Origin: Chthoniobacteraceae bacterium
GTDB taxonomy: Bacteria > Verrucomicrobiota > Verrucomicrobiia > Chthoniobacterales > Chthoniobacteraceae
DNA length: 64,000 nt
Direction: 5' to 3'
NCBI GenBank assembly: GCA_031409335.1
Contig: JANNWY010000212.1
Span: 1-64,000 of the forward strand
The notes beneath the pieces are model-generated. The model saw only the letters and a list, made by a program, of their open reading frames with translations. It made no database searches and was not told the DNA's origin. This document shows, piece by piece, positions 1 through 64,000 of this stretch (its first letter is position 1; every line of letters begins with the position of its first letter). The position numbers and the translations under genes are program-made.

Positions 1-1
1 T

Positions 2-1309
2 TCACTGCCTGGATATCGGACGCCAATGGAAGGCAGCCCGTCGGAATCGTTGCCCGCCCGAATGCTTCTAATGTTTCGGGCGTTGGGCGACTATAGCAGC
101 CTTATTTTCTACCCATCAAAGCTCATGATGGATCGGACTCTTACCAGTCCAGCGATGTATGTGAATCCGGCGTCGTGGTATTCCATGGCTCGCTATGAAT
201 ATCTCTCGATCATCGGCCTTGCTGCGGTCGCGATGGGTGCGGTGCTTTGTGTCAATACAGCGTCCGGTCATCGGCTCCGTCGGTTTGGAGCGGTTTGGTT
301 CCTCGTCGCGTTCCTCCCAATCTCCAATCTATTTCCGCTGAATGCGCAGGTCGCGGAACATTGGATCTATCTGGCTAGTATTGGCTACCTCGCGTTCCTT
401 GCGGGCTGCGTGCTTTTACTCGCGCCGCGCTGGCAAACGATCGCGGCATATGCCTCGGTTTTTGCGGTGGTCGCATTTGGTGTGCGCACGGGTGTTCGCG
501 CCGGTGACTGGAGCGACCCGGTGACTTTCTATCAGCGGACGATTGAGGACGGTGGCGGGACTCCGCGGATCTTTGGGAATCTCGCGGCGACTTACGGAAA
601 GCGGGGCGACTTTGCAAAGCAGGAGGATATTCTGCGCCGCACGCTGGCGATGTTTCCGACTTATGCGCCCGCGCGGATCAACCTTGGCGTTTGCCTCGTA
701 AATCAAGGACGCGCCACCGAGGCGGAGCAGTATCTCGATATTGCCAAACCCGCCGCGGAAGAAGCTTCGCGGCGGTTTCCGCGGACGTGGTCCGCTGCGC
801 TAAATCTCGCAGGTGTCCGCTCGAAGGCAGGGCAAACGAGTGAGGCGCTCGAGATTCTTGCGGAGGCGCGCCGACGGTCGCCGGATACGTGGGATCTCGC
901 GAAATACGAGGCCAGCTTGATCGAGCGTGAACACGGAGCGAAGGCTGCGATTGTGGGAATTGAAAACTACGCCGCGACGCATTGGTGGCATCAAGACGCA
1001 TGGCTTACGCTCGGTCAGCTTCGTGGTGCGGCGGGTGATTTTCAGGGGGCCGTGGATGCGATGCGGCAGGCGGGACGACTCGATGTTCGCGATCCGCGAC
1101 CGTTTGCGAATATCGCGCGGCTCGAACTTTCGCGGAACCAACCCGACGCCGCATGTGACGCCCAGCGGATGGCGATACGGCGCGATCCGAATCAACCGAG
1201 CCGTTACCTCTTCCTCGCAGCGATTCTCGATCAACTCGGGCGCAAGGACGAAGCCACTGCGGCGATGAGACATGCCGCCGATTTGCGCATAGCGGCTCGG
1301 GACCCATAG
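2..1309 (+). CDS. Membrane protein with C-terminal TPR repeats (TMTC-like), 5' end outside the window
   Basis: Frame is open from the window edge. TM segments with 'FLPISNLFPLNAQVAEHWIYLASIG' are followed by several TPR-like repeats. Confidence 0.75.
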   Translation, partial: SLPGYRTPMEGSPSESLPARMLLMFRALGDYSSLIFYPSKLMMDRTLTSPAMYVNPASWYSMARYEYLSIIGLAAVAMGAVLCVNTASGHRLRRFGAVWFLVAFLPISNLFPLNAQVAEHWIYLASIGYLAFLAGCVLLLAPRWQTIAAYASVFAVVAFGVRTGVRAGDWSDPVTFYQRTIEDGGGTPRIFGNLAATYGKRGDFAKQEDILRRTLAMFPTYAPARINLGVCLVNQGRATEAEQYLDIAKPAAEEASRRFPRTWSAALNLAGVRSKAGQTSEALEILAEARRRSPDTWDLAKYEASLIEREHGAKAAIVGIENYAATHWWHQDAWLTLGQLRGAAGDFQGAVDAMRQAGRLDVRDPRPFANIARLELSRNQPDAACDAQRMAIRRDPNQPSRYLFLAAILDQLGRKDEATAAMRHAADLRIAARDP

Positions 1310-1543
1310 CAGGTCAGGGGGCGCTGAAGTGTGCTAAGGAAGGTTGGGCTTTGGGTGGTTATGTGGATGACATGACGCGAGAAAAGCTGATCCAATAGGC
1401 CCGAAGAATCACTCACCCTTTCACAACATCCTGCCCCTCGCCGTCGTGCTGTTGCTCGTGATCTGCGGCTTTGAAATCAGGTCGCTTCTTCCCTCGTAGT
1501 CGCATCTACCGTAAGCCAGTGTGCTCACGACACCGGATGCGCT

Positions 1544-2302
1544 TCACACTCGTTCCAAAGGAAAGATCGTTACGTCCACGCCGCGGGACATGACGATGTG
1601 ATCCGGCGGGCGGCCAGTGGGTGCGAAGCCGTTGAGCTTGAGTAAGTGTTCGTTCCACGCCGTCCCCTCCGCGCGACAGAGGGGATATGGGTGGTGGAAA
1701 ACTGCTCCGCGCCGGAGCCCGTCGGGAGCGCTGGAATAGAGCCGGTAACGCTCGATGAGGAAAAACTCCAGCGAGCCGGGTAAGGGCTGGGGCAACTCCG
1801 TGCCAGGCGCGTATTCGAAGATGCAAGTCGGGCCGCCGAGGCGCGTGGATTGATAGTGAATGCCGCCGTTCTCGGTGCGGCGCGAGGTCATCTTCGCGTG
1901 TTCGTAGGGCAGATGGAAAAGGTGCCGGGCGATCTTCACGGCCAGCCATTGATTGGCATCAAGCGAGTAGAACCACACGCCCGGCACGCCCGCGCAGTCA
2001 TGCACGTAGGTGCGCAGATTCAGCTCCATGAAATCCGAGATGCCTGGCACGGCGGGTAGGAAGCGGGGGCGAATGTTGCGCATGAAAAATGGCACGACGC
2101 CGAGATAAGCTTGGCCGCCGAAGGTATCGACGAACAGCCCCTCGGGTAGCGTCGCCTGAATCGCCGGCGCCGAATATTCCCAGTGCAGGAAAAGGAGGTC
2201 GCGCCATTGCTGATACATCACCGCATTCCCAGTCGGTCGCACCCGCGTCGCGAGACGTTGCTGCTCGTTGGGAAGGTGGGGAGTTGCTTCAGCGGCGGTC
2301 AT
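1544..2302 (-). CDS. YqjF / DUF2071 family protein
   Basis: Motifs MYQQWRDLLFLHW, ELNLRTYV, GVWFYSLDA, FLIERY. Confidence 0.9.
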   Translation of the reverse strand: MTAAEATPHLPNEQQRLATRVRPTGNAVMYQQWRDLLFLHWEYSAPAIQATLPEGLFVDTFGGQAYLGVVPFFMRNIRPRFLPAVPGISDFMELNLRTYVHDCAGVPGVWFYSLDANQWLAVKIARHLFHLPYEHAKMTSRRTENGGIHYQSTRLGGPTCIFEYAPGTELPQPLPGSLEFFLIERYRLYSSAPDGLRRGAVFHHPYPLCRAEGTAWNEHLLKLNGFAPTGRPPDHIVMSRGVDVTIFPLERV

Positions 2303-2346
2303 ATTGGTGCGCCCTCCGTTACGCCCGACGCGAATAGAATGGAAAC

Positions 2347-3357
2347 ATGAAGACCTTAATGCAGCCCTCGGCGCAAAACGTGGACGTGCTGATCGTCGGT
2401 GCCGGATTGGCCGGTTTGACGGCGGCGACGGAGTTGCAACGGGCGGGCCTTACGGTGCTCGTGCTCGACAAAGGCCGGGCCGTGGGCGGGCGCATGGCGA
2501 GTCGGCGGATTGGCGGGGCGACCTTCGATCATGGCGCGCAATTCATCACCGCGCGCAGTTCGCGTTTTACCGCGCAGGTCGAGCGTTGGCGGCAAGCGGG
2601 CGTGGTCGAGGAGTGGTGTCGCGGGTTTGCGGATCGCGCGGACCGGTACGCGCGCTGGCGTGGAAAACCGAGCATGACTTCCGTGGCAAAACACCTGGCG
2701 CACGGGCTCACGGTGAGTCTGGAAAGGCAGATCGTGCGGTTTTGCCGCGCGGGGGATCGTTGGACTGCGGAAACGAATTCCCAGGAGGCTGTCTCCGCCG
2801 CAGCCGTGGTGCTGACGCCGCCCGTGCCGCAGTCGCTCGCGCTGTTGGACGCGGGTGAAATCGTTTTCGCGCCGGAGATGCGGGCGCGCCTCGCCGCCAT
2901 CGAATACGAACGCTGCCTCGCCGTCATGGCCGTGCTTGAAGGTCCGTCGCGCCTGCCGCCTCCCGGCGGTCTCGCGCCTGCCGATGGACCGATCGCATGG
3001 ATCGCGGACAATCAGTTGAAAGGAATCTCCGTGGAGCCATCTGTGACCATCCACGCCACACACGCTTTTAGTCTGGAGCATTGGGATCGCGACCGGCAGG
3101 AGAGCGGCCACGCATTGCTCGAGGCAGCCGCGCCGTGGCTCGGCGCGGGAATCAAGACGTTTCAACTCCACGGCTGGCGCTACAGCAAACCGATGAGAGT
3201 CGATGAAGAGCCCTGCTTGCTCGTGAGCCAGTCGCCACCGCTCGTGCTCGCCGGCGATGCCTTTGCGGGGCCGCGCGTGGAGGGCGCGGCGCTTTCCGGC
3301 TGGGCTGCTGCCGAGGCTCTCCTCGAAAACCCGTTGTGCAGTCGATCCACAGCCTGA
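2347..3357 (+). CDS. Renalase-like FAD/NAD(P)-dependent oxidoreductase
   Basis: GAGLAG dinucleotide motif, DKGRAVGGRMASRR, FDHGAQF, WRYS, C-terminal AGD...VEGAALSG. Confidence 0.9.
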   Translation: MKTLMQPSAQNVDVLIVGAGLAGLTAATELQRAGLTVLVLDKGRAVGGRMASRRIGGATFDHGAQFITARSSRFTAQVERWRQAGVVEEWCRGFADRADRYARWRGKPSMTSVAKHLAHGLTVSLERQIVRFCRAGDRWTAETNSQEAVSAAAVVLTPPVPQSLALLDAGEIVFAPEMRARLAAIEYERCLAVMAVLEGPSRLPPPGGLAPADGPIAWIADNQLKGISVEPSVTIHATHAFSLEHWDRDRQESGHALLEAAAPWLGAGIKTFQLHGWRYSKPMRVDEEPCLLVSQSPPLVLAGDAFAGPRVEGAALSGWAAAEALLENPLCSRSTA

Positions 3358-3438
3358 GCAAGGTATTGCTGTTAGTGTCCCGCATCTAAACCCCTTTCCC
3401 CACTCGTAGGTTAAGAAAGTCTAAAACAATCCTAAACT

Positions 3439-4248
3439 ATGAATCCACGTTCACGATCCCTAAGCTCGAAAATTGGTATCTTCGCTCTGCTCGGTCTGCT
3501 ACTGCCCAGCAAGGTATTCGCCGCTAGCGACGTAGCGCTCAAGGCTAACGACATTGTTGGAATCTCCTTCTGGACGATCTCGATGGCCCTTGTGGCGGCA
3601 ACTGCGTTTTTCTTTCTGGAAATCCAGCGTGTTGCGCCCAAGTGGAAAACTTCGCTGACTGTTTCCGGCCTGGTGACTTTGGTGGCCGCCACGCATTACT
3701 TCTACATGCGTGACGTGTGGGTGGCTACAGGTAGCACGCCCACTGTGTTTCGATACATTGACTGGTTGATCACGGTTCCCCTGCTGATGGTTGAGTTCTA
3801 CCTGATTCTCTCGGCGATCACCAAGGTCCCGGCCGGTGTGTTCTGGCGTTTGATCATCGGCACGTTCGTCATGTTGATCGGTGGTTATGTCGGCGAGGCG
3901 GGATACATGAACGTCTGGCTGGCTTTCATCATCGGGATGGCGGGCTGGGCATTTATTCTCTGGGAGATTTTCCTCGGGGAAGCGGGCAAGATCAATGCGA
4001 ACTTGGCACCGCCAGCCGTGCAGTCTGCTTTTAAGCTGATGCGCTGGATCGTCGTGGTGGGTTGGGCGATCTATCCGATCGGTTATTTCCTCGGCTACCT
4101 CACCGGGGCGAGCCCCGAAAACAGCATGGTTCTTTTAAATGTGACCTATAACTTCGCGGACGTGGTGAACAAGATTGCCTTCGGGGTGATCATCTGGACG
4201 GCTGCCGTGAGCGAAACCGACAAGCATCAGAGCCCTGCCAGAGCGTAA
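3439..4248 (+). CDS. Proteorhodopsin (DTE-type proton pump, predicted green-absorbing)
   Basis: Signal peptide plus 7 TM. Helix C RYIDWLITVPLLMVEF gives D97/T101/E108 and L105 equivalents; H75 equivalent in AATHYFYM; retinal Lys in ADVVNK. Confidence 0.97.
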   Translation: MNPRSRSLSSKIGIFALLGLLLPSKVFAASDVALKANDIVGISFWTISMALVAATAFFFLEIQRVAPKWKTSLTVSGLVTLVAATHYFYMRDVWVATGSTPTVFRYIDWLITVPLLMVEFYLILSAITKVPAGVFWRLIIGTFVMLIGGYVGEAGYMNVWLAFIIGMAGWAFILWEIFLGEAGKINANLAPPAVQSAFKLMRWIVVVGWAIYPIGYFLGYLTGASPENSMVLLNVTYNFADVVNKIAFGVIIWTAAVSETDKHQSPARA

Positions 4249-4261
4249 GGCAATTCGTGTG

Positions 4262-4298
4262 TCCGGGCGTTGCAAGCCAAGTTGCTTCAACGCCCGGA
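4262..4298 (+). terminator. Stem-loop directly after the rhodopsin gene (no U-tract)
   Basis: TCCGGGCGTTG...CAACGCCCGGA, 11-bp perfect arms. Confidence 0.6.
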
Positions 4299-4342
4299 TC
4301 GTGAGTAGCGATTGATGAGCGTATGTTTGCAAACCGGCAATC

Positions 4343-4526
4343 CCAGAAGCCCGAAGGGTTGAGACATCCCAGCCCGGGGCAACGCCTTGGGTTTCGGACG
4401 GCCCTGAAGGGGCGGGGCAATGGCTTTTCGCATGGGTTGTCGCGGCCTTTCAGGGCTTTGCCGTTTTCCGTTCGATCCCCAGGGCGTTGCCCTGGGCTGG
4501 GTTGTCTCGGCTCTTCGAGCCTCTGG
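4343..4526. repeat. REP-like nested palindrome, family A copy 1
   Basis: CAGCCCGGGGCAACGCC / GCCCTGAAGG..CCTTTCAGGGC / GGCGTTGCCCTGGGCTG; homologous to 10039-10213 and 33511-33687. Confidence 0.9.
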
Positions 4527-4597
4527 ATCGCGTTCGCAGACGCTCCCTGGCTTCCGCGGGCAGACGGCAGCCATTCACTACATCGCAATCTTTTCTT

Positions 4598-5503
4598 ATG
4601 AACACTTCATCCCTTCCGGCTCTTGGCTTACGGCCAGCAGCTTCAGAGGGTTTGCTTGATGAGCTGGAGGAAACGATGCGGTGCCTTGTTACCGGCGTAG
4701 AACGCGCGGAGGGGGAGTTGTTATCGGACTCCGTTCGAGCCGCCGTTGGTCACTTAGCCGCGGGTGGTCAAAGGGTCCGGGCGCGCCTGGCGCTTCGGGC
4801 GGGCGGCGGACTGGGTCTCTCGATAAGGGATTCCACCTCCATCGCCGCGACTGTCGAACTTTTGCACAATGCCTCGCTCGTGCATGACGACCTCCAAGAC
4901 CGCCAACGGATTCGGCGCGGCACCCAGACGGTGTGGGCTGCCTATGGCGACGAGGTGGCGATCTGCTCCGGCGATCTGCTCCTCTCCGCCGCTTACGGTG
5001 CGCTCGCGGCTTTCAGCGACGGTCGGCTTTTGCCCGAACTGATCGCGCTGGTCCATGCGCGCACGGCGATGGTGATCCGCGGGCAATGCACCGAACTCTC
5101 GGCGAGGGGACAGCAGATCACTGACATGGCGGTGTATGAAAAGATCGTCGTCGGGAAATCCGGCGCGCTTCTTAGTCTGCCGTTGGAGATGGCCTTGGCG
5201 GCGTCTGGCAAAAGGGAGTGGATGCGCGAGGCGCGGCGCGCGGCGGAGGCCTTTGGTATCAGCTACCAGATCGTGGACGACATGGAGGATGTCGAAGATG
5301 ACGCGGCGGGCGATGCCGGGCCGCGCGCGGTCAATGCGCTCTTGGTTTTGCGAGCCGCGGGCCACGGACTGAACGCCGAAGCGGTCGCGCGGAAGATCGG
5401 TCTGCGGCACCTTCGCACGGCGGTCGCTTCCGCGGACCGGCTCCCGAACGACGCGGGCGCATACCTGCGGGAACTCACGCTGGCATTGTGCCAGCGGCTC
5501 TAG
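4598..5503 (+). CDS. crtE: Geranylgeranyl diphosphate synthase
   Basis: LVHDDLQD...RRG and YQIVDDMED aspartate-rich motifs; first gene of the crt block. Start moved to ATG 4598, downstream of the repeat. Confidence 0.9.
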   Translation: MNTSSLPALGLRPAASEGLLDELEETMRCLVTGVERAEGELLSDSVRAAVGHLAAGGQRVRARLALRAGGGLGLSIRDSTSIAATVELLHNASLVHDDLQDRQRIRRGTQTVWAAYGDEVAICSGDLLLSAAYGALAAFSDGRLLPELIALVHARTAMVIRGQCTELSARGQQITDMAVYEKIVVGKSGALLSLPLEMALAASGKREWMREARRAAEAFGISYQIVDDMEDVEDDAAGDAGPRAVNALLVLRAAGHGLNAEAVARKIGLRHLRTAVASADRLPNDAGAYLRELTLALCQRL

Positions 5504-5522
5504 GTCGGCGGGACGCATCACG

Positions 5523-6998
5523 ATGCGTGCGCTCGTCATAGGGGCTGGATTTGGAGGAATCGCGGCTGCGCTGCGGCTGCGCGCGAAAGGCTATCAAGTC
5601 ACGCTGATGGACCGCTGCACGAATCTGGGCGGTCGCGCCCAAGTCTTTGCACGCGATGGCTTCCGTCACGACGCGGGCCCGACCGTCATCACTGCGCCTT
5701 TCCTGTTCGAGGAGCTGTTCGCGCTCTTTGGCGAGCGGTTTTCGGATCACGTGAAGCTCGTTCTCCTCAAGCCTTGGTATCGCTTTCACTTCGATGATGG
5801 CACTGACTTTGACTACGGCGGCAAGCTGGAGGAAACGCTCGCCGAGATCGCCCGGATCGAGCCGCGGGATTGCGCGGGTTACCGCGCCTTGCTGGCGCAC
5901 TCGAAGCGCATCTTCGAGGTCGGCTTCACCGAACTTTCCGCGCTACCCTTCGATCGCTTCATGACGATGGTGCGCCAGATCCCGCGACTGATCGGGCTGC
6001 GCAATTACGAAACTGTTTGGGGCATGGTGTCGCGTCACCTTTCCCATCCGAAACTTCGGCAAGCTTTCTCGATTCAGCCGCTCCTGGTCGGCGGCAATCC
6101 ATTCGACACCACCAGCATCTACGGCTTGATCCACTACCTTGAGCGGGAGCACGGCGTGCATTTCGCGATGGGCGGCACCGCCGCGATCACGCGCGCGCTC
6201 GGCGATTTGATGCAGCGGCACGGCGTCGAGATCGAGCTGGGGGTGACGATCGAGGCGATCGACGTGCAGGGTGGTGTCGCGAAGGGTGTCACGCTGGCTG
6301 ACGGTCGCGCGCGGACCGCGGATGTCATCGTTTCCAATGCCGACGCCGCGCATCTTTACCGGCACATGATTCCGCCGTCGGCCCAGGCCGCCTCGACCCG
6401 GATCAAGCTCGCCGCGGCTCATTATTCCATGGGACTTTTCGTCCTCTATTTTGGAACGCCGCGCACTTATCCCGAGGTGGCGCACCACACCATCTGGATG
6501 GGTCCCCGCTACCGCGAACTGCTCGACGACATCTTTCATCGCAAGGTCCTCGCAGAGGATTTTTCGCTCTACCTGCATCGCCCGACCGCCACCGATCCGA
6601 GCTTTGCTCCGCCCGGTTGCGACAGCTTCTACGTCCTTTGTCCGGTGCCGAATCTAAAGGCGAAAATCGATTGGAAAATCGAGGGTCCGCGGCTGCGGGA
6701 TCGCATCGTCGCGGCGCTGGATCGCACGATTTTGCCGGGCCTCGCCGCGAACATCACCGCTGATTTTTTCAAAACGCCGGAAGACTTTCGCAGCGATTAC
6801 CTGAGCGTCCATGGCGCGGGATTTTCCGTGGCGCCGTTGTTCCGGCAGTCGGCCTGGTTTCGCTTTCACAATCGGGCGGAGGGCATCGGGAATCTCTACC
6901 TCACCGGCGCGGGAACGCATCCCGGAGCCGGACTGCCCGGCGTGCTCTGCTCGGCGAAAGTCGTGGACGCGCTCATCCCCGCCGCGACGACCTCATGA
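5523..6998 (+). CDS. crtI: Phytoene desaturase
   Basis: GAGFGG, DAGPTVIT, LLVGGNPF, GAGTHPGAGLPGV. Confidence 0.97.
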   Translation: MRALVIGAGFGGIAAALRLRAKGYQVTLMDRCTNLGGRAQVFARDGFRHDAGPTVITAPFLFEELFALFGERFSDHVKLVLLKPWYRFHFDDGTDFDYGGKLEETLAEIARIEPRDCAGYRALLAHSKRIFEVGFTELSALPFDRFMTMVRQIPRLIGLRNYETVWGMVSRHLSHPKLRQAFSIQPLLVGGNPFDTTSIYGLIHYLEREHGVHFAMGGTAAITRALGDLMQRHGVEIELGVTIEAIDVQGGVAKGVTLADGRARTADVIVSNADAAHLYRHMIPPSAQAASTRIKLAAAHYSMGLFVLYFGTPRTYPEVAHHTIWMGPRYRELLDDIFHRKVLAEDFSLYLHRPTATDPSFAPPGCDSFYVLCPVPNLKAKIDWKIEGPRLRDRIVAALDRTILPGLAANITADFFKTPEDFRSDYLSVHGAGFSVAPLFRQSAWFRFHNRAEGIGNLYLTGAGTHPGAGLPGVLCSAKVVDALIPAATTS

Positions 6999-7939
6999 GC
7001 GCAGCGATCGATGCGCCCGAACCCCTCGCCGCCGCCAACGCGACGCTCGCTGCGAAGGGACGCAGCTTTCATTGGGCGCGGCGGCTGCTCGGAAAAACCC
7101 ACGCCGCGAGAGCGACGCGCCTTTACGGATTCTGCCGCCACCTCGACGATCTCGCCGACGAAGGGGCGTCGGCGCAGGACTCACGGGAAATGCTCGACGC
7201 GGCCAGCCGCGCGATCGTCACGGGAGCATCCGCCGACCCCGTGATTCGCGATGGCCTGAGCCTCATGGAAGAGTGCCGCATCCTCCCCGAGATCGCTCTG
7301 GAACTGATCGCGGGGGTGCGCTCCGATCTCGACCCGGTGCGGGTCGCAGATGAGGCCGCGCTCTTGCGCTACTGCTACCGTGTGGCCGGGACGGTGGGCG
7401 TGATGATGTGCGGAGTGCTGGATGTGCATCGCGCGGCGGCATATGCCCATGCGGTCGATCTCGGCATTGCCATGCAGCTCACAAATATCTGCCGCGACAT
7501 TGCCGAGGATGCCGCCGCGGGCCGCCGCTATCTGCCCGCTTCTTTGGTCGGCGAGCTGGCACCGGACGAGTTGATATTTCCCGCCGATGCGATGCAGCAC
7601 AGGCTTCGCGAATGCGTCGCGGCACTGCTGGAGCGGGCGGATCGGTATTACGCGAGCGGGGAGAGCGGGCTGTCCTATCTGCCGTTCCGCGCGCGCGGCG
7701 GCATCCTCGTCGCGGCCCGCGTCTATCGCGCAATCGGCACGCGGCTGCGGGCGCGGGACCATGCATTCTGGCAGGGCCGCGTCGTGGTGACCGATCGCGC
7801 GAAGGCGGCGCTCACCATCCACGCGCTGCTCTGCGCGCCGTTGCGGAGCGCATTTTGGCGGCAGCCATCCGGGCACGACGCCAGCCTGCACGCAGCGTTG
7901 CGCGGCTTGCCGGGCATTGAAGCGAGCCATGCAAACTGA
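6995..7939 (+). CDS. crtB: Phytoene synthase
   Basis: LYGFCRHLDDLAD, YCYRVAGTVG, LGIAMQLTNICRDIAED; ATGA-coupled to crtI. Confidence 0.97.
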   Translation: MSAAIDAPEPLAAANATLAAKGRSFHWARRLLGKTHAARATRLYGFCRHLDDLADEGASAQDSREMLDAASRAIVTGASADPVIRDGLSLMEECRILPEIALELIAGVRSDLDPVRVADEAALLRYCYRVAGTVGVMMCGVLDVHRAAAYAHAVDLGIAMQLTNICRDIAEDAAAGRRYLPASLVGELAPDELIFPADAMQHRLRECVAALLERADRYYASGESGLSYLPFRARGGILVAARVYRAIGTRLRARDHAFWQGRVVVTDRAKAALTIHALLCAPLRSAFWRQPSGHDASLHAALRGLPGIEASHAN

Positions 7940-9107
7940 GACCGACATCCTCATCCTGGGCGGTGGCTGCGCGGGGCTGAGTCTCGCGCTGCGACTCGCG
8001 GCGCACGGCGAAGACTGCCCACGCACTGCGGTCATCGAGAGCCGGTCGCACTACGTCAATGACCGGACCTGGTGCTTCTGGGACGATCGCTCGGCACACC
8101 TGCGCCATCTCGTGCAGCATCGCTGGCCGACGGTCTCGCTCGCGGACGCCGGACGCCGGGTCACCGTCGATTGCCACGAGATCCCCTATGCGATGATTCC
8201 GGCGGAAACGTTTTACGCTCATGCCACGGCTGCGCTTGCGGAAACTACGCGCGTCGGCCTTGCGATGAATGAGCCAATCGTCGCCGAGCCGCGCAAGGAA
8301 GGCGGGCTGTGGCGGGTCGAGACCCGCCATGGATCGCGGTGTGCGAAACGCCTCATCGACACGCGGCCCCAGCGTTCGCCGGAGCGCGGGGCCGCGGTGT
8401 TGTGGCAGTCCTTTTCCGGCCAGGAGATCGAGTGTGATGCGGCCCGCTTCGATCCCGGCATGGCCCACCTGATGGATTTTTCGCCGAGCCGGAATGGGCG
8501 CATCACCTTCCTCTACCTGCTCCCCACTTCGCCGCATCGCGCGCTCGTCGAGGCCACGGTCTTCGCACCCGACCCGCTCGGCCCGGAAGATCTCGCGGAG
8601 GAGCTCGCTGCCTTCATCCATCGACAGGTCGATGGATCGAATCACGTGGTGCTCCGTTCCGAGCACGGCGCGCTGCCCATGGGTCAGGCCGCACTCGCTC
8701 GCGGCGCGGATGTCTCCCATGTCCGGGCAGGCGTCGCGGCGGGCGGAGCACGACCCGCTTCGGGCTTCGCCTTTCAACGTATCCAACGCTGGGCGGATGC
8801 GTGTGCCGGGGCGCTGATCGCAGGCGAGCCGCCGCTCCCGCATCCGCCCGACCCATGGATCACCCGTGCGATGGATGCGCTTTTTCTCCGCGTCCTCCGC
8901 GCCCAGCCGGAGAGGGCGCCCGAGCTTTTCCTCGCGCTCTTCGCGCTTCGCGATCCGCGCCGCATCATTCGCTTCATGAGCGATCATGCGATGCTGGCCG
9001 ACTACGCCGCCATCGCGCTGGCGCTGCCGCCGTGGCTGTTTCTGCGGGAAATCCCCGGGCTGCTCCTGGACGGAGCCGGCGTGCGGGAAACAGGCGCGAC
9101 CCGATGA
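7929..9107 (+). CDS. crtY: Lycopene beta-cyclase
   Basis: GGGCAGLS, DRTWCFW, EHGALPM, GGARPASGFAF; operon position. Confidence 0.92.
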   Translation: MQTETDILILGGGCAGLSLALRLAAHGEDCPRTAVIESRSHYVNDRTWCFWDDRSAHLRHLVQHRWPTVSLADAGRRVTVDCHEIPYAMIPAETFYAHATAALAETTRVGLAMNEPIVAEPRKEGGLWRVETRHGSRCAKRLIDTRPQRSPERGAAVLWQSFSGQEIECDAARFDPGMAHLMDFSPSRNGRITFLYLLPTSPHRALVEATVFAPDPLGPEDLAEELAAFIHRQVDGSNHVVLRSEHGALPMGQAALARGADVSHVRAGVAAGGARPASGFAFQRIQRWADACAGALIAGEPPLPHPPDPWITRAMDALFLRVLRAQPERAPELFLALFALRDPRRIIRFMSDHAMLADYAAIALALPPWLFLREIPGLLLDGAGVRETGATR

Positions 9108-10054
9108 ACGCGACGCAGATCCAGGGCCTCACCTTCAGCCTCGGCGCACTCGTGCTCGCGGCCGCAGCGGTGGTGACCGCGCGGTTCGATCCGCGGATCG
9201 AATTGATCGTGGTCGCGACGCTCATCGTCGTGCTCGGCGTGCCCCACGGCGCGCTCGACACGATCTTCGCGCGGCAGCTTTACGGGATTCACACGCGCGG
9301 CGGCTGGCTGCGTTTTGCGGCCATCTACACCCTCCTCGCCGCGGCGGTGGTGGGCCTTTGGCTGCTCCAGCCCACCTGTTTTCTGCTCGGCTTCCTGTTC
9401 ATCTCGACGGTCCACTTTTCCGGCGACCCTGCCGCCGGCACGCCATGGCCAGCGCGTGCGCTTTATGGCGGTGCCGTCATCGTATTGCCGACATTGCTCC
9501 ACGCCGGAGAGATCACCCGGCTCTTCGCGCTCCTCGTCGGTATGGATGCCGCAGCGCTCGTCACGCCGTGGCTGCGTCTGCTCGCTTGGCCCTGGTTGAT
9601 CGGCCTCGCGCTGGCCGCGGTCCTGCGTCTGCCGCGGGATTGGTTGACGCCATTGGAAATGGTCGCGGTCGCGGTGCTCGCGGTCCTTGCCCCGCCGCTG
9701 GTCTCCTTCGTCGTATTTTTCTGCGCCATGCACAGCGCCCGCCACATCCTGCGGACGATCGACTACTCGGGCCGCTCTTCGCCCGGCCTCATCCTCGTAG
9801 CCGCGTTGCTGCCCATGCTCGGCGTGGTGGCCGCATCGTCGGCGGCCTGGCATTTCCTCGGCAGCACGCCGCTCGACGCGCGGATCATCCAGTTAGTCTT
9901 CGTCGGCCTGGCTGCACTGACCGTTCCGCACATGGCCCTCGTGGAGCGAGTGCGACTCTCAGGGTGGGTCCAGGGAGCTGCGGGCCAACGCAGTGGAGTT
10001 TCCACGTCGGCGTGCGAAGTCCCTCCCTCACCTGCAGAAAGCCTGAAAGGCTGA
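9104..10054 (+). CDS. blh: Beta-carotene 15,15'-dioxygenase, Brp/Blh family
   Basis: GVPHGALD, HFS, HSARH, LTVPHM; ATG 9104 overlaps the crtY stop. Confidence 0.95.
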   Translation: MNATQIQGLTFSLGALVLAAAAVVTARFDPRIELIVVATLIVVLGVPHGALDTIFARQLYGIHTRGGWLRFAAIYTLLAAAVVGLWLLQPTCFLLGFLFISTVHFSGDPAAGTPWPARALYGGAVIVLPTLLHAGEITRLFALLVGMDAAALVTPWLRLLAWPWLIGLALAAVLRLPRDWLTPLEMVAVAVLAVLAPPLVSFVVFFCAMHSARHILRTIDYSGRSSPGLILVAALLPMLGVVAASSAAWHFLGSTPLDARIIQLVFVGLAALTVPHMALVERVRLSGWVQGAAGQRSGVSTSACEVPPSPAESLKG

Positions 10055-10213
10055 AACAACAATGCCCAGGGCAACGCCCTGGGATGGCATCAAAAGGAAA
10101 CCCAGCCCTGAAAGGGCGCGGCAGCTTAGTGTCCCGCCCTTTCAGGGCTGTGCGATCGGACGCGGAGACCCAGTGCGTTGCCCTGGGCTGATTTGTTTCA
10201 GGCATTCAGGCTT
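10039..10213. repeat. REP-like nested palindrome, family A copy 2
   Basis: GCCCAGGGCAACGC / AGCCCTGAAAGGGCG..CGCCCTTTCAGGGCT / GCGTTGCCCTGGGC. Confidence 0.9.
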
Positions 10214-10290
10214 GGGGGAGAAGGGAGTTTACAAACACGTCCTAGCAGCCTGCATTTCTCGCACCCAGACAGGAACAGCCCGCAGCCTGT

Positions 10291-10345
10291 TTTCTTCCTC
10301 TTAATCTTCCTCTGTCACGCAAGGAGAAAGACTAAGAGGAAGAAA
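10291..10345. repeat. Purine/pyrimidine-biased inverted repeat
   Basis: TTTCTTCCTCTTAATCTT ... AAGACTAAGAGGAAGAAA. Confidence 0.65.
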
Positions 10346-10499
10346 GAGCGGAGGGCCGTGAGAAATGCGGGGTAGCGGCCATCGCGAGCACACTTGGTAA
10401 ACCATGGCATCTCGACAACGCGAATGATTCCGCGCTCGCGCGCCAATCTGCTTGGCGGGGCGGCGTTCACCTTTAGCATGTGCATCCCACGACTTCTTC

Positions 10500-10838
10500 A
10501 TGTCCGGCTCCGAACAATTCGAGTTCGCCTTTTCCGAGGGTTCGCCTGGGGCACCGGGGGCTATGCCTTGGCGGGTGGAGTGGATGCGGGCTGCGGAAGT
10601 GTTGTGCCAGCGACTCGCGGTGCCGCTCAATCACCGCGCAGAGGTGCGGCTGATCCAGGGACCGGTCTTGCGCGGGCGGCTCTGTCTCGCGGAAGAGCAA
10701 CTCTGGCGGGATGGGGATAGGCAACGGCTGGTCTTGCGGATCGGCCCGACCACTTTCCGTCTGGGCGAAGTGGAATCGGTGCTGCGCCTGGACGATGCCG
10801 CGGACGCAGCGGACGAGCGGCGGGAAACGCCCGCGTGA
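10500..10838 (+). CDS. Hypothetical protein
   Basis: 112-aa ORF (MSGSEQFEFAF...VESVLRLD) filling the gap, convergent on the DUF480 gene. Confidence 0.55.
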   Translation: MSGSEQFEFAFSEGSPGAPGAMPWRVEWMRAAEVLCQRLAVPLNHRAEVRLIQGPVLRGRLCLAEEQLWRDGDRQRLVLRIGPTTFRLGEVESVLRLDDAADAADERRETPA

Positions 10839-10917
10839 CGTCGAAACCGGGCGCGGGCGGTGTCGGGGGGAACGTCGGCGAGCGTGACGCGGCGGGCGCC
10901 TTTCACAGTCCCTCAAG

Positions 10918-11544
10918 TTACTCGAACTGCTTCCGAAACGCCTCGAACTCGGCGCGCAGCGCGGCGACTTGCGCTTCGAGTGCTTCGATGCGCGATGGCT
11001 CGGGTGCCCTGATTTCATGCGGCGCGGCGACCGGCTCGCTTAAATCCGGTTCGCCCGAGAGCAATTGCACCGCGCGTTTTTCCTTTTGCCCCGGTCGCGG
11101 CGCGAGGATGCGCAACAGCGGCGCATCGCCTTTCGCGAGTTCGTTCAGGCATTCCTCGACCTGCTGCGTATCCGCGAAGGAATGCAGCCGCTCCGTCCGC
11201 TGCCGCAGCTCGCCGGGCGTCTGCGCGCCGCGCAGCATCAGCACGCAGAGCACCGCCACTTCGGGCCGTTCGAGCGTGTATTCATCGAGCAAATTGTGCC
11301 GGTATTTCTGCACTCGCGCGCCCGCGCCCCAGATCACCGTCGCCAGCTTTTTCTCACGCAATCCATCCAGTGCGGCTTCCACCGTTTTCTCGTCGAAAGC
11401 CGTCACCGGCTCGCGATTCGTCGCCTGATTGCACGCCGCCGTGAGCGCGTGCAGGCTCATCGGATAATTCTCCGGCGTCACCCGCTCCTTCTCCAGCAGA
11501 CAACCTAGGACGCGCGTTTCGAAGGGGGAAAGTGTGAGAGGCAT
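10918..11544 (-). CDS. YceH / DUF480 family protein
   Basis: ETRVLGCLLEKERVTPENYPMS, ACNQATNREPV, LMLRGAQTPGELR. Confidence 0.93.
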   Translation of the reverse strand: MPLTLSPFETRVLGCLLEKERVTPENYPMSLHALTAACNQATNREPVTAFDEKTVEAALDGLREKKLATVIWGAGARVQKYRHNLLDEYTLERPEVAVLCVLMLRGAQTPGELRQRTERLHSFADTQQVEECLNELAKGDAPLLRILAPRPGQKEKRAVQLLSGEPDLSEPVAAPHEIRAPEPSRIEALEAQVAALRAEFEAFRKQFE

Positions 11545-11554
11545 AAAACTCCGA

Positions 11555-13675
11555 TCACGGCGCGATCACGATGCGGTGGCGGAAGAACACTTTGTCGAGT
11601 CCGGTCGTGTTGACAGTGAAGGTATGGGTGCCGCCGCTGCCAGTATCGGTGATGGCATTCCACGTCACAAAATTGCTCGTCCACTGCGCGCCATAGGTCA
11701 CATCGGAAATACCGGCGGGCTGCGTGTAAGTCACCGTCAGCGTATTGCCCGCGCGCACTGGCTGCGGCACGGCGGAGGCCGCGTTGGGCTGCGTCGGATT
11801 CAGCCCGAAGCCGTATTCGACTCCGTTGGAAATGCCGTCCTTTTCGTGGTCGCCAAGCGGGCCTTCCGTCGCGCCCGGATACAGCGTCGCCACCCATCCC
11901 GCGTAGCCAGCCGGCGTTTGCGCCGTCACGCTTTTGAACGCGCCATCGCCGAACCAGCGGCAACCCACGTTCGGACGCATCCGCATGAAATAAGTCGTGC
12001 CCGCGACGAGCGGCGCGCCTGCGCTTGCAGCATTCAGGGTGAAAGTGGTCGCCGCGCCTGCGAGTGGCGTCGTGATGGTGTTCACGAGTTCCGTCGCATT
12101 CGTGATGGAGATGTCGTCGATGAAGAATCCGTCGTTTACCGAGGTCGATACCACGATCGACGCGCCGTTGCGCCGCAGGATGAAACGCACATGCACGATC
12201 TGCCCCGCGTATGGCGCGAGGCTGATGCTGCGGCTCACGAAATTCGCATCCCAAAGTCCGCTGCTCAAGCCCACGCCGGGCCGCGAAAAGACGCTCGTCC
12301 ACGTCGCCCCGTTGTCGGTGGAAACCTCCGCGTTCAACGTCGTCGTCGTCGTGGCGAACCGCCCGCGATCGTAGAACACAAGCTGGCTCGCAGCCGACGG
12401 CACGACATCGCGGATCACCTCGAAGCTCTGGTCCGTGGAATCCGGGAACGCGAGTTGAAACGCTTTCGCGCCCGTGCGTTTCAGCGCCGTCTGGCGCAGC
12501 GCATACGCGCCCGTCGTGTGCGGCACGATCTGCGGCGCGGGCGCATCCTCCGCGCCCTCCAGCCAGGCCGCCGCGCTGCCGGTCGAGACGCGCAGCTCAT
12601 ACGCGTCGGCTTGCGCGATGCTGTTGAAAGTGTAGTTCGCGCCGGAAGTCGCGGGCGCATTCGTCCCCGCGATCGTCACCGTACTGCCGAGCACGCTCGG
12701 ATCGAACAGCGTCGCCGTGTAGTTGTAGCTCGTCGGAATTCCCGCGCCGCTGATGCCCGCGACCGTCACGTTGCAAACGGTGTCCGCGCTTATCGACGCT
12801 GGCAATCCGGCGGGCTCCCACACGATCGTGTTGTCGCCGATGCCATTGTCCGTCCGCGAAATCACCGTCGTCGCCACCGCATTCCCGGCCACCGTCATCG
12901 TCACCGTCGCTACCGCGAAATTCGCGCCGGGATACGACAGCGACCAGCGCGCCGGCATCAGCGGAAACGGCACGAACCCGCGATTCGGCCACGCCACGAA
13001 CTGCGGCGCGGGCGCCGGCTTGTGATCGCCGATCACCCAGATCGCGTTGGTCTTCGCAAACGCGCCATCGCCGGGAATGTCGCCGGTCCCCATGTTCAGC
13101 GCGCGCGAATACATCAGCCACCGGCGATGCCCGACGACTTCATTTCCACCTCCGGGATCGACCATAAATCCATCGACTGAACCCGCGCCGAACGTGCCGT
13201 AAGCAAGATTGGAAGCGCCCGCCGCCACCGCGCCATCCGCCGTGTAACATTCCCAAGTGTTTGGCGGAAAATGACTCAATGAATTGTTGCGCGACATCAT
13301 CAGCGCCGCCTGCTGCGCCTTCGCGCTTTTCACCGGATCGAACACGATGTCCGCCGGCAGCGCCGCGAGCGCCCGGTAAAAATTGATCCGCCGCCGCACA
13401 TCATCCTTGAACGCCGCGCTCGTCGTCCCCGGCACGCACGATGCGACGCTGCCAGTCCACGCGATGTTCGCCGCGTATCCTTCCGAGGCGGTGTGGATGC
13501 AGTTGTAAAACGAAAGCACATCCGTGCGATTCGTCGGGTCCACCACAAAGCCCTGCACCGCGTTCGGGCTCGCCGTGCCGGGCGTCCACGCGAGGAGCGC
13601 GGGGCTGCAAAACATGAAGGCAGCGGCGGCGGCGAGGCGCGCGATTCGGCGTATGGCGGAGAAATTTGTGAGCAT
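11555..13675 (-). CDS. Secreted CAP (SCP) domain protein with verrucomicrobial C-terminal domain
   Basis: Signal peptide (start ATG 13675), INFYRALAAL, LSHFPP, VGHRRWL; C-terminal DGISNGVEYGFGLNP...WTSNFVTW...FFRHRI. Confidence 0.85.
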   Translation of the reverse strand: MLTNFSAIRRIARLAAAAAFMFCSPALLAWTPGTASPNAVQGFVVDPTNRTDVLSFYNCIHTASEGYAANIAWTGSVASCVPGTTSAAFKDDVRRRINFYRALAALPADIVFDPVKSAKAQQAALMMSRNNSLSHFPPNTWECYTADGAVAAGASNLAYGTFGAGSVDGFMVDPGGGNEVVGHRRWLMYSRALNMGTGDIPGDGAFAKTNAIWVIGDHKPAPAPQFVAWPNRGFVPFPLMPARWSLSYPGANFAVATVTMTVAGNAVATTVISRTDNGIGDNTIVWEPAGLPASISADTVCNVTVAGISGAGIPTSYNYTATLFDPSVLGSTVTIAGTNAPATSGANYTFNSIAQADAYELRVSTGSAAAWLEGAEDAPAPQIVPHTTGAYALRQTALKRTGAKAFQLAFPDSTDQSFEVIRDVVPSAASQLVFYDRGRFATTTTTLNAEVSTDNGATWTSVFSRPGVGLSSGLWDANFVSRSISLAPYAGQIVHVRFILRRNGASIVVSTSVNDGFFIDDISITNATELVNTITTPLAGAATTFTLNAASAGAPLVAGTTYFMRMRPNVGCRWFGDGAFKSVTAQTPAGYAGWVATLYPGATEGPLGDHEKDGISNGVEYGFGLNPTQPNAASAVPQPVRAGNTLTVTYTQPAGISDVTYGAQWTSNFVTWNAITDTGSGGTHTFTVNTTGLDKVFFRHRIVIAP

Positions 13676-13796
13676 GGGTAAAATGGGAGATGGGGAGCGG
13701 GAACTTAGCGAGCAGCGGCGCGTGGGCCATCTCGATTTGAAAACAACCGCCGCCGCCTTGACGCCCGCGCGTTCCCGCCGTGACATGACGCGTCGC

Positions 13797-14618
13797 ATGT
13801 CTTTCCACGCCGAATTTTCCCGCCGCGAAATGCTCCGCCTCAGCGCGGCGCACCTGCTCGCGCTCGGCCTCTGGCCGGGCGCGCTCCGCGCGGAGGGGCG
13901 CGCGGATTCCGGCGAGTTCACTTTCATCGTCGTGAACGACATCCATTTTCAAAGCGAACGCTGCCCCGCCTGGATCGAACGCGTCGTGAAACAGATGAAC
14001 GCTACTGACCCGAAACCCGCGCTCTGCCTCATGCTCGGCGACTACTCCGAGCACGGCACCGCAAAGGAAATCGCCGGCGCGAAAGACGGACTCGCCGCGC
14101 TCAAGATGCCCGTCGTCGGCGTCATCGGAAATCACGACTACACCGCGAGCGACGACCGCGCCGCCTACGAAAAGCTCTTCCCCAAAACGCTCAACTACGC
14201 CCGCCAGCAAAACGGCTGGCAATTCATCGGCCTCGACACCACCGCAGGCCGCCAGGCCAGCGGCACCTCCATCGACGCCACGACGTTCGCCTGGGTCGAG
14301 GAAAACCTCCCCAAACTCGACCGGACCAAGCCGCTCGTCATCTTCACCCACTTTCCCCTTGGCCTGCTCACCCCCGGCCGCCCGAAGAACGCCGACGAAC
14401 TCCTCCTCCGTTTCAAAGAGCACAACCTCCAAGCCGTCTTCAACGGCCACTTCCACGGCTTCACCGAGCGCAAATTCGGCCGCGTCACTTTGACGACAAA
14501 TAAGTGCTGCTCCATCAGCCGCGAAAACCACGACGGCACGAAGGAGAAAGGCTACTTCCTCTGCACCGCGAAGGATGGAAAAGTCGCGCGGACCTTCGTG
14601 GAAGTGCCCACTACTTGA
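13797..14618 (+). CDS. Tat-exported calcineurin-like metallophosphoesterase
   Basis: SRREML twin-Arg signal; NDIH, LGD, GNHD, THFP, GHFH motifs. Confidence 0.9.
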   Translation: MSFHAEFSRREMLRLSAAHLLALGLWPGALRAEGRADSGEFTFIVVNDIHFQSERCPAWIERVVKQMNATDPKPALCLMLGDYSEHGTAKEIAGAKDGLAALKMPVVGVIGNHDYTASDDRAAYEKLFPKTLNYARQQNGWQFIGLDTTAGRQASGTSIDATTFAWVEENLPKLDRTKPLVIFTHFPLGLLTPGRPKNADELLLRFKEHNLQAVFNGHFHGFTERKFGRVTLTTNKCCSISRENHDGTKEKGYFLCTAKDGKVARTFVEVPTT

Positions 14619-14731
14619 AGCATTCTGGTAGGCACCTCCGCTGTTCATATTTTTCCTCGTTCCCAAGTTGCCATTGGTAGCCGCAACTTGGCGGTTGCGG
14701 AGCGAAAAGCTGGATCGATTGTTCCGGCACT

Positions 14732-14932
14732 ATGAAAACCGCCGAAATCACATTGACAAGTCTCCTTGATCTGGATCGAAAGAAAGATGCTTTCATCAAA
14801 AGCCATCCGCTCGCAATCTTCGCGGACGAATCTATTCAGCGTGAACGCGCTCATGCAGTAAGAATGGACAACGATGGCAGAAGCGTCGGAGCATTTGTGA
14901 CCTTCAAATTCCAGTACGCGCTGCCGGAATAG
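14732..14932 (+). CDS. Small hypothetical protein
   Basis: 66-aa ORF in a lower-GC stretch, co-oriented with its neighbours; no recognised motif. Confidence 0.35.
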   Translation: MKTAEITLTSLLDLDRKKDAFIKSHPLAIFADESIQRERAHAVRMDNDGRSVGAFVTFKFQYALPE

Positions 14933-14996
14933 ACTCGGATGCTTCGGCGAATTATCTCCGTTTGCTAGGCACTCGTACATTCACACCAAACAATCC

Positions 14997-15608
14997 GTGG
15001 TCACTAAATCTATGCTCCATTTACTCGCCGCGCTCTCGGCCACAGCGATGATTTCCACTTCTGTTGCGGTTTCAGCGACTATTGCTGAAAACTTTTACTT
15101 TCCGCGGCAACCAATCGGCAACGATATACCTCTGCCATCTGCAAAAATGCCGTGGACATTCTACATCCCGGCGGGCGACATTTTCGAACCCGGTGGCACA
15201 TCGTTTTTGACTGTCCATGCACTTGGGGACCACGGGGACCCAAATGGTAGTCCCAGCCAAACCGGAGCCCCGAACAAGGGCTGGGCGCTTTATGCCGTGT
15301 TTGACCCGCTCGCTCCGTTTGGGACCCCTATAGTTCTCGTCCAGGGTGTCATTGGCACATCCGACTCGATTTTACCGAGTGATGCATTCGAAATCCCCGG
15401 AATTCCCGTTTCCAACGACCTCCTAAATCTCGCCGTCAACGCGACAACCGGTGAAGTCACCCTCAGCGCACGCCTCGGTTATGGTGTGCGGCAAGATCAC
15501 AGTAGCTTCACACTCCAAGGGCAGACTATTCCGGAGCCGAACTCCATGTGCCTCATCGGATGCACAGCAGTTGCACTTTCCTCGTTACGCCGGGTAAGAC
15601 GCGAGTAG
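14997..15608 (+). CDS. PEP-CTERM sorting-domain protein
   Basis: Signal peptide; C-terminal IPEPNS + hydrophobic helix + RRVRRE. Confidence 0.85.
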   Translation: MVTKSMLHLLAALSATAMISTSVAVSATIAENFYFPRQPIGNDIPLPSAKMPWTFYIPAGDIFEPGGTSFLTVHALGDHGDPNGSPSQTGAPNKGWALYAVFDPLAPFGTPIVLVQGVIGTSDSILPSDAFEIPGIPVSNDLLNLAVNATTGEVTLSARLGYGVRQDHSSFTLQGQTIPEPNSMCLIGCTAVALSSLRRVRRE

Positions 15609-15711
15609 TGAGGAAGAGAGTCCGCTTAAAAGTAGGACGCATAGAGAGACCGGGATCAGTTCGAGAATCTCGCTCGCCCGCAGGGCAAGGAACGACGGCA
15701 TTTACCGCCAG

Positions 15712-15870
15712 TTAGCGCGCGAATTCGCGGTGCAGCGCGCGGAGGGAATCGGTGACGGTCGCGAGGTCGCCGACGAGGACGAACATACGAAAGGGGTAGT
15801 CGCCGGGCTTGATGCCTTCGGCGGCGCGGACGCGGAAGACGCAGTTCCATTTCACCACTTTCTCCGCCGA
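15712..15870 (-). pseudogene. 3' remnant of a hypothetical protein gene
   Basis: Protein-like tail KVVKWNCVFRVR...GDYPFRMFVLVGDL with no credible N-terminus. Confidence 0.45.
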
Positions 15871-16174
15871 ATCCGTCGAGCAGGCCGTGGCACTCGCACC
15901 GTCCATCGTCTGCATTTCCTCGCTCCCGCCCGTCTCCACCATCGCCGCCCGCGCTCTCTGCAAACGGCTGCGCGCCCGGCCTCCCTCGGCGCGAATCATC
16001 GCCGGCCTGTGGCAACCGGACGATGCGGAATTCACCGCGCGCCGCGAGCGCCTCGGCAAGGCGGGAGCAGACGAAACGTATCCCGATCTCCGCCGCACCG
16101 CCGCCAGCATCGCCGAGTTCGCCGCCTGCACCCTGCCATCCGGCACAGACCCATTGGCGGCAGAACTTCGCTGA
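15860..16174 (+). pseudogene. 3' remnant resembling the C-terminal domain of long AI-2E family transporters
   Basis: IVCISSLPP...ARALCKRLRAR...IIAGLW; no start codon context and no TM region. Confidence 0.55.
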
Positions 16175-16208
16175 TCGCTGGCTGCGGCGGATGGAGCGGC
16201 TTTCCCCG

Positions 16209-16994
16209 TCAGTCCGCCGCCGGGTTCACGGAAACCACGAGACTTTTCAGGCCGAGCGGGCCGAATTGCGTGACGAAGGCCACATCGGTCGCATCGCGGC
16301 CATAGCCGATCGCGACGCGGTTGCCATCGGTCCGTTCACGGGAGCCATCGAAAACGTACCAGCGCCCGCCCACGTAGGCCTCGAACCACGCGTGAATATC
16401 CGGCACCGCCAGCTTCAGCGCGTAGCCGACGACCATGCGCGCGGGGATGTTCAGTGCGCGGCACAAGGCGATCCCAAGATGCGCAAAGTCGCGGCAGACA
16501 CCGACGCGCGCATTGGCCGTGTCGAGCGCCGTCGTCGCGGGCGTGCTGGTGCCGTAGCGATATTCCACATTGGCATAAAGCCATGCGCGGATCGCCTCCA
16601 CTTGCGCATAGCCCGATCTCGCGCCTTGCACGATCTCGCTCGCGAGCGCCCCGAGTTGATCCGACAGGCAGTAGCGGCTCGGATAGAGAAAATGCAGCGT
16701 GTTCTCCGGCAGATTTCCCGGCAGGATATACGCCGCGTTCACATCCACATCGACCTCGTCGGAAGTGTCCACCGTGCAGCACGCGCGCAGCTTCATCTCG
16801 CCCGGCGGGATGACGACACGCTGGCAGAGATTCCCGAAGATATCGGTGAACTCGATGACCGGCACCCGCGGCTGAAATTCATATTCTTCGCGCGAAACCC
16901 ACTGTCCCCAGCCGCTGCGCGGTCGCAGCATCAGAATGGCAGGGACGCACACGTCCGTTTGAAAAACGATTTCACAAGAGGCATCGAGGCGCAT
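16209..16994 (-). CDS. Transglutaminase-like protein
   Basis: Triad motifs GVCRDFAH, HAWFEAY, FD; FLYPSRYC. Confidence 0.92.
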   Translation of the reverse strand: MRLDASCEIVFQTDVCVPAILMLRPRSGWGQWVSREEYEFQPRVPVIEFTDIFGNLCQRVVIPPGEMKLRACCTVDTSDEVDVDVNAAYILPGNLPENTLHFLYPSRYCLSDQLGALASEIVQGARSGYAQVEAIRAWLYANVEYRYGTSTPATTALDTANARVGVCRDFAHLGIALCRALNIPARMVVGYALKLAVPDIHAWFEAYVGGRWYVFDGSRERTDGNRVAIGYGRDATDVAFVTQFGPLGLKSLVVSVNPAAD

Positions 16995-17080
16995 GAAACT
17001 GAGGTAATGGCAAACCGGGGGAACAAGCACGACTGCTTCTCGCCTATAGTACGAGTTGGGTGTGGTTAAATGTGGTGCAC

Positions 17081-17190
17081 GCCGCCGAAGACACGGAGAT
17101 TTCGGACCTTGTGCCACTCACCCAATGGGAGAATGAAACCCTCCCGGCGATGCGGGGCACAACTTCTTCCTCATCCGTGTCCTCCGCGGC
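17081..17190. repeat. Imperfect inverted repeat (REP-like)
   Basis: GCCGCCGAAGACACGGA / TCCGTGTCCTCCGCGGC (15/17) with inner TTGTGCC/GGCACAA. Confidence 0.55.
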
Positions 17191-17273
17191 AATCTCGATC
17201 GCTGCTTGCAGGTTTGTAAGCCTCTGGACCAGGCGCCGGAAGAGTAAGCCGGAAATCGGTCGCAAAGACGATC

Positions 17274-17346
17274 GGAGGGCGAGGCTCCTGCCGAGCATGA
17301 GTGGCGCGGCACATTCCGAAAGGCTTGGCCGGAGCCTCGCCCTCCC
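17274..17346. repeat. REP-like palindrome downstream of aroC
   Basis: GGAGGGCGAGGCTCC ... GGAGCCTCGCCCTCC. Confidence 0.8.
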
Positions 17347-17349
17347 ACC

Positions 17350-18438
17350 TCAAACCCGTCCGGTCTGCCCACGCTGCCGCAGCGCGTGATCGCACAGCAC
17401 CAGCGCCGCCATCGCTTCCACCATCGGCACGGCGCGCGGCAGCACGCATGGATCGTGGCGTCCGCGCGCATTTAGCTCCGTCTCCTCGCCGCTCACCGTC
17501 ACGGTTTTTTGCGCCTGAAAAATTGTTGCCGTTGGCTTGAACGCCACGCGGAAAAAGATCGGCTCGCCATTGCTGATGCCCCCCTGGATTCCGCCCGAGC
17601 GATTCGTCTCTGTCCGCACGCGCCCGGCCTCCATCACGAACGCATCGTTATGCTCCGAGCCGCGCTGTTTCGTCCCCGCAAATCCGGAGCCGATCTCGAA
17701 GCCTTTCGTCGCCGGCAGACTCATCATCGCCCGCGCCAGCTCCGCCTCGAGTTTGTCGAAAACCGGCTCGCCCAATCCGGCGGGCACGCCGCGCAAAACA
17801 CACTCGATCGTCCCGCCCACCGAGTCGCCGTCGCTGCGGACTTGTTTGATGAATTCGATCATCCGCTCCGCCATCGGCGCATCGGGACAGCGCACGATAT
17901 TTGCCTCCACTTCCTCAAAACGCACCGTCTCTGGATTCACCGCCGCCACCAGCTCGTGAATCGTTTTCACATAAGCCACCACCTCAAATCCCGGCGCGAG
18001 TTGCGCCAGCACTTTCTTCGCCACCGCCGCCGCCGCCACGCGCCCGATCGTCTCGCGCGCCGACGCGCGTCCGCCGCCCTGCCAGTTCCGAATTCCGTAT
18101 TTCGCGTGGTATGTAAAATCGGCGTGGCTCGGCCGAAACGCCGTCTCCATTTCCCGATACGCATCGGGCCGCGCGTCCTTGTTCATCACCGCCACGCAGA
18201 TCGGCGTGCCGAGCGTTTTTCCCTCGAAAACCCCGCTCAAAATCCGGCACGCATCCGCCTCGTCGCGCGGCGTCACGATCTCGCTCTGCCCTGGCCGCCG
18301 CCGATCCAGATCGCGCTGGATGTCGGCCTCGCAAAGTTCGATCAGCGGCGGGCACCCATCGATCACCACACCCACGCCGCCGCCGTGCGATTCACCCCAG
18401 GTGGAAATGCGGAACGAGTGACCGAAGTGGCTGGACAT
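17350..18438 (-). CDS. aroC: Chorismate synthase
   Basis: [40 protein letters not shown]. Confidence 0.98.
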
Positions 18439-18504
18439 AAGAGCCGCGGAGCAAACAACGCATCGCGGAAGTCGGCAATCCCAGTTTTCCGCGCCGGACG
18501 CCGC

Positions 18505-19623
18505 TCAGCGTTTCGGCATCAATTCCAGCGCGGCTTCGACGGACTGGAGCGCGCCGGAGAAACGCACCGCATCGAACCCTCCCTGGCCTTTCGACTCGTC
18601 GGTCAAAATCTTGAGCGCCTTGTCGAAATTTTCGGACTCCAGTTTTGATTCGGTTTTCAGCGCGCTCCACAAGCGATCGATCGCGAGCACCAGCACTTCG
18701 CCGCGACGGCGAAGATCGGCTGGTTCCACCTTCCCGTCGCGAAAGTCCGCGGTGATGCCGGCGTAGTTTTTCAAAAGCCGCATCGCCGAATCCTTTCCCC
18801 AATCCTGCCGCGATGCTGCGCGGGCCACGCGATCCGACGCGGCCTGCATCGCCGCGAAATCGTCCGTGTTTGGCAGGCTCGCACCGGCCTCAGTCTGGCG
18901 CAGCAGCCAGACCAACGCCTTCCAGCGGGAGACCAGCGCCGCATCGGGCGCGCTCGTCAGCCTCCAGCTAATCTCGCGCAGCCCCGCCGCCTGGCCGGTC
19001 AGCCATGCCCGCGGACCGAGCCACGTGCCTTCATCTTTCCAATGCGGCGGCTCTTCAGCCATCTGGCGGTCGAGTTCGAAAAACAACTCGGGATGCCCGG
19101 CGGCGATCAATCCGGGATCGACCACGTGATGGCAGGCGATGCACATGTTCGAGCGATGGTAGAAGTCGCCCGCCTCCCGCAATCCGGCTGCGACGCGCTG
19201 ATCGTGCGAGACATCCTTCCGCGTGTGAAAGAGCAGCCATTTTTCCGCGGGACCGTGACAGGATTCACAACTGACACCGCGGTCGATTTTCGTTTTCGGC
19301 GCGAAGCGCGAGGCGGGCAGCGCCTCCATCGGCGAATGGCAGATCGTGCAGCGCGCCGATTTCAGCGGATCGCCGATGCCCATGGATTCCGCCATCCGCC
19401 GCGATCTTTCATCGCCCAAAATCTCGTGGGCCTTCACGTGTTTGTCCTTCTTGTCCCAGATCACGGACTGCCCTTTGTCCGACCCGCCGCCGTGGCAACT
19501 GGATGATTTGCACGACTGCGATCCGACGAAATGCGGAGCGGCAATCCTGGGCTCCGCGGCGCGAATACTGCCGCTGGCGGCGACCGCCACGGACACGAGA
19601 AAAATGCGAGTGATAATGTCCAC
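18505..19623 (-). CDS. Exported multiheme cytochrome c (c554-like, about 4 hemes)
   Basis: CKSSSCH (CX4CH), CTICH, CESCH, CIACH; signal peptide after a putative GTG at 19623 (start uncertain). Confidence 0.85.
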   Translation of the reverse strand: MDIITRIFLVSVAVAASGSIRAAEPRIAAPHFVGSQSCKSSSCHGGGSDKGQSVIWDKKDKHVKAHEILGDERSRRMAESMGIGDPLKSARCTICHSPMEALPASRFAPKTKIDRGVSCESCHGPAEKWLLFHTRKDVSHDQRVAAGLREAGDFYHRSNMCIACHHVVDPGLIAAGHPELFFELDRQMAEEPPHWKDEGTWLGPRAWLTGQAAGLREISWRLTSAPDAALVSRWKALVWLLRQTEAGASLPNTDDFAAMQAASDRVARAASRQDWGKDSAMRLLKNYAGITADFRDGKVEPADLRRRGEVLVLAIDRLWSALKTESKLESENFDKALKILTDESKGQGGFDAVRFSGALQSVEAALELMPKR

Positions 19624-19792
19624 GACGAGGCGTATAGCGGAAATCCCGCCAAACGAGAAGCGGGAGAATTGCCTTTTGTGAAAATCGCCAAGCGGCACCG
19701 GAGCCGCATGGAACCTGGAAATGCGGCTCGCGCAAAATGGATCAATTCGCTTGGCGAAGTTGCGCGGCATTGATAGGCAATACTCCGCGCGC

Positions 19793-21697
19793 ATGGCTGA
19801 AATCCCGGAAAAACTCACTTCAGGCGAACCCCTCTCCACGGAGGAATTGCTGGAGTATCTGCCCGCGCTGAAGGAAATCCCCGCGGTCCTGCTCAAGCAA
19901 TTCGCCGTCGGTGCCGCGGTGCGTCGGCGCTTCCGCGCGGGCGACATCGTGTGCGACGAAGGCGCGTTCGGCTCCACCGCGTTTTTCATCGTTTCGGGGA
20001 ACGTGAACATCTTCATCAAGAATCCGATGGCCTCGGTGAAAACACGTCCGAGCGGCGGCGGGATTTTTTCGGTGTTCAAGAAGATGACCAGCTTCCTCGG
20101 CAGCAACGAGCAGGCGCAGAGCGTGGCGGAGGCCGGGTTTATCCCGATCGACGCCTCGATCGATCTGCCAAAGGAAACGCCGCTCGCCGACCTCGGGCAG
20201 GGCGAACTTTTCGGCGAAATGACGTGCCGCACTTTTCAGCCGCGCTCGGCCACGGTGCAGGCGACGGAGGATTGCGTGATGGTGGAAATGCTGCGCGTCG
20301 TGCTCGACATGCTGCTCGGCACGCGCGAGGTCGATTCGGCGACGAAGGCGACGACGAAAGTGAAAGCGCCGACGTTCAAGGGCACTTCGTTCAAGAAGGC
20401 GATGGACGACAAATACCGGCAGCGCTCGCTCATCCAGCATCTCCGCAGCGTCCCGCTATTTCACACGCTCGACCTCGATTTTTTCAATCACCTTCGCGAG
20501 AACGCGGAGCTGGTTTCGTTCGGGAAAAACGAGATCATCTGCAAACAAAACGAGCCCGCCGACGCATTCTATCTCATCCGCACCGGCCTCGTGCGGGTCG
20601 CGCAAAAAATGCCGCTCGGTCCAGGCACGAAGCCCGACTACTACGTCGATAAAACATCGAAAAAAGAATACTGGATGCAGCCGGATGGAAGTGCCGTGGA
20701 AGGGGAACTCGTGCGGACTTATTTGAAGCGCGGAGAATTTTTCGGGGAGATCGGGCTTTTGGAAAATCAACCGCGCAACGCGACGTGCTCGGCGCTCGAT
20801 GCGGTGGACGTGGTGAAGATCAGCAAGACGACCTTCGAGACGATGCTGGAGATTTTCCCGATCGTCCGCGCCACGCTGAAACAAACCGCCGCCATCCGCG
20901 CCGAAGCCGCGCAGCAGCGCGCGATGCCCGCTGGCTTGCAGCTCGACGATTTCATCACGCAGGGACTTTACGAGGCGCAAAATCTTCTCCTCATCGACCT
21001 CGACAACTGCACGCGCTGCGACGCCTGCGTGAATGCCTGCGCGGATGCGCACGATGGCGTGACGCGGCTCATCCGCGACGGCCTGCGCTACGATCATTTC
21101 CTCGTCGCCACGGCCTGCCGCTCGTGCCGCGATCCGCTGTGCATGACGCAGTGCCCGGTCGGCTCGATCCGGCGAAAAGAGAGCCTCGAAATCCTGATCG
21201 AAGACTGGTGCATCGGCTGCGCGAAATGCGCGGAACTTTGCCCATACGGAAACATCAACCTCGTCGATTTCGAGATGACCCGGGCGCAACTCGCCGAGGT
21301 CGAGCGGAAGGAAAAGGAAAAGGCCGAAGCGAAGAAAGCAGCCGATGCGAAAGCGGCTGCCGCAAAAGCCGCCGCGCCCGAAGTCAAAACAGAGCCTCCG
21401 GCATCCGTCCCATCGGCCCCATCCGTCCCATCCCCCGCCGCGAAACCAGCACCAGCTCCCGCCAAGCCCGCACCCGCCAAACCTGCCGCAAAACCCCGCG
21501 CCAAGAATATCGTCACCAAAGCAACGACGTGCGATCTCTGCACGGCGTTGAGCGTCCCGAGCTGCGTTTATGCCTGTCCGCACGATGCGGCGAAGCGGGT
21601 CGAGCCCACCGAATTCCTCGCGAAGCAAATCGGCAAGCGCGACACGGGCAAACGCTTCCGCTGGCTGAATCGCGCCGAGAACCGCACCACGCATTGA
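19793..21697 (+). CDS. Dual cyclic-nucleotide-binding domain + 4x[4Fe-4S] ferredoxin fusion
   Basis: FGEM..PRSATV and FGEI..PRNATC cassettes; CTRCDACVNAC, CRSCRDPLCMTQC, CIGCAKCAELC, CDLC..PSCVYAC. Confidence 0.92.
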   Translation: MAEIPEKLTSGEPLSTEELLEYLPALKEIPAVLLKQFAVGAAVRRRFRAGDIVCDEGAFGSTAFFIVSGNVNIFIKNPMASVKTRPSGGGIFSVFKKMTSFLGSNEQAQSVAEAGFIPIDASIDLPKETPLADLGQGELFGEMTCRTFQPRSATVQATEDCVMVEMLRVVLDMLLGTREVDSATKATTKVKAPTFKGTSFKKAMDDKYRQRSLIQHLRSVPLFHTLDLDFFNHLRENAELVSFGKNEIICKQNEPADAFYLIRTGLVRVAQKMPLGPGTKPDYYVDKTSKKEYWMQPDGSAVEGELVRTYLKRGEFFGEIGLLENQPRNATCSALDAVDVVKISKTTFETMLEIFPIVRATLKQTAAIRAEAAQQRAMPAGLQLDDFITQGLYEAQNLLLIDLDNCTRCDACVNACADAHDGVTRLIRDGLRYDHFLVATACRSCRDPLCMTQCPVGSIRRKESLEILIEDWCIGCAKCAELCPYGNINLVDFEMTRAQLAEVERKEKEKAEAKKAADAKAAAAKAAAPEVKTEPPASVPSAPSVPSPAAKPAPAPAKPAPAKPAAKPRAKNIVTKATTCDLCTALSVPSCVYACPHDAAKRVEPTEFLAKQIGKRDTGKRFRWLNRAENRTTH

Positions 21698-21707
21698 TTT
21701 CCCGCGC

Positions 21708-22649
21708 ATGAAAATCGACCGCAATCACGTCCCCTGGGCCATTTTCGTCAGCGGCGCCACGCTCATCCTCGGCGCATTTTTCTGCGCGGAATTTTTCCCG
21801 CAATATCTCCCTTTCCAGATCGACCTCCCGAAATTCCTCAGCCACGCGCCACGCGAGCGGAATAGTTACGGCGCGTCGCCGCTCGGGCTTTTTTACGGCG
21901 CGCTCGCGCTGGCGATTTTCCTGTTCGCGTCGGCGCTCGGCGTGCGCAAAAAGAAACGGCTGTGGCGCATCGGCAATGTGCAGCTCTGGCTGCGCGCGCA
22001 CATCTGGCTCACGATCCTCACGATCCCGCTCGTCCTGTTTCACAGCGGCTTCCATCTTGGCGGACCGCAGACCACGACGCTGATGGTGCTTTACACGATC
22101 GTGATGGTCAGCGGTTTCTTCGGCATCGCGCTGCAAAACTTCATGCCAAAGATGATGAAGGAGCGGCTCGCGCGGGAGGTCGTTTACGAACAAATCCCGC
22201 ACATCCGCGGCCTCATCGCCGAGTCCGCAAATGCCCTGCGCATGACTTTGCTCGCAACGATCGCGCCGCCTGCGCCGAAGGATGCAGCCGCCGGGGCCGC
22301 GGTCGCCATCGCCGTGGAGAAGGACACATCGGTTTCCGTGGTCCTCGAATTTCTGGATGAGGAATGCCTGCCCTACCTGGAGGCATCGCGGCGGGCGGCG
22401 ACGCGGATGCGGCTCGGCAATCACCGCACGAGCGATGACGTTTTCCGGCTGCTGCGCCTGAATGCGTCCGACGATTTCCGCGGCAAAATCGATGAGTTGC
22501 AGGGCTGGTGCGACGACCGCCGCCTCATGGATCTCCAGACGAGGATGCACCACTGGCTGCACGGCTGGCTGCTCATCCACGTCCCGGTTTCCTTCGCCCT
22601 GCTCGTCTTCACCTTCTGGCACGCCTACATCACCTGGGTCCACCTCTGA
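21708..22649 (+). CDS. Integral membrane protein, ferric-reductase-like di-heme b candidate
   Basis: About 5 TM helices; two H-x13-H pairs (HIWLTILTIPLVLFH, HVPVSFALLVFTFWH). Confidence 0.75.
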   Translation: MKIDRNHVPWAIFVSGATLILGAFFCAEFFPQYLPFQIDLPKFLSHAPRERNSYGASPLGLFYGALALAIFLFASALGVRKKKRLWRIGNVQLWLRAHIWLTILTIPLVLFHSGFHLGGPQTTTLMVLYTIVMVSGFFGIALQNFMPKMMKERLAREVVYEQIPHIRGLIAESANALRMTLLATIAPPAPKDAAAGAAVAIAVEKDTSVSVVLEFLDEECLPYLEASRRAATRMRLGNHRTSDDVFRLLRLNASDDFRGKIDELQGWCDDRRLMDLQTRMHHWLHGWLLIHVPVSFALLVFTFWHAYITWVHL

Positions 22650-22655
22650 GCGCAC

Positions 22656-24383
22656 ATGGCTGATCAACCGCGCACGCAAAAGCAAATCGCCCAAAAGTAC
22701 AAGGACAACCTTGATTACTACCGGCGCGGACATTTCCTCCGGCGGCTAAAACTCGCGCTCTTTCTCCTCGCCGTATTCGGCAGCATCGGCGCGGTGTTCG
22801 GCTTCCGCTTTTGGGGAAACAAACAGTTTTTCAACACCGGCCCGATCTCGCAAAACCACGCGCGTTTCGCAAATGACTGCGCGGCCTGCCACGACGGCGC
22901 GGAAACGGATTTGACCCGTGCGCTGAAGCTCGACCAGGCGGTGACGGATTTGAAAGAGGGCAATCTTCCCTCGGTCGATCTCGAAAAACTCAAGGCCGCG
23001 AGCAAGAACTTCAGCGCAGCCGAACTCGCCGCGGCCGCGCAGCGCAATCTTTCGCCCGACCGGCTCTCCGCGCTCCAGCAGGCCGTCATCAAAAAGTCAT
23101 CCCTCGCCGGGATGGATCGCGCCTGCCTGAAGTGCCACAACTCTTTCCAACTGCACCAGCCGCAGATGGAGGCGCTGAAACTGCGCGGCGTGCATCCCGA
23201 AATGCCGCTGGTGCATTCCGACCGCTGCTCCACCTGCCACCGCGAACACGTCGGCCACGGTTTGATGGCAGTCCCCGGCAGCGAATCCTGCGCGACCTGC
23301 CACGCCGATTTGCAGGAACTCGCGCGCACCCGCAACGTCATCAAAGTCGGCAGCCCGAGCCCGCCAGTGCGCCCGGAAAATCGCGACCTCGGCGACGGAC
23401 TCATCCGTTTCCTCATGCCGCAGGAAGCGAACGCGCAGCCCGCCGTGATCAGGAGCTACGCCGATGGGCATCCGCCCTTCCGCTACGAAGAACCCACTGC
23501 CCGCGATCCGGCGGTCATCAAGTACAATCATCTGCGGCACGAGCAGAAGGACATTCCGGCGGTGCGCGATGGGCGCAAACTCGCCTGCGCGGACTGCCAT
23601 CAGCTGGGCAAAGGCGGTGCCTTTTACGAGCCGGTGAAATACCAGCAGCACTGCGCGACGTGCCACGCGCTGAACGTCGTGCCCGAGTTGCCGGGCTTCA
23701 CGATCCCGCACGCCGATCCCGCTGCCGTGGTCGTCTTCACCAATACCCTCAACTCGAAGATCCTCGCCTTTCTCATCGACCAGGATCCGAGTGCAAAACT
23801 CGAAGATCTCGTCGCCAAGGTGAAGACCACTGTCGGCAACATGGTCAGTCGCGGCGACCGGCCGCTGTCCGGTTTCGGAGAACGCGCGGGCAATGAATTG
23901 CAGCGGCGCATCTTCTACACTGGCGACCCGACGGTGGACGGGCGCATTTCTGGAAGCGGAATGGACCAGCCGAAATTCACCGCCTGCGTGGGATGCCACG
24001 AGGTGACAAAAGGCGATGGCACCGTGCCCTACAAAATCACCAAGACGAACATCGCCGATCGCTGGATTCATCACGGCCCGTTCACGCACCAGCCACACAC
24101 CCACATGCTGTGCATCGACTGCCATCACAAGGAAATCGGCAGCCGGAACACCGCGGATATATTGCTCCCCTCGCAGGCCTCGTGCGCGCAGTGCCACAGC
24201 CCGCTGCGGAAAGACAAAGTGCTCGAAGTCGTCGCCGGCGGCATCGCGCCGAAACCGCGGACCCCGGAGATGGTCGAGAAGCAAAAGCGCGAAGGCGGCG
24301 TGAAATGGGAGTGCCAAAACTGCCACCAATTCCACGCCCCGCCCGAGGCGATTCAGATGCTGGAGTCCGCTTCGGCGAAATAG
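22656..24383 (+). CDS. Membrane-anchored decaheme cytochrome c
   Basis: N-terminal TM; ten CxxCH (CAACH, CLKCH, CSTCH, CATCH, CADCH, CATCH, CVGCH, CIDCH, CAQCH, CQNCH). Confidence 0.93.
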   Translation: MADQPRTQKQIAQKYKDNLDYYRRGHFLRRLKLALFLLAVFGSIGAVFGFRFWGNKQFFNTGPISQNHARFANDCAACHDGAETDLTRALKLDQAVTDLKEGNLPSVDLEKLKAASKNFSAAELAAAAQRNLSPDRLSALQQAVIKKSSLAGMDRACLKCHNSFQLHQPQMEALKLRGVHPEMPLVHSDRCSTCHREHVGHGLMAVPGSESCATCHADLQELARTRNVIKVGSPSPPVRPENRDLGDGLIRFLMPQEANAQPAVIRSYADGHPPFRYEEPTARDPAVIKYNHLRHEQKDIPAVRDGRKLACADCHQLGKGGAFYEPVKYQQHCATCHALNVVPELPGFTIPHADPAAVVVFTNTLNSKILAFLIDQDPSAKLEDLVAKVKTTVGNMVSRGDRPLSGFGERAGNELQRRIFYTGDPTVDGRISGSGMDQPKFTACVGCHEVTKGDGTVPYKITKTNIADRWIHHGPFTHQPHTHMLCIDCHHKEIGSRNTADILLPSQASCAQCHSPLRKDKVLEVVAGGIAPKPRTPEMVEKQKREGGVKWECQNCHQFHAPPEAIQMLESASAK

Positions 24384-25665
24384 GCTGCAAGCGTTCGTGT
24401 TCGCGCGCGTCCCGACCGGCGCGCCCATCGGTGCTCCCGCCAGCCAGCGAGGCCGAGCATGCTGATCGCGAAGAACACGCCCGCTGGCTCCGGCACGGGC
24501 GTGATTTCGCCAGAACCGAGGATGCTTCCCGTTCCGAGAAAGCCAGTGCCGGGTCCGCTGAAAAAGCTGATTTGATTGAGTTGATCGATCCTCAGGCCCG
24601 CATTGTTGCCACCAAAAAATAGCTGGTCGGTGCCGCCGCCGCCGGCTGGGTTCCCGGACCAGTTCCAGACACTTAGCGTTCCCGTCCAGCTTTCCAAATG
24701 ACTGTCGGCGAAATGGAGAATGCTGGCACCCGTTCCCATGTCGATGATGGAGTTGGCTGAAAGCGTCAGCGCACCAACCGTTTCGGCCAGCCCGCCCGTG
24801 CGGAGCGTCCCGCCCGCGAGGGTGATTCCAGCGGCGTCATTCACACGATCTCCCGCACCACTTAAAAGCAGAGCGCCTCCCGTGTTGATGATGACGCCGC
24901 TGGTTCCCCCGAGCGCATTGACAACCCCCGCCTCCAGAGTCCCGCCGTCCACCGTCGTTGTGCCCGTGAAAGTATTGGCTACACCGAGTGTCGTGCTGCC
25001 CGCACCTGTCTTCAGCACGCTGTTCGTATTCCCGCCCGTATCCGTGATCGCCGACCCGAGGGTAAAACTCTCCGCGAAATCCGGCGAGAGCGTCACCGTC
25101 TGCGCCCCGCCCCACACCACACTCTGCTCCAGGCACCCGATCACGATTCCCCACCCGCATCGTCATAGCCCCAATCCCGGATCACCGCCTACATTGTTCG
25201 TCAGCGTCATCCGCATCCAGCCATACAGCGGCCCCGCGCTTGCATCCGTGGTAAATTTGAACGCGAGATAACCCTCCGCACCGACCTGAAATTGCTGGAT
25301 GTCAGCGCCGATGTGCTCATGCACCGGATTCCCCGATCCGCCGATCCCGGACGCGAAAGTCAGCCCGCTCGTCACCACCATCCCCTGATAAAACCGGACC
25401 GCCGTATCCAGACTGTCCGAACCCACGCGCACCGGCTGAAACGCCGCGCTATTTCCGATCCCCACGCCGTCGAAAAACGGATTCACATCCCATCCGGTAA
25501 AAGCTGCGCCACCCGTCGCACCCGTCTCAAGGTCCAGATACACGCCCGCAAAAGTCGTCGGGATCGCGATCTCCTTCAGATCGCTGTAAATCGTCGCCGC
25601 CTGGGAATCCGGGGCGAATGGCAGAATCGCCATCGCCGTGATCAAAGGAAGTTACGAAGTTTCAT
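24353..25665 (-). pseudogene. Frameshifted PEP-CTERM protein with autotransporter-associated beta-strand repeat
   Basis: ORFs 25163-25645 and 24353-25144 join into one gene (MKLRNFL..., KTGAGSTTL repeat, VPEP tail) after repairing three frameshifts near 25645, 25185 and 25150. Confidence 0.8.
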
Positions 25666-25692
25666 ATTGAAATTCAATGGGCTGGCTGCGGA

Positions 25693-28600
25693 TTACGGCC
25701 CCATCACCATTACGCGGAAGAATTGCGCCTTTGCTCCGGTACTCAGCAAAAGCGGAAACGGAACTGTCACCGCCTCCATCTCGAAGTCCGAGGCGATCAC
25801 CGCTGGTGTGTCAGTGCTATTCTCCCAAACGCTCAAGTCCGCGCTGAACTGCACCGTGTAAGTCAGCCCCGCCCCCTCATAATTCAGCCGCCGCCCGAAA
25901 AGCGCGCGGCATGCCCCGCCCGTCGGCGTATTTTCCAGCAAAACCGCCGGGCTGCCGCGCCGCACGAGGGTTCCTGCGGTGACGATGATCGCTCCGCTCT
26001 CCGGCGTCACCGGATCGGTGCCAAAGACGAACTCGAACAGATTGATCGCCCCATCCCCGTCGAGGTCCGCCGTCGCAGGCGAGACCACGCCCGCGTTGTA
26101 GCCCGCGATCCATGATTCGTAGGCCGTCTGCCGCGTCATATTCACCGTGTAGGTTTTGAAATTGAACCCATCCTGCGCGATCACGGTGATCGTGATGATC
26201 GCGCTGTTCCCGACGGCAAATGGAAACAACCCCGTAAAAGTCCCCGCCGCTGGCAAGCCGGATGCGCCGGGGACATACACCGAGGCGTTTGTGTCGTCGG
26301 CGAGTGCATGGACCCAGATGTTCGCAGTCCCGAAAGGGACAGCGCCCGAGTAAGTCTCAACCCCCGGTGCGAAAGCCGGAGTTAAGTTCACCGGCAGGAT
26401 GGAATCCGCCTGGAGCAAAAGCGTTCCCAAATCAGCATTCGGGCTACCCGCCCGCGTCACCACCACCGAATAAGTCTTCGTCGTCGTCCCATTCTGCGCC
26501 CTCACCAGCACATCGATCGTATTCGCGCCCACATTCAGGTTCACGCTGTATGTTAGAATCAGGCTGTTGGGGGAATCGGCCGGTGAGCCATTCAGGGAAA
26601 TGGAGGCGTTGACATCCTCCCTCGTTACCGTAACTGCGATCGTGTCCGCCGAATGCGGCACACTGGCCGCATAGTTAGTAGTCGCCGATGCAAACGCAGG
26701 GCTGAGTGTCCCGGCACCAAGCGTGACGTTGGTTAGATCGGCGTTGTTGTTGAGCGGCACCACAAAAGTCGCATTCGCCCCATAAGCCGTCGTCTCCCCA
26801 TTCTGCGCCACGATGCGGAAATGGTAAGTCGCCCCCGGAATCAACCCCGAAATCCCATTGCCAACCGTCACTGCCACATTCCCATAACCCACCGCCTGCG
26901 GAGCCGTCGCCTGCCCATAAGCCGCGGTCGTCCCCCACTCAAACCAAACATTTGTCACCACCCCGTTCGGATTCACCGAACCAGTCAGCCCACCCAGGCC
27001 GGACGGGTAGCCAGTGCCAGTAAAAGTTATCACAGTCGGTTGAAGGTCCACGCCATAGCGGACGACGGCAAACTTGTCAGCCCCGGCAATTCGAGCCGTT
27101 CCGGCCACAACGATCTTTCCATCGCTTTGCAGTGCCACCCCTTCGCCATTGTCTTGGTCACTGCCTACGGGCGTTGTGAGCTTGCCACCGGTGCCGAAGC
27201 TTGGATCCAGCGCCCCGTCTGAAAGGTACCGCACCACGGCGAAGTCGAAGTCGCTACCAATATAAGAGCTTCCCGCCACCACGATTCGTCCATCACTTTG
27301 CAACGCGACGCTACTACCAACGTCGGTATTGGTGCCGATGGGAGTGATTACTTTTCCTCCGCTGCCGAAACTGGCATCCGGTGTGCCGTTCGTGGCATAA
27401 CGCACCAAAGCAACGTCGATAAATCCGCCGCTTCCCGCCACGACGATCTTTCCATCGGGTTGAAAGGCCACGCTTGCCGCGGAGTCGTTATTATTGCTCA
27501 GCGAGGTGGTTGCTTTTCCGCCGTTTCCAAAGGTGGAATCCGGCACGCCCGCAGCGGTGTAACGCACCAGTGCAAAATCGTTGCTACTTCCATTGAAGGA
27601 AAATCCCACCACCACAATTTTTCCATCGCTCTGCACTCCCACCCCGCCGACTCTATCGGGGCCGCTGCCGATCGGAGTCGTCACCTTACCACCGCTGCCA
27701 AAGCTCGAATCCAAAACGCCCGCTGCCGTAAAGCGTACTACGGCAAAGCCGTAGTTGCTGCCGTTGAAGGCAGACCCAGCCATCACAATTTTCCCGTCGC
27801 TTTGCAGTGCGATTGCGCGAACTTCATCGGAGCCATGGCCGAACGTTGTCGTCGCCTTGCCGCCATTGCCAAAGCTGGCATCGAGTGTGCCGTCCGACAG
27901 ATAGCGCATCAGTGCGAATCTTTCGCCCAATGGGGAGCCCTCACCTCCCACGACGATCTTCCCATCACTTTGCAGGGCGACACTTTTTCCAAAGCCACTC
28001 AGCGTTGTCACCTTTCCGCCGCTGCCAAAAGTAGTATCAAGCGCGCCCAGTGTTGTAAGACGCATCAAGGCGAATTCGTAGCCGCTCCCAGTGTAGGAAT
28101 CTCCCGCCACCACGATTTTTCCATCGCTTTGGATCGCCACGCTATGGCCGCGATCACCCACCCCGCTGCCTACCGAAGTAGTTACTTTCCCTGTGCCGTT
28201 AAACGTCAAATCCAGCGCCGCCGGATTGCCGCCGATGATCGCCCGCGCGGTCAGCGCAAGATCGAAGCTCCCTTCATCCGCATCGTCACTCAGCAGCATC
28301 ATCGTGCCGCCGAAGACGCCCTTCACGGTGTTTGCGAGGAAACGAATCTGCAAGTCTTGCGTCGCATTCGGGGCCAACGTGAAGGGTGCGAAGGTGCCGA
28401 CATGTTCGTAGCCAGTCGGAAGAGTCAGGCCGGTGACATGCAGGTCTTCCCCGCCGCGATTGGTCACCCGGAAAGTGCGCGTGACCGGCGTGCCGAGCGG
28501 GGTGCTGCCGAAGTCCACCGTCGAAGCGGCATCCGTGAGGATCGTTCCGACCGGCTGTTCCACCTGGATTTCCTGGGGAATGATCAACGTCAGCGTTACG

Positions 28601-31275
28601 CCATCCATGTAATGGCCGGCGAATTCGGGCGCGGTACTGTTGTCCTGCACGTTCTCCTTCGCGTAGGGATTCACGAAGAGATTCGTCGTCCCCGGCGGCA
28701 GGGTCCAGGTGTTCGTCAGCGTCTCCCAAGTGGCCGGGTTGCCGTCGCTGATGAGTTCCACGTTGTTGCCGCCAAGGCTGCCGATGTTCGGGCTCGTGGT
28801 GAGACTGCCGTTCCGGGCGATAAGGAGAATGCGGAAGGAAGTGTCAGTATTCGCGTTTCCGGCAACCCGATTGAAGCGCGCCGTCACCTGCACGGTCACG
28901 TTGCCCGCCGCGATCTGCGCCGCATACGCGGAGAGGTCCACGTATTGGGAAATGTCGCCGTCCGCATTTCCGGCCTGCGCGCCCGAGTCCGTGGTGCCGA
29001 GGAATTTCGCCATGCGCACGCCCTCGAAAGGCGTGATGCCATTCTCCGCGCCGACGGTCGCCGCGATGTCCTGCTTCCAATCGCCGAACGTCGTCGAGAT
29101 GCCGCCGCCCAGCGACTCGTTCGCCTCGAAACCGCCGTTCACCAGCAGCTCGTTCGGCCCGCCGATCAATCGCACAACGACGAACTGCGGCACACTTGAA
29201 AAGGAGGAATACCCGGCCGCCACAATGTCCCCGTTCGCATCCAGGGCGAGCGCGTAAAGTTCATCGTCCTGTGTTCCGGGGGCGAGCGTCACCTTGCCGT
29301 CACCGTCGAACGTGGTGTCCAGCGTGCCGTCCGGATTGTAGCGCACCACGGCCATGTCGGTGCTTGCGCTGTTGGCAGTTCCCACACACACGATCTTGCC
29401 ATCCCGCTGCACGGCCACCCCGTTACAGACGTCGATCCCGCTGCCAATGGCAGTAACCACCTTCCCGGTTCCGTTGAAGGTCGTATCCAGCGAGCCGTTA
29501 GCCAGGCAGCGGACCACGGCAAAGTCCGCATTGCTTGAGCCAGACGGATAGGAATGTCCGGCCAGCACAATCCTGCCATCCGCCTGAACGGCCATGTCGC
29601 GCACCTCATCGAAGCCCGTGCCCGCGGGGATCACCGCGATCCCGCCACTGCCGAACGTCGCGTCCAAGCCTCCGCCGGCCAGCAGTCGCGCGACCGTGAA
29701 GTCCGGATTCCCCGCGGCATTGAAGGAGTAGCCCGCCACCAGCGTCTTCCCGTCGCCCAACACGGCCACATCGAATGCCTCCTCACTCTGGCTCCCAATG
29801 GCCAGCGTCCGTTTCCCATCGCCGTCAAAGGTGAAGTCGGGTGTCCCGTCTGCATTGAGCCGGGCGATGGCCATGTCCACCGTGGCCCCCGTGGTGTATC
29901 CCACCACTGTGATCTTCCCGTCCGGCCCCACCGCCACCCCGAGGGCCACGTCGTTGCCACTGCCGAAAGTGACCGTCACCCCGCCTCCGTTGAAACTCGT
30001 ATCGAGTCCACCCGTGGAGGTATAGCGGGCCAGGGCAAAGACGTACCGCCCGGCACTCTGCGTCTGCCCGGCCACGACGATTTTGCCGTCCGGCTGCAGG
30101 GCCAGCGCATTGATGAGGTCCACTCCGCTGCCAAAGCTTGTTGTGATCAGACCAGTGCCGCTGAAGAATGTATCCAGGCCCCCGTCCGTTTTGTAGCGGG
30201 CCAGCGCGAAATCATGGTTCGTCCCATTGCTGGCAAAGCCCGCCACCACGATTTTCCCATCAGGCTGCACCGCCACGTCGCGACCCTGTGAACTGCGCAA
30301 AGTTGCGCCATCCATAAATGGCGTGATCTGGCTGCCGTCATCGGAAAAGCTGAAGTCGAGAGCGCCCGGTCCGAGATGAACGTAGGCCGAGCCTATCGAA
30401 AAGGTGGCGTAGTTGGAATTGACGGCCCCAATCCGGTAATAAACTCGCTGACCCGCGGTGAGGCCGGAAAGATTGATGGAGACCGGTGTTCCATTAGCGG
30501 TGACTGTAGGAGGGCTCGCGTTGACCGTCGTGCCGAGTGCGAGGGTCGGGCCATAGTCAAAAAAGACGTTGGCGGAGCGTCCATCAGCGCTCACGATGCC
30601 GTTCAAGGTCGCGGAGGAATTCCCCGTGGGAATCGGCTCACCGAGGGTCACCGCTGGAGCAGCGATCTCCCGGAAGATCACATCGTTAATTGCCATCCGT
30701 GCCGGTACCGATGTGGCGGCAGTCAGGTCGATCAAAACGCTGCGAAAGTCGGTGGAAATGTTGTCGCTAATCCCTCCGATGAATACGGCAGTGCCGTTGT
30801 TATTCTCATTGGAGGTACCGTTCGCCGAGAGCGTACCGAGCAGGGTTCCTGAACCAGCGGTACCGCTGTAAAAGCGCAACCTGGCGGTAAAAGCACCGAA
30901 AGCCTCGGATTGAACATTGAAGCCGAGGCTGCGAATTAGATTGGGGAAGCTCAGCGTGATGGGAGCGCCCGTGGTGTAACAGAGCGACTCGCCCGGGGTG
31001 AAGTTCCCCAAGAACTGCCCGGTAATTGCAGACGTGGTCTGAACGGTCTGGGCGAGCACGCCGGATGCAGAAGACACATCGACGGTGCCGTAAGCTCCAA
31101 CGGTCACCGGTTCGCTGTTACCGACGTTGATGCCCAATGTGCCCATCGAGTTCCAATCCAGCAGGCGGGTGGCGCTGAGGGCCGATCGATTGGCAGCGGC
31201 ATTGATCGCCGCCGATGCGGGCGGTGTTGATAGCCAGCAGGCGAGAATCAGCGTGAGTGCGGACAGAATTTTCAT
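25693..31275 (-). CDS. Large surface protein: two delta-60 (DUF5122) repeat arrays, Ig-like/choice-of-anchor D, cadherin-like beta-sandwiches, verrucomicrobial C-terminal domain
   Basis: Signal peptide; many 'QxDGKIVVAG...RY..DG.LD.SFG..G' repeats; 'LSPAF....TNY...V.AQNG.TTKTY'; DLDGDG...EFVFGTDP...SADLSVW...FFRV. Confidence 0.92.
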   Translation of the reverse strand: MKILSALTLILACWLSTPPASAAINAAANRSALSATRLLDWNSMGTLGINVGNSEPVTVGAYGTVDVSSASGVLAQTVQTTSAITGQFLGNFTPGESLCYTTGAPITLSFPNLIRSLGFNVQSEAFGAFTARLRFYSGTAGSGTLLGTLSANGTSNENNNGTAVFIGGISDNISTDFRSVLIDLTAATSVPARMAINDVIFREIAAPAVTLGEPIPTGNSSATLNGIVSADGRSANVFFDYGPTLALGTTVNASPPTVTANGTPVSINLSGLTAGQRVYYRIGAVNSNYATFSIGSAYVHLGPGALDFSFSDDGSQITPFMDGATLRSSQGRDVAVQPDGKIVVAGFASNGTNHDFALARYKTDGGLDTFFSGTGLITTSFGSGVDLINALALQPDGKIVVAGQTQSAGRYVFALARYTSTGGLDTSFNGGGVTVTFGSGNDVALGVAVGPDGKITVVGYTTGATVDMAIARLNADGTPDFTFDGDGKRTLAIGSQSEEAFDVAVLGDGKTLVAGYSFNAAGNPDFTVARLLAGGGLDATFGSGGIAVIPAGTGFDEVRDMAVQADGRIVLAGHSYPSGSSNADFAVVRCLANGSLDTTFNGTGKVVTAIGSGIDVCNGVAVQRDGKIVCVGTANSASTDMAVVRYNPDGTLDTTFDGDGKVTLAPGTQDDELYALALDANGDIVAAGYSSFSSVPQFVVVRLIGGPNELLVNGGFEANESLGGGISTTFGDWKQDIAATVGAENGITPFEGVRMAKFLGTTDSGAQAGNADGDISQYVDLSAYAAQIAAGNVTVQVTARFNRVAGNANTDTSFRILLIARNGSLTTSPNIGSLGGNNVELISDGNPATWETLTNTWTLPPGTTNLFVNPYAKENVQDNSTAPEFAGHYMDGVTLTLIIPQEIQVEQPVGTILTDAASTVDFGSTPLGTPVTRTFRVTNRGGEDLHVTGLTLPTGYEHVGTFAPFTLAPNATQDLQIRFLANTVKGVFGGTMMLLSDDADEGSFDLALTARAIIGGNPAALDLTFNGTGKVTTSVGSGVGDRGHSVAIQSDGKIVVAGDSYTGSGYEFALMRLTTLGALDTTFGSGGKVTTLSGFGKSVALQSDGKIVVGGEGSPLGERFALMRYLSDGTLDASFGNGGKATTTFGHGSDEVRAIALQSDGKIVMAGSAFNGSNYGFAVVRFTAAGVLDSSFGSGGKVTTPIGSGPDRVGGVGVQSDGKIVVVGFSFNGSSNDFALVRYTAAGVPDSTFGNGGKATTSLSNNNDSAASVAFQPDGKIVVAGSGGFIDVALVRYATNGTPDASFGSGGKVITPIGTNTDVGSSVALQSDGRIVVAGSSYIGSDFDFAVVRYLSDGALDPSFGTGGKLTTPVGSDQDNGEGVALQSDGKIVVAGTARIAGADKFAVVRYGVDLQPTVITFTGTGYPSGLGGLTGSVNPNGVVTNVWFEWGTTAAYGQATAPQAVGYGNVAVTVGNGISGLIPGATYHFRIVAQNGETTAYGANATFVVPLNNNADLTNVTLGAGTLSPAFASATTNYAASVPHSADTIAVTVTREDVNASISLNGSPADSPNSLILTYSVNLNVGANTIDVLVRAQNGTTTKTYSVVVTRAGSPNADLGTLLLQADSILPVNLTPAFAPGVETYSGAVPFGTANIWVHALADDTNASVYVPGASGLPAAGTFTGLFPFAVGNSAIITITVIAQDGFNFKTYTVNMTRQTAYESWIAGYNAGVVSPATADLDGDGAINLFEFVFGTDPVTPESGAIIVTAGTLVRRGSPAVLLENTPTGGACRALFGRRLNYEGAGLTYTVQFSADLSVWENSTDTPAVIASDFEMEAVTVPFPLLLSTGAKAQFFRVMVMGP

Positions 31276-31361
31276 AGGATGCCGAAAAGGAGGTTTATTT
31301 GGGCGCGCTGTGCTCGCGTTGATTGGCGGAGCTTCATGTAAGACGCTGAAATGCCGCCGCT

Positions 31362-31688
31362 TCAGCGATCGTCAGGGGATTTCCGGCCCGTGCGTTTTGC
31401 GACCAGCGTTCCGCAGCCGACATAGGCACACCCGGATAGGTAAATCATCAGGAAGTTAAAGAGCACCAAAACGGTGGTGCTGGAGTTGATAAGATCGAGT
31501 CGAAAGATGACGGCAAACCAGATGTAGGCGCAGAGCGCACCCCCCGCGAGTGCCGCCAGTCCTCCGAGGAGGCCCCATCGTCTGAAAACGCCGAAACAGA
31601 CTTCCACCAACACCGCCGCGGCGATCCCCAGAAGGATGGGGACCGCCACGATGGCTTTCACTCCATAAACTAAATCTCTAACGTCCAT
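31362..31688 (-). CDS. Small membrane protein (about 3 TM)
   Basis: Three hydrophobic segments; co-oriented with neighbours. Confidence 0.6.
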   Translation of the reverse strand: MDVRDLVYGVKAIVAVPILLGIAAAVLVEVCFGVFRRWGLLGGLAALAGGALCAYIWFAVIFRLDLINSSTTVLVLFNFLMIYLSGCAYVGCGTLVAKRTGRKSPDDR

Positions 31689-31715
31689 TGCATCGGTCGC
31701 GTTTTCGCTTGGACA

Positions 31716-32024
31716 CTACTGCGTCCGTGACCAATCGAAGGACGACGCGCAATCCTTAAAGTTGTTGTTGTGCGTATCGGCGTCCGCTCCTTCGCCGCTA
31801 ATCGGACATTGACGCCCGCCTCGATCGTGATCTTCGTAGAACGTCACCACGATTCCGGGGTCCAGTTTCCACTTCAACGATGAGAGGCAATCCTTGAAGT
31901 CGAGTTGGTGCAAACTATGCACCGCGCCAATGGCATAATTTGAAATGGCAATGCGCCGAATCCTTCCGTTTTCCGCAAAATCGCGGTTTTCAAATAGGAT
32001 TACTTCGTTTTGTTGTGGTTCCAT
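31716..32024 (-). CDS. Beta/gamma-crystallin-like protein
   Basis: Two Greek-key-like halves: LFENRDF..G...FKDCLSSLK and FYEDHD.GG...FKDCASSF. Confidence 0.7.
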   Translation of the reverse strand: MEPQQNEVILFENRDFAENGRIRRIAISNYAIGAVHSLHQLDFKDCLSSLKWKLDPGIVVTFYEDHDRGGRQCPISGEGADADTHNNNFKDCASSFDWSRTQ

Positions 32025-32031
32025 ATTTCGG

Positions 32032-32499
32032 TTAAGCGATCAACGGCAATTCCGCTCCAAGCACCGCCCCATTGGGATGGTTCATTCCTGTAGTAAGGAT
32101 TTTTGTGCCTTCCTTGATCTCACCCATCGCAGCCGCTAAGCGTTCATTAAACGAAGGGCCATTTATCCAAAACTCAAACTCCACACTTCCTACCGTCGCT
32201 GCGTCGTCCTCGGATAGACCCGAAAGCCAAATGTCGGTGCGATCCGCAGGCGACCCGGGGACCCACTCGCCATTCACTCCGTACGGAGACGACGCTTGCA
32301 CTTCGATGATATTGCCGGGTTGATCGCGGAAGATCGCCAGACAACGCCCGGTGAACCCTGCCAAAGCCTCCCGGGACCATGTGCGGATTTTAGTGATGAT
32401 GGTTCGGTCCTGATTGATGGTCATGTCGCAGGACATCCAGAAGGATCGTCCAGGCGTGACGCGGGTCTCTCCGCGTCCGGTGCGTAGTGGTAGTGGCAT
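32032..32499 (-). CDS. Hypothetical protein
   Basis: 155-aa ORF, 7 bp upstream of the crystallin gene, with an AT-rich leader. Confidence 0.65.
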   Translation of the reverse strand: MPLPLRTGRGETRVTPGRSFWMSCDMTINQDRTIITKIRTWSREALAGFTGRCLAIFRDQPGNIIEVQASSPYGVNGEWVPGSPADRTDIWLSGLSEDDAATVGSVEFEFWINGPSFNERLAAAMGEIKEGTKILTTGMNHPNGAVLGAELPLIA

Positions 32500-32660
32500 A
32501 GTGATTTGTGTGTTTGGTTTTTTCCTGTTTGCTGTGAGTAGTGGCTGCCATTCGCGTCGCGATGGTTGAGTCTCTCATAGGCGTTACCGTCCCCGTTTCG
32601 ATTCGTGACGGCTTTTTCACTTTGAAGCGCGACGCGGCTGCGGTTAGTTGGCGGCGCTTC

Positions 32661-33407
32661 ATGGAACACGCTGAAACGCCCCCCTTTTCGGAAAAATCGC
32701 TGCGAGAATCGGGCGCTTTTGCTCCGACTCGCTGGTCGCTGGTGCGGCGGGCGGTGTTGCAGCCTTCGGCGCTCGGGGAATGGCTCGGGCTTTACTGGTA
32801 TCCACTTTATGTCTGGGCGCGGAAGCGCGGGGCGAGCGAGGCGGATGCGGCGGATGGGGTGCAGGGGTTTTTGGAGAAATTGTGCGGGCGGTCGCTGCTG
32901 GCGCAGGCCGATGAAAATCGGGGGCGTTTGCGGAGCTGGTTGCTGACGGCGTTTGGGAATCATCTGGCGAATGTGGCGGAGCGGGCGCAGCGGCTGAAGC
33001 GCGGGGGCAGCGCGGAGCATGTGTCGATCGACTGGGGGACGGTGGAGGCGACGTATCAAGTGCATGTTGGGATGGCTCCAGGGGCTTCGCCGGAGGCGCA
33101 GTATGCGCGGGCGTGGGCGCTGACGCTGATGGAGGAGGCGCTGCTGGCGGTGGAGGCGCATTATGCGAAGACGGGGCGCGCGGAGTGGTTTGCGGCGATG
33201 GCTCCGGCGCTGGATGGGCCGCTGGAGGAGGAGACTTTTGGGGAGGTGGCCGCGCGGCTGGGGACGAATGCGGTGGCGCTGCGGCAGGCGGTGCAGCGGT
33301 TGCGGCAGCGCTACCGGCGGTCGCTGCTGGAGATCGCGTCGGAGCGGCTGGGGATTCAGGGCGAGGCGCGGGTGGGGGCGGAGATTCGAGCGATGCTGGG
33401 GGCGTGA
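32661..33407 (+). CDS. ECF sigma factor (PVC-type, kinase-associated)
   Basis: FAPTRWSLV, YWYPLYVWARKRG, RGRLRSWL, KRGG, region-4 HTH; next gene is a Ser/Thr kinase. Confidence 0.88.
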   Translation: MEHAETPPFSEKSLRESGAFAPTRWSLVRRAVLQPSALGEWLGLYWYPLYVWARKRGASEADAADGVQGFLEKLCGRSLLAQADENRGRLRSWLLTAFGNHLANVAERAQRLKRGGSAEHVSIDWGTVEATYQVHVGMAPGASPEAQYARAWALTLMEEALLAVEAHYAKTGRAEWFAAMAPALDGPLEEETFGEVAARLGTNAVALRQAVQRLRQRYRRSLLEIASERLGIQGEARVGAEIRAMLGA

Positions 33408-33510
33408 CGGGCTGGGCGAAATGAAATCAGCCACGGAAAATTCACGGATGAAACAGGGAGCGGGAACCGGCAGAATGGGAAATTCAGGGAGGGAACGGCG
33501 AGGCGATCGG

Positions 33511-33687
33511 AGCGCCAACGGCGCGGCATATCTCAGCCCAGGGCAACGCCCTGGGTGTGCATCCGTCATCGGCGTCAGCCCTGAAGGGGCGGCACAGCCG
33601 GTTGTTTCGCCCCTTCAGGGCTTGGCCGATTTTCGTCAGGTACCCAGGGCGTTGCCCTGGGCTGAGATATATTGCACCTTCGGTGCT
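33511..33687. repeat. REP-like nested palindrome, family A copy 3
   Basis: ATATCTCAGCCCAGGGCAACGCCCTGGGT ... AGCCCTGAAGGGGCG..CGCCCCTTCAGGGCT ... ACCCAGGGCGTTGCCCTGGGCTGAGATAT. Confidence 0.92.
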
Positions 33688-33750
33688 GCGGATTTCGCGG
33701 CGGTTCGCGTATTTAGTGGGCATCACAAATTCGGCTTTTCGCGGTAGCGC

Positions 33751-36432
33751 ATGAAGACGATGCCTTCGGAACCCGACCAACCTGCGCGGAAGACGCCGCC
33801 TTTTCTCCGGGGGCTGAATCCGGACGGGCTGGCGGAGGTGTTGGGGGCGAGGCTGGAGAGGCCGGTGGTGCCGGGGTGGCAAATCCTGGAGGTGGCGGGG
33901 GAAGGCGGGTTGGGCGTGGTTTGGCGGGCGGTGCGCGAATCGGATGGCGTGGTGGCGGCAGTGAAAATCGCGCGCGGGGAGGATCAGGATACGGTGGAGC
34001 GGATCGAGGCGGAGGCGTCGGCGCTGCGGGCGCTGGCGCATGGGAATATCGTGCCGCTGCTGGATGCGGGGGCGCTGGAAGATGGCGGGCTGTTTTTGGC
34101 GATGCGTTTCATTCCGGGACCGACGCTGGCGCAGACGATCCCGCCGGGCGGACTGCCGCCGGAGCGCGCGTATGCGCTTTTTCGCGGGATCGCGGCGGCG
34201 GTGGCGCATGCGCATGGGCGCGGGATTTTGCATCGCGATTTGAAGCCCGCGAATATCCTCCTCGCGCCGCCGTCGGCGGAAGGAGGCGAGCCGGTGCCGG
34301 CGGAATCGAGGACGAGGACGAGTTCTGCCGAGCCGGTGCCGATGGTGGCGGATTTCGGGCTGGCGCGTCCGGTGCATGAGCGGGTGGAGCATTTGTCGCT
34401 GACGCAGGCGGGCTTGATCGCGGGGACGGTGGAGTATTTGCCGCCGGAGGCTTATTTGCGCGGGTATCATCCGACGGCGGGCGGCGATGTGTATGCGCTG
34501 GGGGTGATTCTTTATGAAATGCTCGCGGGCACTCCGCCGCGCGGGGCGTGGGCTCCGGCGGCGCAGTTGCGTCGCGTGGATGTGCGCGTGGATGAAGTGC
34601 TGCGGCGCGCGATGCACCCGGAGCCGGCGCGGCGCTGGGGCAGCGTGTCGGAAATGAGCGCGGCGCTGGAGGCGATTCATAAAAGTCCGCCGCGCTTCGC
34701 AGGCTCGCCGCTGGTGACGCAGACGACGCAGACGGCGGATGCGCTTTGGACGGTGCTCGGGCTCGCGCTGGCTTTCGTGACGCTCTGCACGCTGATCCGC
34801 ATGGACAAGGCGATGATCCCGGTGCCCATCGATCTCATCGGCAAACACAGCGTGAAGACGGGCGGATTTCAGGCGCTCTTTTATCTGATGCAGGCGCTCG
34901 TGCCGCTATGCGTGTGGCAGCTCGCGCGGCTGTGGCGATTTCGTCGCGTGCCGCTGCGCGAAGGGCTGCCGAGTCCGTTTGGGTTGCGGCTGGGTGGGGG
35001 AAAGGTCGCGGCGGTGCTGGTCGCGAGCGGGCAGACTTTGTGTCTGCTGCTGCCGCTCTATTTTCTCTACGATCTGTATGTGCAGTGCGGGACGGTGTGG
35101 GTGCGGACGGGCGACGGGCCGTGGGCGCAAGGGCTGTGCGTGACGCCGCGGCTGGGGCCGAATCGCGCGGACGTGCCGAAGGAAGCGCTCTCGCCGTGGG
35201 CCAAGGCGAAGCCGGGCTACACGTATTATTTGAAACACGTCATGGGTCCACCCGAACAGCCGTCGTCGTTTTACTACGATCGCATCGGCTTCATCCCATT
35301 TTACATCCCTGCGGAAATGGTCGCGGTAGCCTCGCTCGCGGGGCTGACGCTGCTGGCGACGCTGGCCGCCGGGCTGCATGGCTGGACGATGCGGCGGCGC
35401 TGGCTGCGCGCGGCGGCGATGCTGACGCTCGCGCCGCTGAGTGCGCTAAGTTTTTCAAATCACTGGCGCTATGAACTGGCGAAGGCCGCAGAGCATCGGC
35501 TGGCGGCTCAAGACACGGCGTGGACGCGGGGTTTCATGCCGGCTCGGTCGAACGCGATGATCAAATCCTATTGGGCGGAACAGCCGGAGGGGCACACGCC
35601 GATCCCGGCCGAATTGGTGGCGCACTATGCGGCAGAGGTGGATTACCGCGACGCGGGAAAGATTGCGCGGGAGCGGATTGCGGAGTTGCACTTGCAGGAC
35701 ATCGCGCGCGGAAAGGCCGAACGGCGGACGATGTGGAATCCGGCGGTCTTTCCCACGATGCCGGGCGTGGTGCCGGGCGATCCACGACGAAAACTCACGG
35801 TGCATCTGGAATACGTGCGGCTGACCGATCCGCCGCCCGCAGACCCGGCAAAGCCGGAAGCTGGACCGTTCGCGACGGCGGCGAACTGCCACCTTTTTCA
35901 AGAGGGAGATTTCAGTCTCACGCCGGGGTTGGAGCCGTTCCGATTTCACAAAGAGGTGCTGCAAGAGGAACTGATTTACAGCGCGGCGAGCTGCCCGCTC
36001 CATGTCGGCGCGGCGGCAAATTGGCACCGGCAATTTCTCGCCGCGCTGGCCACATCACACGCGTCGTCGCCCGCTCCATACGCCGAGGTGCCCGCGACCG
36101 AGCCGCTGCTCGGGCATTTTCACACCGACCTCCTCGTGGCGCTCGACCGCAAGCACGGCGAGGGAGTTCACGACGACTCCATGGACCGTAAGCGCGGCTC
36201 AAAAAATTACCTCCGGTTCACGATCCACGACCTGCGCCGCCGCCCCGGTCTCCAGCCCGCCGGATCGCTCGATCTACGCATCGAACAACTCCCCGGCGCA
36301 CGCGGACGCATCCGCTTTCCCATGCGGGAGCGGACCACCACTGGCGCGATCACCTTCGTCGCCGACCTCGCGCACATCGACGGTGCGTGGCGCTGCGTGC
36401 AGCTCTTTTACGAACCCCCGAATATCCCATGA
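33751..36432 (+). CDS. Hanks-type Ser/Thr kinase with multi-TM and extracytoplasmic C-terminus
   Basis: GEGGLGVV, AVK, HRDLKPAN, DFG, YLPPE, DVYALG; several TM helices follow. Confidence 0.93.
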   Translation: MKTMPSEPDQPARKTPPFLRGLNPDGLAEVLGARLERPVVPGWQILEVAGEGGLGVVWRAVRESDGVVAAVKIARGEDQDTVERIEAEASALRALAHGNIVPLLDAGALEDGGLFLAMRFIPGPTLAQTIPPGGLPPERAYALFRGIAAAVAHAHGRGILHRDLKPANILLAPPSAEGGEPVPAESRTRTSSAEPVPMVADFGLARPVHERVEHLSLTQAGLIAGTVEYLPPEAYLRGYHPTAGGDVYALGVILYEMLAGTPPRGAWAPAAQLRRVDVRVDEVLRRAMHPEPARRWGSVSEMSAALEAIHKSPPRFAGSPLVTQTTQTADALWTVLGLALAFVTLCTLIRMDKAMIPVPIDLIGKHSVKTGGFQALFYLMQALVPLCVWQLARLWRFRRVPLREGLPSPFGLRLGGGKVAAVLVASGQTLCLLLPLYFLYDLYVQCGTVWVRTGDGPWAQGLCVTPRLGPNRADVPKEALSPWAKAKPGYTYYLKHVMGPPEQPSSFYYDRIGFIPFYIPAEMVAVASLAGLTLLATLAAGLHGWTMRRRWLRAAAMLTLAPLSALSFSNHWRYELAKAAEHRLAAQDTAWTRGFMPARSNAMIKSYWAEQPEGHTPIPAELVAHYAAEVDYRDAGKIARERIAELHLQDIARGKAERRTMWNPAVFPTMPGVVPGDPRRKLTVHLEYVRLTDPPPADPAKPEAGPFATAANCHLFQEGDFSLTPGLEPFRFHKEVLQEELIYSAASCPLHVGAAANWHRQFLAALATSHASSPAPYAEVPATEPLLGHFHTDLLVALDRKHGEGVHDDSMDRKRGSKNYLRFTIHDLRRRPGLQPAGSLDLRIEQLPGARGRIRFPMRERTTTGAITFVADLAHIDGAWRCVQLFYEPPNIP

Positions 36433-37322
36433 AATCCATCCCATCCGCCGCCCTCGCCGTTTCACTCTTCATCACCACATCGCTTCCCGTCTTCGCGGAT
36501 GATGAAACCGACTTCGCCACCGCCCCCGATGCCTCGTGGCAACGGGCGAACGCCATTGGCACGGCGGCGTTCTCTTTCGCCGGTGGCGTGGCCACGATCT
36601 CCGCCGCACCACCGCCGCCGGAGCAAGCGCCCTTCATCGGGCGCGCGCGCGGCGCACTACTCGCGCCGACGGAATGGACCGACTGCGCCGTGTCGGTGGA
36701 TGTGGTCGCGTGGAGCGCGACGCGGGTTTTCACGAGTGTGATCACGCGCGTCGGCACGCCCGCCGGACTCGGCACGAGCCGCGGCTACAGCTTCACGCTC
36801 ATCCCTTCCACGGGCGCGGTGGAGATGCACCGGCTCGATGGGGAAATCCCGACAAGACTCAGCTCGACGCAATTCATCAGCATGACGCCCGGCGCGACCT
36901 TCCGCCTCGTGCTCGCGAGTGTGGGCGACCGTCACACCGCGCGCATTTACAACACCGCCGATCTCGCCACCCCGCTCGCGGAGGTTTCCGCATTCGATTC
37001 CACTTACGCCAGCGGACGCTGCGGCATCGTCGCGAGCACCGATTCCTACACGACCATCCAGGCGAGCTATGACAATTTCCTCGCCTGGCCTGGCGTGTCC
37101 GCGCTGCTCACAGTCCTACCTGAGTCGGGAAATTTTGCCGTGGAAACCGACGCCCCTCGTTCGCTTGCGTCGTTTTGGGAAAGCACGGACGATCTTCCCG
37201 GCGGCATCTGGCAGCCCGAATTCCCCTTGCTCACGCAACAGCCCAGCGGTGTGCTCCAGGCGACTTTCGGCCTCGCGGAACCCGCGCGCTTTTTCCGCCT
37301 GCGTCTGCTTGGGTCGCAGTGA
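36429..37322 (+). CDS. Secreted beta-sandwich protein with verrucomicrobial C-terminal domain
   Basis: ATGA-coupled to the kinase; signal peptide; ends WESTDDL...W...RFFRLRL. Confidence 0.8.
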   Translation: MKSIPSAALAVSLFITTSLPVFADDETDFATAPDASWQRANAIGTAAFSFAGGVATISAAPPPPEQAPFIGRARGALLAPTEWTDCAVSVDVVAWSATRVFTSVITRVGTPAGLGTSRGYSFTLIPSTGAVEMHRLDGEIPTRLSSTQFISMTPGATFRLVLASVGDRHTARIYNTADLATPLAEVSAFDSTYASGRCGIVASTDSYTTIQASYDNFLAWPGVSALLTVLPESGNFAVETDAPRSLASFWESTDDLPGGIWQPEFPLLTQQPSGVLQATFGLAEPARFFRLRLLGSQ

Positions 37323-37324
37323 GT

Positions 37325-37411
37325 GCGGGGGTGTCATGGGAGCGCCAGAACTGCCACCAATTCCACGCGCCGCCGGAGGCCATCCGGCAGTTCGAGGTGG
37401 CGGCGAAGTGA
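37325..37411 (+). pseudogene. Relic 3' end of the decaheme cytochrome gene
   Basis: GVSWERQNCHQFHAPPEAIRQFEVAAK* versus GVKWECQNCHQFHAPPEAIQMLESASAK*. Confidence 0.88.
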
Positions 37412-37412
37412 A

Positions 37413-37576
37413 TCCGGGTAGCACGCTCGTCCCGAGCGTTGGTCATGGCGTCCCGCCAGGACGAACTTCCAGCGCTGCCGCTGCGGAAGGCGTGAACGAA
37501 CTCGGACCGATACGTCATGGAAGTCCGCGAAGGCGGGACGCCTTTGCCAACGCTCGGGACGAGCGGGCTACCCGGA
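37413..37576. repeat. GTAG-type REP-like palindrome overlapping the valS stop
   Basis: TCCGGGTAGCACGCTCGTCCCGAGCGTTGG ... CCAACGCTCGGGACGAGCGGGCTACCCGGA. Confidence 0.85.
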
Positions 37577-40372
37577 AAGCGCGTCGTGCATTTTTTGAAA
37601 CTGCGCGAGTTTTTCGGACCAGGCGGTTTCGCGCTGGCGGTGTTCTTCGAGCACTTTGGCGGGGACTTTGGCGGCGAAGTTTTCGTCGGCGAGTTTTGCG
37701 CGGACTTTGCCGAGTTCGTCTTCGGCTTTCGCGATCTCTTTGGAAAGGCGGGCGCGCTCCGCTTCCACGTCGATGAGACCTTCGAGGGGAAGGTAAAGCT
37801 CGCCGAGCGGCGTGAGCGCGGTGGGCGTGCCTTTCGGCGCGATCCAATCCGCGCCGACGACATCGAGCGTCTCCGCATTCAAGAGCAGGCGCAGGACGGC
37901 GGCTTCGTGCTCGGGCAGCTCGGTGGCGGGGCGGAAGACGAAACGGACGCGTTTGTTGCTGGCGATGTTGAAATCGCGGCGCAGTCCGCGACCGAGATTC
38001 ACGACTTCGTATTTCGCATTCGCGTAACGCTCGTCGCTTTCATCGAGGCAGAAATGTTCGCGCTCGTTGTGCGTCATGGCGGTGGGCCAGCGCGCGGTCA
38101 TGATCGTGAGCCCGCCTTGATCGGCAGGCAGGTCCGTGGCGTAGCCGAGGCTTTGCCACAGCTCTTCGGTGATGAATGGGAGCATCGGATGGAGCAGGCG
38201 CAGGGTGTGGCCGAGCACGAAATCCATCACGGCGAGCGTGTTTGCTTTGCGCGCGTCGGGCGCGTCCGCCGGGTTGCCGACGCGGACCTTGCTGGCCTCG
38301 AGATACCAGTCGCAATACTCGTTCCAAAAGAAGCGGTAGAGCACTTGGGTCGCCTCGGTGAAATTGTAGCCGTGCAGCGCGAGCGACGTTTCGCGGACGG
38401 CAACGTCGAGCCGCATCAGGATCCATTTGTCGTCGCTCGTGAGCAGCGCGGGGTCGATCTCGGCCTCGGTTTCGCCGCCGTGCATTTGGCGGAAACGCGT
38501 GGCGTTCCAGAGCTTCGTGCAGAAGTTGCGGCCGAGTTCGACGTTCTTTTCGTCGAAGAGAATATCCGCGCCGAGCGGCGCGCTGCGCATCACGCCGAGC
38601 CGCAGCGCGTCCGCGCCGTAGTTCGCGATGAGATCAAGCGGGTCGGGCGAATTGCCGAGCGACTTCGACATTTTGCGGCCCTGTTTGTCGCGGATGATGC
38701 CGGTGAAATAGACGTTCATGAACGGCTTTTCGCCCATCCATTCGTAGCCGGCCATGATCATGCGCGCGACCCAGAAGAAGATGATGTCCGGCCCGGTGAC
38801 GAGATCGTTCGTGGGATAAAACTGGTTCAGCGTGTCCGTGTTTTCCGGCCAGCCCATCGTGGCGAAAGGCCACAGCCAGCTCGAAAACCAGGTGTCGAGA
38901 ACGTCGGGATCTTGCGTCCAATTTTCCGCGTCGGGCGGCGGCTCGATGCCGACGTAAATCTCGCCCGCGCCGATCACGCACGCCGTGCCGGATTCCGAAA
39001 GCTGCGACGGCGAAGCATCTGTGTTTCGATACCACACGGGCACGCGATGTCCCCACCAGAGCTGCCGGGAGATGCACCAGTCTTGCAGATTGCCCATCCA
39101 GTGATCGTACACTTTCGACCAGCGATCGGGAAAAAAGCGCGTCTCGCTGCTGGCGACGACGTTCCGCGCATCCTGCTGGCTCGGGTATTTCAGGAACCAT
39201 TGCTCGCTGAGCCGCGGCTCGATCGGCACGTCGGCGCGTTCGCTGTAGCCGACGTTGTTTTGGTAAGGCTCCTCCTTTTCGAGCGCGCCGAGTTCCTTCA
39301 GAATCTCGACGGCTTTCGTGCGAGCATCGAAGCGATCAAGGCCCGCGAGATCGGCTCCGGCGGCGGTGCTCATGGTGCCGCGGGCGTCGATGACTTCGAT
39401 GGCGGGCAGGCCGTGGCGCTGGCCGATCTCGAAATCCGCCTTGTCGTGCGCGGGCGTGACTTTCAAAACGCCAGTGCCGAAATCGAACACGACGGCATCA
39501 TCGCCCACGATCGGGATGGGTGCCTGATTTTCGCGGGGCAGCGGACGGCGCACATGCTTGCCGATGAGGTGCGCATAGCGCGCGTCCTTCGGATTCACCG
39601 CGACGGCGGAATCGCCGGGAATGGTCTCGGGTCGCGTCGTGGCGATGGTAAGCCATTCCCCTCCAACTCCTGATCTTGATCCTGCTCTTGCTCTTGATCC
39701 TTCCGAATCCGACGAGGGATCAGGATCAGGATCAGGAATCACCTCGACTTTGAAATAATAGAGCGTGCCGTTCGTCGGCTTCATCGTGACCTCCTCGTCG
39801 CTCAGCGCCGTCAGCGCGGCGGGACACCAATTTACCATGCGCTTTCCGCGATAGATCATCCCCTTTTTGTAGAGATCGACGAAGACGCTCTGCACGCAGC
39901 GCGAATACTCCGGGTCCATCGTGAAACGCGTGCGCGACCAGTCGCACGATGCGCCGAGCGCGCGGAGCTGTTGTAAAATGATGCCGCCGTATTTCTCCTT
40001 CCACTCCCAGATTTTCGCGACGAGCGCCTCGCGCCCGAGATCGTCGCGATGTTTCATCTCGCCGGATTTACGCAGCGATTTTTCGACGACATTCTGCGTG
40101 GCGATGCCAGCGTGATCGGTGCCCGGAAGCCACAGCACTTCCTTCCCCATCATCCGCGCGCGGCGGGCGAGGATGTCCTGGATGGTGTTATTTAGAACAT
40201 GTCCGAGGGTGAGGACGCCGGTGACATTTGGCGGCGGGATGACGATGGAATACCCAGGCCGCATCGCTGAAACGCGCTCGGGCCGGGCGGTGAAACATTC
40301 GTGCTCCAGCCAGTACGCATACCACTTCGCTTCGACGGAAGCGGGCGTGTAGGTGGCGGCGATTTCTGGCAT
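37568..40372 (-). CDS. valS: Valine--tRNA ligase
   Basis: PPPNVTG, DHAGIATQ, ATTRPET, DWCISRQLWWGH, KMSKS, C-terminal coiled coil. Confidence 0.98.
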   Translation of the reverse strand: MPEIAATYTPASVEAKWYAYWLEHECFTARPERVSAMRPGYSIVIPPPNVTGVLTLGHVLNNTIQDILARRARMMGKEVLWLPGTDHAGIATQNVVEKSLRKSGEMKHRDDLGREALVAKIWEWKEKYGGIILQQLRALGASCDWSRTRFTMDPEYSRCVQSVFVDLYKKGMIYRGKRMVNWCPAALTALSDEEVTMKPTNGTLYYFKVEVIPDPDPDPSSDSEGSRARAGSRSGVGGEWLTIATTRPETIPGDSAVAVNPKDARYAHLIGKHVRRPLPRENQAPIPIVGDDAVVFDFGTGVLKVTPAHDKADFEIGQRHGLPAIEVIDARGTMSTAAGADLAGLDRFDARTKAVEILKELGALEKEEPYQNNVGYSERADVPIEPRLSEQWFLKYPSQQDARNVVASSETRFFPDRWSKVYDHWMGNLQDWCISRQLWWGHRVPVWYRNTDASPSQLSESGTACVIGAGEIYVGIEPPPDAENWTQDPDVLDTWFSSWLWPFATMGWPENTDTLNQFYPTNDLVTGPDIIFFWVARMIMAGYEWMGEKPFMNVYFTGIIRDKQGRKMSKSLGNSPDPLDLIANYGADALRLGVMRSAPLGADILFDEKNVELGRNFCTKLWNATRFRQMHGGETEAEIDPALLTSDDKWILMRLDVAVRETSLALHGYNFTEATQVLYRFFWNEYCDWYLEASKVRVGNPADAPDARKANTLAVMDFVLGHTLRLLHPMLPFITEELWQSLGYATDLPADQGGLTIMTARWPTAMTHNEREHFCLDESDERYANAKYEVVNLGRGLRRDFNIASNKRVRFVFRPATELPEHEAAVLRLLLNAETLDVVGADWIAPKGTPTALTPLGELYLPLEGLIDVEAERARLSKEIAKAEDELGKVRAKLADENFAAKVPAKVLEEHRQRETAWSEKLAQFQKMHDALSG

Positions 40373-40458
40373 AAAGCGCGGACGTTGAACGATGCGAAGA
40401 CGCTTGGCAACGCTGCGGTGCGCTTGCGCTGCGGGGCGCTTCTGCTTTAGTCGCGGCC

Positions 40459-40686
40459 ATGTCGCCCGATCGCATTCGTGAAAAGATTCACGCCACGCCG
40501 TTCGTTCCTTTCGTCGTGGAGATGATGGGCGGAAAGCGCGTGCGGGTGAAGGGTCACGACTATGTGATCCTGTCGCCGGCTGGGCGGACGCTGATCGTGT
40601 ATGACGACTCGGAGCGGGTGGAAATGCTGGACGTTTCGCAGATCAAGGACATCGCGGACGACGGGGCGGAAGCAGCGACGGTGTAG
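40459..40686 (+). CDS. Small hypothetical protein (PVC-type 'PFxPF' family)
   Basis: 75 aa, PFVPFVVEMMGGKRVRV. Confidence 0.65.
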   Translation: MSPDRIREKIHATPFVPFVVEMMGGKRVRVKGHDYVILSPAGRTLIVYDDSERVEMLDVSQIKDIADDGAEAATV

Positions 40687-40719
40687 GTGCGGCGGCGCTT
40701 GGCGATAGGAACGAAATTT

Positions 40720-41247
40720 ATGCCTGACGACTCGCGCACGAACCAACCCCCGCAACGCATCGGGTGGACCACGCCGCTTTTGGGGCTCATTGTGATCGCG
40801 CTGCTGATCGCCGTGACGGGGCTGCTTTCCGACCGCGCGCTGAATAACAAGCGGGTGGAGACGCAGCGGGCGGCGGAGATGGATCGGGCGGCAACGGCGG
40901 AGGCGGGTGCGCGGCAGCAGATCGAGGATATGACGAGGGAAGCGGCGCAGCGCGAGGCGGTGTTTGCGGGGCGGGAAGGGGAGCTGCGCCAGCGCGAGGT
41001 GGCCATCGCCGGGCGCGAAAACGCGGCGACAGAGCGGACGGAGAGCAGCTTTCAGGGGCTGCTGATCCAGCAGCAGCTCACGAAGAATCTCGAAGCCTTA
41101 AAGGCCAGCTTCCCCGACCTGACGCCGGAGATGGAGCGCCTGGCACGCGAGCACGCGCAGGCTGAAGCAGAGCGGCAGCGTCTTCAAAAAGAGAACGTGG
41201 AACTGAGGCGGAAAGTGAAAGCGCCCGAACCCTTGGAAAGCCGGTGA
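40720..41247 (+). CDS. Hypothetical membrane-anchored coiled-coil protein
   Basis: Single TM followed by an E/R/Q/A-rich helix. Confidence 0.65.
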   Translation: MPDDSRTNQPPQRIGWTTPLLGLIVIALLIAVTGLLSDRALNNKRVETQRAAEMDRAATAEAGARQQIEDMTREAAQREAVFAGREGELRQREVAIAGRENAATERTESSFQGLLIQQQLTKNLEALKASFPDLTPEMERLAREHAQAEAERQRLQKENVELRRKVKAPEPLESR

Positions 41248-41317
41248 ATCCAGTGTTTATCGGGCTTTACGGATTAACCCTCGCGGGTGCGCATGGCGTG
41301 TGCTTGAGTCAAAACGA

Positions 41318-41629
41318 ATGAACAGTTCGGGCCAGAAAACCGGGGTCTCGATTGCGGTGATGATCTGCGTCATCATCGTCGCGGGAATCGCCGTGGACTG
41401 GTGGGACGCGCGCCAGTCGCATATGGCGTCAAAGCCGGCGTTGGAGGTGGTGAGCGGGGATGCCACTGTGAAGCGGCTGGTGGACGAGAATGAACGGCTG
41501 AAGACGGACATCGCGCTGCTCAACATGCAGAACGATTCGCTTCGCAAGCAGATCGATGAGCTGAATCAAAAGCCAGTCGAGCCGCCGAAAGTGGAAGTCG
41601 TCAAGGGTGACAAGCCAGGCGAGGACTGA
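41318..41629 (+). CDS. Hypothetical membrane-anchored coiled-coil protein
   Basis: Single TM followed by heptad repeats. Confidence 0.65.
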   Translation: MNSSGQKTGVSIAVMICVIIVAGIAVDWWDARQSHMASKPALEVVSGDATVKRLVDENERLKTDIALLNMQNDSLRKQIDELNQKPVEPPKVEVVKGDKPGED

Positions 41630-41644
41630 GGAGCGCGCCGCTTT

Positions 41645-42664
41645 TCACCACTGAATGACGGAACTGGCCCAGGTGAGGCCGCCTCCGAAAACCACGAGCA
41701 GGACGTAATCGCCGACCTCCATCCGGCCCGTGCGATTCGCCTCATCGAGCGCGATGGCGACGGCGGCTGCGCTGGTGTTGCCGTAGCGATCCAGGTTGAT
41801 CATGAAGCGGTCCATCGGGATTTTCAGCCGGTGCGCGATGGCTTCGATGATGCGGAGATTTGCCTGATGCGGGATGATGCAGGCGAGATCCTCGGGCTTG
41901 AGATTGGCATCGGCGAGAACGCGCTGGGTTGCCTCGAGCATGGAGGTCACGGCGTGTTTGTAAGTCTCCTTGCCGTTCATTTTTATGCAGTTCAGGCGCT
42001 GGTCGGCGTTGTCCTTGTTGATCGGAAATCTGGAGCCGCCACCAGGGATGTAGAGGATGTCGCTGAGCCCGCCGTCACTGCCCATGAAGGTGCTGACGAC
42101 GCCGTGCCCGCCGCCGCGATGCCGGAGAATGGCCGCGCCCGCACCGTCGCCGAAGAGCACGCAGGTATTGCGATCGGTCCAATCGACGATGCTGGAGAGC
42201 TTCTCGGCGCCGATGACGAGGATCGTGTCGTAAGTGTGCGAAGTGATGAACTGCTGCGCGATTTCCACCGCGTAGAGAAAGCCGGAGCAGGCGGCGCTGA
42301 CGTCGAAGCACGCCGCATTGGTCGCGCCGATCTTGGTTTGCACGAAGCATGCGGTGCTGGGAAAAAACATGTCGGGCGTGACAGTCGCAACGAGGATGAG
42401 GTCGATCTCGTCCGCGGTGATGCCCGCATTTTCCATCGCGGCGAGCGCAGCCTTCGCAGCCAGGTCGCTCGTGCTTTCGTCGTCCGCCGCGATCCGCCGC
42501 TCCTTGATGCCGGTGCGCGTCACGATCCACTCGTCATTGGTATCGACCATCTTTTCGAGGTCGGCATTGGTCAGCACGCGCTCCGGCACGTAGCTGCCCG
42601 TGCCGATGATGGAGACGGTGCGCTTGGACTTAACTTTGCGGAGTTGCGGCTGCGGAGGATTCAT
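41645..42664 (-). CDS. fabH: 3-oxoacyl-ACP synthase III
   Basis: RTGIKERR, AACSGF, LFGDGAGA, PHQAN, YGNTSAA. Confidence 0.97.
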   Translation of the reverse strand: MNPPQPQLRKVKSKRTVSIIGTGSYVPERVLTNADLEKMVDTNDEWIVTRTGIKERRIAADDESTSDLAAKAALAAMENAGITADEIDLILVATVTPDMFFPSTACFVQTKIGATNAACFDVSAACSGFLYAVEIAQQFITSHTYDTILVIGAEKLSSIVDWTDRNTCVLFGDGAGAAILRHRGGGHGVVSTFMGSDGGLSDILYIPGGGSRFPINKDNADQRLNCIKMNGKETYKHAVTSMLEATQRVLADANLKPEDLACIIPHQANLRIIEAIAHRLKIPMDRFMINLDRYGNTSAAAVAIALDEANRTGRMEVGDYVLLVVFGGGLTWASSVIQW

Positions 42665-43655
42665 AGCGTTGCACGGCTTCGACAATGTGGGGATTGACCT
42701 GATGACGGATGGATTCGCACGCCATGCGGATGGCATTGCGGATGGCGAGCGGCGAACTGCCGCCGTGCGCGATAATGCACACGCCATTCACGCCGAGCAG
42801 CGGCATCCCGCCGTATTCGTCGGAGTTGGTTTTTTGGTGGATGCGTTTGAGCGCCGGTTTCGCGAGCAATCCGCCGAGGCTGGTGATCACGCCCTGTTTG
42901 ATCTCGTGTTTCACCCAGCGGAAAATTGCGTGGGCAATCGCCTCGCTGGTCTTGAGGACGATGTTGCCGGTGAAACCATCGGCGACGACCACCTCGACGG
43001 GGTTTTCAAAAAGATCGTGTCCCTCGACATTCCCGCGGAAATTCAGCCCGCTCGTCTTCAGCATCTCGAAAGTCTCGCGCGTGAAATCGTTGCCCTTTTC
43101 ATCCTCCGTGCCGATCGACATCAGCCCGACGCGCGGATTCGAATAACCGAGCACATGACGCGAATAAACCGTCCCCATGATGGCATTCTGGAGCATCTGC
43201 AGCGGCGTCGGATCGGTGTTGGCCCCCGCGTCGATCAGCACGAAAAGATTTGTCTCCGTCGGCATCGTCGCTGCGATACCGGGCCGGTCGATGCCGGGCA
43301 GCGTGCGCAGTTTGATGGTGCTCGCCGCCACCGCCGCGCCCGTATGCCCCGCGCTCACGATCGCCTCCGCGTCGCCCTTTTTCACCAAATCGACCGCACG
43401 ACTGACCGACGAATCCTTCTTCCGCCGCACCGCATCCACCGCGCTGTCGCCCATCTCGACGACCTGCGTGCAGTGGACGATTTCGACGCGACGATCCGTG
43501 CAGCCAATGCGCTTCAACTCCGCCTCGATCCGCGCGGTGTCGCCAGTCAGGAAGAGTTTTTCGATGTCGGGAAAGTCGCGCAACGCAAGCGCGGCACCCT
43601 CGACGAGTTTTGGCGGGCCGTCGTCGTGGCCCATCGCGTCGAGCGCAATCTTCAT
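42630..43655 (-). CDS. plsX: Phosphate acyltransferase
   Basis: IALDAMG, SAGHTGA, DAGAN, DGFTGN, LLGVNG..IIAHG. Confidence 0.97.
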   Translation of the reverse strand: MKIALDAMGHDDGPPKLVEGAALALRDFPDIEKLFLTGDTARIEAELKRIGCTDRRVEIVHCTQVVEMGDSAVDAVRRKKDSSVSRAVDLVKKGDAEAIVSAGHTGAAVAASTIKLRTLPGIDRPGIAATMPTETNLFVLIDAGANTDPTPLQMLQNAIMGTVYSRHVLGYSNPRVGLMSIGTEDEKGNDFTRETFEMLKTSGLNFRGNVEGHDLFENPVEVVVADGFTGNIVLKTSEAIAHAIFRWVKHEIKQGVITSLGGLLAKPALKRIHQKTNSDEYGGMPLLGVNGVCIIAHGGSSPLAIRNAIRMACESIRHQVNPHIVEAVQRYESSAAATPQS

Positions 43656-43694
43656 GGGCGCATTTCGGGCGCGGTGCGGAGGATCATCAAGCGT

Positions 43695-43736
43695 AAAAAC
43701 GAAAGCAGCCGCTCGCGCGCGAAGGCGGAGCGGCTG
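43695..43736 (-). terminator. Probable intrinsic terminator after rpmF
   Basis: CAGCCGCTC...GAGCGGCTG hairpin followed by CTTTCGTTTTT on the minus strand. Confidence 0.65.
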
Positions 43737-43754
43737 GAATTCGGAATGAGCTAA

Positions 43755-43937
43755 CTAGGCGGACTCGATCGTCAGCACCTGGCGGCCCTTGTAGTAGCCG
43801 CAGGAAGGGCAGGCGATGTGCGCGGGGAGGGCGCTGCCGCACTGGCCGCACTTGTGGAGCATGGCGGCGTGCCAGCGGTTGGCGGCTTTGCGCGTGCGCA
43901 GCCGCATCTTGGATACTTTGCGTTTTGGGACACCCAT
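43755..43937 (-). CDS. rpmF: 50S ribosomal protein L32
   Basis: MGVPKRKVSK, CGQC...CPSCGYYKG. Confidence 0.97.
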   Translation of the reverse strand: MGVPKRKVSKMRLRTRKAANRWHAAMLHKCGQCGSALPAHIACPSCGYYKGRQVLTIESA

Positions 43938-43953
43938 TTTAGTAAGTCGTAAA

Positions 43954-44409
43954 TTATTTCAGTTTCAGTTGATCCAGCGCGCCCCAGACTTCTCGGGTGT
44001 CGGAGAGCGGCTCTTCCGGTATTTCGGTTTGCTTGCGAAACGCGGCTTTGCATTCTCTCTCGCCATCCCAGTCGCAATGCGGATGGGGCGGAAGGGCGAG
44101 CAAAGTGTCCTCCCTCACCCGCTCTGTCAAGTCCACGGTTTCGCGCCCGGTCAGTTCCATCTGGCAGGCAAAATCCGGCACTTCGAGCGTGAACGGGAAG
44201 TGTTCGAGACACGCGACGCACACGAGATCGAGCGGGACGGAGAGCGATCCCGTGGCGAAAAGCCCGCCCTCGCTGAGCCCGACATCCAGCGCATACGCGA
44301 TCGGCCCGGTCGGCCGGGCGATTTCATCATTCAACTCAAGAACGCTGCTCGGCTCCTCGCCTTCGAGGTGAAGGCCTTCGGATGGGATTTGCAGGATGTG
44401 GACTTTCAT
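43954..44409 (-). CDS. yceD: YceD / DUF177 family protein
   Basis: CVACL, LALPPHPHC...CK; canonical position upstream of rpmF. Confidence 0.9.
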   Translation of the reverse strand: MKVHILQIPSEGLHLEGEEPSSVLELNDEIARPTGPIAYALDVGLSEGGLFATGSLSVPLDLVCVACLEHFPFTLEVPDFACQMELTGRETVDLTERVREDTLLALPPHPHCDWDGERECKAAFRKQTEIPEEPLSDTREVWGALDQLKLK

Positions 44410-44544
44410 AGAACTGGTTCGGTTTTAATGGGCGGCATGGCTTTCGAACGCGAAATCGGGCTTTTGGCAAACGCGAGATGCTTGCACAGACGCCGCCATT
44501 TTGCCAACGGCACGCGCAGTTTTGCCACCGTCGCAGCCGGAAGG

Positions 44545-45708
44545 TTACTTTCCGCCGCGTCCTTCCGCGATCACTTCAAGGAGTGCTTCCGCCGCGCTCG
44601 TGACTTCAAACCGCGATTGAAAACTCCGCGCCGCGTCGGCCCGCATCGCTTCCTTTTGAGCGGGTGCCAGCGCGAGCCACCGCTCCAGCAGGCGCGTGGT
44701 GCCCGCTTCGTCATCGCATTCCACCACACCGGCTTCGTCTTCCGCGATCTCGCGCCAGATGTTCACTTTGTTTGAAATGAGGACCGGCGTTCCGCACGCG
44801 AGCGCTTCGGCGACGGCGATGCCAAAATTTTCCTGATGCGAGGGAAGGACGAATGCCTCGGCGAGCCGCAACATGCCCCACTTCACGTCACCGGAAACCG
44901 TGCCAGCCCAACGGATTTGGCCGGCGACTTGCAAGCGATCGGCGAGCGCGCGGAGTTCGTTCATCCAGCCAGTTTGGTCTGGCCCGGCAAATGCGAGAAG
45001 CAGATCGGGCTTCGGTGAGTTTAGGATTTTGGCGAAGGCCTTGATGAGCAGGTCGCAGCCCTTTTTTTCGTGGATGCGACCGAGGAAAAGGAAGATGCGT
45101 TTTCCCTCAAGCTCGGGGAACCGCTCCAGCGCCGCTCGCTTTTGAGCATCGGAGTTGCCAGTCGGCGCGGCGATGCCGAAGTTCACCACCTTCTCGCGAC
45201 AGCGATAGAGCCAGAACGATTCGCGGGCCATGCGTCGTTCTTCATCGCAGGTAAAGAGCACCGCCTTTGCATCGCGCAACACGCGGTAGTCGGCCCAGGG
45301 CCAGTAGGCCCATTTTTTCAGGTGCTTGAGCGGATACGCGCGCTTGAACCACGGATCGAGCATCCCGTGCGGGAATACGAAATAGGGCGTGTCGGTGCCG
45401 CGCAGTGCGCGCCAGACGCCGAGGCCGCTGTATTGCCAGAGGCCGTTGACGATGACGGCGTCGTAGTCGCGGCGGTGCGCGGCGAGCCACGGCAGGAGCT
45501 TGGAGCTATAGCCGTAGCTGGTGCGACCGGGGCCGACGGCGTGGACTTTCACGGGGCAGGCGCGCACCCACGCCGCCTCGGGTGCGTCGAGCGAGACGAT
45601 GTCGCACTGGTGGCCTGCGGCGGCGTGGACGAGCGAGACCTGCTGGATGGCCTCGATCACTCCGCCGCCCGCGGGGTTCACGGAATGGATGGAGTGCAGG
45701 ATGCGCAC
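44545..45708 (-). CDS. GT4 family glycosyltransferase
   Basis: PHGMLDPW, GRIHEKKG, PSHQENFGIAVAEALACGTPV. Confidence 0.93.
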   Translation of the reverse strand: MRILHSIHSVNPAGGGVIEAIQQVSLVHAAAGHQCDIVSLDAPEAAWVRACPVKVHAVGPGRTSYGYSSKLLPWLAAHRRDYDAVIVNGLWQYSGLGVWRALRGTDTPYFVFPHGMLDPWFKRAYPLKHLKKWAYWPWADYRVLRDAKAVLFTCDEERRMARESFWLYRCREKVVNFGIAAPTGNSDAQKRAALERFPELEGKRIFLFLGRIHEKKGCDLLIKAFAKILNSPKPDLLLAFAGPDQTGWMNELRALADRLQVAGQIRWAGTVSGDVKWGMLRLAEAFVLPSHQENFGIAVAEALACGTPVLISNKVNIWREIAEDEAGVVECDDEAGTTRLLERWLALAPAQKEAMRADAARSFQSRFEVTSAAEALLEVIAEGRGGK

Positions 45709-45714
45709 TGCTGG

Positions 45715-46194
45715 CTAGCCGCTGAATTTTTCGCGCAACGCGCGCGCCACGGATGGCGGGACGAACGCCTCCACATTGCCGCCGAGGCGCGCGATTTCCT
45801 TCACGATACGGGAGCTGAGATACGTGTATTCCTCGCGCGGGGTGAGGAAGATCGTCTCGATGGACGAATCGAGTTTGCGGTTCATCAACGCCATCTGAAA
45901 TTCAAACTCGAAGTCCGAAATGGCGCGCAATCCGCGCACGACTGCGGCGGCGTTTTCGCTCTTCGCAAACTCCACGAGCAGGCCGTCGAAGCAGGCGACG
46001 CGGATGTTTCCCGCGCCGGCGATGCTCTCGCGAATCAAAGCCATGCGCTCTTCCACGGTGAACATGCCTTTCTTCTGATCGTTGAACGCGACGGCGACGA
46101 CGAGTTCGTCGAAGAGCTTTGCGGCGCGATGGATGACATCGAGATGGCCCGTGGTGATCGGGTCGAAGCTGCCGGGATAAATCGCGCGTCGCAT
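45715..46194 (-). CDS. coaD: Phosphopantetheine adenylyltransferase
   Basis: YPGSFDPITTGH, RGLRAISDFEFE, LSSRIVKE. Confidence 0.98.
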   Translation of the reverse strand: MRRAIYPGSFDPITTGHLDVIHRAAKLFDELVVAVAFNDQKKGMFTVEERMALIRESIAGAGNIRVACFDGLLVEFAKSENAAAVVRGLRAISDFEFEFQMALMNRKLDSSIETIFLTPREEYTYLSSRIVKEIARLGGNVEAFVPPSVARALREKFSG

Positions 46195-46212
46195 GGCGGC
46201 CCGAAGCGTCCG

Positions 46213-47433
46213 CTAAAACGTGTGAATGAAAAGCCCGGAGCGTAACTTTGGCTCAAACCAGGTGCTTTTCGGCGGCATGATCTGGCCGGCATCCGCGATG
46301 GCCATGAGCTGCGCGACGGTGGTGGGATACATGGAAAACGCGACCGCGGCCTTTCCCGAATCGACGAGCTGGACGAGTTCGCCCGTGCCGCGGATGCCGC
46401 CGATGAAGTCGATGCGTTTGCTGGTGCGCACATCTTCGATGCCGAGCAGCGGCGCGAGCAGGCGGTCTTGCAACGCGGTGACATCGAGTTGCGAAATCGG
46501 GTCCAAATTCGCGGAAAGTCGCCACGCGAGATCGTACCACGCGCCGTCGAAATACATGCGGATTTCGCCGGGCTGCGCAGGCGTGGCGCTGCCGTTTGGC
46601 TTGAGCGAAAATGCGGCGCCGACGGCTGCAAGAAACGCTTCTTTGCTGAGTCCGTTGAGGTCTTTCACCGCGCGATTGTATGGCAAAATCTGGAGCTGGC
46701 TTGCGGGGAAAAGGACGGCGAGGAACCAGTTGTACTCCTCGCTGCCAGTGTGCGCCGGATTCGCCTCGCGACGCTCCCGCCCGACTCGCGCGGCGCTTGC
46801 CGTGCGATGGTGACCGTCGGCGACGTAGGAGCACGGCACACTTTTGAAAAGCTCCACAAACTCCGCTCCACCCGCGATTCGCCAAACCGTGTGCTGGATG
46901 CCATCCGGCGCGGTGAGATCGTAAAGTGGCGCGCTGTTCTGCGCGGCGGTCACGAGCGCGTCGATTTTTGCGTCATCGCGGTACGTGAGGAAAACCGGGC
47001 CGGTGTCGGCGCTGAGCGTGCCGATGAGCCGCGTGCGATCGTCCTCTTTGTCGGGGCGTGTCTTCTCGTGTTTTTTGATGATGTCCTGCTCGTAGTCCTC
47101 GATGTGGCAAACCGCCGCGAGGCCGGTCTGCACGTGGGAGCCCATGCGCTGCTGATAGAGATAAATGCAGGGCTCGGTTTCGCGGATGAGCGCGCCGTTT
47201 TTTTGAAGTGCGAGGAAGTTTTCGAGCGCCTTTGCATAGACTGCTTCCGAATACGGATCAGTCTCCGGCGGCAGGTCGATTTCCGCGCGATCGACGTGGA
47301 GAAGGCTGTGCGGTTTGCCCGCGGCGAGGGCGGCAGATTCCTCGCGATTGACAACGTCGTAAGGGACGCAGGCGACTTCGGAGACGAGTGCGGGCGCGGG
47401 CCGGAGCCCTTGAAAAGCCTTGAGGCGGAGCAT
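46213..47433 (-). CDS. DUF1015 family protein
   Basis: PYDV, IKKHEKTR, ADGHHR, MPPKSTWFEPKLRSG. Confidence 0.93.
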   Translation of the reverse strand: MLRLKAFQGLRPAPALVSEVACVPYDVVNREESAALAAGKPHSLLHVDRAEIDLPPETDPYSEAVYAKALENFLALQKNGALIRETEPCIYLYQQRMGSHVQTGLAAVCHIEDYEQDIIKKHEKTRPDKEDDRTRLIGTLSADTGPVFLTYRDDAKIDALVTAAQNSAPLYDLTAPDGIQHTVWRIAGGAEFVELFKSVPCSYVADGHHRTASAARVGRERREANPAHTGSEEYNWFLAVLFPASQLQILPYNRAVKDLNGLSKEAFLAAVGAAFSLKPNGSATPAQPGEIRMYFDGAWYDLAWRLSANLDPISQLDVTALQDRLLAPLLGIEDVRTSKRIDFIGGIRGTGELVQLVDSGKAAVAFSMYPTTVAQLMAIADAGQIMPPKSTWFEPKLRSGLFIHTF

Positions 47434-47486
47434 AGGCGGCAGAGGAAACGGGATTCGCCGCGGGTGCGCAAGCGATTCGTGGAAAC

Positions 47487-47517
47487 AAAAACGGCGACGG
47501 TTTCGATGCCGTCGCCG
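47487..47517 (-). terminator. Intrinsic terminator after the planctomycete cytochrome c gene
   Basis: CGGCGACGG/CCGTCGCCG stem with T5 on the minus strand. Confidence 0.75.
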
Positions 47518-47542
47518 CTTTCAAGAATCCGCTGGAATCGCG

Positions 47543-50500
47543 TCAGTTCACGTAGGCCGACTCATTCGAGAGCAGCAGCGCCTGCACGTAGGTCTCCCAC
47601 ATATCGAGGGGTTTGCGTTCGATCATCGTACCCTCATTTTGAATCGCGCCCATCGTGTCATTGCCGCGATTTTTGTTTCGCTCATAGCGTTCCTTGGCGA
47701 ACTTGGTGGAGCGTTCCGAAAGCGCCTTGTTGGCATCGACCATCTGAGGCTCCTGTCGCTTTTCTTCTCCCAAAAAGGCCAGCGCGATGTCCATCTCCGC
47801 CCTTTGGCCGGTGATCGGATTGGCACCTTTTGGAGTTCGCTGAAAGAGGAGTTCGTAGATTTTGTTGATCCTGCCAAGGGCAGTGTTTTGCGCTTTCCGA
47901 ACGTCTGGATTCGAGAGAAGGTTGCGCGCCGCATCGGCCGCCATCGGGCTGTTCATCAGGAAGAGCGCCTGTTGCGGGACGATCGTGGTGGATCGTTTGC
48001 TATTCGGCATGTCCGGGTCGCTGAAATCGAAATGGGACATCAACTCGGGCACATTGCCACGATCGATGTATCCATAAACGCTGCGGCGGTAGCTGTAAGG
48101 TTCGTCCGCCAGGTTGACGGGTTGTCCGCCGACCGTGCGGTCGAGTTTTCCGGCAAATTGAAGCAGCGAATCGCGCATCGCCTCGAAGTCGAGACGACGG
48201 ATATTGGCACGCCAGAGGAAGCGATTTTCCGGATCCTTGGCGATCGAAGCCTCCTGACGATGTGCGTCGCTGGTTTGCTGATACACCTTCGAGAGCATGA
48301 TCAGCTTGTGCAGCTTCTTCAGCGACCACCCTTGCTCCATGAAGTAGCTGCTCAGGTAGTCGAGCAATTCAGGATGGGTGGGCAATTCTGCCTGCGTGCC
48401 GAGGTCGTCCGGCGTCCGCACGAAACCCTCGCCGAAATGGTGCAGCCACACCCGATTCACCATCACACGGGCGGTGAGTGGATTGCTCTTGCCGGCGATG
48501 GCCTGCGCGAGTTCGAGGCGTCCGCTGCCCTGCCGGAAAGGCATGCGCTTTCCGCCCGGGGACAGCACTTCGAGGAAGCTGCGCGGGACGACATCGCCGC
48601 GCACATCCGCCTGGCCGCGAAGCATCACTGCGGAATCCATGACGCTCTTGGTGGGTTTGTCGGCGACGACCATCGCGCGCTTTGGCGCGCCGTCGTGGGT
48701 CATCAACAGATTGTTGATCTTGCCGAAAATGAATCCCGCTTTGCCACGCATCTGTTGAGGCCATGCGTTGCTCGCGTAGCGCAATCCATCGGTCGTCATT
48801 TTCCCAGCGACCTCGATTTTGAACGGCGTATTGATCAACTGCGTGATTGCTGGTTCGAAACCGGAAATCGTTTCTTCCTTAGCGGTCGCCGCCGCTTTCA
48901 GATACTCACGGCCCTTTTCACCCACCTGGCTGAACACCCGGCCGTAGATGTCCGCGATGTCATCAAAGGAGGCAGGCGCGGAGGCGGAGAATCCGGCGGC
49001 GACGAGTGAATTGTATTTGTTGCCTTTGTTTGTCGCGATTTCAGACGCGATGACCTTCCAGCTTTCGCCACCATCGACGAACCGCTTCAGCGGACCGAAC
49101 ACGGCATCGTTTCGGCCCAATTCTCCGCGAAGATCATTGATGATATCTTGCTCCAGCTTTTCGTCCTTGATCAGCTTTTCCAAAGTCAGGAGTTCCTCTG
49201 CTGTCGCGCTGCCGCGATTGCGGTGAGCGGCCCGAATATAGGGAGCGGCTTTCGCCCAAAACATGGGGGAGTATTCACCCAGCAGCTTGTAGTAGCGGTC
49301 TCGGTTCTCCTGCTCGAGCCCCGCCATTTGTTTTTCAAAATCGACCTGCAGCGCCTTTGTCTGCGGGGCGGAAATCTGTGGCTTATCCGCAGGCTCGACG
49401 ATGTTCGCGAAGATGCCGTGCATCGCATAGTAGTCCTTCGTCGGGATGGGATCGAACATGTGGTCGTGGCACCGCGCGCACGTCACCGTCATGGCGAGGA
49501 AGCCTTTTGAAACCACGTCGATCCGATCATTGATCACGTCGTTGGCGTTTCCGAAACGCTCGCCAACGGTCAGGAATCCGAGAGCGGCGAGATTCTCAGG
49601 GCTGTTCTTCGGGACTAGATCGGCGGCGAGTTGTTGCGTAATGAACCGGTCATAAGGCATGTCCGCGTTCAGTGACTTGATCACCCAATCCCGATAGGTC
49701 CATGCGTACGGGTAACGATAGTCTCCCATGTTATTGTTGCCATCGCCGCCGATCGTGTCGGCGTAACGCGCAGAATCGAGCCAGAAGCGGCCCCAGCGTT
49801 CACCGTAGTGGGGAGAAGCAAGGAGCCGGTCGATCACTGTCGCGAAGGCGGTGGGTGAAGCGTCGTCACGGAATTTTTTGAGTTCGTCGAGCGTCGGAGG
49901 AAGACCGATCAAATCATAAGTGGCCCTGCGCAATAGAGTATCCCTGTGAGCGGTCGGCGAAGGCGTCAAACCCATTCCCTCGATCTTCTGGAGAATGAAG
50001 CTATCAACCGGGTTGGTCTGCGGGCGCAATGCCTCGTTCTCCAGCCAGCCGCGATTCTTGAGGGCCGTCGGAACCGGGGGCTTCTTGACGGGTTGATAAG
50101 CCCAGTGATGGCGGGCTTTGTCGGTCAGCCCCGATAGCTTTGTGGCAACAGCCGCAGTCGCGGGTTTGCGCGGATCGGGCGCGCCCATTTTTACCCATGC
50201 AGTCAGATCCGCGATCTGCTGCGCAGTGAGCTTCTCGCCCTTCGGAGGCATCTGAAAGTCCGGATCCTTGTAGCCAACGGCGACGATGAGTGGACTCTTA
50301 TCCGGATCACCCGGCTTCACCACGGCACCACCCTCGCCACCTTTCTGCAACCCTTCACGGGTATCGAGCGTCAGACCACCCTTTGCCTTGTTCTCCTCCA
50401 AGCTATGACACTTGTAGCAGGTTTCCTTGAAGATCGGCTGGATCTTTTTCTCGAAGAATTCGACGTGCTTGGGATCGAGCTTTGCAGCCGCTCCCATCAT

Positions 50501-50587
50501 CATCGCCGGTTCTTCATCGGCCGCCCGCAGTGAAACTGCGGCAGCCAGCCCGGCAAAGCCGAGCAGCATTGCATTTCTTGTGCGCAT
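47543..50587 (-). CDS. Planctomycete cytochrome c protein (PSCyt1 + DUF1549 + DUF1553)
   Basis: CYKCH, CARCHDH, HYGERWGRFWLD, NPLTARVMVNRVW, PTHPELLDYL, PQQALFLMN. Confidence 0.93.
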   Translation of the reverse strand: MRTRNAMLLGFAGLAAAVSLRAADEEPAMMMGAAAKLDPKHVEFFEKKIQPIFKETCYKCHSLEENKAKGGLTLDTREGLQKGGEGGAVVKPGDPDKSPLIVAVGYKDPDFQMPPKGEKLTAQQIADLTAWVKMGAPDPRKPATAAVATKLSGLTDKARHHWAYQPVKKPPVPTALKNRGWLENEALRPQTNPVDSFILQKIEGMGLTPSPTAHRDTLLRRATYDLIGLPPTLDELKKFRDDASPTAFATVIDRLLASPHYGERWGRFWLDSARYADTIGGDGNNNMGDYRYPYAWTYRDWVIKSLNADMPYDRFITQQLAADLVPKNSPENLAALGFLTVGERFGNANDVINDRIDVVSKGFLAMTVTCARCHDHMFDPIPTKDYYAMHGIFANIVEPADKPQISAPQTKALQVDFEKQMAGLEQENRDRYYKLLGEYSPMFWAKAAPYIRAAHRNRGSATAEELLTLEKLIKDEKLEQDIINDLRGELGRNDAVFGPLKRFVDGGESWKVIASEIATNKGNKYNSLVAAGFSASAPASFDDIADIYGRVFSQVGEKGREYLKAAATAKEETISGFEPAITQLINTPFKIEVAGKMTTDGLRYASNAWPQQMRGKAGFIFGKINNLLMTHDGAPKRAMVVADKPTKSVMDSAVMLRGQADVRGDVVPRSFLEVLSPGGKRMPFRQGSGRLELAQAIAGKSNPLTARVMVNRVWLHHFGEGFVRTPDDLGTQAELPTHPELLDYLSSYFMEQGWSLKKLHKLIMLSKVYQQTSDAHRQEASIAKDPENRFLWRANIRRLDFEAMRDSLLQFAGKLDRTVGGQPVNLADEPYSYRRSVYGYIDRGNVPELMSHFDFSDPDMPNSKRSTTIVPQQALFLMNSPMAADAARNLLSNPDVRKAQNTALGRINKIYELLFQRTPKGANPITGQRAEMDIALAFLGEEKRQEPQMVDANKALSERSTKFAKERYERNKNRGNDTMGAIQNEGTMIERKPLDMWETYVQALLLSNESAYVN

Positions 50588-50604
50588 AGATGGGAGCCTC
50601 GCGG

Positions 50605-52044
50605 TTAAGCGATGACGTCTTTGACTACGTTTCCGAAATTGTCCGTGAGGCGGAAATCCCGGCCATTGTACTTATAAGTCAGTTTCTTGTGATCGAAGCC
50701 CATGAGCGCAAGAATTGTCGCGTGCAAGTCATGGACGTGGACCTTGTTCTCCGTGGCGCGCGAGCCGAATTCATCGGTCGAGCCATAAGTGGTCCCGCCT
50801 TTGACGCCACCGCCGGCCATCCAGGTGCTGAATGCGCGACCATTGTGATCGCGGCCCGCCGAGGCATTCCCGTTGCGGTCTTTCACGACGGTGCGTCCGA
50901 ATTCTCCACCCCAGATAATCAGCGTCGAATCGAGCATCCCGCGCTGCTTGAGATCCTTGATGAGCGCCGCCGCAGGACCGTCGATTTCGCCCGCGCGAGC
51001 TGGCAGCGCGCGCTCGAGGTCGCCGTGGTGATCCCACCCGCCCGCGCTCACTTGCACGAAACGGACACCGCGCTCGACGAGCCGCCGCGCGACCATCATA
51101 CGGGCACCCATTTCGGTGTTTCCGTAGAGATCCTTCACCTCCTGCGGTTCCTTGGAAATGTCGAACGCATCGGTCGCTTCGGTCTGCATCTTGAATGCCA
51201 TCTCGAAGGACTCGATCCGCGACTCCAACTGCACGTCCTTCTGCAAAGCCGCCGCGTGCATTTTGTTAAGTTCTTTCACCAGATTGAGCTGCCGGCGCTG
51301 CCGTTCCATTGGTGTGAATTGATTGCGGATATTCAGGATCACGTCGTCCAGATTCATCCCGCGCGAATAGTTCACATTCACGCCCTGATACATCCCGGGA
51401 AGGAACGACGCCTGCCGCCACTCCGGCCTGCCGCTGAGGGTGATGAAGCCCGGCATGTTCTGATTCTCCGTGCCGAGGCCGTAAACCATCCACGAACCCA
51501 TCGAAGGTTTCGGCAACTGGAGCGATCCGGTATTCATGAACCGCTGCGCGACCTCGTGCGCCGGGATGTCCGTCCACATCGAGCGGATGACGGAAATGTC
51601 ATCGATCACTTCGCCGAGTTTCGGGAACACGGAGCTGACTTCGACGCCCGACTTGCCCATCTTTGTGAATTTGAACGGCGACGGATATGCGAGACCTTCG
51701 TGGCCCGGGATCGTCTTATCGGCGTACTTTGCGAAATCAGGTTTCGGATCCCACGTGTCGATCTGCGAGGGAGCGCCCTCCGCGAAAATGTGGATGATCG
51801 ACTTCGCCTTTACCGGAAAGTGCGGAGTCTTCGGGGAAAGCGGAGTCACCAGCTTTCCGGCCGTCGTTGTCGCTGCGTCCGCGTCGTAGGGATTCAGCCC
51901 GAAAAGTGATGCGAGGCTGAGCGCGCCCATGCCCATGCCGGTGCGGATGAGGAAGTCGCGCTTGGTGAAAATGATGTCGTCAAGCGAAGGGGAGTGTTCG
52001 CGAAGATACTTGTCAGTGGTGATGTGCGGTTGTTCTGGATTCAT
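50605..52044 (-). CDS. DUF1501 protein (Tat-like KRDFL signal)
   Basis: GAPSQIDTWDPKP, ARRLVERGVRFV, GWDHH, GEFGRT, GRDHN, HVHDLHAT. Confidence 0.93.
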   Translation of the reverse strand: MNPEQPHITTDKYLREHSPSLDDIIFTKRDFLIRTGMGMGALSLASLFGLNPYDADAATTTAGKLVTPLSPKTPHFPVKAKSIIHIFAEGAPSQIDTWDPKPDFAKYADKTIPGHEGLAYPSPFKFTKMGKSGVEVSSVFPKLGEVIDDISVIRSMWTDIPAHEVAQRFMNTGSLQLPKPSMGSWMVYGLGTENQNMPGFITLSGRPEWRQASFLPGMYQGVNVNYSRGMNLDDVILNIRNQFTPMERQRRQLNLVKELNKMHAAALQKDVQLESRIESFEMAFKMQTEATDAFDISKEPQEVKDLYGNTEMGARMMVARRLVERGVRFVQVSAGGWDHHGDLERALPARAGEIDGPAAALIKDLKQRGMLDSTLIIWGGEFGRTVVKDRNGNASAGRDHNGRAFSTWMAGGGVKGGTTYGSTDEFGSRATENKVHVHDLHATILALMGFDHKKLTYKYNGRDFRLTDNFGNVVKDVIA

Positions 52045-52183
52045 AGTATTGAAGCTGGAGGCTGGGTTTACTGGCCCTTAAGTGCCACAAACCACGAACA
52101 CGGGCAATCTTTGTTTGTTTCCAATTGCCAGCGCATTTTTCGCGGTCCGACGGGCAAATTCAGGAGCATCGCGCGAGCCACCG

Positions 52184-52675
52184 TCAGCCCGCAATGGCAG
52201 CGCGCAGCCTTTCGTAAAGAACGGCAAGCGCTTCGGGTAGCACCCGCGTTCCTGACAGCACGGGCATGAAGTTGTTGTCGCCTTCCCAGCGCGGAACGAT
52301 GTGCAGATGCAGATGATCGACGACCCCAGCCCCGGCGCAGCGACCGAGGTTCAAGCCGACATTGAATCCCTGCGCACGCACCGTCGCTCGCAGGATTCGC
52401 TGCCCGAGAGCGGCGAGCGCCCAAAGTTCGAGTTGCTCGGCGTCGGTGAGTTCGGCGATTTCCGCTACTTTCCGGCAGGGGACCGCCATGAGGCGGCCGA
52501 CCGCGTATGGGTAGCGGTTCATCATCAGGAAACTATGCGCCTGCCGCGCGACGACGAGGTGGGCGTGGTCATCGGTCGCGCTGGCGGCGGCGAGGAGGAA
52601 ATCGGGTTCGCTTCTTGCCGTGAAATATTCGACCCGCCACGGCGCCCAAAGTGAAGACAGCTCGTCGGCATTCAT
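52184..52675 (-). CDS. HIT family hydrolase
   Basis: LWAPWR, NRYPY, GFNVGLNLG, HLHLHIVPRW. Confidence 0.92.
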   Translation of the reverse strand: MNADELSSLWAPWRVEYFTARSEPDFLLAAASATDDHAHLVVARQAHSFLMMNRYPYAVGRLMAVPCRKVAEIAELTDAEQLELWALAALGQRILRATVRAQGFNVGLNLGRCAGAGVVDHLHLHIVPRWEGDNNFMPVLSGTRVLPEALAVLYERLRAAIAG

Positions 52676-53127
52676 TTGGGAAAAGAGTCCGCTTTTTTGA
52701 GGAGAAGCTCGCACGCATTTTTCACCCGCTTCAAAACGTAAAACACCGTCTGCGAACGGATGCGGACGAGGTGACTGCCGACGATTTTCCCGACGAAGTC
52801 CGGCGGAAGATTTGCGATTTCTTCAGGCCGCGCACCATTCAACCCACGGCACAAGATCGTCGCCATCGCGCGCGTCAGCGTCTGGACCTGCGGCCCGAGC
52901 GTCATGCGAAATGAAGCGCGCCCTTCGGGATCGAGTCGCAGGAAAATGCCGACTGTGTCCGTGCATTCCGCATCCTTCCGCACATCCTCGAAATCGAACG
53001 CCTCTCCGCGCCGCGGCTCGTGACGTTTCGCTTGTTCCGCGCACGCGATCAGGTTTTCCCGCTTCTCCTGCTCGGTCAGTGACTCGAAAAAAGTCACGAT
53101 CTTCTGGAGTTCAGCGGGAGACTGCAT
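52672..53127 (-). CDS. sufE: SufE family sulfur-transfer protein
   Basis: Conserved Cys (ECTDTV), helical SufE-like pattern. Confidence 0.75.
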   Translation of the reverse strand: MQSPAELQKIVTFFESLTEQEKRENLIACAEQAKRHEPRRGEAFDFEDVRKDAECTDTVGIFLRLDPEGRASFRMTLGPQVQTLTRAMATILCRGLNGARPEEIANLPPDFVGKIVGSHLVRIRSQTVFYVLKRVKNACELLLKKADSFPK

Positions 53128-53135
53128 GGTAGCGG

Positions 53136-53867
53136 TCAGGGATTCGGGAAAAGCGCGGCGATTTCCGCCTGCATCGCCTCTGCCGCGGCGCGCGGATCGG
53201 GCGCGTTGCGGATCGGACGCCCGACCACGATGTGATCCGCCCCGCTGCGAAACGCCTCCGCCAAAGTCATCGTCCGCTTCTGATCATCGCTCCCGCGTTC
53301 GTCCGCCGCGCGGATTCCCGGCGTGATGATGAGCGGACCGTGACCCAGCTCCCGCCGCAGCCGCGCCGCTTCCTGGCCCGAGCAAATCAACCCGTCGATC
53401 CCCGCCGCGACCGCCTTTTTCGCGCGCAGCGAAACCAAATCCGCCACCGGCTTCGTCCACCCGATTTCCTCCAAATCACCCGCATCCATGCTCGTCAGCA
53501 CCGTCACCGCGAGCAGCTTCATCGCGCCGCGCACCTTCACCGCGTCGGGATAGACCGAGGCCACCGCGTGCAGCGTGCAACACGTCGCGCCACTCCGCGC
53601 CAGATTTTCCACCGCCCCGCGCACCGTCGCCGGGACATCGTGAAATTTCAGGTCGGCAAAGACTTTTTTGCCGGTCGCGACGAGCGTTTCGAGCACCTCG
53701 AAATATTGCCCGCTCATGCAAAATTCGAGGCCGAGCTTGTAGAAAGTCACCGCGTCACCCAGCCGCTCGATCCACGCCAGCGCATCGCTTTTCGTCGGGA
53801 CATCGAGCGCCAAAATCAGCCGGTCGCGCGGGTCGATTTGTTTGGTGGAAAGCAGTTCGTTGGACAT
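53136..53867 (-). CDS. pyrF: Orotidine-5'-phosphate decarboxylase
   Basis: LILALD, DLKFHDVPATV, VTVLTS, TPGIR, DDQKR, VVGRPI. Confidence 0.97.
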   Translation of the reverse strand: MSNELLSTKQIDPRDRLILALDVPTKSDALAWIERLGDAVTFYKLGLEFCMSGQYFEVLETLVATGKKVFADLKFHDVPATVRGAVENLARSGATCCTLHAVASVYPDAVKVRGAMKLLAVTVLTSMDAGDLEEIGWTKPVADLVSLRAKKAVAAGIDGLICSGQEAARLRRELGHGPLIITPGIRAADERGSDDQKRTMTLAEAFRSGADHIVVGRPIRNAPDPRAAAEAMQAEIAALFPNP

Positions 53868-53932
53868 CGCAGGCGGAGTTTTGTCCGCCACACGGCCAAC
53901 ATTCAACTTTCAAACTCACGAGCCCCGCCGAC

Positions 53933-55333
53933 TCAGTAAGTCTTCCGCATATTGCTCGGCAAAATATTCAGCTCATTCCGATACTTCGCCACCGTCCGCC
54001 GCGCGATCGGAATGCCGCGTTTGCTCAGGATTTCCACGATTTCCTTGTCGCTCAACGGAGTCTTCGCGTTCTCCGCTTTCACCAGCTCCGCGATCGCGCC
54101 CTTCACGCTCGTGTTGCTCATCGAAACGCCGTCCGCCGTCTGATAGCCGGGCGTGAAGAAATACTTCATTTCAAAAACACCGTGCGGCGTGCGGATGTAT
54201 TTGCCGGAAATCGCCCGGCTCACGGTCGTCTCGTGGACGCCCACGATGTCCGCGATTTGCACCATCGTCATCGGCTTCAACGCGCTCGGTCCGTGCTCCA
54301 GAAATTCCTGCTGCCGACCCACGATTTCATGGGAAATATTCGAGATCGTCTGCTGGCGCTGGTGGATGGATTTGATGAGAAATTTCCCGCTGCGAATCTT
54401 GTCGCGAATGTAATCGCGCACATCCGCGCCATTGCGCTCGGACGACATCAAATCCTTGTAAGTATTGCTGATCCGCAAATGCGGAATCTGGTCGCCATTC
54501 AGCGAAATCTGCCACTGGTCGCCGATGCGCTCGACCGTCACATCCGGCAGCACATAGTTGTTCGGATCGGCAGTGAAAATCTGGCCCGGTTTTGGATCGA
54601 GCGTCCCGATGAAATTCGCCGCGCGCTGCACCTGCTCCGCCGTCGTCCCGAGCCTGCGCGCGATCTCCGGAAACCGGCGTTTTCCCAGATCGTCGATAAA
54701 GCGATCGACGATGCGAAATTCGAGGCTCTGCTCCTTGCCGATCCGCTTGAGCTGGATGAGCAAACATTCCCGCAAATCCCGCGACGCGACGCCAATCGGA
54801 TGGAACGTCTGCACCACCGCGAGCACCCTCCCGATGTCGTCGGGATCCATGCCGGTATTTTTCGCGATGTCCTCCGGCGAAGACTGGAGAAAACCCGCGT
54901 CGTCCACATTCCCGATGATCAGCTCCGCGACCTTCCGATCGCCCGGCTGCAAATCACTCGTCTCGATCTGTTCGAGCAAATGCTGCTGAAGCGTTTCCTC
55001 CTTCACCAGCGAATCGAAAAAGAACTGCCGCCGCTCCTCATCCTCCGCCGATCGGCCCGAGTAGCTCGAACTCTGCGCCATGTAATCGCGCCACTCCTCA
55101 TCCAGCTTCGCGAGCCGCTCGAATTCCTCCTGAAACTCATCGTGCTCGGCCTGCTTGTCCTCGATCGTCGGCTCGGTTTGTTCGAGCTCGATCGTCGGAT
55201 TCGTTTCGATCTCCTGCTGGATGAGATTGCGCAATTCCAGCATCGGCACCTGCAATATTTGCAGGCTTTGCTGAAGCTGCGGCGCGAGAACTTGCGATTG
55301 CGAGAGGTTTTGAGATTGAGAGAGTCCGGCCAT
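53933..55333 (-). CDS. rpoN: RNA polymerase sigma-54 factor
   Basis: PQLQQSLQILQ, HETTVSRA, RpoN box ARRTVAKYR. Confidence 0.98.
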   Translation of the reverse strand: MAGLSQSQNLSQSQVLAPQLQQSLQILQVPMLELRNLIQQEIETNPTIELEQTEPTIEDKQAEHDEFQEEFERLAKLDEEWRDYMAQSSSYSGRSAEDEERRQFFFDSLVKEETLQQHLLEQIETSDLQPGDRKVAELIIGNVDDAGFLQSSPEDIAKNTGMDPDDIGRVLAVVQTFHPIGVASRDLRECLLIQLKRIGKEQSLEFRIVDRFIDDLGKRRFPEIARRLGTTAEQVQRAANFIGTLDPKPGQIFTADPNNYVLPDVTVERIGDQWQISLNGDQIPHLRISNTYKDLMSSERNGADVRDYIRDKIRSGKFLIKSIHQRQQTISNISHEIVGRQQEFLEHGPSALKPMTMVQIADIVGVHETTVSRAISGKYIRTPHGVFEMKYFFTPGYQTADGVSMSNTSVKGAIAELVKAENAKTPLSDKEIVEILSKRGIPIARRTVAKYRNELNILPSNMRKTY

Positions 55334-55444
55334 GATTTTTTAAGAGAATATTGGGTCCGCCCGGATCGGCAAGCAGCATCCAAGCCATCGGCTGAAAATG
55401 TTTTTCAAATGGAGATCGGCACCAATCCCGCTTCACTGTGCCGC

Positions 55445-55702
55445 ATGAAACGATCACCCATGCTCTTCGCCCTCACCGGAGTGTGCGCACTCACCGGCGC
55501 ATTGCTCCTTCCCCAGCCATCCAGTGGCCAGGCGCCCGCGTCCGGCGATGACGCACTCGCACAAATGCTCACCGAAGTCGTGACTCAGCAGACCACGATT
55601 CACGAAAACCAAACCAAGATCGACGAAAAGATCGCCGTCATCGCGGAAGACATCCGCATCGCCCGCATTTTCGTCGGCCGCGGAGGCGGAAAGGCAAAGT
55701 GA
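55445..55702 (+). CDS. Small exported coiled-coil protein
   Basis: Signal peptide plus heptads; only the last 85 codons of the long antisense ORF look real. Confidence 0.7.
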   Translation: MKRSPMLFALTGVCALTGALLLPQPSSGQAPASGDDALAQMLTEVVTQQTTIHENQTKIDEKIAVIAEDIRIARIFVGRGGGKAK

Positions 55703-55923
55703 TGAAAACGCTCGCACTCTTCATCTGGGGCATCGCCGCCATCATCGCGCTGAACGGCCCGCTGCACTCTCAAAACGCTCCGGCGAAATCTCCGCTCGAA
55801 ATCTTGCGCGAAATGAAAATCAAAAACGCGGCCCTGCTCGAAAAGCAGGCGGCCACTTTGCTAAAACTCGACGAAGTCGCCAAGGAAGCACAGCAGATCA
55901 AATTCCTCGGCAAACGCTCGTAG
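55699..55923 (+). CDS. Small exported coiled-coil protein
   Basis: Overlaps the previous stop; signal peptide plus heptads. Confidence 0.7.
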   Translation: MMKTLALFIWGIAAIIALNGPLHSQNAPAKSPLEILREMKIKNAALLEKQAATLLKLDEVAKEAQQIKFLGKRS

Positions 55924-55937
55924 CGCCAAAAAATAAA

Positions 55938-56036
55938 GCCGAAGGCCCTTGGACTGCGGTGATTCCTTCACCGCTTTTGCAAGGCGCGTGTTCTCCAGAG
56001 CGGTGAAGGAATCACCGCAGTCCAAGAGCCTTCGGC
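55938..56036. repeat. REP-like long palindrome between convergent genes
   Basis: CTTGGACTGCGGTGATTCCTTCACCGCT / AGCGGTGAAGGAATCACCGCAGTCCAAG perfect 28-bp arms, plus outer GCCGAAGGC/GCCTTCGGC. Confidence 0.88.
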
Positions 56037-56066
56037 GTTCTCCCGGCCACCTTTGTAGAAATCGTC

Positions 56067-57446
56067 CTACACCTTCTCCGCCGCCGCCTTTTTCACATCC
56101 AGCTTCCGGTAAAGCGTGGCCATGCTGATGCCGAGCATCTTCGCCGCCTTCTCGCGCGAGCCCGCGTTGAATCTGATCGTTTCGTCGATGTAGCGGCGCT
56201 CCACGTCGCGCGTGTATTCGTCGAGCGTTTGGCCCACGGGAAGGGTGCTGCTGCCTTCCGCCGCGGGCGCGTTGGCTTGGCGGACGACTTGCGGCGGGAG
56301 GTCGGAAACGCGGATCACTCCGTCGTCGCACAGCGCGCAGGCGCGTTCGATGGCGTTTTCGAGTTCACGCACGTTGCCCTGCCAGCGGTATTGCTGGAGC
56401 GTTTCGACGGCTTTGTTGTCGATCTTCTTCGGCTCGGTCGCGGTTTGCGCGGCGTTCTTCGCGAGGAAATGGTGGACCAGCAGCGGGATGTCATCGAGCC
56501 GCTCGCGGAGCGCCGGCATTTCGATCGGGATGACGCAGAGCCGGTAGTAAAGATCCTCGCGGAACTGCCCGGTCTTGATTTTTTCGTGCAGCGATTCGTT
56601 CGTCGCCGCGAGCACGCGCACATTGATGGACTGGCTCTTCGTGTCGCCCACCCGCCGGAGCTGGCGCTCTTGCAGCACGCGCAGGAGTTTCGTCTGGAGC
56701 GAGAGCGCCATCGAATTCACCTCATCGAGGAAAATCGTGCCCTGTTCGGCTTCCTCGAAAAGTCCGATCTTGTCGGAAGTCGCGCCGGTGAACGAACCCT
56801 TGCGATGGCCGAACAATTCGGATTCCAGCAGATTCTCGGGAAGTGCCGAGCAATTGATCGCGACGAAAGGCTGATGCTGGCGATTGGAATTGAAATGCAG
56901 CGCCCGCGCCACGAGTTCCTTGCCCGTGCCGCTCTCGCCTTGAATCAGGATGGTCGAATCCGTATCCGCGACCTTCGCGATCAGGTTGTAAATATCCTGC
57001 ATTCGCTGCGACGTGCCGATGATGTTTTCAAAGCGGAACTTCTCCTTCACCGCCCGCCGCAAATTCAAAATCTCGCGCCGATCCGCCTGATGATCGAGCG
57101 CCCGCTGGATCGTGAGCTGCAGCTCATCCACCTTGAACGGCTTCGTGATGTAATCGTACGCACCGAGCTTCATCGCCTCCAGCGCGCTTTCCACTTTTGC
57201 ATAAGCCGTGATCATGATGACCGGCGTCTGCGGCAGCACCTGCCGACTCTCGCGCAGGATGTCGAGCCCGTTCACCTTGTCCATTTTCAGGTCGGTGATG
57301 ATGAGCTGCGGATTTTGCGTCACGAGATTCTCCAGCGCCTTCTGCCCGGAGCTGTAGGATTCCGTCTGGTGGCCACGCTCGTGGCAGATTTCGGAAATTA
57401 CCGACACCATAGCGGGGTCGTCGTCGATGATGAGAATTCGGGCCAT
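56067..57446 (-). CDS. NtrC-family sigma-54-dependent response regulator
   Basis: Receiver domain (DDD, TDLKM, KPF), GESGTGKE, GSFTGA, FLDE, GNVREL, Fis-type HTH. Confidence 0.96.
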   Translation of the reverse strand: MARILIIDDDPAMVSVISEICHERGHQTESYSSGQKALENLVTQNPQLIITDLKMDKVNGLDILRESRQVLPQTPVIMITAYAKVESALEAMKLGAYDYITKPFKVDELQLTIQRALDHQADRREILNLRRAVKEKFRFENIIGTSQRMQDIYNLIAKVADTDSTILIQGESGTGKELVARALHFNSNRQHQPFVAINCSALPENLLESELFGHRKGSFTGATSDKIGLFEEAEQGTIFLDEVNSMALSLQTKLLRVLQERQLRRVGDTKSQSINVRVLAATNESLHEKIKTGQFREDLYYRLCVIPIEMPALRERLDDIPLLVHHFLAKNAAQTATEPKKIDNKAVETLQQYRWQGNVRELENAIERACALCDDGVIRVSDLPPQVVRQANAPAAEGSSTLPVGQTLDEYTRDVERRYIDETIRFNAGSREKAAKMLGISMATLYRKLDVKKAAAEKV

Positions 57447-57544
57447 AAAATTAGAGAATCGGTTTCGCGGTTTTGCGATTTATCAAGGATGAGAGCCCCA
57501 ATGTCCAGCAATAATACCGACAGCTTCGCGCTCCATTTCCCCAC

Positions 57545-58471
57545 TCAGGGCTGCGACGCCGTCTGACGCCGCGCGGGGAATTCGGCTGGCTTTCCGTCCG
57601 CCGGATGATCGAATCCATACGTCAGCAGCAGCTTGCTATCCTCCCAAATCCCCGGCTTGTCCGAGTGCATAATCACCGCGATCACCTCGCGATTTTCCCG
57701 CAGCGCCGCGCTCGCCAGCACCTGTTGCGCGGGGCGCGTGTAGCCCGTTTTCACCCCGATGCAGCCGGGGAATTGCGTCAGCAGCCGGTTGTGATTTCGC
57801 AGCGGATGCGAGGAAAAACTCGTCACCCACGGATGCTCCATCGTCGCCACGATGCGGCGGAAATACGGCTGCTGCATCGCCGCGCGCGCGATCAGCACGA
57901 GATCGCGCGGCGTGGTGAAATGATCCTTGTCGTGCAGCCCATGCGGATTGCGGAAACTCGTCCCCGTCGCGCCCAGTTCCCGCGCGCGCACCGTCATCTT
58001 TAGCCCAAATGCCTCGACGCTTCCCGCGTTATCACGACCCAGCGAATGCGCCACATCGTTCGCACTTTTCAGCATCAAACCGTAAAGCATCTGCCGCCGC
58101 GTATAACGTTCGCCGGGGCGAATGTTCAGACTGCTTTCGCCAACGTTCGCGTCCTCATCGGTGATCTCCACCTCGCGATCCAGATCGCCCGCCTCGATCA
58201 CCAGCAGCGCCGTCATGATCTTCGTCGTGCTGGCCGGATACTGCGGTTCGTCCGCGTTTTTTTCGTAAAGCGAGCGGCCCGTCAGACTGTCCATCACGAT
58301 CGCGCCCTTCGCCGCGAGCGGCAGTTCGCCAGGAGCGAGTTGGTGAAAATTGCGCGTCGGGATCGCGGGCTTCGGCGTCGCCTTCGGCACCGCTTTTTTC
58401 GGCGGAGCCGCGCCACACGTCGCCGCGCAGATCAACAGGATGGTCGCGACGCTACGAAACGACATTCCCAT
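57545..58471 (-). CDS. D-alanyl-D-alanine carboxypeptidase (peptidase S11)
   Basis: STTK, SAN, KTG, NPHGL. Confidence 0.93.
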   Translation of the reverse strand: MGMSFRSVATILLICAATCGAAPPKKAVPKATPKPAIPTRNFHQLAPGELPLAAKGAIVMDSLTGRSLYEKNADEPQYPASTTKIMTALLVIEAGDLDREVEITDEDANVGESSLNIRPGERYTRRQMLYGLMLKSANDVAHSLGRDNAGSVEAFGLKMTVRARELGATGTSFRNPHGLHDKDHFTTPRDLVLIARAAMQQPYFRRIVATMEHPWVTSFSSHPLRNHNRLLTQFPGCIGVKTGYTRPAQQVLASAALRENREVIAVIMHSDKPGIWEDSKLLLTYGFDHPADGKPAEFPARRQTASQP

Positions 58472-59675
58472 CGATCATCATCCACGGCACAGGCCGCGTG
58501 TAAGAAATGATTTCCTCATGCAAGGTCGCGACGCTACCGGACACCGGAATCGCGATCAAGTCGGCCAGCGCACCCGGCGCGATTTTTCCCAGATCATTTC
58601 CCAAATGCAGCGCGCGCGCCGGATTCACCGTCACCGTCCGCAGCAATTGCTCCGGCGTCAGCCACGGATTCGTCTTTTGCAAACCGCGCAGCTCGTCCAG
58701 CAGGCTCAGCGAATTCGTGCTCGCGAGACTGTCCGTCGCCACGCAGATATTCACCCCGAGATCGTGCAGTCGGCGATATTGGAAAGGCGTGTGCTGGAAA
58801 TAGCGATGGCTGCCCGGACAATGGACGATGTGCGGCCCGCTGCCGCGCGGCAGACTCCCTAGAATGTCGAAATCCTCATCCACGAGTTCATTCATGTGGA
58901 CCAAAATCCACGACGCATCGATCGCCCCGCTGCGCCACAAATAGCTGAACGGCGAATGCCCCCCGCAATCCGCCATCGGTCGCTGCAACCCCTCCAAAAA
59001 CTCGAACAACGGCCCCGATTTATCGCTGAACATTTCAAACTCCTCGCGCGACTCCGCCACATGCGTCGTCAGCGGCATCGCCAGCTGCGCCGAGCACTCC
59101 CGCGCCAGCCGGTATAGCGTCGCCGAAGCCGTGTAAGGCGCGTGCGGACTCAGCCCAAAAAAATCCAGCGCCCGCGTCCGCGCCGCGAAAAAACTCAGCG
59201 CCCCCGCCAGCGCGCGCTCGGTCGGCAGGCGGTGGCGGATGTCGATCATCTCGTGAAACCACCACGTCCGCAGCGGCGACGGCGGCAGCCGCAGCATCAA
59301 CTCGGGAAACGATTCGATATTCCCAATCGTCGTCGTCCCCCACTTCTTCGACTCCGCAAAACCTTTCCCAATCGCCGCCAGATAATCGTCATCATCCAGA
59401 CTCCGCTTCAGCGCATTGATCCGCTTCACCCAGGCCGTGAAACTCTTCGGCGGATCAATCGCATGCCGCATCATGGAGTAGTCGAGATGGCAATGCGCAT
59501 TGATGAGCCCCGGCAGCAAAACCACCTCGCCGAGATCGGTGACCTCCCCCGGATGCTCCGCCCGGATCTCCGCCACCCCGCCTACCGCCACGATCCGATT
59601 CGCCTCCATCACGACCGCGCCATCTTCGATCGGCGGGCCTTCGATGGGCAAAACAGTGCGTGCGCGGAAAATCAT
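58452..59675 (-). CDS. Amidohydrolase family protein (deaminase-like)
   Basis: PGLINAHCH, SPHAPY, THVAES, HCPGS, ATDS, ADLIA. Confidence 0.92.
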   Translation of the reverse strand: MIFRARTVLPIEGPPIEDGAVVMEANRIVAVGGVAEIRAEHPGEVTDLGEVVLLPGLINAHCHLDYSMMRHAIDPPKSFTAWVKRINALKRSLDDDDYLAAIGKGFAESKKWGTTTIGNIESFPELMLRLPPSPLRTWWFHEMIDIRHRLPTERALAGALSFFAARTRALDFFGLSPHAPYTASATLYRLARECSAQLAMPLTTHVAESREEFEMFSDKSGPLFEFLEGLQRPMADCGGHSPFSYLWRSGAIDASWILVHMNELVDEDFDILGSLPRGSGPHIVHCPGSHRYFQHTPFQYRRLHDLGVNICVATDSLASTNSLSLLDELRGLQKTNPWLTPEQLLRTVTVNPARALHLGNDLGKIAPGALADLIAIPVSGSVATLHEEIISYTRPVPWMMIDGNVVS

Positions 59676-59831
59676 GCCGGGGAATGAACGGGAAAGATTC
59701 GCGAATGGCCAGTGAGCAATGAACCGCGCGCCTGACGAACCTGCTTCCGAACGCGAAGACGCAAAGACGCAAGTTCCTTTCGTCAGGCAGTGGATTCCTT
59801 TCGCGAGGAGTCCGATTCCTCGTGTCTTGAG

Positions 59832-62729
59832 CTAAGGGCCGTGGATCGTCAGCCCCGGCCGCGCCGCCCGCAGCACCGCCACCCCCTCCTGGCTCACTCC
59901 CGTACAGCCGTCGAGCCAGAGCTCTTGCAGAGAAGCCAGCGCGAACAGCGGCTGAAGGTCGCTCACGCTCGTGCAGAAGCGGAGGTCGAGCCATCCCCAT
60001 CCCAGTGAAGCCAGCATACGCAGTGGGCCGAGGTCGCGCACTTCTGTGCAGCCGGCGAGGTCGAGCCCTTGCAGGGAAGCCAGGGCACTCAGCGGATGGA
60101 GGTCACTCACCCCCGTGCAGCCGGAAAGGGAAAGATCTCGCAGGGAAGCCAGCGCGTGCAACGGATGGAGATGGTTCACACCCGTGCAGCCGGTGAGGTG
60201 GATTCTCTCCGGACGGAGTGCAGCGGCGGCTTCGAGGGCGGGGGTCCGATACACGCTGCCGGCGACGATGAGGGACCGGGCGATGTTCCAGTTTCCACTA
60301 AACGCCGCGATGTGGGCCTTCCACAGGCTGCTCCAAATCTTTGCGCGCTGCGTGTCGTCGAGGGTCACTTCCTGGTCGATCGAGATGCCGGCGAGGAGTC
60401 GCGCGGCGGTGATGGGCATCCACTGCTTGCCTTTCTTCGGCTCGGTGGCGAGTTGGGGGAAGGTCCAGCGCAGGATGGTGAGGGTGTCGGGCGGGCTGTG
60501 GCGCAGCTTTTCCACGAGGAAGAGCAGCGGCTCGTGCCACACGGGCAGCGCGGCCATCGCGGCGAACATCTTCTCCTCATCCTCCTTTGCGGGGACGGCG
60601 GGCGCGCCGAAGAAGCCGTCCGCAGTCCCCTGCGCCTTGTCATTCAGGATGCGGCGGAAGTCCCGCTCGAGATGGCAGGCGGCGTAGTATTCCTGAAAGG
60701 AGAGGTGGGCGAAGCCGAAGACGCCCTCGCCGAGCGGGAGCAGCAGGCCGGTGCGGTTCGCGATGTGATCGAGGAAACGGTGCAGCTCGGCGCAGGCGGC
60801 AGCGTCCTGCGCCCCGCCGAAGCGCGGGCCGAGCCATTCCTCAAGCTCCGCGCGGGTGACGAGGATTTCGGTCTTCGCCTCCTCCTCCTGCGCGCCGCGC
60901 AGCTCCTGCATCCGCATGGCGGCGATGGCTACGAAAAGCGCCCCGGGGTTGTGCGGGTCGAGCAATACCTGACGCTGCGCGTGGGCGGCGCGCGTTTTCC
61001 CTGATCTGGCGAGCAAGTCTTTCGGCAAAATTGCCCGCTGCTCCTGCATCCGCATGGCGACGATCGAGAGCAGTTCCTCCTTTTCCTCGGGCTTCCACGC
61101 GACGACGAGGGAATCCGGCAGGCGCTTATTGATGTCGATCGCGCCAAGGTAGGCGTCGGAGATGGCGGCATAGACGAGCGCGCGTCCGTTGGGCAGATGG
61201 GCCTTGTGGCGATAGAGCAGGGCGAGGAGGTAAAGGAGATTCGGCACGCGCCCGATGACGCGCGTGTGCGCATGCCGGTGGACGGCGTTGATGAAGTCTT
61301 CCGCCCGCTGCGTGCCCGCCGCTTCGCCGAGGCGGGGGCAAAACCAGTTCCCGGCGAAGGCGCGCTGCTGCGGGTCGTCAAGGGGGGTGAGGTGGAGGAG
61401 GGTGGCTTTTTCGAAGCCGTTGTGTCTTTCCATCCGGCCGTCCACGATCTTCGTGAGAAAAATGGTGGGGCGACCTTTCTCATCGGGTTCGCGGTCGTCG
61501 CGTATGAATCTACGATGCACCTCCGCCTGCTCATACCCCACAACCCGCGAGGTGACGAGCCACCGCCCCTCGGGATACTTTTCAAACCCCTCCCAGATCG
61601 CATCCCGGATGGCGGTGCGGCGCTGCGGGTCGCCGATCTCGTCGAGGCCGTCGATGAGGAAGAAGGCGCGGCCCGAGGCGAGGGTGGCGCGGAAAAGCGC
61701 GTCGTCCGCCGTGAGCGGGGCGGCGAGGGGCGCGCCCTTGCCACGATGCCGCCAATGCCGGAAGGCGGCGACGAGGGCGTCCCAAGTCCACTCCTTCACC
61801 TCCGCCGGCATGGCGGAGACGAGGTCGCGGAGGATGAAGGGCAGCGGCACCGCCCCGCGCAGCGCCTCCGCGCCGGGCGGGACGGCTTCATCGGCGAGGG
61901 TGGCGATGAGATACTGGATGACGGTGCTCTTTCCCATGCCCGGATCGGCGAGGAGGACGACGCGGGCCTTCTCCCCGGCGAGGAGCGGGAGTAGCGGCCG
62001 CGCGGGGTTTTTCTCCCGCCACACGGCATCGAACGCCTCGGGCGTGAAGTGCGCATCGGTGCAGGCGGGCTCGACGAAGAGCTTGCGGATGAGGACGGGC
62101 CGGTCCTGCTCGCCGTCCCGCACGTCGCGATCGGGGACGGGGAGGCCGAGGTTTTCGTAGGTGGCGAACTGCTCGCGGAGGTTCGCGAAGTAGCGGTGGA
62201 GCGCGTGCGACGGATCATGTCCTCCACCCGTTCCCAGCTCCTCATCTAAAACCTTGTCCGCCGCGACGAGTGCCTTCACGTTCGGCAAGTTTTTCATCTG
62301 CTTGAGCAGATCAGCCAAGTCCCAGCACTCGATTTCCGGGCCACCCGCCGCTTGCGCGAACTTCTTCGGCATTCCGGGTTTCCGGGGAAGCAGGAAGAAG
62401 ATGATGAGCCGGTCGAAGTCGTCACCAAGGCGGTGCTCGAACGCCTTATCCTTTGTGCCGGCGATCTTCCGAGCGGTCGCTTCATTGGTGACCAGCATGG
62501 CGATGCGATGCCCGCGATCACCGAGGTCGGCGGCTGGGAAATCGGCTTGCTCCGCATTGAGGTCCACGAGGTTCCAGCCCAGCAAAGCATTGAAGAACCG
62601 CGCCATGACGAACTCGAGGGTGATATTCGAGTCAGTGAAGCTCGCGCGCGTCTGCGTCTTCAACTGGTCCGCGAGGACGTTCAGCCGGCGGGCGATGTTC
62701 TTGGCGAGAGTCTCACGCTCGAAGGGCAT
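59832..62729 (-). CDS. NLR-like protein: SMEK-like N-terminus, NACHT NTPase, C-terminal LRRs
   Basis: LGWNLVDLN..ADFPAADLGD; Walker A ADPGMGKST; Walker B LIDGLDE; VTSR; FAHLSFQEY; five ~23-aa LxLxGCTxVxDLxPL repeats. Confidence 0.9.
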   Translation of the reverse strand: MPFERETLAKNIARRLNVLADQLKTQTRASFTDSNITLEFVMARFFNALLGWNLVDLNAEQADFPAADLGDRGHRIAMLVTNEATARKIAGTKDKAFEHRLGDDFDRLIIFFLLPRKPGMPKKFAQAAGGPEIECWDLADLLKQMKNLPNVKALVAADKVLDEELGTGGGHDPSHALHRYFANLREQFATYENLGLPVPDRDVRDGEQDRPVLIRKLFVEPACTDAHFTPEAFDAVWREKNPARPLLPLLAGEKARVVLLADPGMGKSTVIQYLIATLADEAVPPGAEALRGAVPLPFILRDLVSAMPAEVKEWTWDALVAAFRHWRHRGKGAPLAAPLTADDALFRATLASGRAFFLIDGLDEIGDPQRRTAIRDAIWEGFEKYPEGRWLVTSRVVGYEQAEVHRRFIRDDREPDEKGRPTIFLTKIVDGRMERHNGFEKATLLHLTPLDDPQQRAFAGNWFCPRLGEAAGTQRAEDFINAVHRHAHTRVIGRVPNLLYLLALLYRHKAHLPNGRALVYAAISDAYLGAIDINKRLPDSLVVAWKPEEKEELLSIVAMRMQEQRAILPKDLLARSGKTRAAHAQRQVLLDPHNPGALFVAIAAMRMQELRGAQEEEAKTEILVTRAELEEWLGPRFGGAQDAAACAELHRFLDHIANRTGLLLPLGEGVFGFAHLSFQEYYAACHLERDFRRILNDKAQGTADGFFGAPAVPAKEDEEKMFAAMAALPVWHEPLLFLVEKLRHSPPDTLTILRWTFPQLATEPKKGKQWMPITAARLLAGISIDQEVTLDDTQRAKIWSSLWKAHIAAFSGNWNIARSLIVAGSVYRTPALEAAAALRPERIHLTGCTGVNHLHPLHALASLRDLSLSGCTGVSDLHPLSALASLQGLDLAGCTEVRDLGPLRMLASLGWGWLDLRFCTSVSDLQPLFALASLQELWLDGCTGVSQEGVAVLRAARPGLTIHGP

Positions 62730-62838
62730 GGAGAAAGGGAGGTTGGTGCGAGCTTAGCGGGCGAAGCGAAAACCGCAGCTCGCCGTCAGGTAGGCTCATC
62801 CTGCGCGCCGTCTTAACAGGCGGCGGCTGCGCGGCCAA

Positions 62839-63423
62839 TCATTCCTTGCTCGCCTCCGCCTTCACTACCTTGCGCGCCTGCGCGACGAGGAGGTTGCACG
62901 CTTCGTGGCAGAACAGGGGAATGTTGCCCGCGTCGTCTGGCGGCGTCTGCCCATCCCAGAGGCGGCACTTTAGACAACCTGCGCAGAACGAGTCGATCAT
63001 CGTTCGCGCCTGCTCGTCGGTGATCTTTTGCGTGATGCGATACATGCCGGTCTGGCGGTCCAGCGTTTCGCGGAAAGGCACGGGGCGCAGCGCGCCGAGC
63101 AACTGGCTTTGCCACACCGCGGTCATCGCCGGATAGAAATAGTCGAGCGCCCGCCGCAGCTCATCGACGTCGCGCAAAACCAGTCGCCAGCCGTGGCGCA
63201 GATTTGGCGCGGTTTTCAGCGGGCGATAGGCTTCCGCGTCGTCGAGACTTGCGAGGTGCCGCGCCGCGTTGGCATCGTCGTGGCGCGCGAGATCGGCGCG
63301 GGAAAGATCATCCGCGTGCCGCAACTCCCAGCCGTCCGCCGTTTCCAAAACCACGATCTGCCCGATCCGGGTGCGCCCGCTTTCCAGCCACGCGGCGAGC
63401 GATTGCGTCAGCGTCTGTTTCAC
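62839..63423 (-). CDS. DR2241-like protein with Cys cluster
   Basis: YRPLKTAPNL, DYFYPA, RQTGMY, CAGCLK..CHEACN; coupled to a cbiX-like gene. Confidence 0.85.
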   Translation of the reverse strand: MKQTLTQSLAAWLESGRTRIGQIVVLETADGWELRHADDLSRADLARHDDANAARHLASLDDAEAYRPLKTAPNLRHGWRLVLRDVDELRRALDYFYPAMTAVWQSQLLGALRPVPFRETLDRQTGMYRITQKITDEQARTMIDSFCAGCLKCRLWDGQTPPDDAGNIPLFCHEACNLLVAQARKVVKAEASKE

Positions 63424-63998
63424 GCGGCGTGCAGGGCGTCAAAGGCCGCGACTTGATCAAGCACGATCTCGGCGAAGAGCGCCTCGGTGCCGATCGCGCT
63501 CGCGTAGAACAGCGTGCGCCCGCGCCGCGCATACGGATTGCCGCGAAACACTGCCGCACGATCACGACTCGCCGCACCTGGCGACTCGTCCGCGATGCCG
63601 AGCAGCACCGGGATGTCCTCATAGCTATGCAGCCCGTCGGCGATGAAGAATGGCACGACGACGACATTCGGCTGCGTGGAAAGCGCGTCCCATTTCGCGA
63701 TCAGCGGCTCCTCTTCCATGTAGGAACTCAGCACCTCGCCGTAGATGCCGCGCTCGCGAATCCGCTCCACTTCGCGCTTCGCGGCCGCGGCGGAGTTGTC
63801 GTTGAGATTCGTGCCGTGCCCGACGATGAAGAGGCTCGTCTCGCGCGGCGGAACGCCGGGAGCAATCTGCGCGGCGCGGTGCAGCAGCAGCTCCGTCATC
63901 CGCGCATGATTTCCGGCGGGCTCGCAATACTTGATGGTGCGCGCGCCGCGTCGCGTGACCGGGCCTTCCAGCTCTAGTTCGCGCGGTATGACGGTGCG
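63420..63998 (-). CDS. CbiX/SirB-type chelatase family protein, 5' end outside the window
   Basis: VIPREL, VGHGT, VVPFFIADGLH..EDIP; frame open to the window edge. Confidence 0.85.
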   Translation of the reverse strand, partial: RTVIPRELELEGPVTRRGARTIKYCEPAGNHARMTELLLHRAAQIAPGVPPRETSLFIVGHGTNLNDNSAAAAKREVERIRERGIYGEVLSSYMEEEPLIAKWDALSTQPNVVVVPFFIADGLHSYEDIPVLLGIADESPGAASRDRAAVFRGNPYARRGRTLFYASAIGTEALFAEIVLDQVAAFDALHAA

Positions 63999-64000
63999 CG

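Follow-up and report, generated by a model that had tools for sequence, protein, structure and literature searches.

A headless PCC4/Ptd-type gene cluster with intact cyclic-nucleotide cassettes in a verrucomicrobial genome, likely carrying electrons across the inner membrane

The gene cluster described here, genes A, B and C with the divergently transcribed gene T, is of the already named PCC4/ptd kind; in this headless lineage, which is without the NAD(P)H-oxidising part of its relatives but has intact-looking phosphate-binding cassettes, it probably moves electrons over the inner membrane. It lies in a window of 64,000 nucleotides, the whole stretch of DNA that was analyzed. Our preferred reading, to which we give about even credence, is that A, B and C make up the part of an outward PCC4/Ptd-type conduit that forms its core in the inner membrane, with a housekeeping reductant docking on A and cyclic nucleotides (cNMP) regulating entry. 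Electrons would run from four Fe-S clusters in A over two predicted b hemes in B to the periplasmic decaheme C, and then through tetraheme T to an LVIVD decaheme and a porin-like protein, the last two encoded on other contigs (C193 and C83). The analysis establishes the motifs, their conservation, co-inheritance and the lack of the known heads in the genomes searched; the A-B interface comes from a model, and heme binding, direction, donor, ligand and gating are inferred.

Table 1. Features of the cluster and its surroundings (positions in the window).
Feature	Position	Strand	Basis or remark
Gene T, exported c554-like tetraheme cytochrome, PtdD homologue	18505..19623	-	GTG start 19623; signal-like N-terminus
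Intergenic divergent region T/A	19624..19792		169 bp; two short blocks common to close relatives
Gene A, PtdE homologue of the headless clade; cytoplasmic protein with two cNMP-binding domains and 4x[4Fe-4S]	19793..21697	+	Pfam, Cys count, tree, model
CNB domain 1 phosphate-binding cassette (G141-E142...P150-R151)	20213..20254	+	Residue conservation
Lys-rich insert of about 20 residues after CNB domain 1, headless-clade-specific	20318..20377	+	Candidate donor docking site
CNB domain 2 phosphate-binding cassette (G318-E319...R328)	20744..20785	+	Residue conservation
Four-cluster ferredoxin domain, 16 Cys	20990..21592	+	Low-complexity linker before last Cys group
Gene B, five-helix inner-membrane protein, PCC4 IMP / PtdF homologue	21708..22649	+	Motifs, His conservation, model
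Gene C, PtdG homologue; decaheme cytochrome c with membrane anchor	22656..24383	+	10 CXXCH
Diverged repeat of the final gene C codons	37322..37420	+	13 kb downstream; outside the wire; possible insertion scar

As noted in an earlier reading made from the sequence alone, the three genes are tightly packed, with gaps of 10 bp (A-B) and 6 bp (B-C). An upstream ATG at 19721 is a possible alternative to the gene A start given in Table 1. A promoter scan of the T/A region gave no convincing sigma-70 site (2 sites, against 1.0 +/- 1.1 in shuffles). The locus is flanked by chorismate synthase on one side and by PEP-CTERM and surface-protein genes on the other, so that neither a catalytic subunit nor a porin adjoins it, in agreement with the earlier reading; a Mo or NiFe catalytic subunit and an NrfD/NarI-type anchor are absent from the window and do not recur in 80 loci. 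The gene-neighbourhood survey that had been proposed showed the genes to be co-conserved: B homologues numbered 1466 among 8000 candidates scored, C adjoins B in 70 of 80 genome loci, a set in which contig ends truncate many loci, and B and T are co-inherited in 23 of 151 genomes sampled from the order. The number of B homologues and the B-C adjacency indicate that the arrangement is not due to chance. An assembly artefact was ruled out by a contig of an independent run, which spans 22696-25912 with zero differences; among the runs listed, no RNA dataset carried the locus, and those with a large share were freshwater-sediment datasets from a single study, one of which may be the source. The host is a freshwater-sediment Verrucomicrobium, and the source genome is 98% complete.

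The product of gene A contains no hydrophobic segment, matches Pfam cNMP_binding (E 2e-32) and has 16 cysteines in four DmsB/HydN-like groups, all of which are found in at least 116 homologues and are invariant where aligned. This upholds its description as a protein lacking an export signal, in which two cNMP-binding (CNB) domains are fused to a four-cluster DmsB-type ferredoxin. The cassettes, GEMTCRTFQPRSA and GEIGLLENQPRNA, both retain the Gly-Glu...Arg pattern of the CNB fold. In cassette 1, G141, E142, C145, R146, P150 and R151 are each present in 116/116 homologues with a residue in the column, and in cassette 2 E319 and R328 are present in 118/118. In the structural model the CNB domains have high pLDDT and match PKA/PKG regulatory subunits, whereas the ferredoxin part of the single chain is of low confidence (pLDDT 40-60). 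The arrangement of 16 Cys in four groups is shared with DmsB, NarH and HydN (HydN, E 4e-13; DmsB, E 7e-11), from which A differs by its tandem CNB fusion and the lack of a Mo or NiFe subunit. More generally, the window is unlike DmsABC, NarGHI, Qrc and ACIII in having no adjacent catalytic subunit or NrfD/NarI-type anchor.

Gene B encodes five hydrophobic helices, an SGFFG motif and two histidine pairs, H98-x13-H112 and H291-x13-H305, each following W-x3. The pairs pointed out in the earlier reading are conserved in homologues (H98 and H112, both 139/139; H291, 132/137; H305, 132/133), and 88 of 93 full-length B representatives have both WX3HX13H motifs. With four conserved histidines in two membrane helices, B is, as far as can be judged from its sequence, probably a di-heme b protein, and its charge distribution suggests that H98 and H291 lie on the cytoplasmic side and H112 and H305 outside. 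The two HX13H pairs on helices 3 and 5 are shared with NOX/ferric-reductase domains (PF01794) and cytochrome b561, matches to which are weak (PF01794 in 20/91 B members, best E 7e-4; cytochrome b561 in 8/91); compared with NOX/ferric reductases, B has a 140-residue cytoplasmic helical insert and a decaheme cytochrome as acceptor. Foldseek searches with the model of B (pLDDT 94.6) returned no cytochrome b and no match at E<=0.001. VIA gave helical sensor domains at best (Z 9.6). Helical bundles dominated the whole-chain searches, and the designed two-heme bundle 7ah0 (Z 7.3) does not rise above background. Searches with B yielded no NCBIfam match and only unnamed clusters in the Atlas, and PDB sequence searches with B and C had no match.

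A complex structure prediction, also proposed in the sequence-only reading, was run for A and B, and places the ferredoxin on the cytoplasmic face of B with a score of 0.65, against 0.00 for the best of three controls. This mark is reached by 116/157 solved pairs and 2/215 mismatched pairs, a benchmark that holds roughly for runs that included our own alignments and heme. The runs share at least 83% of contacts, with a partner pLDDT of at least 65. The predicted interface involves residues 403-419 and 593-599 of A, with Cys406, Cys409 and Cys595 opposite residues 90-95, 143-151 and 281-285 of B, which are near H98 and H291 in sequence. The cluster formed by Cys group I and the last Cys would meet the membrane protein; in NarH, this end faces the catalytic subunit. 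Together with the histidine pairs and co-inheritance, the predicted ferredoxin-membrane interface supports the anatomy of the cytoplasm-to-periplasm wire proposed earlier, an interpretation that is partly borne out as a whole.

The modelled position of the Fe-S cluster bears on a different role for B, that of a quinol-active cytochrome b exchanging with the quinone pool, with A being accessory or regulatory and a head therefore dispensable. NapH-type quinol dehydrogenases provide a comparison for a cytoplasmic Fe-S protein in such a role. The modelled cluster at the cytoplasmic His pair of B and the invariance of the 16 Fe-S cysteines suit cytoplasmic through-flow better, as does the recruitment of three unrelated flavoproteins to the cytoplasmic end in relatives. 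We therefore regard quinol exchange as unlikely, while acknowledging that it accounts for the 14 of 23 genomes with everything but the head, that He et al. (2017) suggest quinone exchange for the PCC4 IMP, and that PCC4 subgroup I is reported without an Fe-S gene (PMC5566968, in its accessible text).

Both cytochromes agree with the earlier description. Gene C has a single N-terminal hydrophobic helix, preceded by 9 Lys/Arg, and its 10 CXXCH motifs are kept in 63/65 long homologues. The exported product of gene T combines 3 CXXCH with one CX4CH, a 3+1 pattern found in 51/51 long homologues, and matches PF13435 (E 8e-9) and PDB 1bvb (E 5e-4). Cytochrome c assembly proteins are encoded in the genome.

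The claim that no porin lies nearby holds for the adjoining genes, but a porin-like gene (F6) and a second decaheme are co-inherited and lie elsewhere in the genome: B, T, the LVIVD decaheme and F6 have an identical distribution over the 23 genomes. As the latter two sit on other contigs of the source genome, the outer-membrane arm appears to be encoded in trans. F6 has no Pfam or NCBIfam match, and it is assigned as a barrel from look-alikes in the Atlas and from an aromatic terminal residue. Nine of the 23 genomes have a long Fe-S subunit and NuoEF, and 14, like the window, are headless and lack that NuoEF; the two forms are mutually exclusive in 23/23 genomes of the order sample. The long form shares T, B, C, the LVIVD decaheme and F6 with the source genome and has a homologous CNB2-Fer4 core (35-43% identity); in contrast to the window form, its Fe-S subunit starts with a HoxU/NuoG-like N-terminus, a NuoEF gene is present and the basic insert is lacking. 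Headless A proteins group in a single clade (SH-aLRT 98 for 31 rows in a quick tree) in which the segment containing the insert is 45 residues long in 31/31 proteins, versus 25-26 in 25/25 others, with R178 conserved in 118/118, K185 and K189 in 116/118 and K196 in 115/118. A single clade with its own conserved insert rules out that the headless form is a decayed long form. On the B tree, long and headless inputs are interspersed, suggesting that both do the same job.

The electron donor, which the sequence-only reading called unknown, was not identified here either, but relatives carry one of three unrelated NAD(P)H flavoprotein heads at the cytoplasmic end: NuoEF with a HoxU-like N-terminus, the FNR+2Fe-2S protein PtdC or, in Sphingobium, a TrxR-like domain that is part of the A protein. 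Elsewhere a decaheme is likewise preceded by a NirB-like flavoprotein joined to a distant B-like domain. The three heads point to outward flow. With most donors such as Fe(II) or reduced humics, reducing low-potential [4Fe-4S] clusters and NAD(P)+ by way of c hemes is uphill, and NOX/ferric-reductase domains with the same His layout run outward. Both considerations argue against an inward wire from such an external donor through the Fe-S protein to a cytoplasmic carrier, which we consider very unlikely even though the outer arm is co-inherited and PCC4, known from genomes of Fe(II) oxidisers, was drawn inward (PMC5566968, accessible text).

In the headless lineage, NuoEF of the cluster type is missing from 14/14 genomes of the order and 31/32 GTDB genomes, and a close PtdC was found in only 1 of the 32. 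The source genome has no close PtdC, the best match (32%) belonging to a separate FNR-IMP-heptaheme module on contig C220. Its NuoEF on C310 belongs to the complex I operon and that on C73 has a low score with the cluster family; neither is a likely head. Since the lineage has no NAD(P)H dehydrogenase of its own for this purpose, A would be the docking partner of a housekeeping reductant, with the basic insert as a candidate site; the best candidate for the reductant would be an FNR-like FAD/NADPH protein that stands alone, encoded on contig C304, or a small carrier reduced by it. An FNR-like gene of this kind occurs in 144/151 genomes, flanking the big decaheme only in family f3, and being near-universal its presence does not discriminate. 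In headless genomes, no other oxidoreductase recurs around T, F6 and the big decaheme (a crude ORF filter applied to 20 + 12 regions), and a crude motif scan of the genome gave no clear small 4Fe-4S ferredoxin.

Since the CNB pair sits where relatives attach their flavoprotein or Fe-S heads, the entry of electrons would, in our preferred reading, probably be controlled by the binding of cAMP or cGMP; judged by residue conservation, such gating may occur. Class III cyclases are encoded in 23/23 genomes (17 matches in the source genome) and in 134/151 overall. Some CNB folds bind nucleosides rather than cNMP, and one of these, trypanosome PKA-R, is among the fold matches. A conduit without a cyclic-nucleotide switch, in which the CNB domains are a structural spacer, a partner dock or a site for another ligand, would fit the loss of both Glu and Arg of cassette 2 in 6/6 PtdC-linked relatives, which also implies that two sites are not required family-wide, and the long insert in this cassette in 18/18 long forms. 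It would also fit the absence of cyclase neighbours at 0/37 headless loci and an A-B interface that names no CNB residue, residues not named being uncertain. We nevertheless find it distinctly improbable, as the Gly, Glu and Arg of cassette 1 are kept in 56/56 aligned proteins of four subtypes, and the invariant Glu and Arg of headless cassette 2 enclose freely variable residues, as would be expected of ligand contacts. Moreover, 10/22 long-form loci, which are kin and not independent, are flanked by a CHASE2 cyclase.

The clade-specific insert, five additional invariant cysteines within the CNB domains and a genome without a head could also suit a signalling device, in which the periplasmic redox state is relayed through hemes and Fe-S clusters to a partner at the insert. 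As A has no output domain, the full outer arm (two decahemes, tetraheme and porin-like protein) is retained in 14/14 headless genomes, which is costly for a sensor, and the alternation of inputs suggests a shared job, we think this hardly probable. Returning to the outward conduit, a broader version, held tentatively, is that of a widespread envelope-spanning conduit with directly cNMP-switched entry and swappable inputs, the headless clade being a stand-alone adaptor that taps housekeeping reductant through the basic insert.

The earlier statement that no characterized system has this architecture needs amendment: this architecture has already been published, both as PCC4 subgroup II and as ptdD-G, each described solely from genomes. 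For PCC4 subgroup II, the accessible text describes an IMP with five helices, two WX3HX13H motifs and SGXXG, an Fe-S gene upstream, and a proposed di-heme b (PMC5566968). The window shows the same IMP features, with SGXXG in helix 4, an Fe-S gene directly upstream (PF13247 E 1e-4, below the curated cut-off) and the 4-heme and 10-heme cytochromes of PCC4, but lacks the adjacent 5-heme cytochrome, porin and 'redox gene', a different porin-like gene being present on C83. In the main text of that paper, as far as accessible, the word 'cyclic' is absent and Verrucomicrobia are unmentioned. Genes ptdABCDEFG were named from genomes and include a tetraheme PtdD, a cNMP-binding Fe-S PtdE, a ferric-reductase-like PtdF and a decaheme PtdG (bioRxiv 10.1101/2023.11.21.568154), all with homologues in the window. 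Window proteins are 24-28% identical to those of locus L096, which was assigned to ptd from its seven-gene content and not from the paper's sequences (A, 28%, E 1e-49; B, E 1e-14; C, 24%, E 4e-9; T, 27%, E 2e-14). Orthologues of the pentaheme PtdA and porin PtdB were not found in the genome with single-protein L096 queries, the porin giving zero matches and the pentaheme a 31% partial match; the LVIVD decaheme and F6 form the outer arm here. PtdE is described as having "two 4Fe-4S clusters", versus four by Cys count in gene A, and the accessible preprint sections propose no cNMP gating. Both cassettes are intact in the window. Verrucomicrobial porin-multiheme clusters, with suggested electron transfer to humic matter, have been described (PMC5615132; bioRxiv 10.64898/2026.05.27.727921); the first paper gives eight hemes, and the accessible text of both makes no mention of a cNMP or Fe-S input. 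Our search of literature on PCC4, ptd and cNMP/Fe-S/multiheme fusions, from which subscription journals were largely excluded, found no reported functional test and no described case of allosteric second-messenger control of an electron wire.

The module occurs in an order common in soil and sediment, where it may supply electrons for extracellular transfer to minerals or humic matter. Known targets of cAMP and cGMP are transcription factors, channels, kinases and acetyltransferases; an electron flow that is gated directly would, if true, add a new type of target to these. With three genes, the headless core is compact enough for expression and testing, and cultured hosts of related forms exist, such as Sphingobium herbicidovorans.

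Among the joints listed, none skips the 13-kb stretch downstream of the cluster, and no further copy of the end of gene C was found in the genome beyond the diverged one listed in Table 1, which retains 68% amino acid identity over 28 residues and 86% nucleotide identity over 56 bp (E 9e-12).

The four genes belong to a system that is real and conserved and has been outlined before from genomes in two papers. The defining parts of PCC4 are a porin, cytochromes with 4, 5 and 10 hemes and an inner-membrane protein (IMP) bearing the motifs of our membrane protein B, with an Fe-S gene 5' of the one for the IMP in subgroup II (He et al., 2017; PMC5566968), and ptdA-G are named, with PtdE as an Fe-S protein with a cNMP domain (Elbon et al., bioRxiv 2023.11.21.568154). 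The sequence-only reading knew of no characterised system with such an architecture; the outline is in print, and the ptd paper states the function as unknown. Since T, A, B and C match L096, a locus assigned to ptd through its seven-gene content, at 24-28% identity, the window holds homologues of ptdD-G, respectively, without ptdA-C. Its form is a distinct variant. The host genome (7.9 Mb, completeness 98%) is covered best by sequencing runs from freshwater sediment, and the closest named homologues come from Chthoniobacteraceae. Domains, His motifs and heme motifs are all as first described.

Features in the window, with positions and strands
Feature	Position	Strand	Description
A, cNMP-binding/Fe-S protein	19793-21697	+	two cNMP-binding (CNB) domains; 16 Cys in four groups; hydrophobic segment absent
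CNB domains of A	19793-20800		C54, C145, C161, C250, C332
B, membrane protein	21708-22649	+	five helices; W-x3-H-x13-H x2; SGFFG
C, decaheme cytochrome	22656-24383	+	N-terminal anchor; ten CXXCH
T, tetraheme cytochrome	19623-18505	-	CXXCH x3 + CX4CH x1; cytochrome c554-like
Last codons of C, in place	24290-24383
Diverged copy of these codons	37322-37420
Short repeated element	about 37440-37560

The His pairs of B, whose loss would have counted against the proposed wire, are conserved among 150 representatives clustered at 50% (out of the rows with any residue in the column: H98 and H112, 139/139 each; H291, 132/137; H305, 132/133). Loop charges place H98 and H291 inside and H112 and H305 outside. 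Against known families, 91 aligned members gave 20 matches to ferric-reductase transmembrane domains and 8 to cytochrome b561, every one weak. In A, the Glu and Arg of both phosphate-binding cassettes and 16/16 cluster Cys are invariant where aligned (118 close homologues), and the CNB part, modelled confidently, matches PKA/PKG regulatory subunits. The five Cys in the CNB domains are nearly invariant across the headless clade (A without the NuoEF-linked N-terminus); C145 falls within cassette 1 and is common to headless and long forms.

Of the proposed FeS-heme b-heme c chain, the A-B part was modelled, pairing B and two hemes with residues 12-603 of A: the score was 0.65, and none of three controls rose above 0.00. 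The score mark is reached by 116/157 solved and 2/215 mismatched pairs, counts that apply only roughly here. At least 83% of contacts were common to runs, with partner pLDDT at least 65, and the predicted contacts bring the Cys406/409/595 cluster region of A to the cytoplasmic face of B, beside H98 and H291 in sequence. The model supports binding, short of showing it.

The genes co-occur with B: of 80 GTDB loci picked on similarity to B from 121 found, many of which end early, 70 contain C, 59 contain A and 55 contain T. We classed 37 as headless (5 of them cut at the N-terminus), 22 as carrying NuoEF with long A (HoxU-like Fe-S N-terminus) and 21 as having no usable A close by. Within the order, sampled evenly with 151 genomes, B, T, an LVIVD decaheme of 1300 residues and protein F6 share one set of 23 genomes; 9 combine long A with cluster-type NuoEF, and 14, the window's genome included, have headless A and lack cluster-type NuoEF. 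Three more genomes match A: two have canonical ptd clusters with PtdC, and the remaining one has a long A, located on a short contig. A NuoEF orthologue and a 50%-identical PtdC were each found in one of 32 headless GTDB genomes. Because kin are non-independent and thresholds were set by hand, these counts are patterns, not statistics. One genome also carries CNB1 of headless A as a stand-alone 222-aa copy (L126:9319-9984) besides the full gene.

A quick tree of A (56 rows) needs one change each for the headless, long and PtdC-linked forms; on the B tree (50 rows) the headless/long labels need 5-6, at least 2 of them forced by well-supported branches. The simplest reading would be two old, alternative input modules sharing one membrane core. 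A 20-residue Lys-rich insert C-terminal to CNB1 occurs in 31/31 headless and 0/25 other sequences. Cassette 2 is kept in the headless clade and lost in 6/6 PtdC-linked forms.

Relatives bear three heads: NuoEF with the HoxU-like Fe-S N-terminus, FNR with 2Fe-2S and, in Sphingobium, a TrxR-like domain that precedes the two CNB domains in a fusion protein, with the LVIVD decaheme also nearby. All three occupy the cytoplasmic end, which favours NAD(P)H as the source and outward flow and, in fused forms, would place the CNB domains between the wire and its donor. For the headless form, no donor was found in the genomes and loci examined. A stand-alone FAD/NADPH protein adjoins the big decaheme in 7/7 headless genomes of family f3 and one long-form genome, but it is near-universal in the order (the window genome's copy is on contig C304). 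At L107-L112 and L118, this CysJ-like gene without flavodoxin adjoins the LVIVD decaheme in f3; two copies occur in 5/7 headless f3 genomes versus at most one in the 10 other f3 genomes. Elsewhere, the gene for a NirB-like NADH flavoprotein that carries a weak B-like domain as a fusion lies 5' of one for a decaheme cytochrome (L098:7137-10520, L103:7385-10788, L104:7305-10645), at L098 within a nitrate-assimilation-like cluster.

Cyclase genes occur in 23/23 B-bearing genomes, yet also in 111/128 others of the order sample; they flank 10/22 long-form and 0/37 headless loci. The most likely mechanism, to which we give an even chance, is a wire through which electrons would flow outward, with entry regulated by cNMP and with putative ligand and heme binding. 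Gating by cNMP is the striking part of this proposal and is directly testable.

The outer arm lies in trans in the window's genome, with the LVIVD decaheme on contig C193 and F6 with an HbpS-like protein on C83. F6 matched no family; its Atlas look-alikes include alginate-export barrels and, with an aromatic last residue and alternating strands, it appears porin-like, a candidate porin. The same genome has a second, simpler module (L130, G000:C220:5663-8701), which encodes an FNR+2Fe-2S protein, a membrane protein distantly similar to B (HHalign probability 96.7) and a heptaheme cytochrome, with heavy-metal-type transport genes close by. In f3 (L138-L143) the gene for the tetraheme is no longer next to A-B-C; after it, in 5/6 regions examined, comes a 665-700-aa gene, presumably for a ResB-type cytochrome c biogenesis protein.

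The final codons of C recur as a diverged copy 13 kb downstream, just 3' of an unrelated gene and 5' of valS; the copy may mark an old insertion. Close relatives match the in-place tail, not the copy. By names given from sequence, the intervening stretch encodes PEP-CTERM, a surface protein of 1860 aa, an ECF-like sigma factor and a Ser/Thr kinase. Between the copy and valS lies a short, highly repeated element, where contigs pile up at very high depth.
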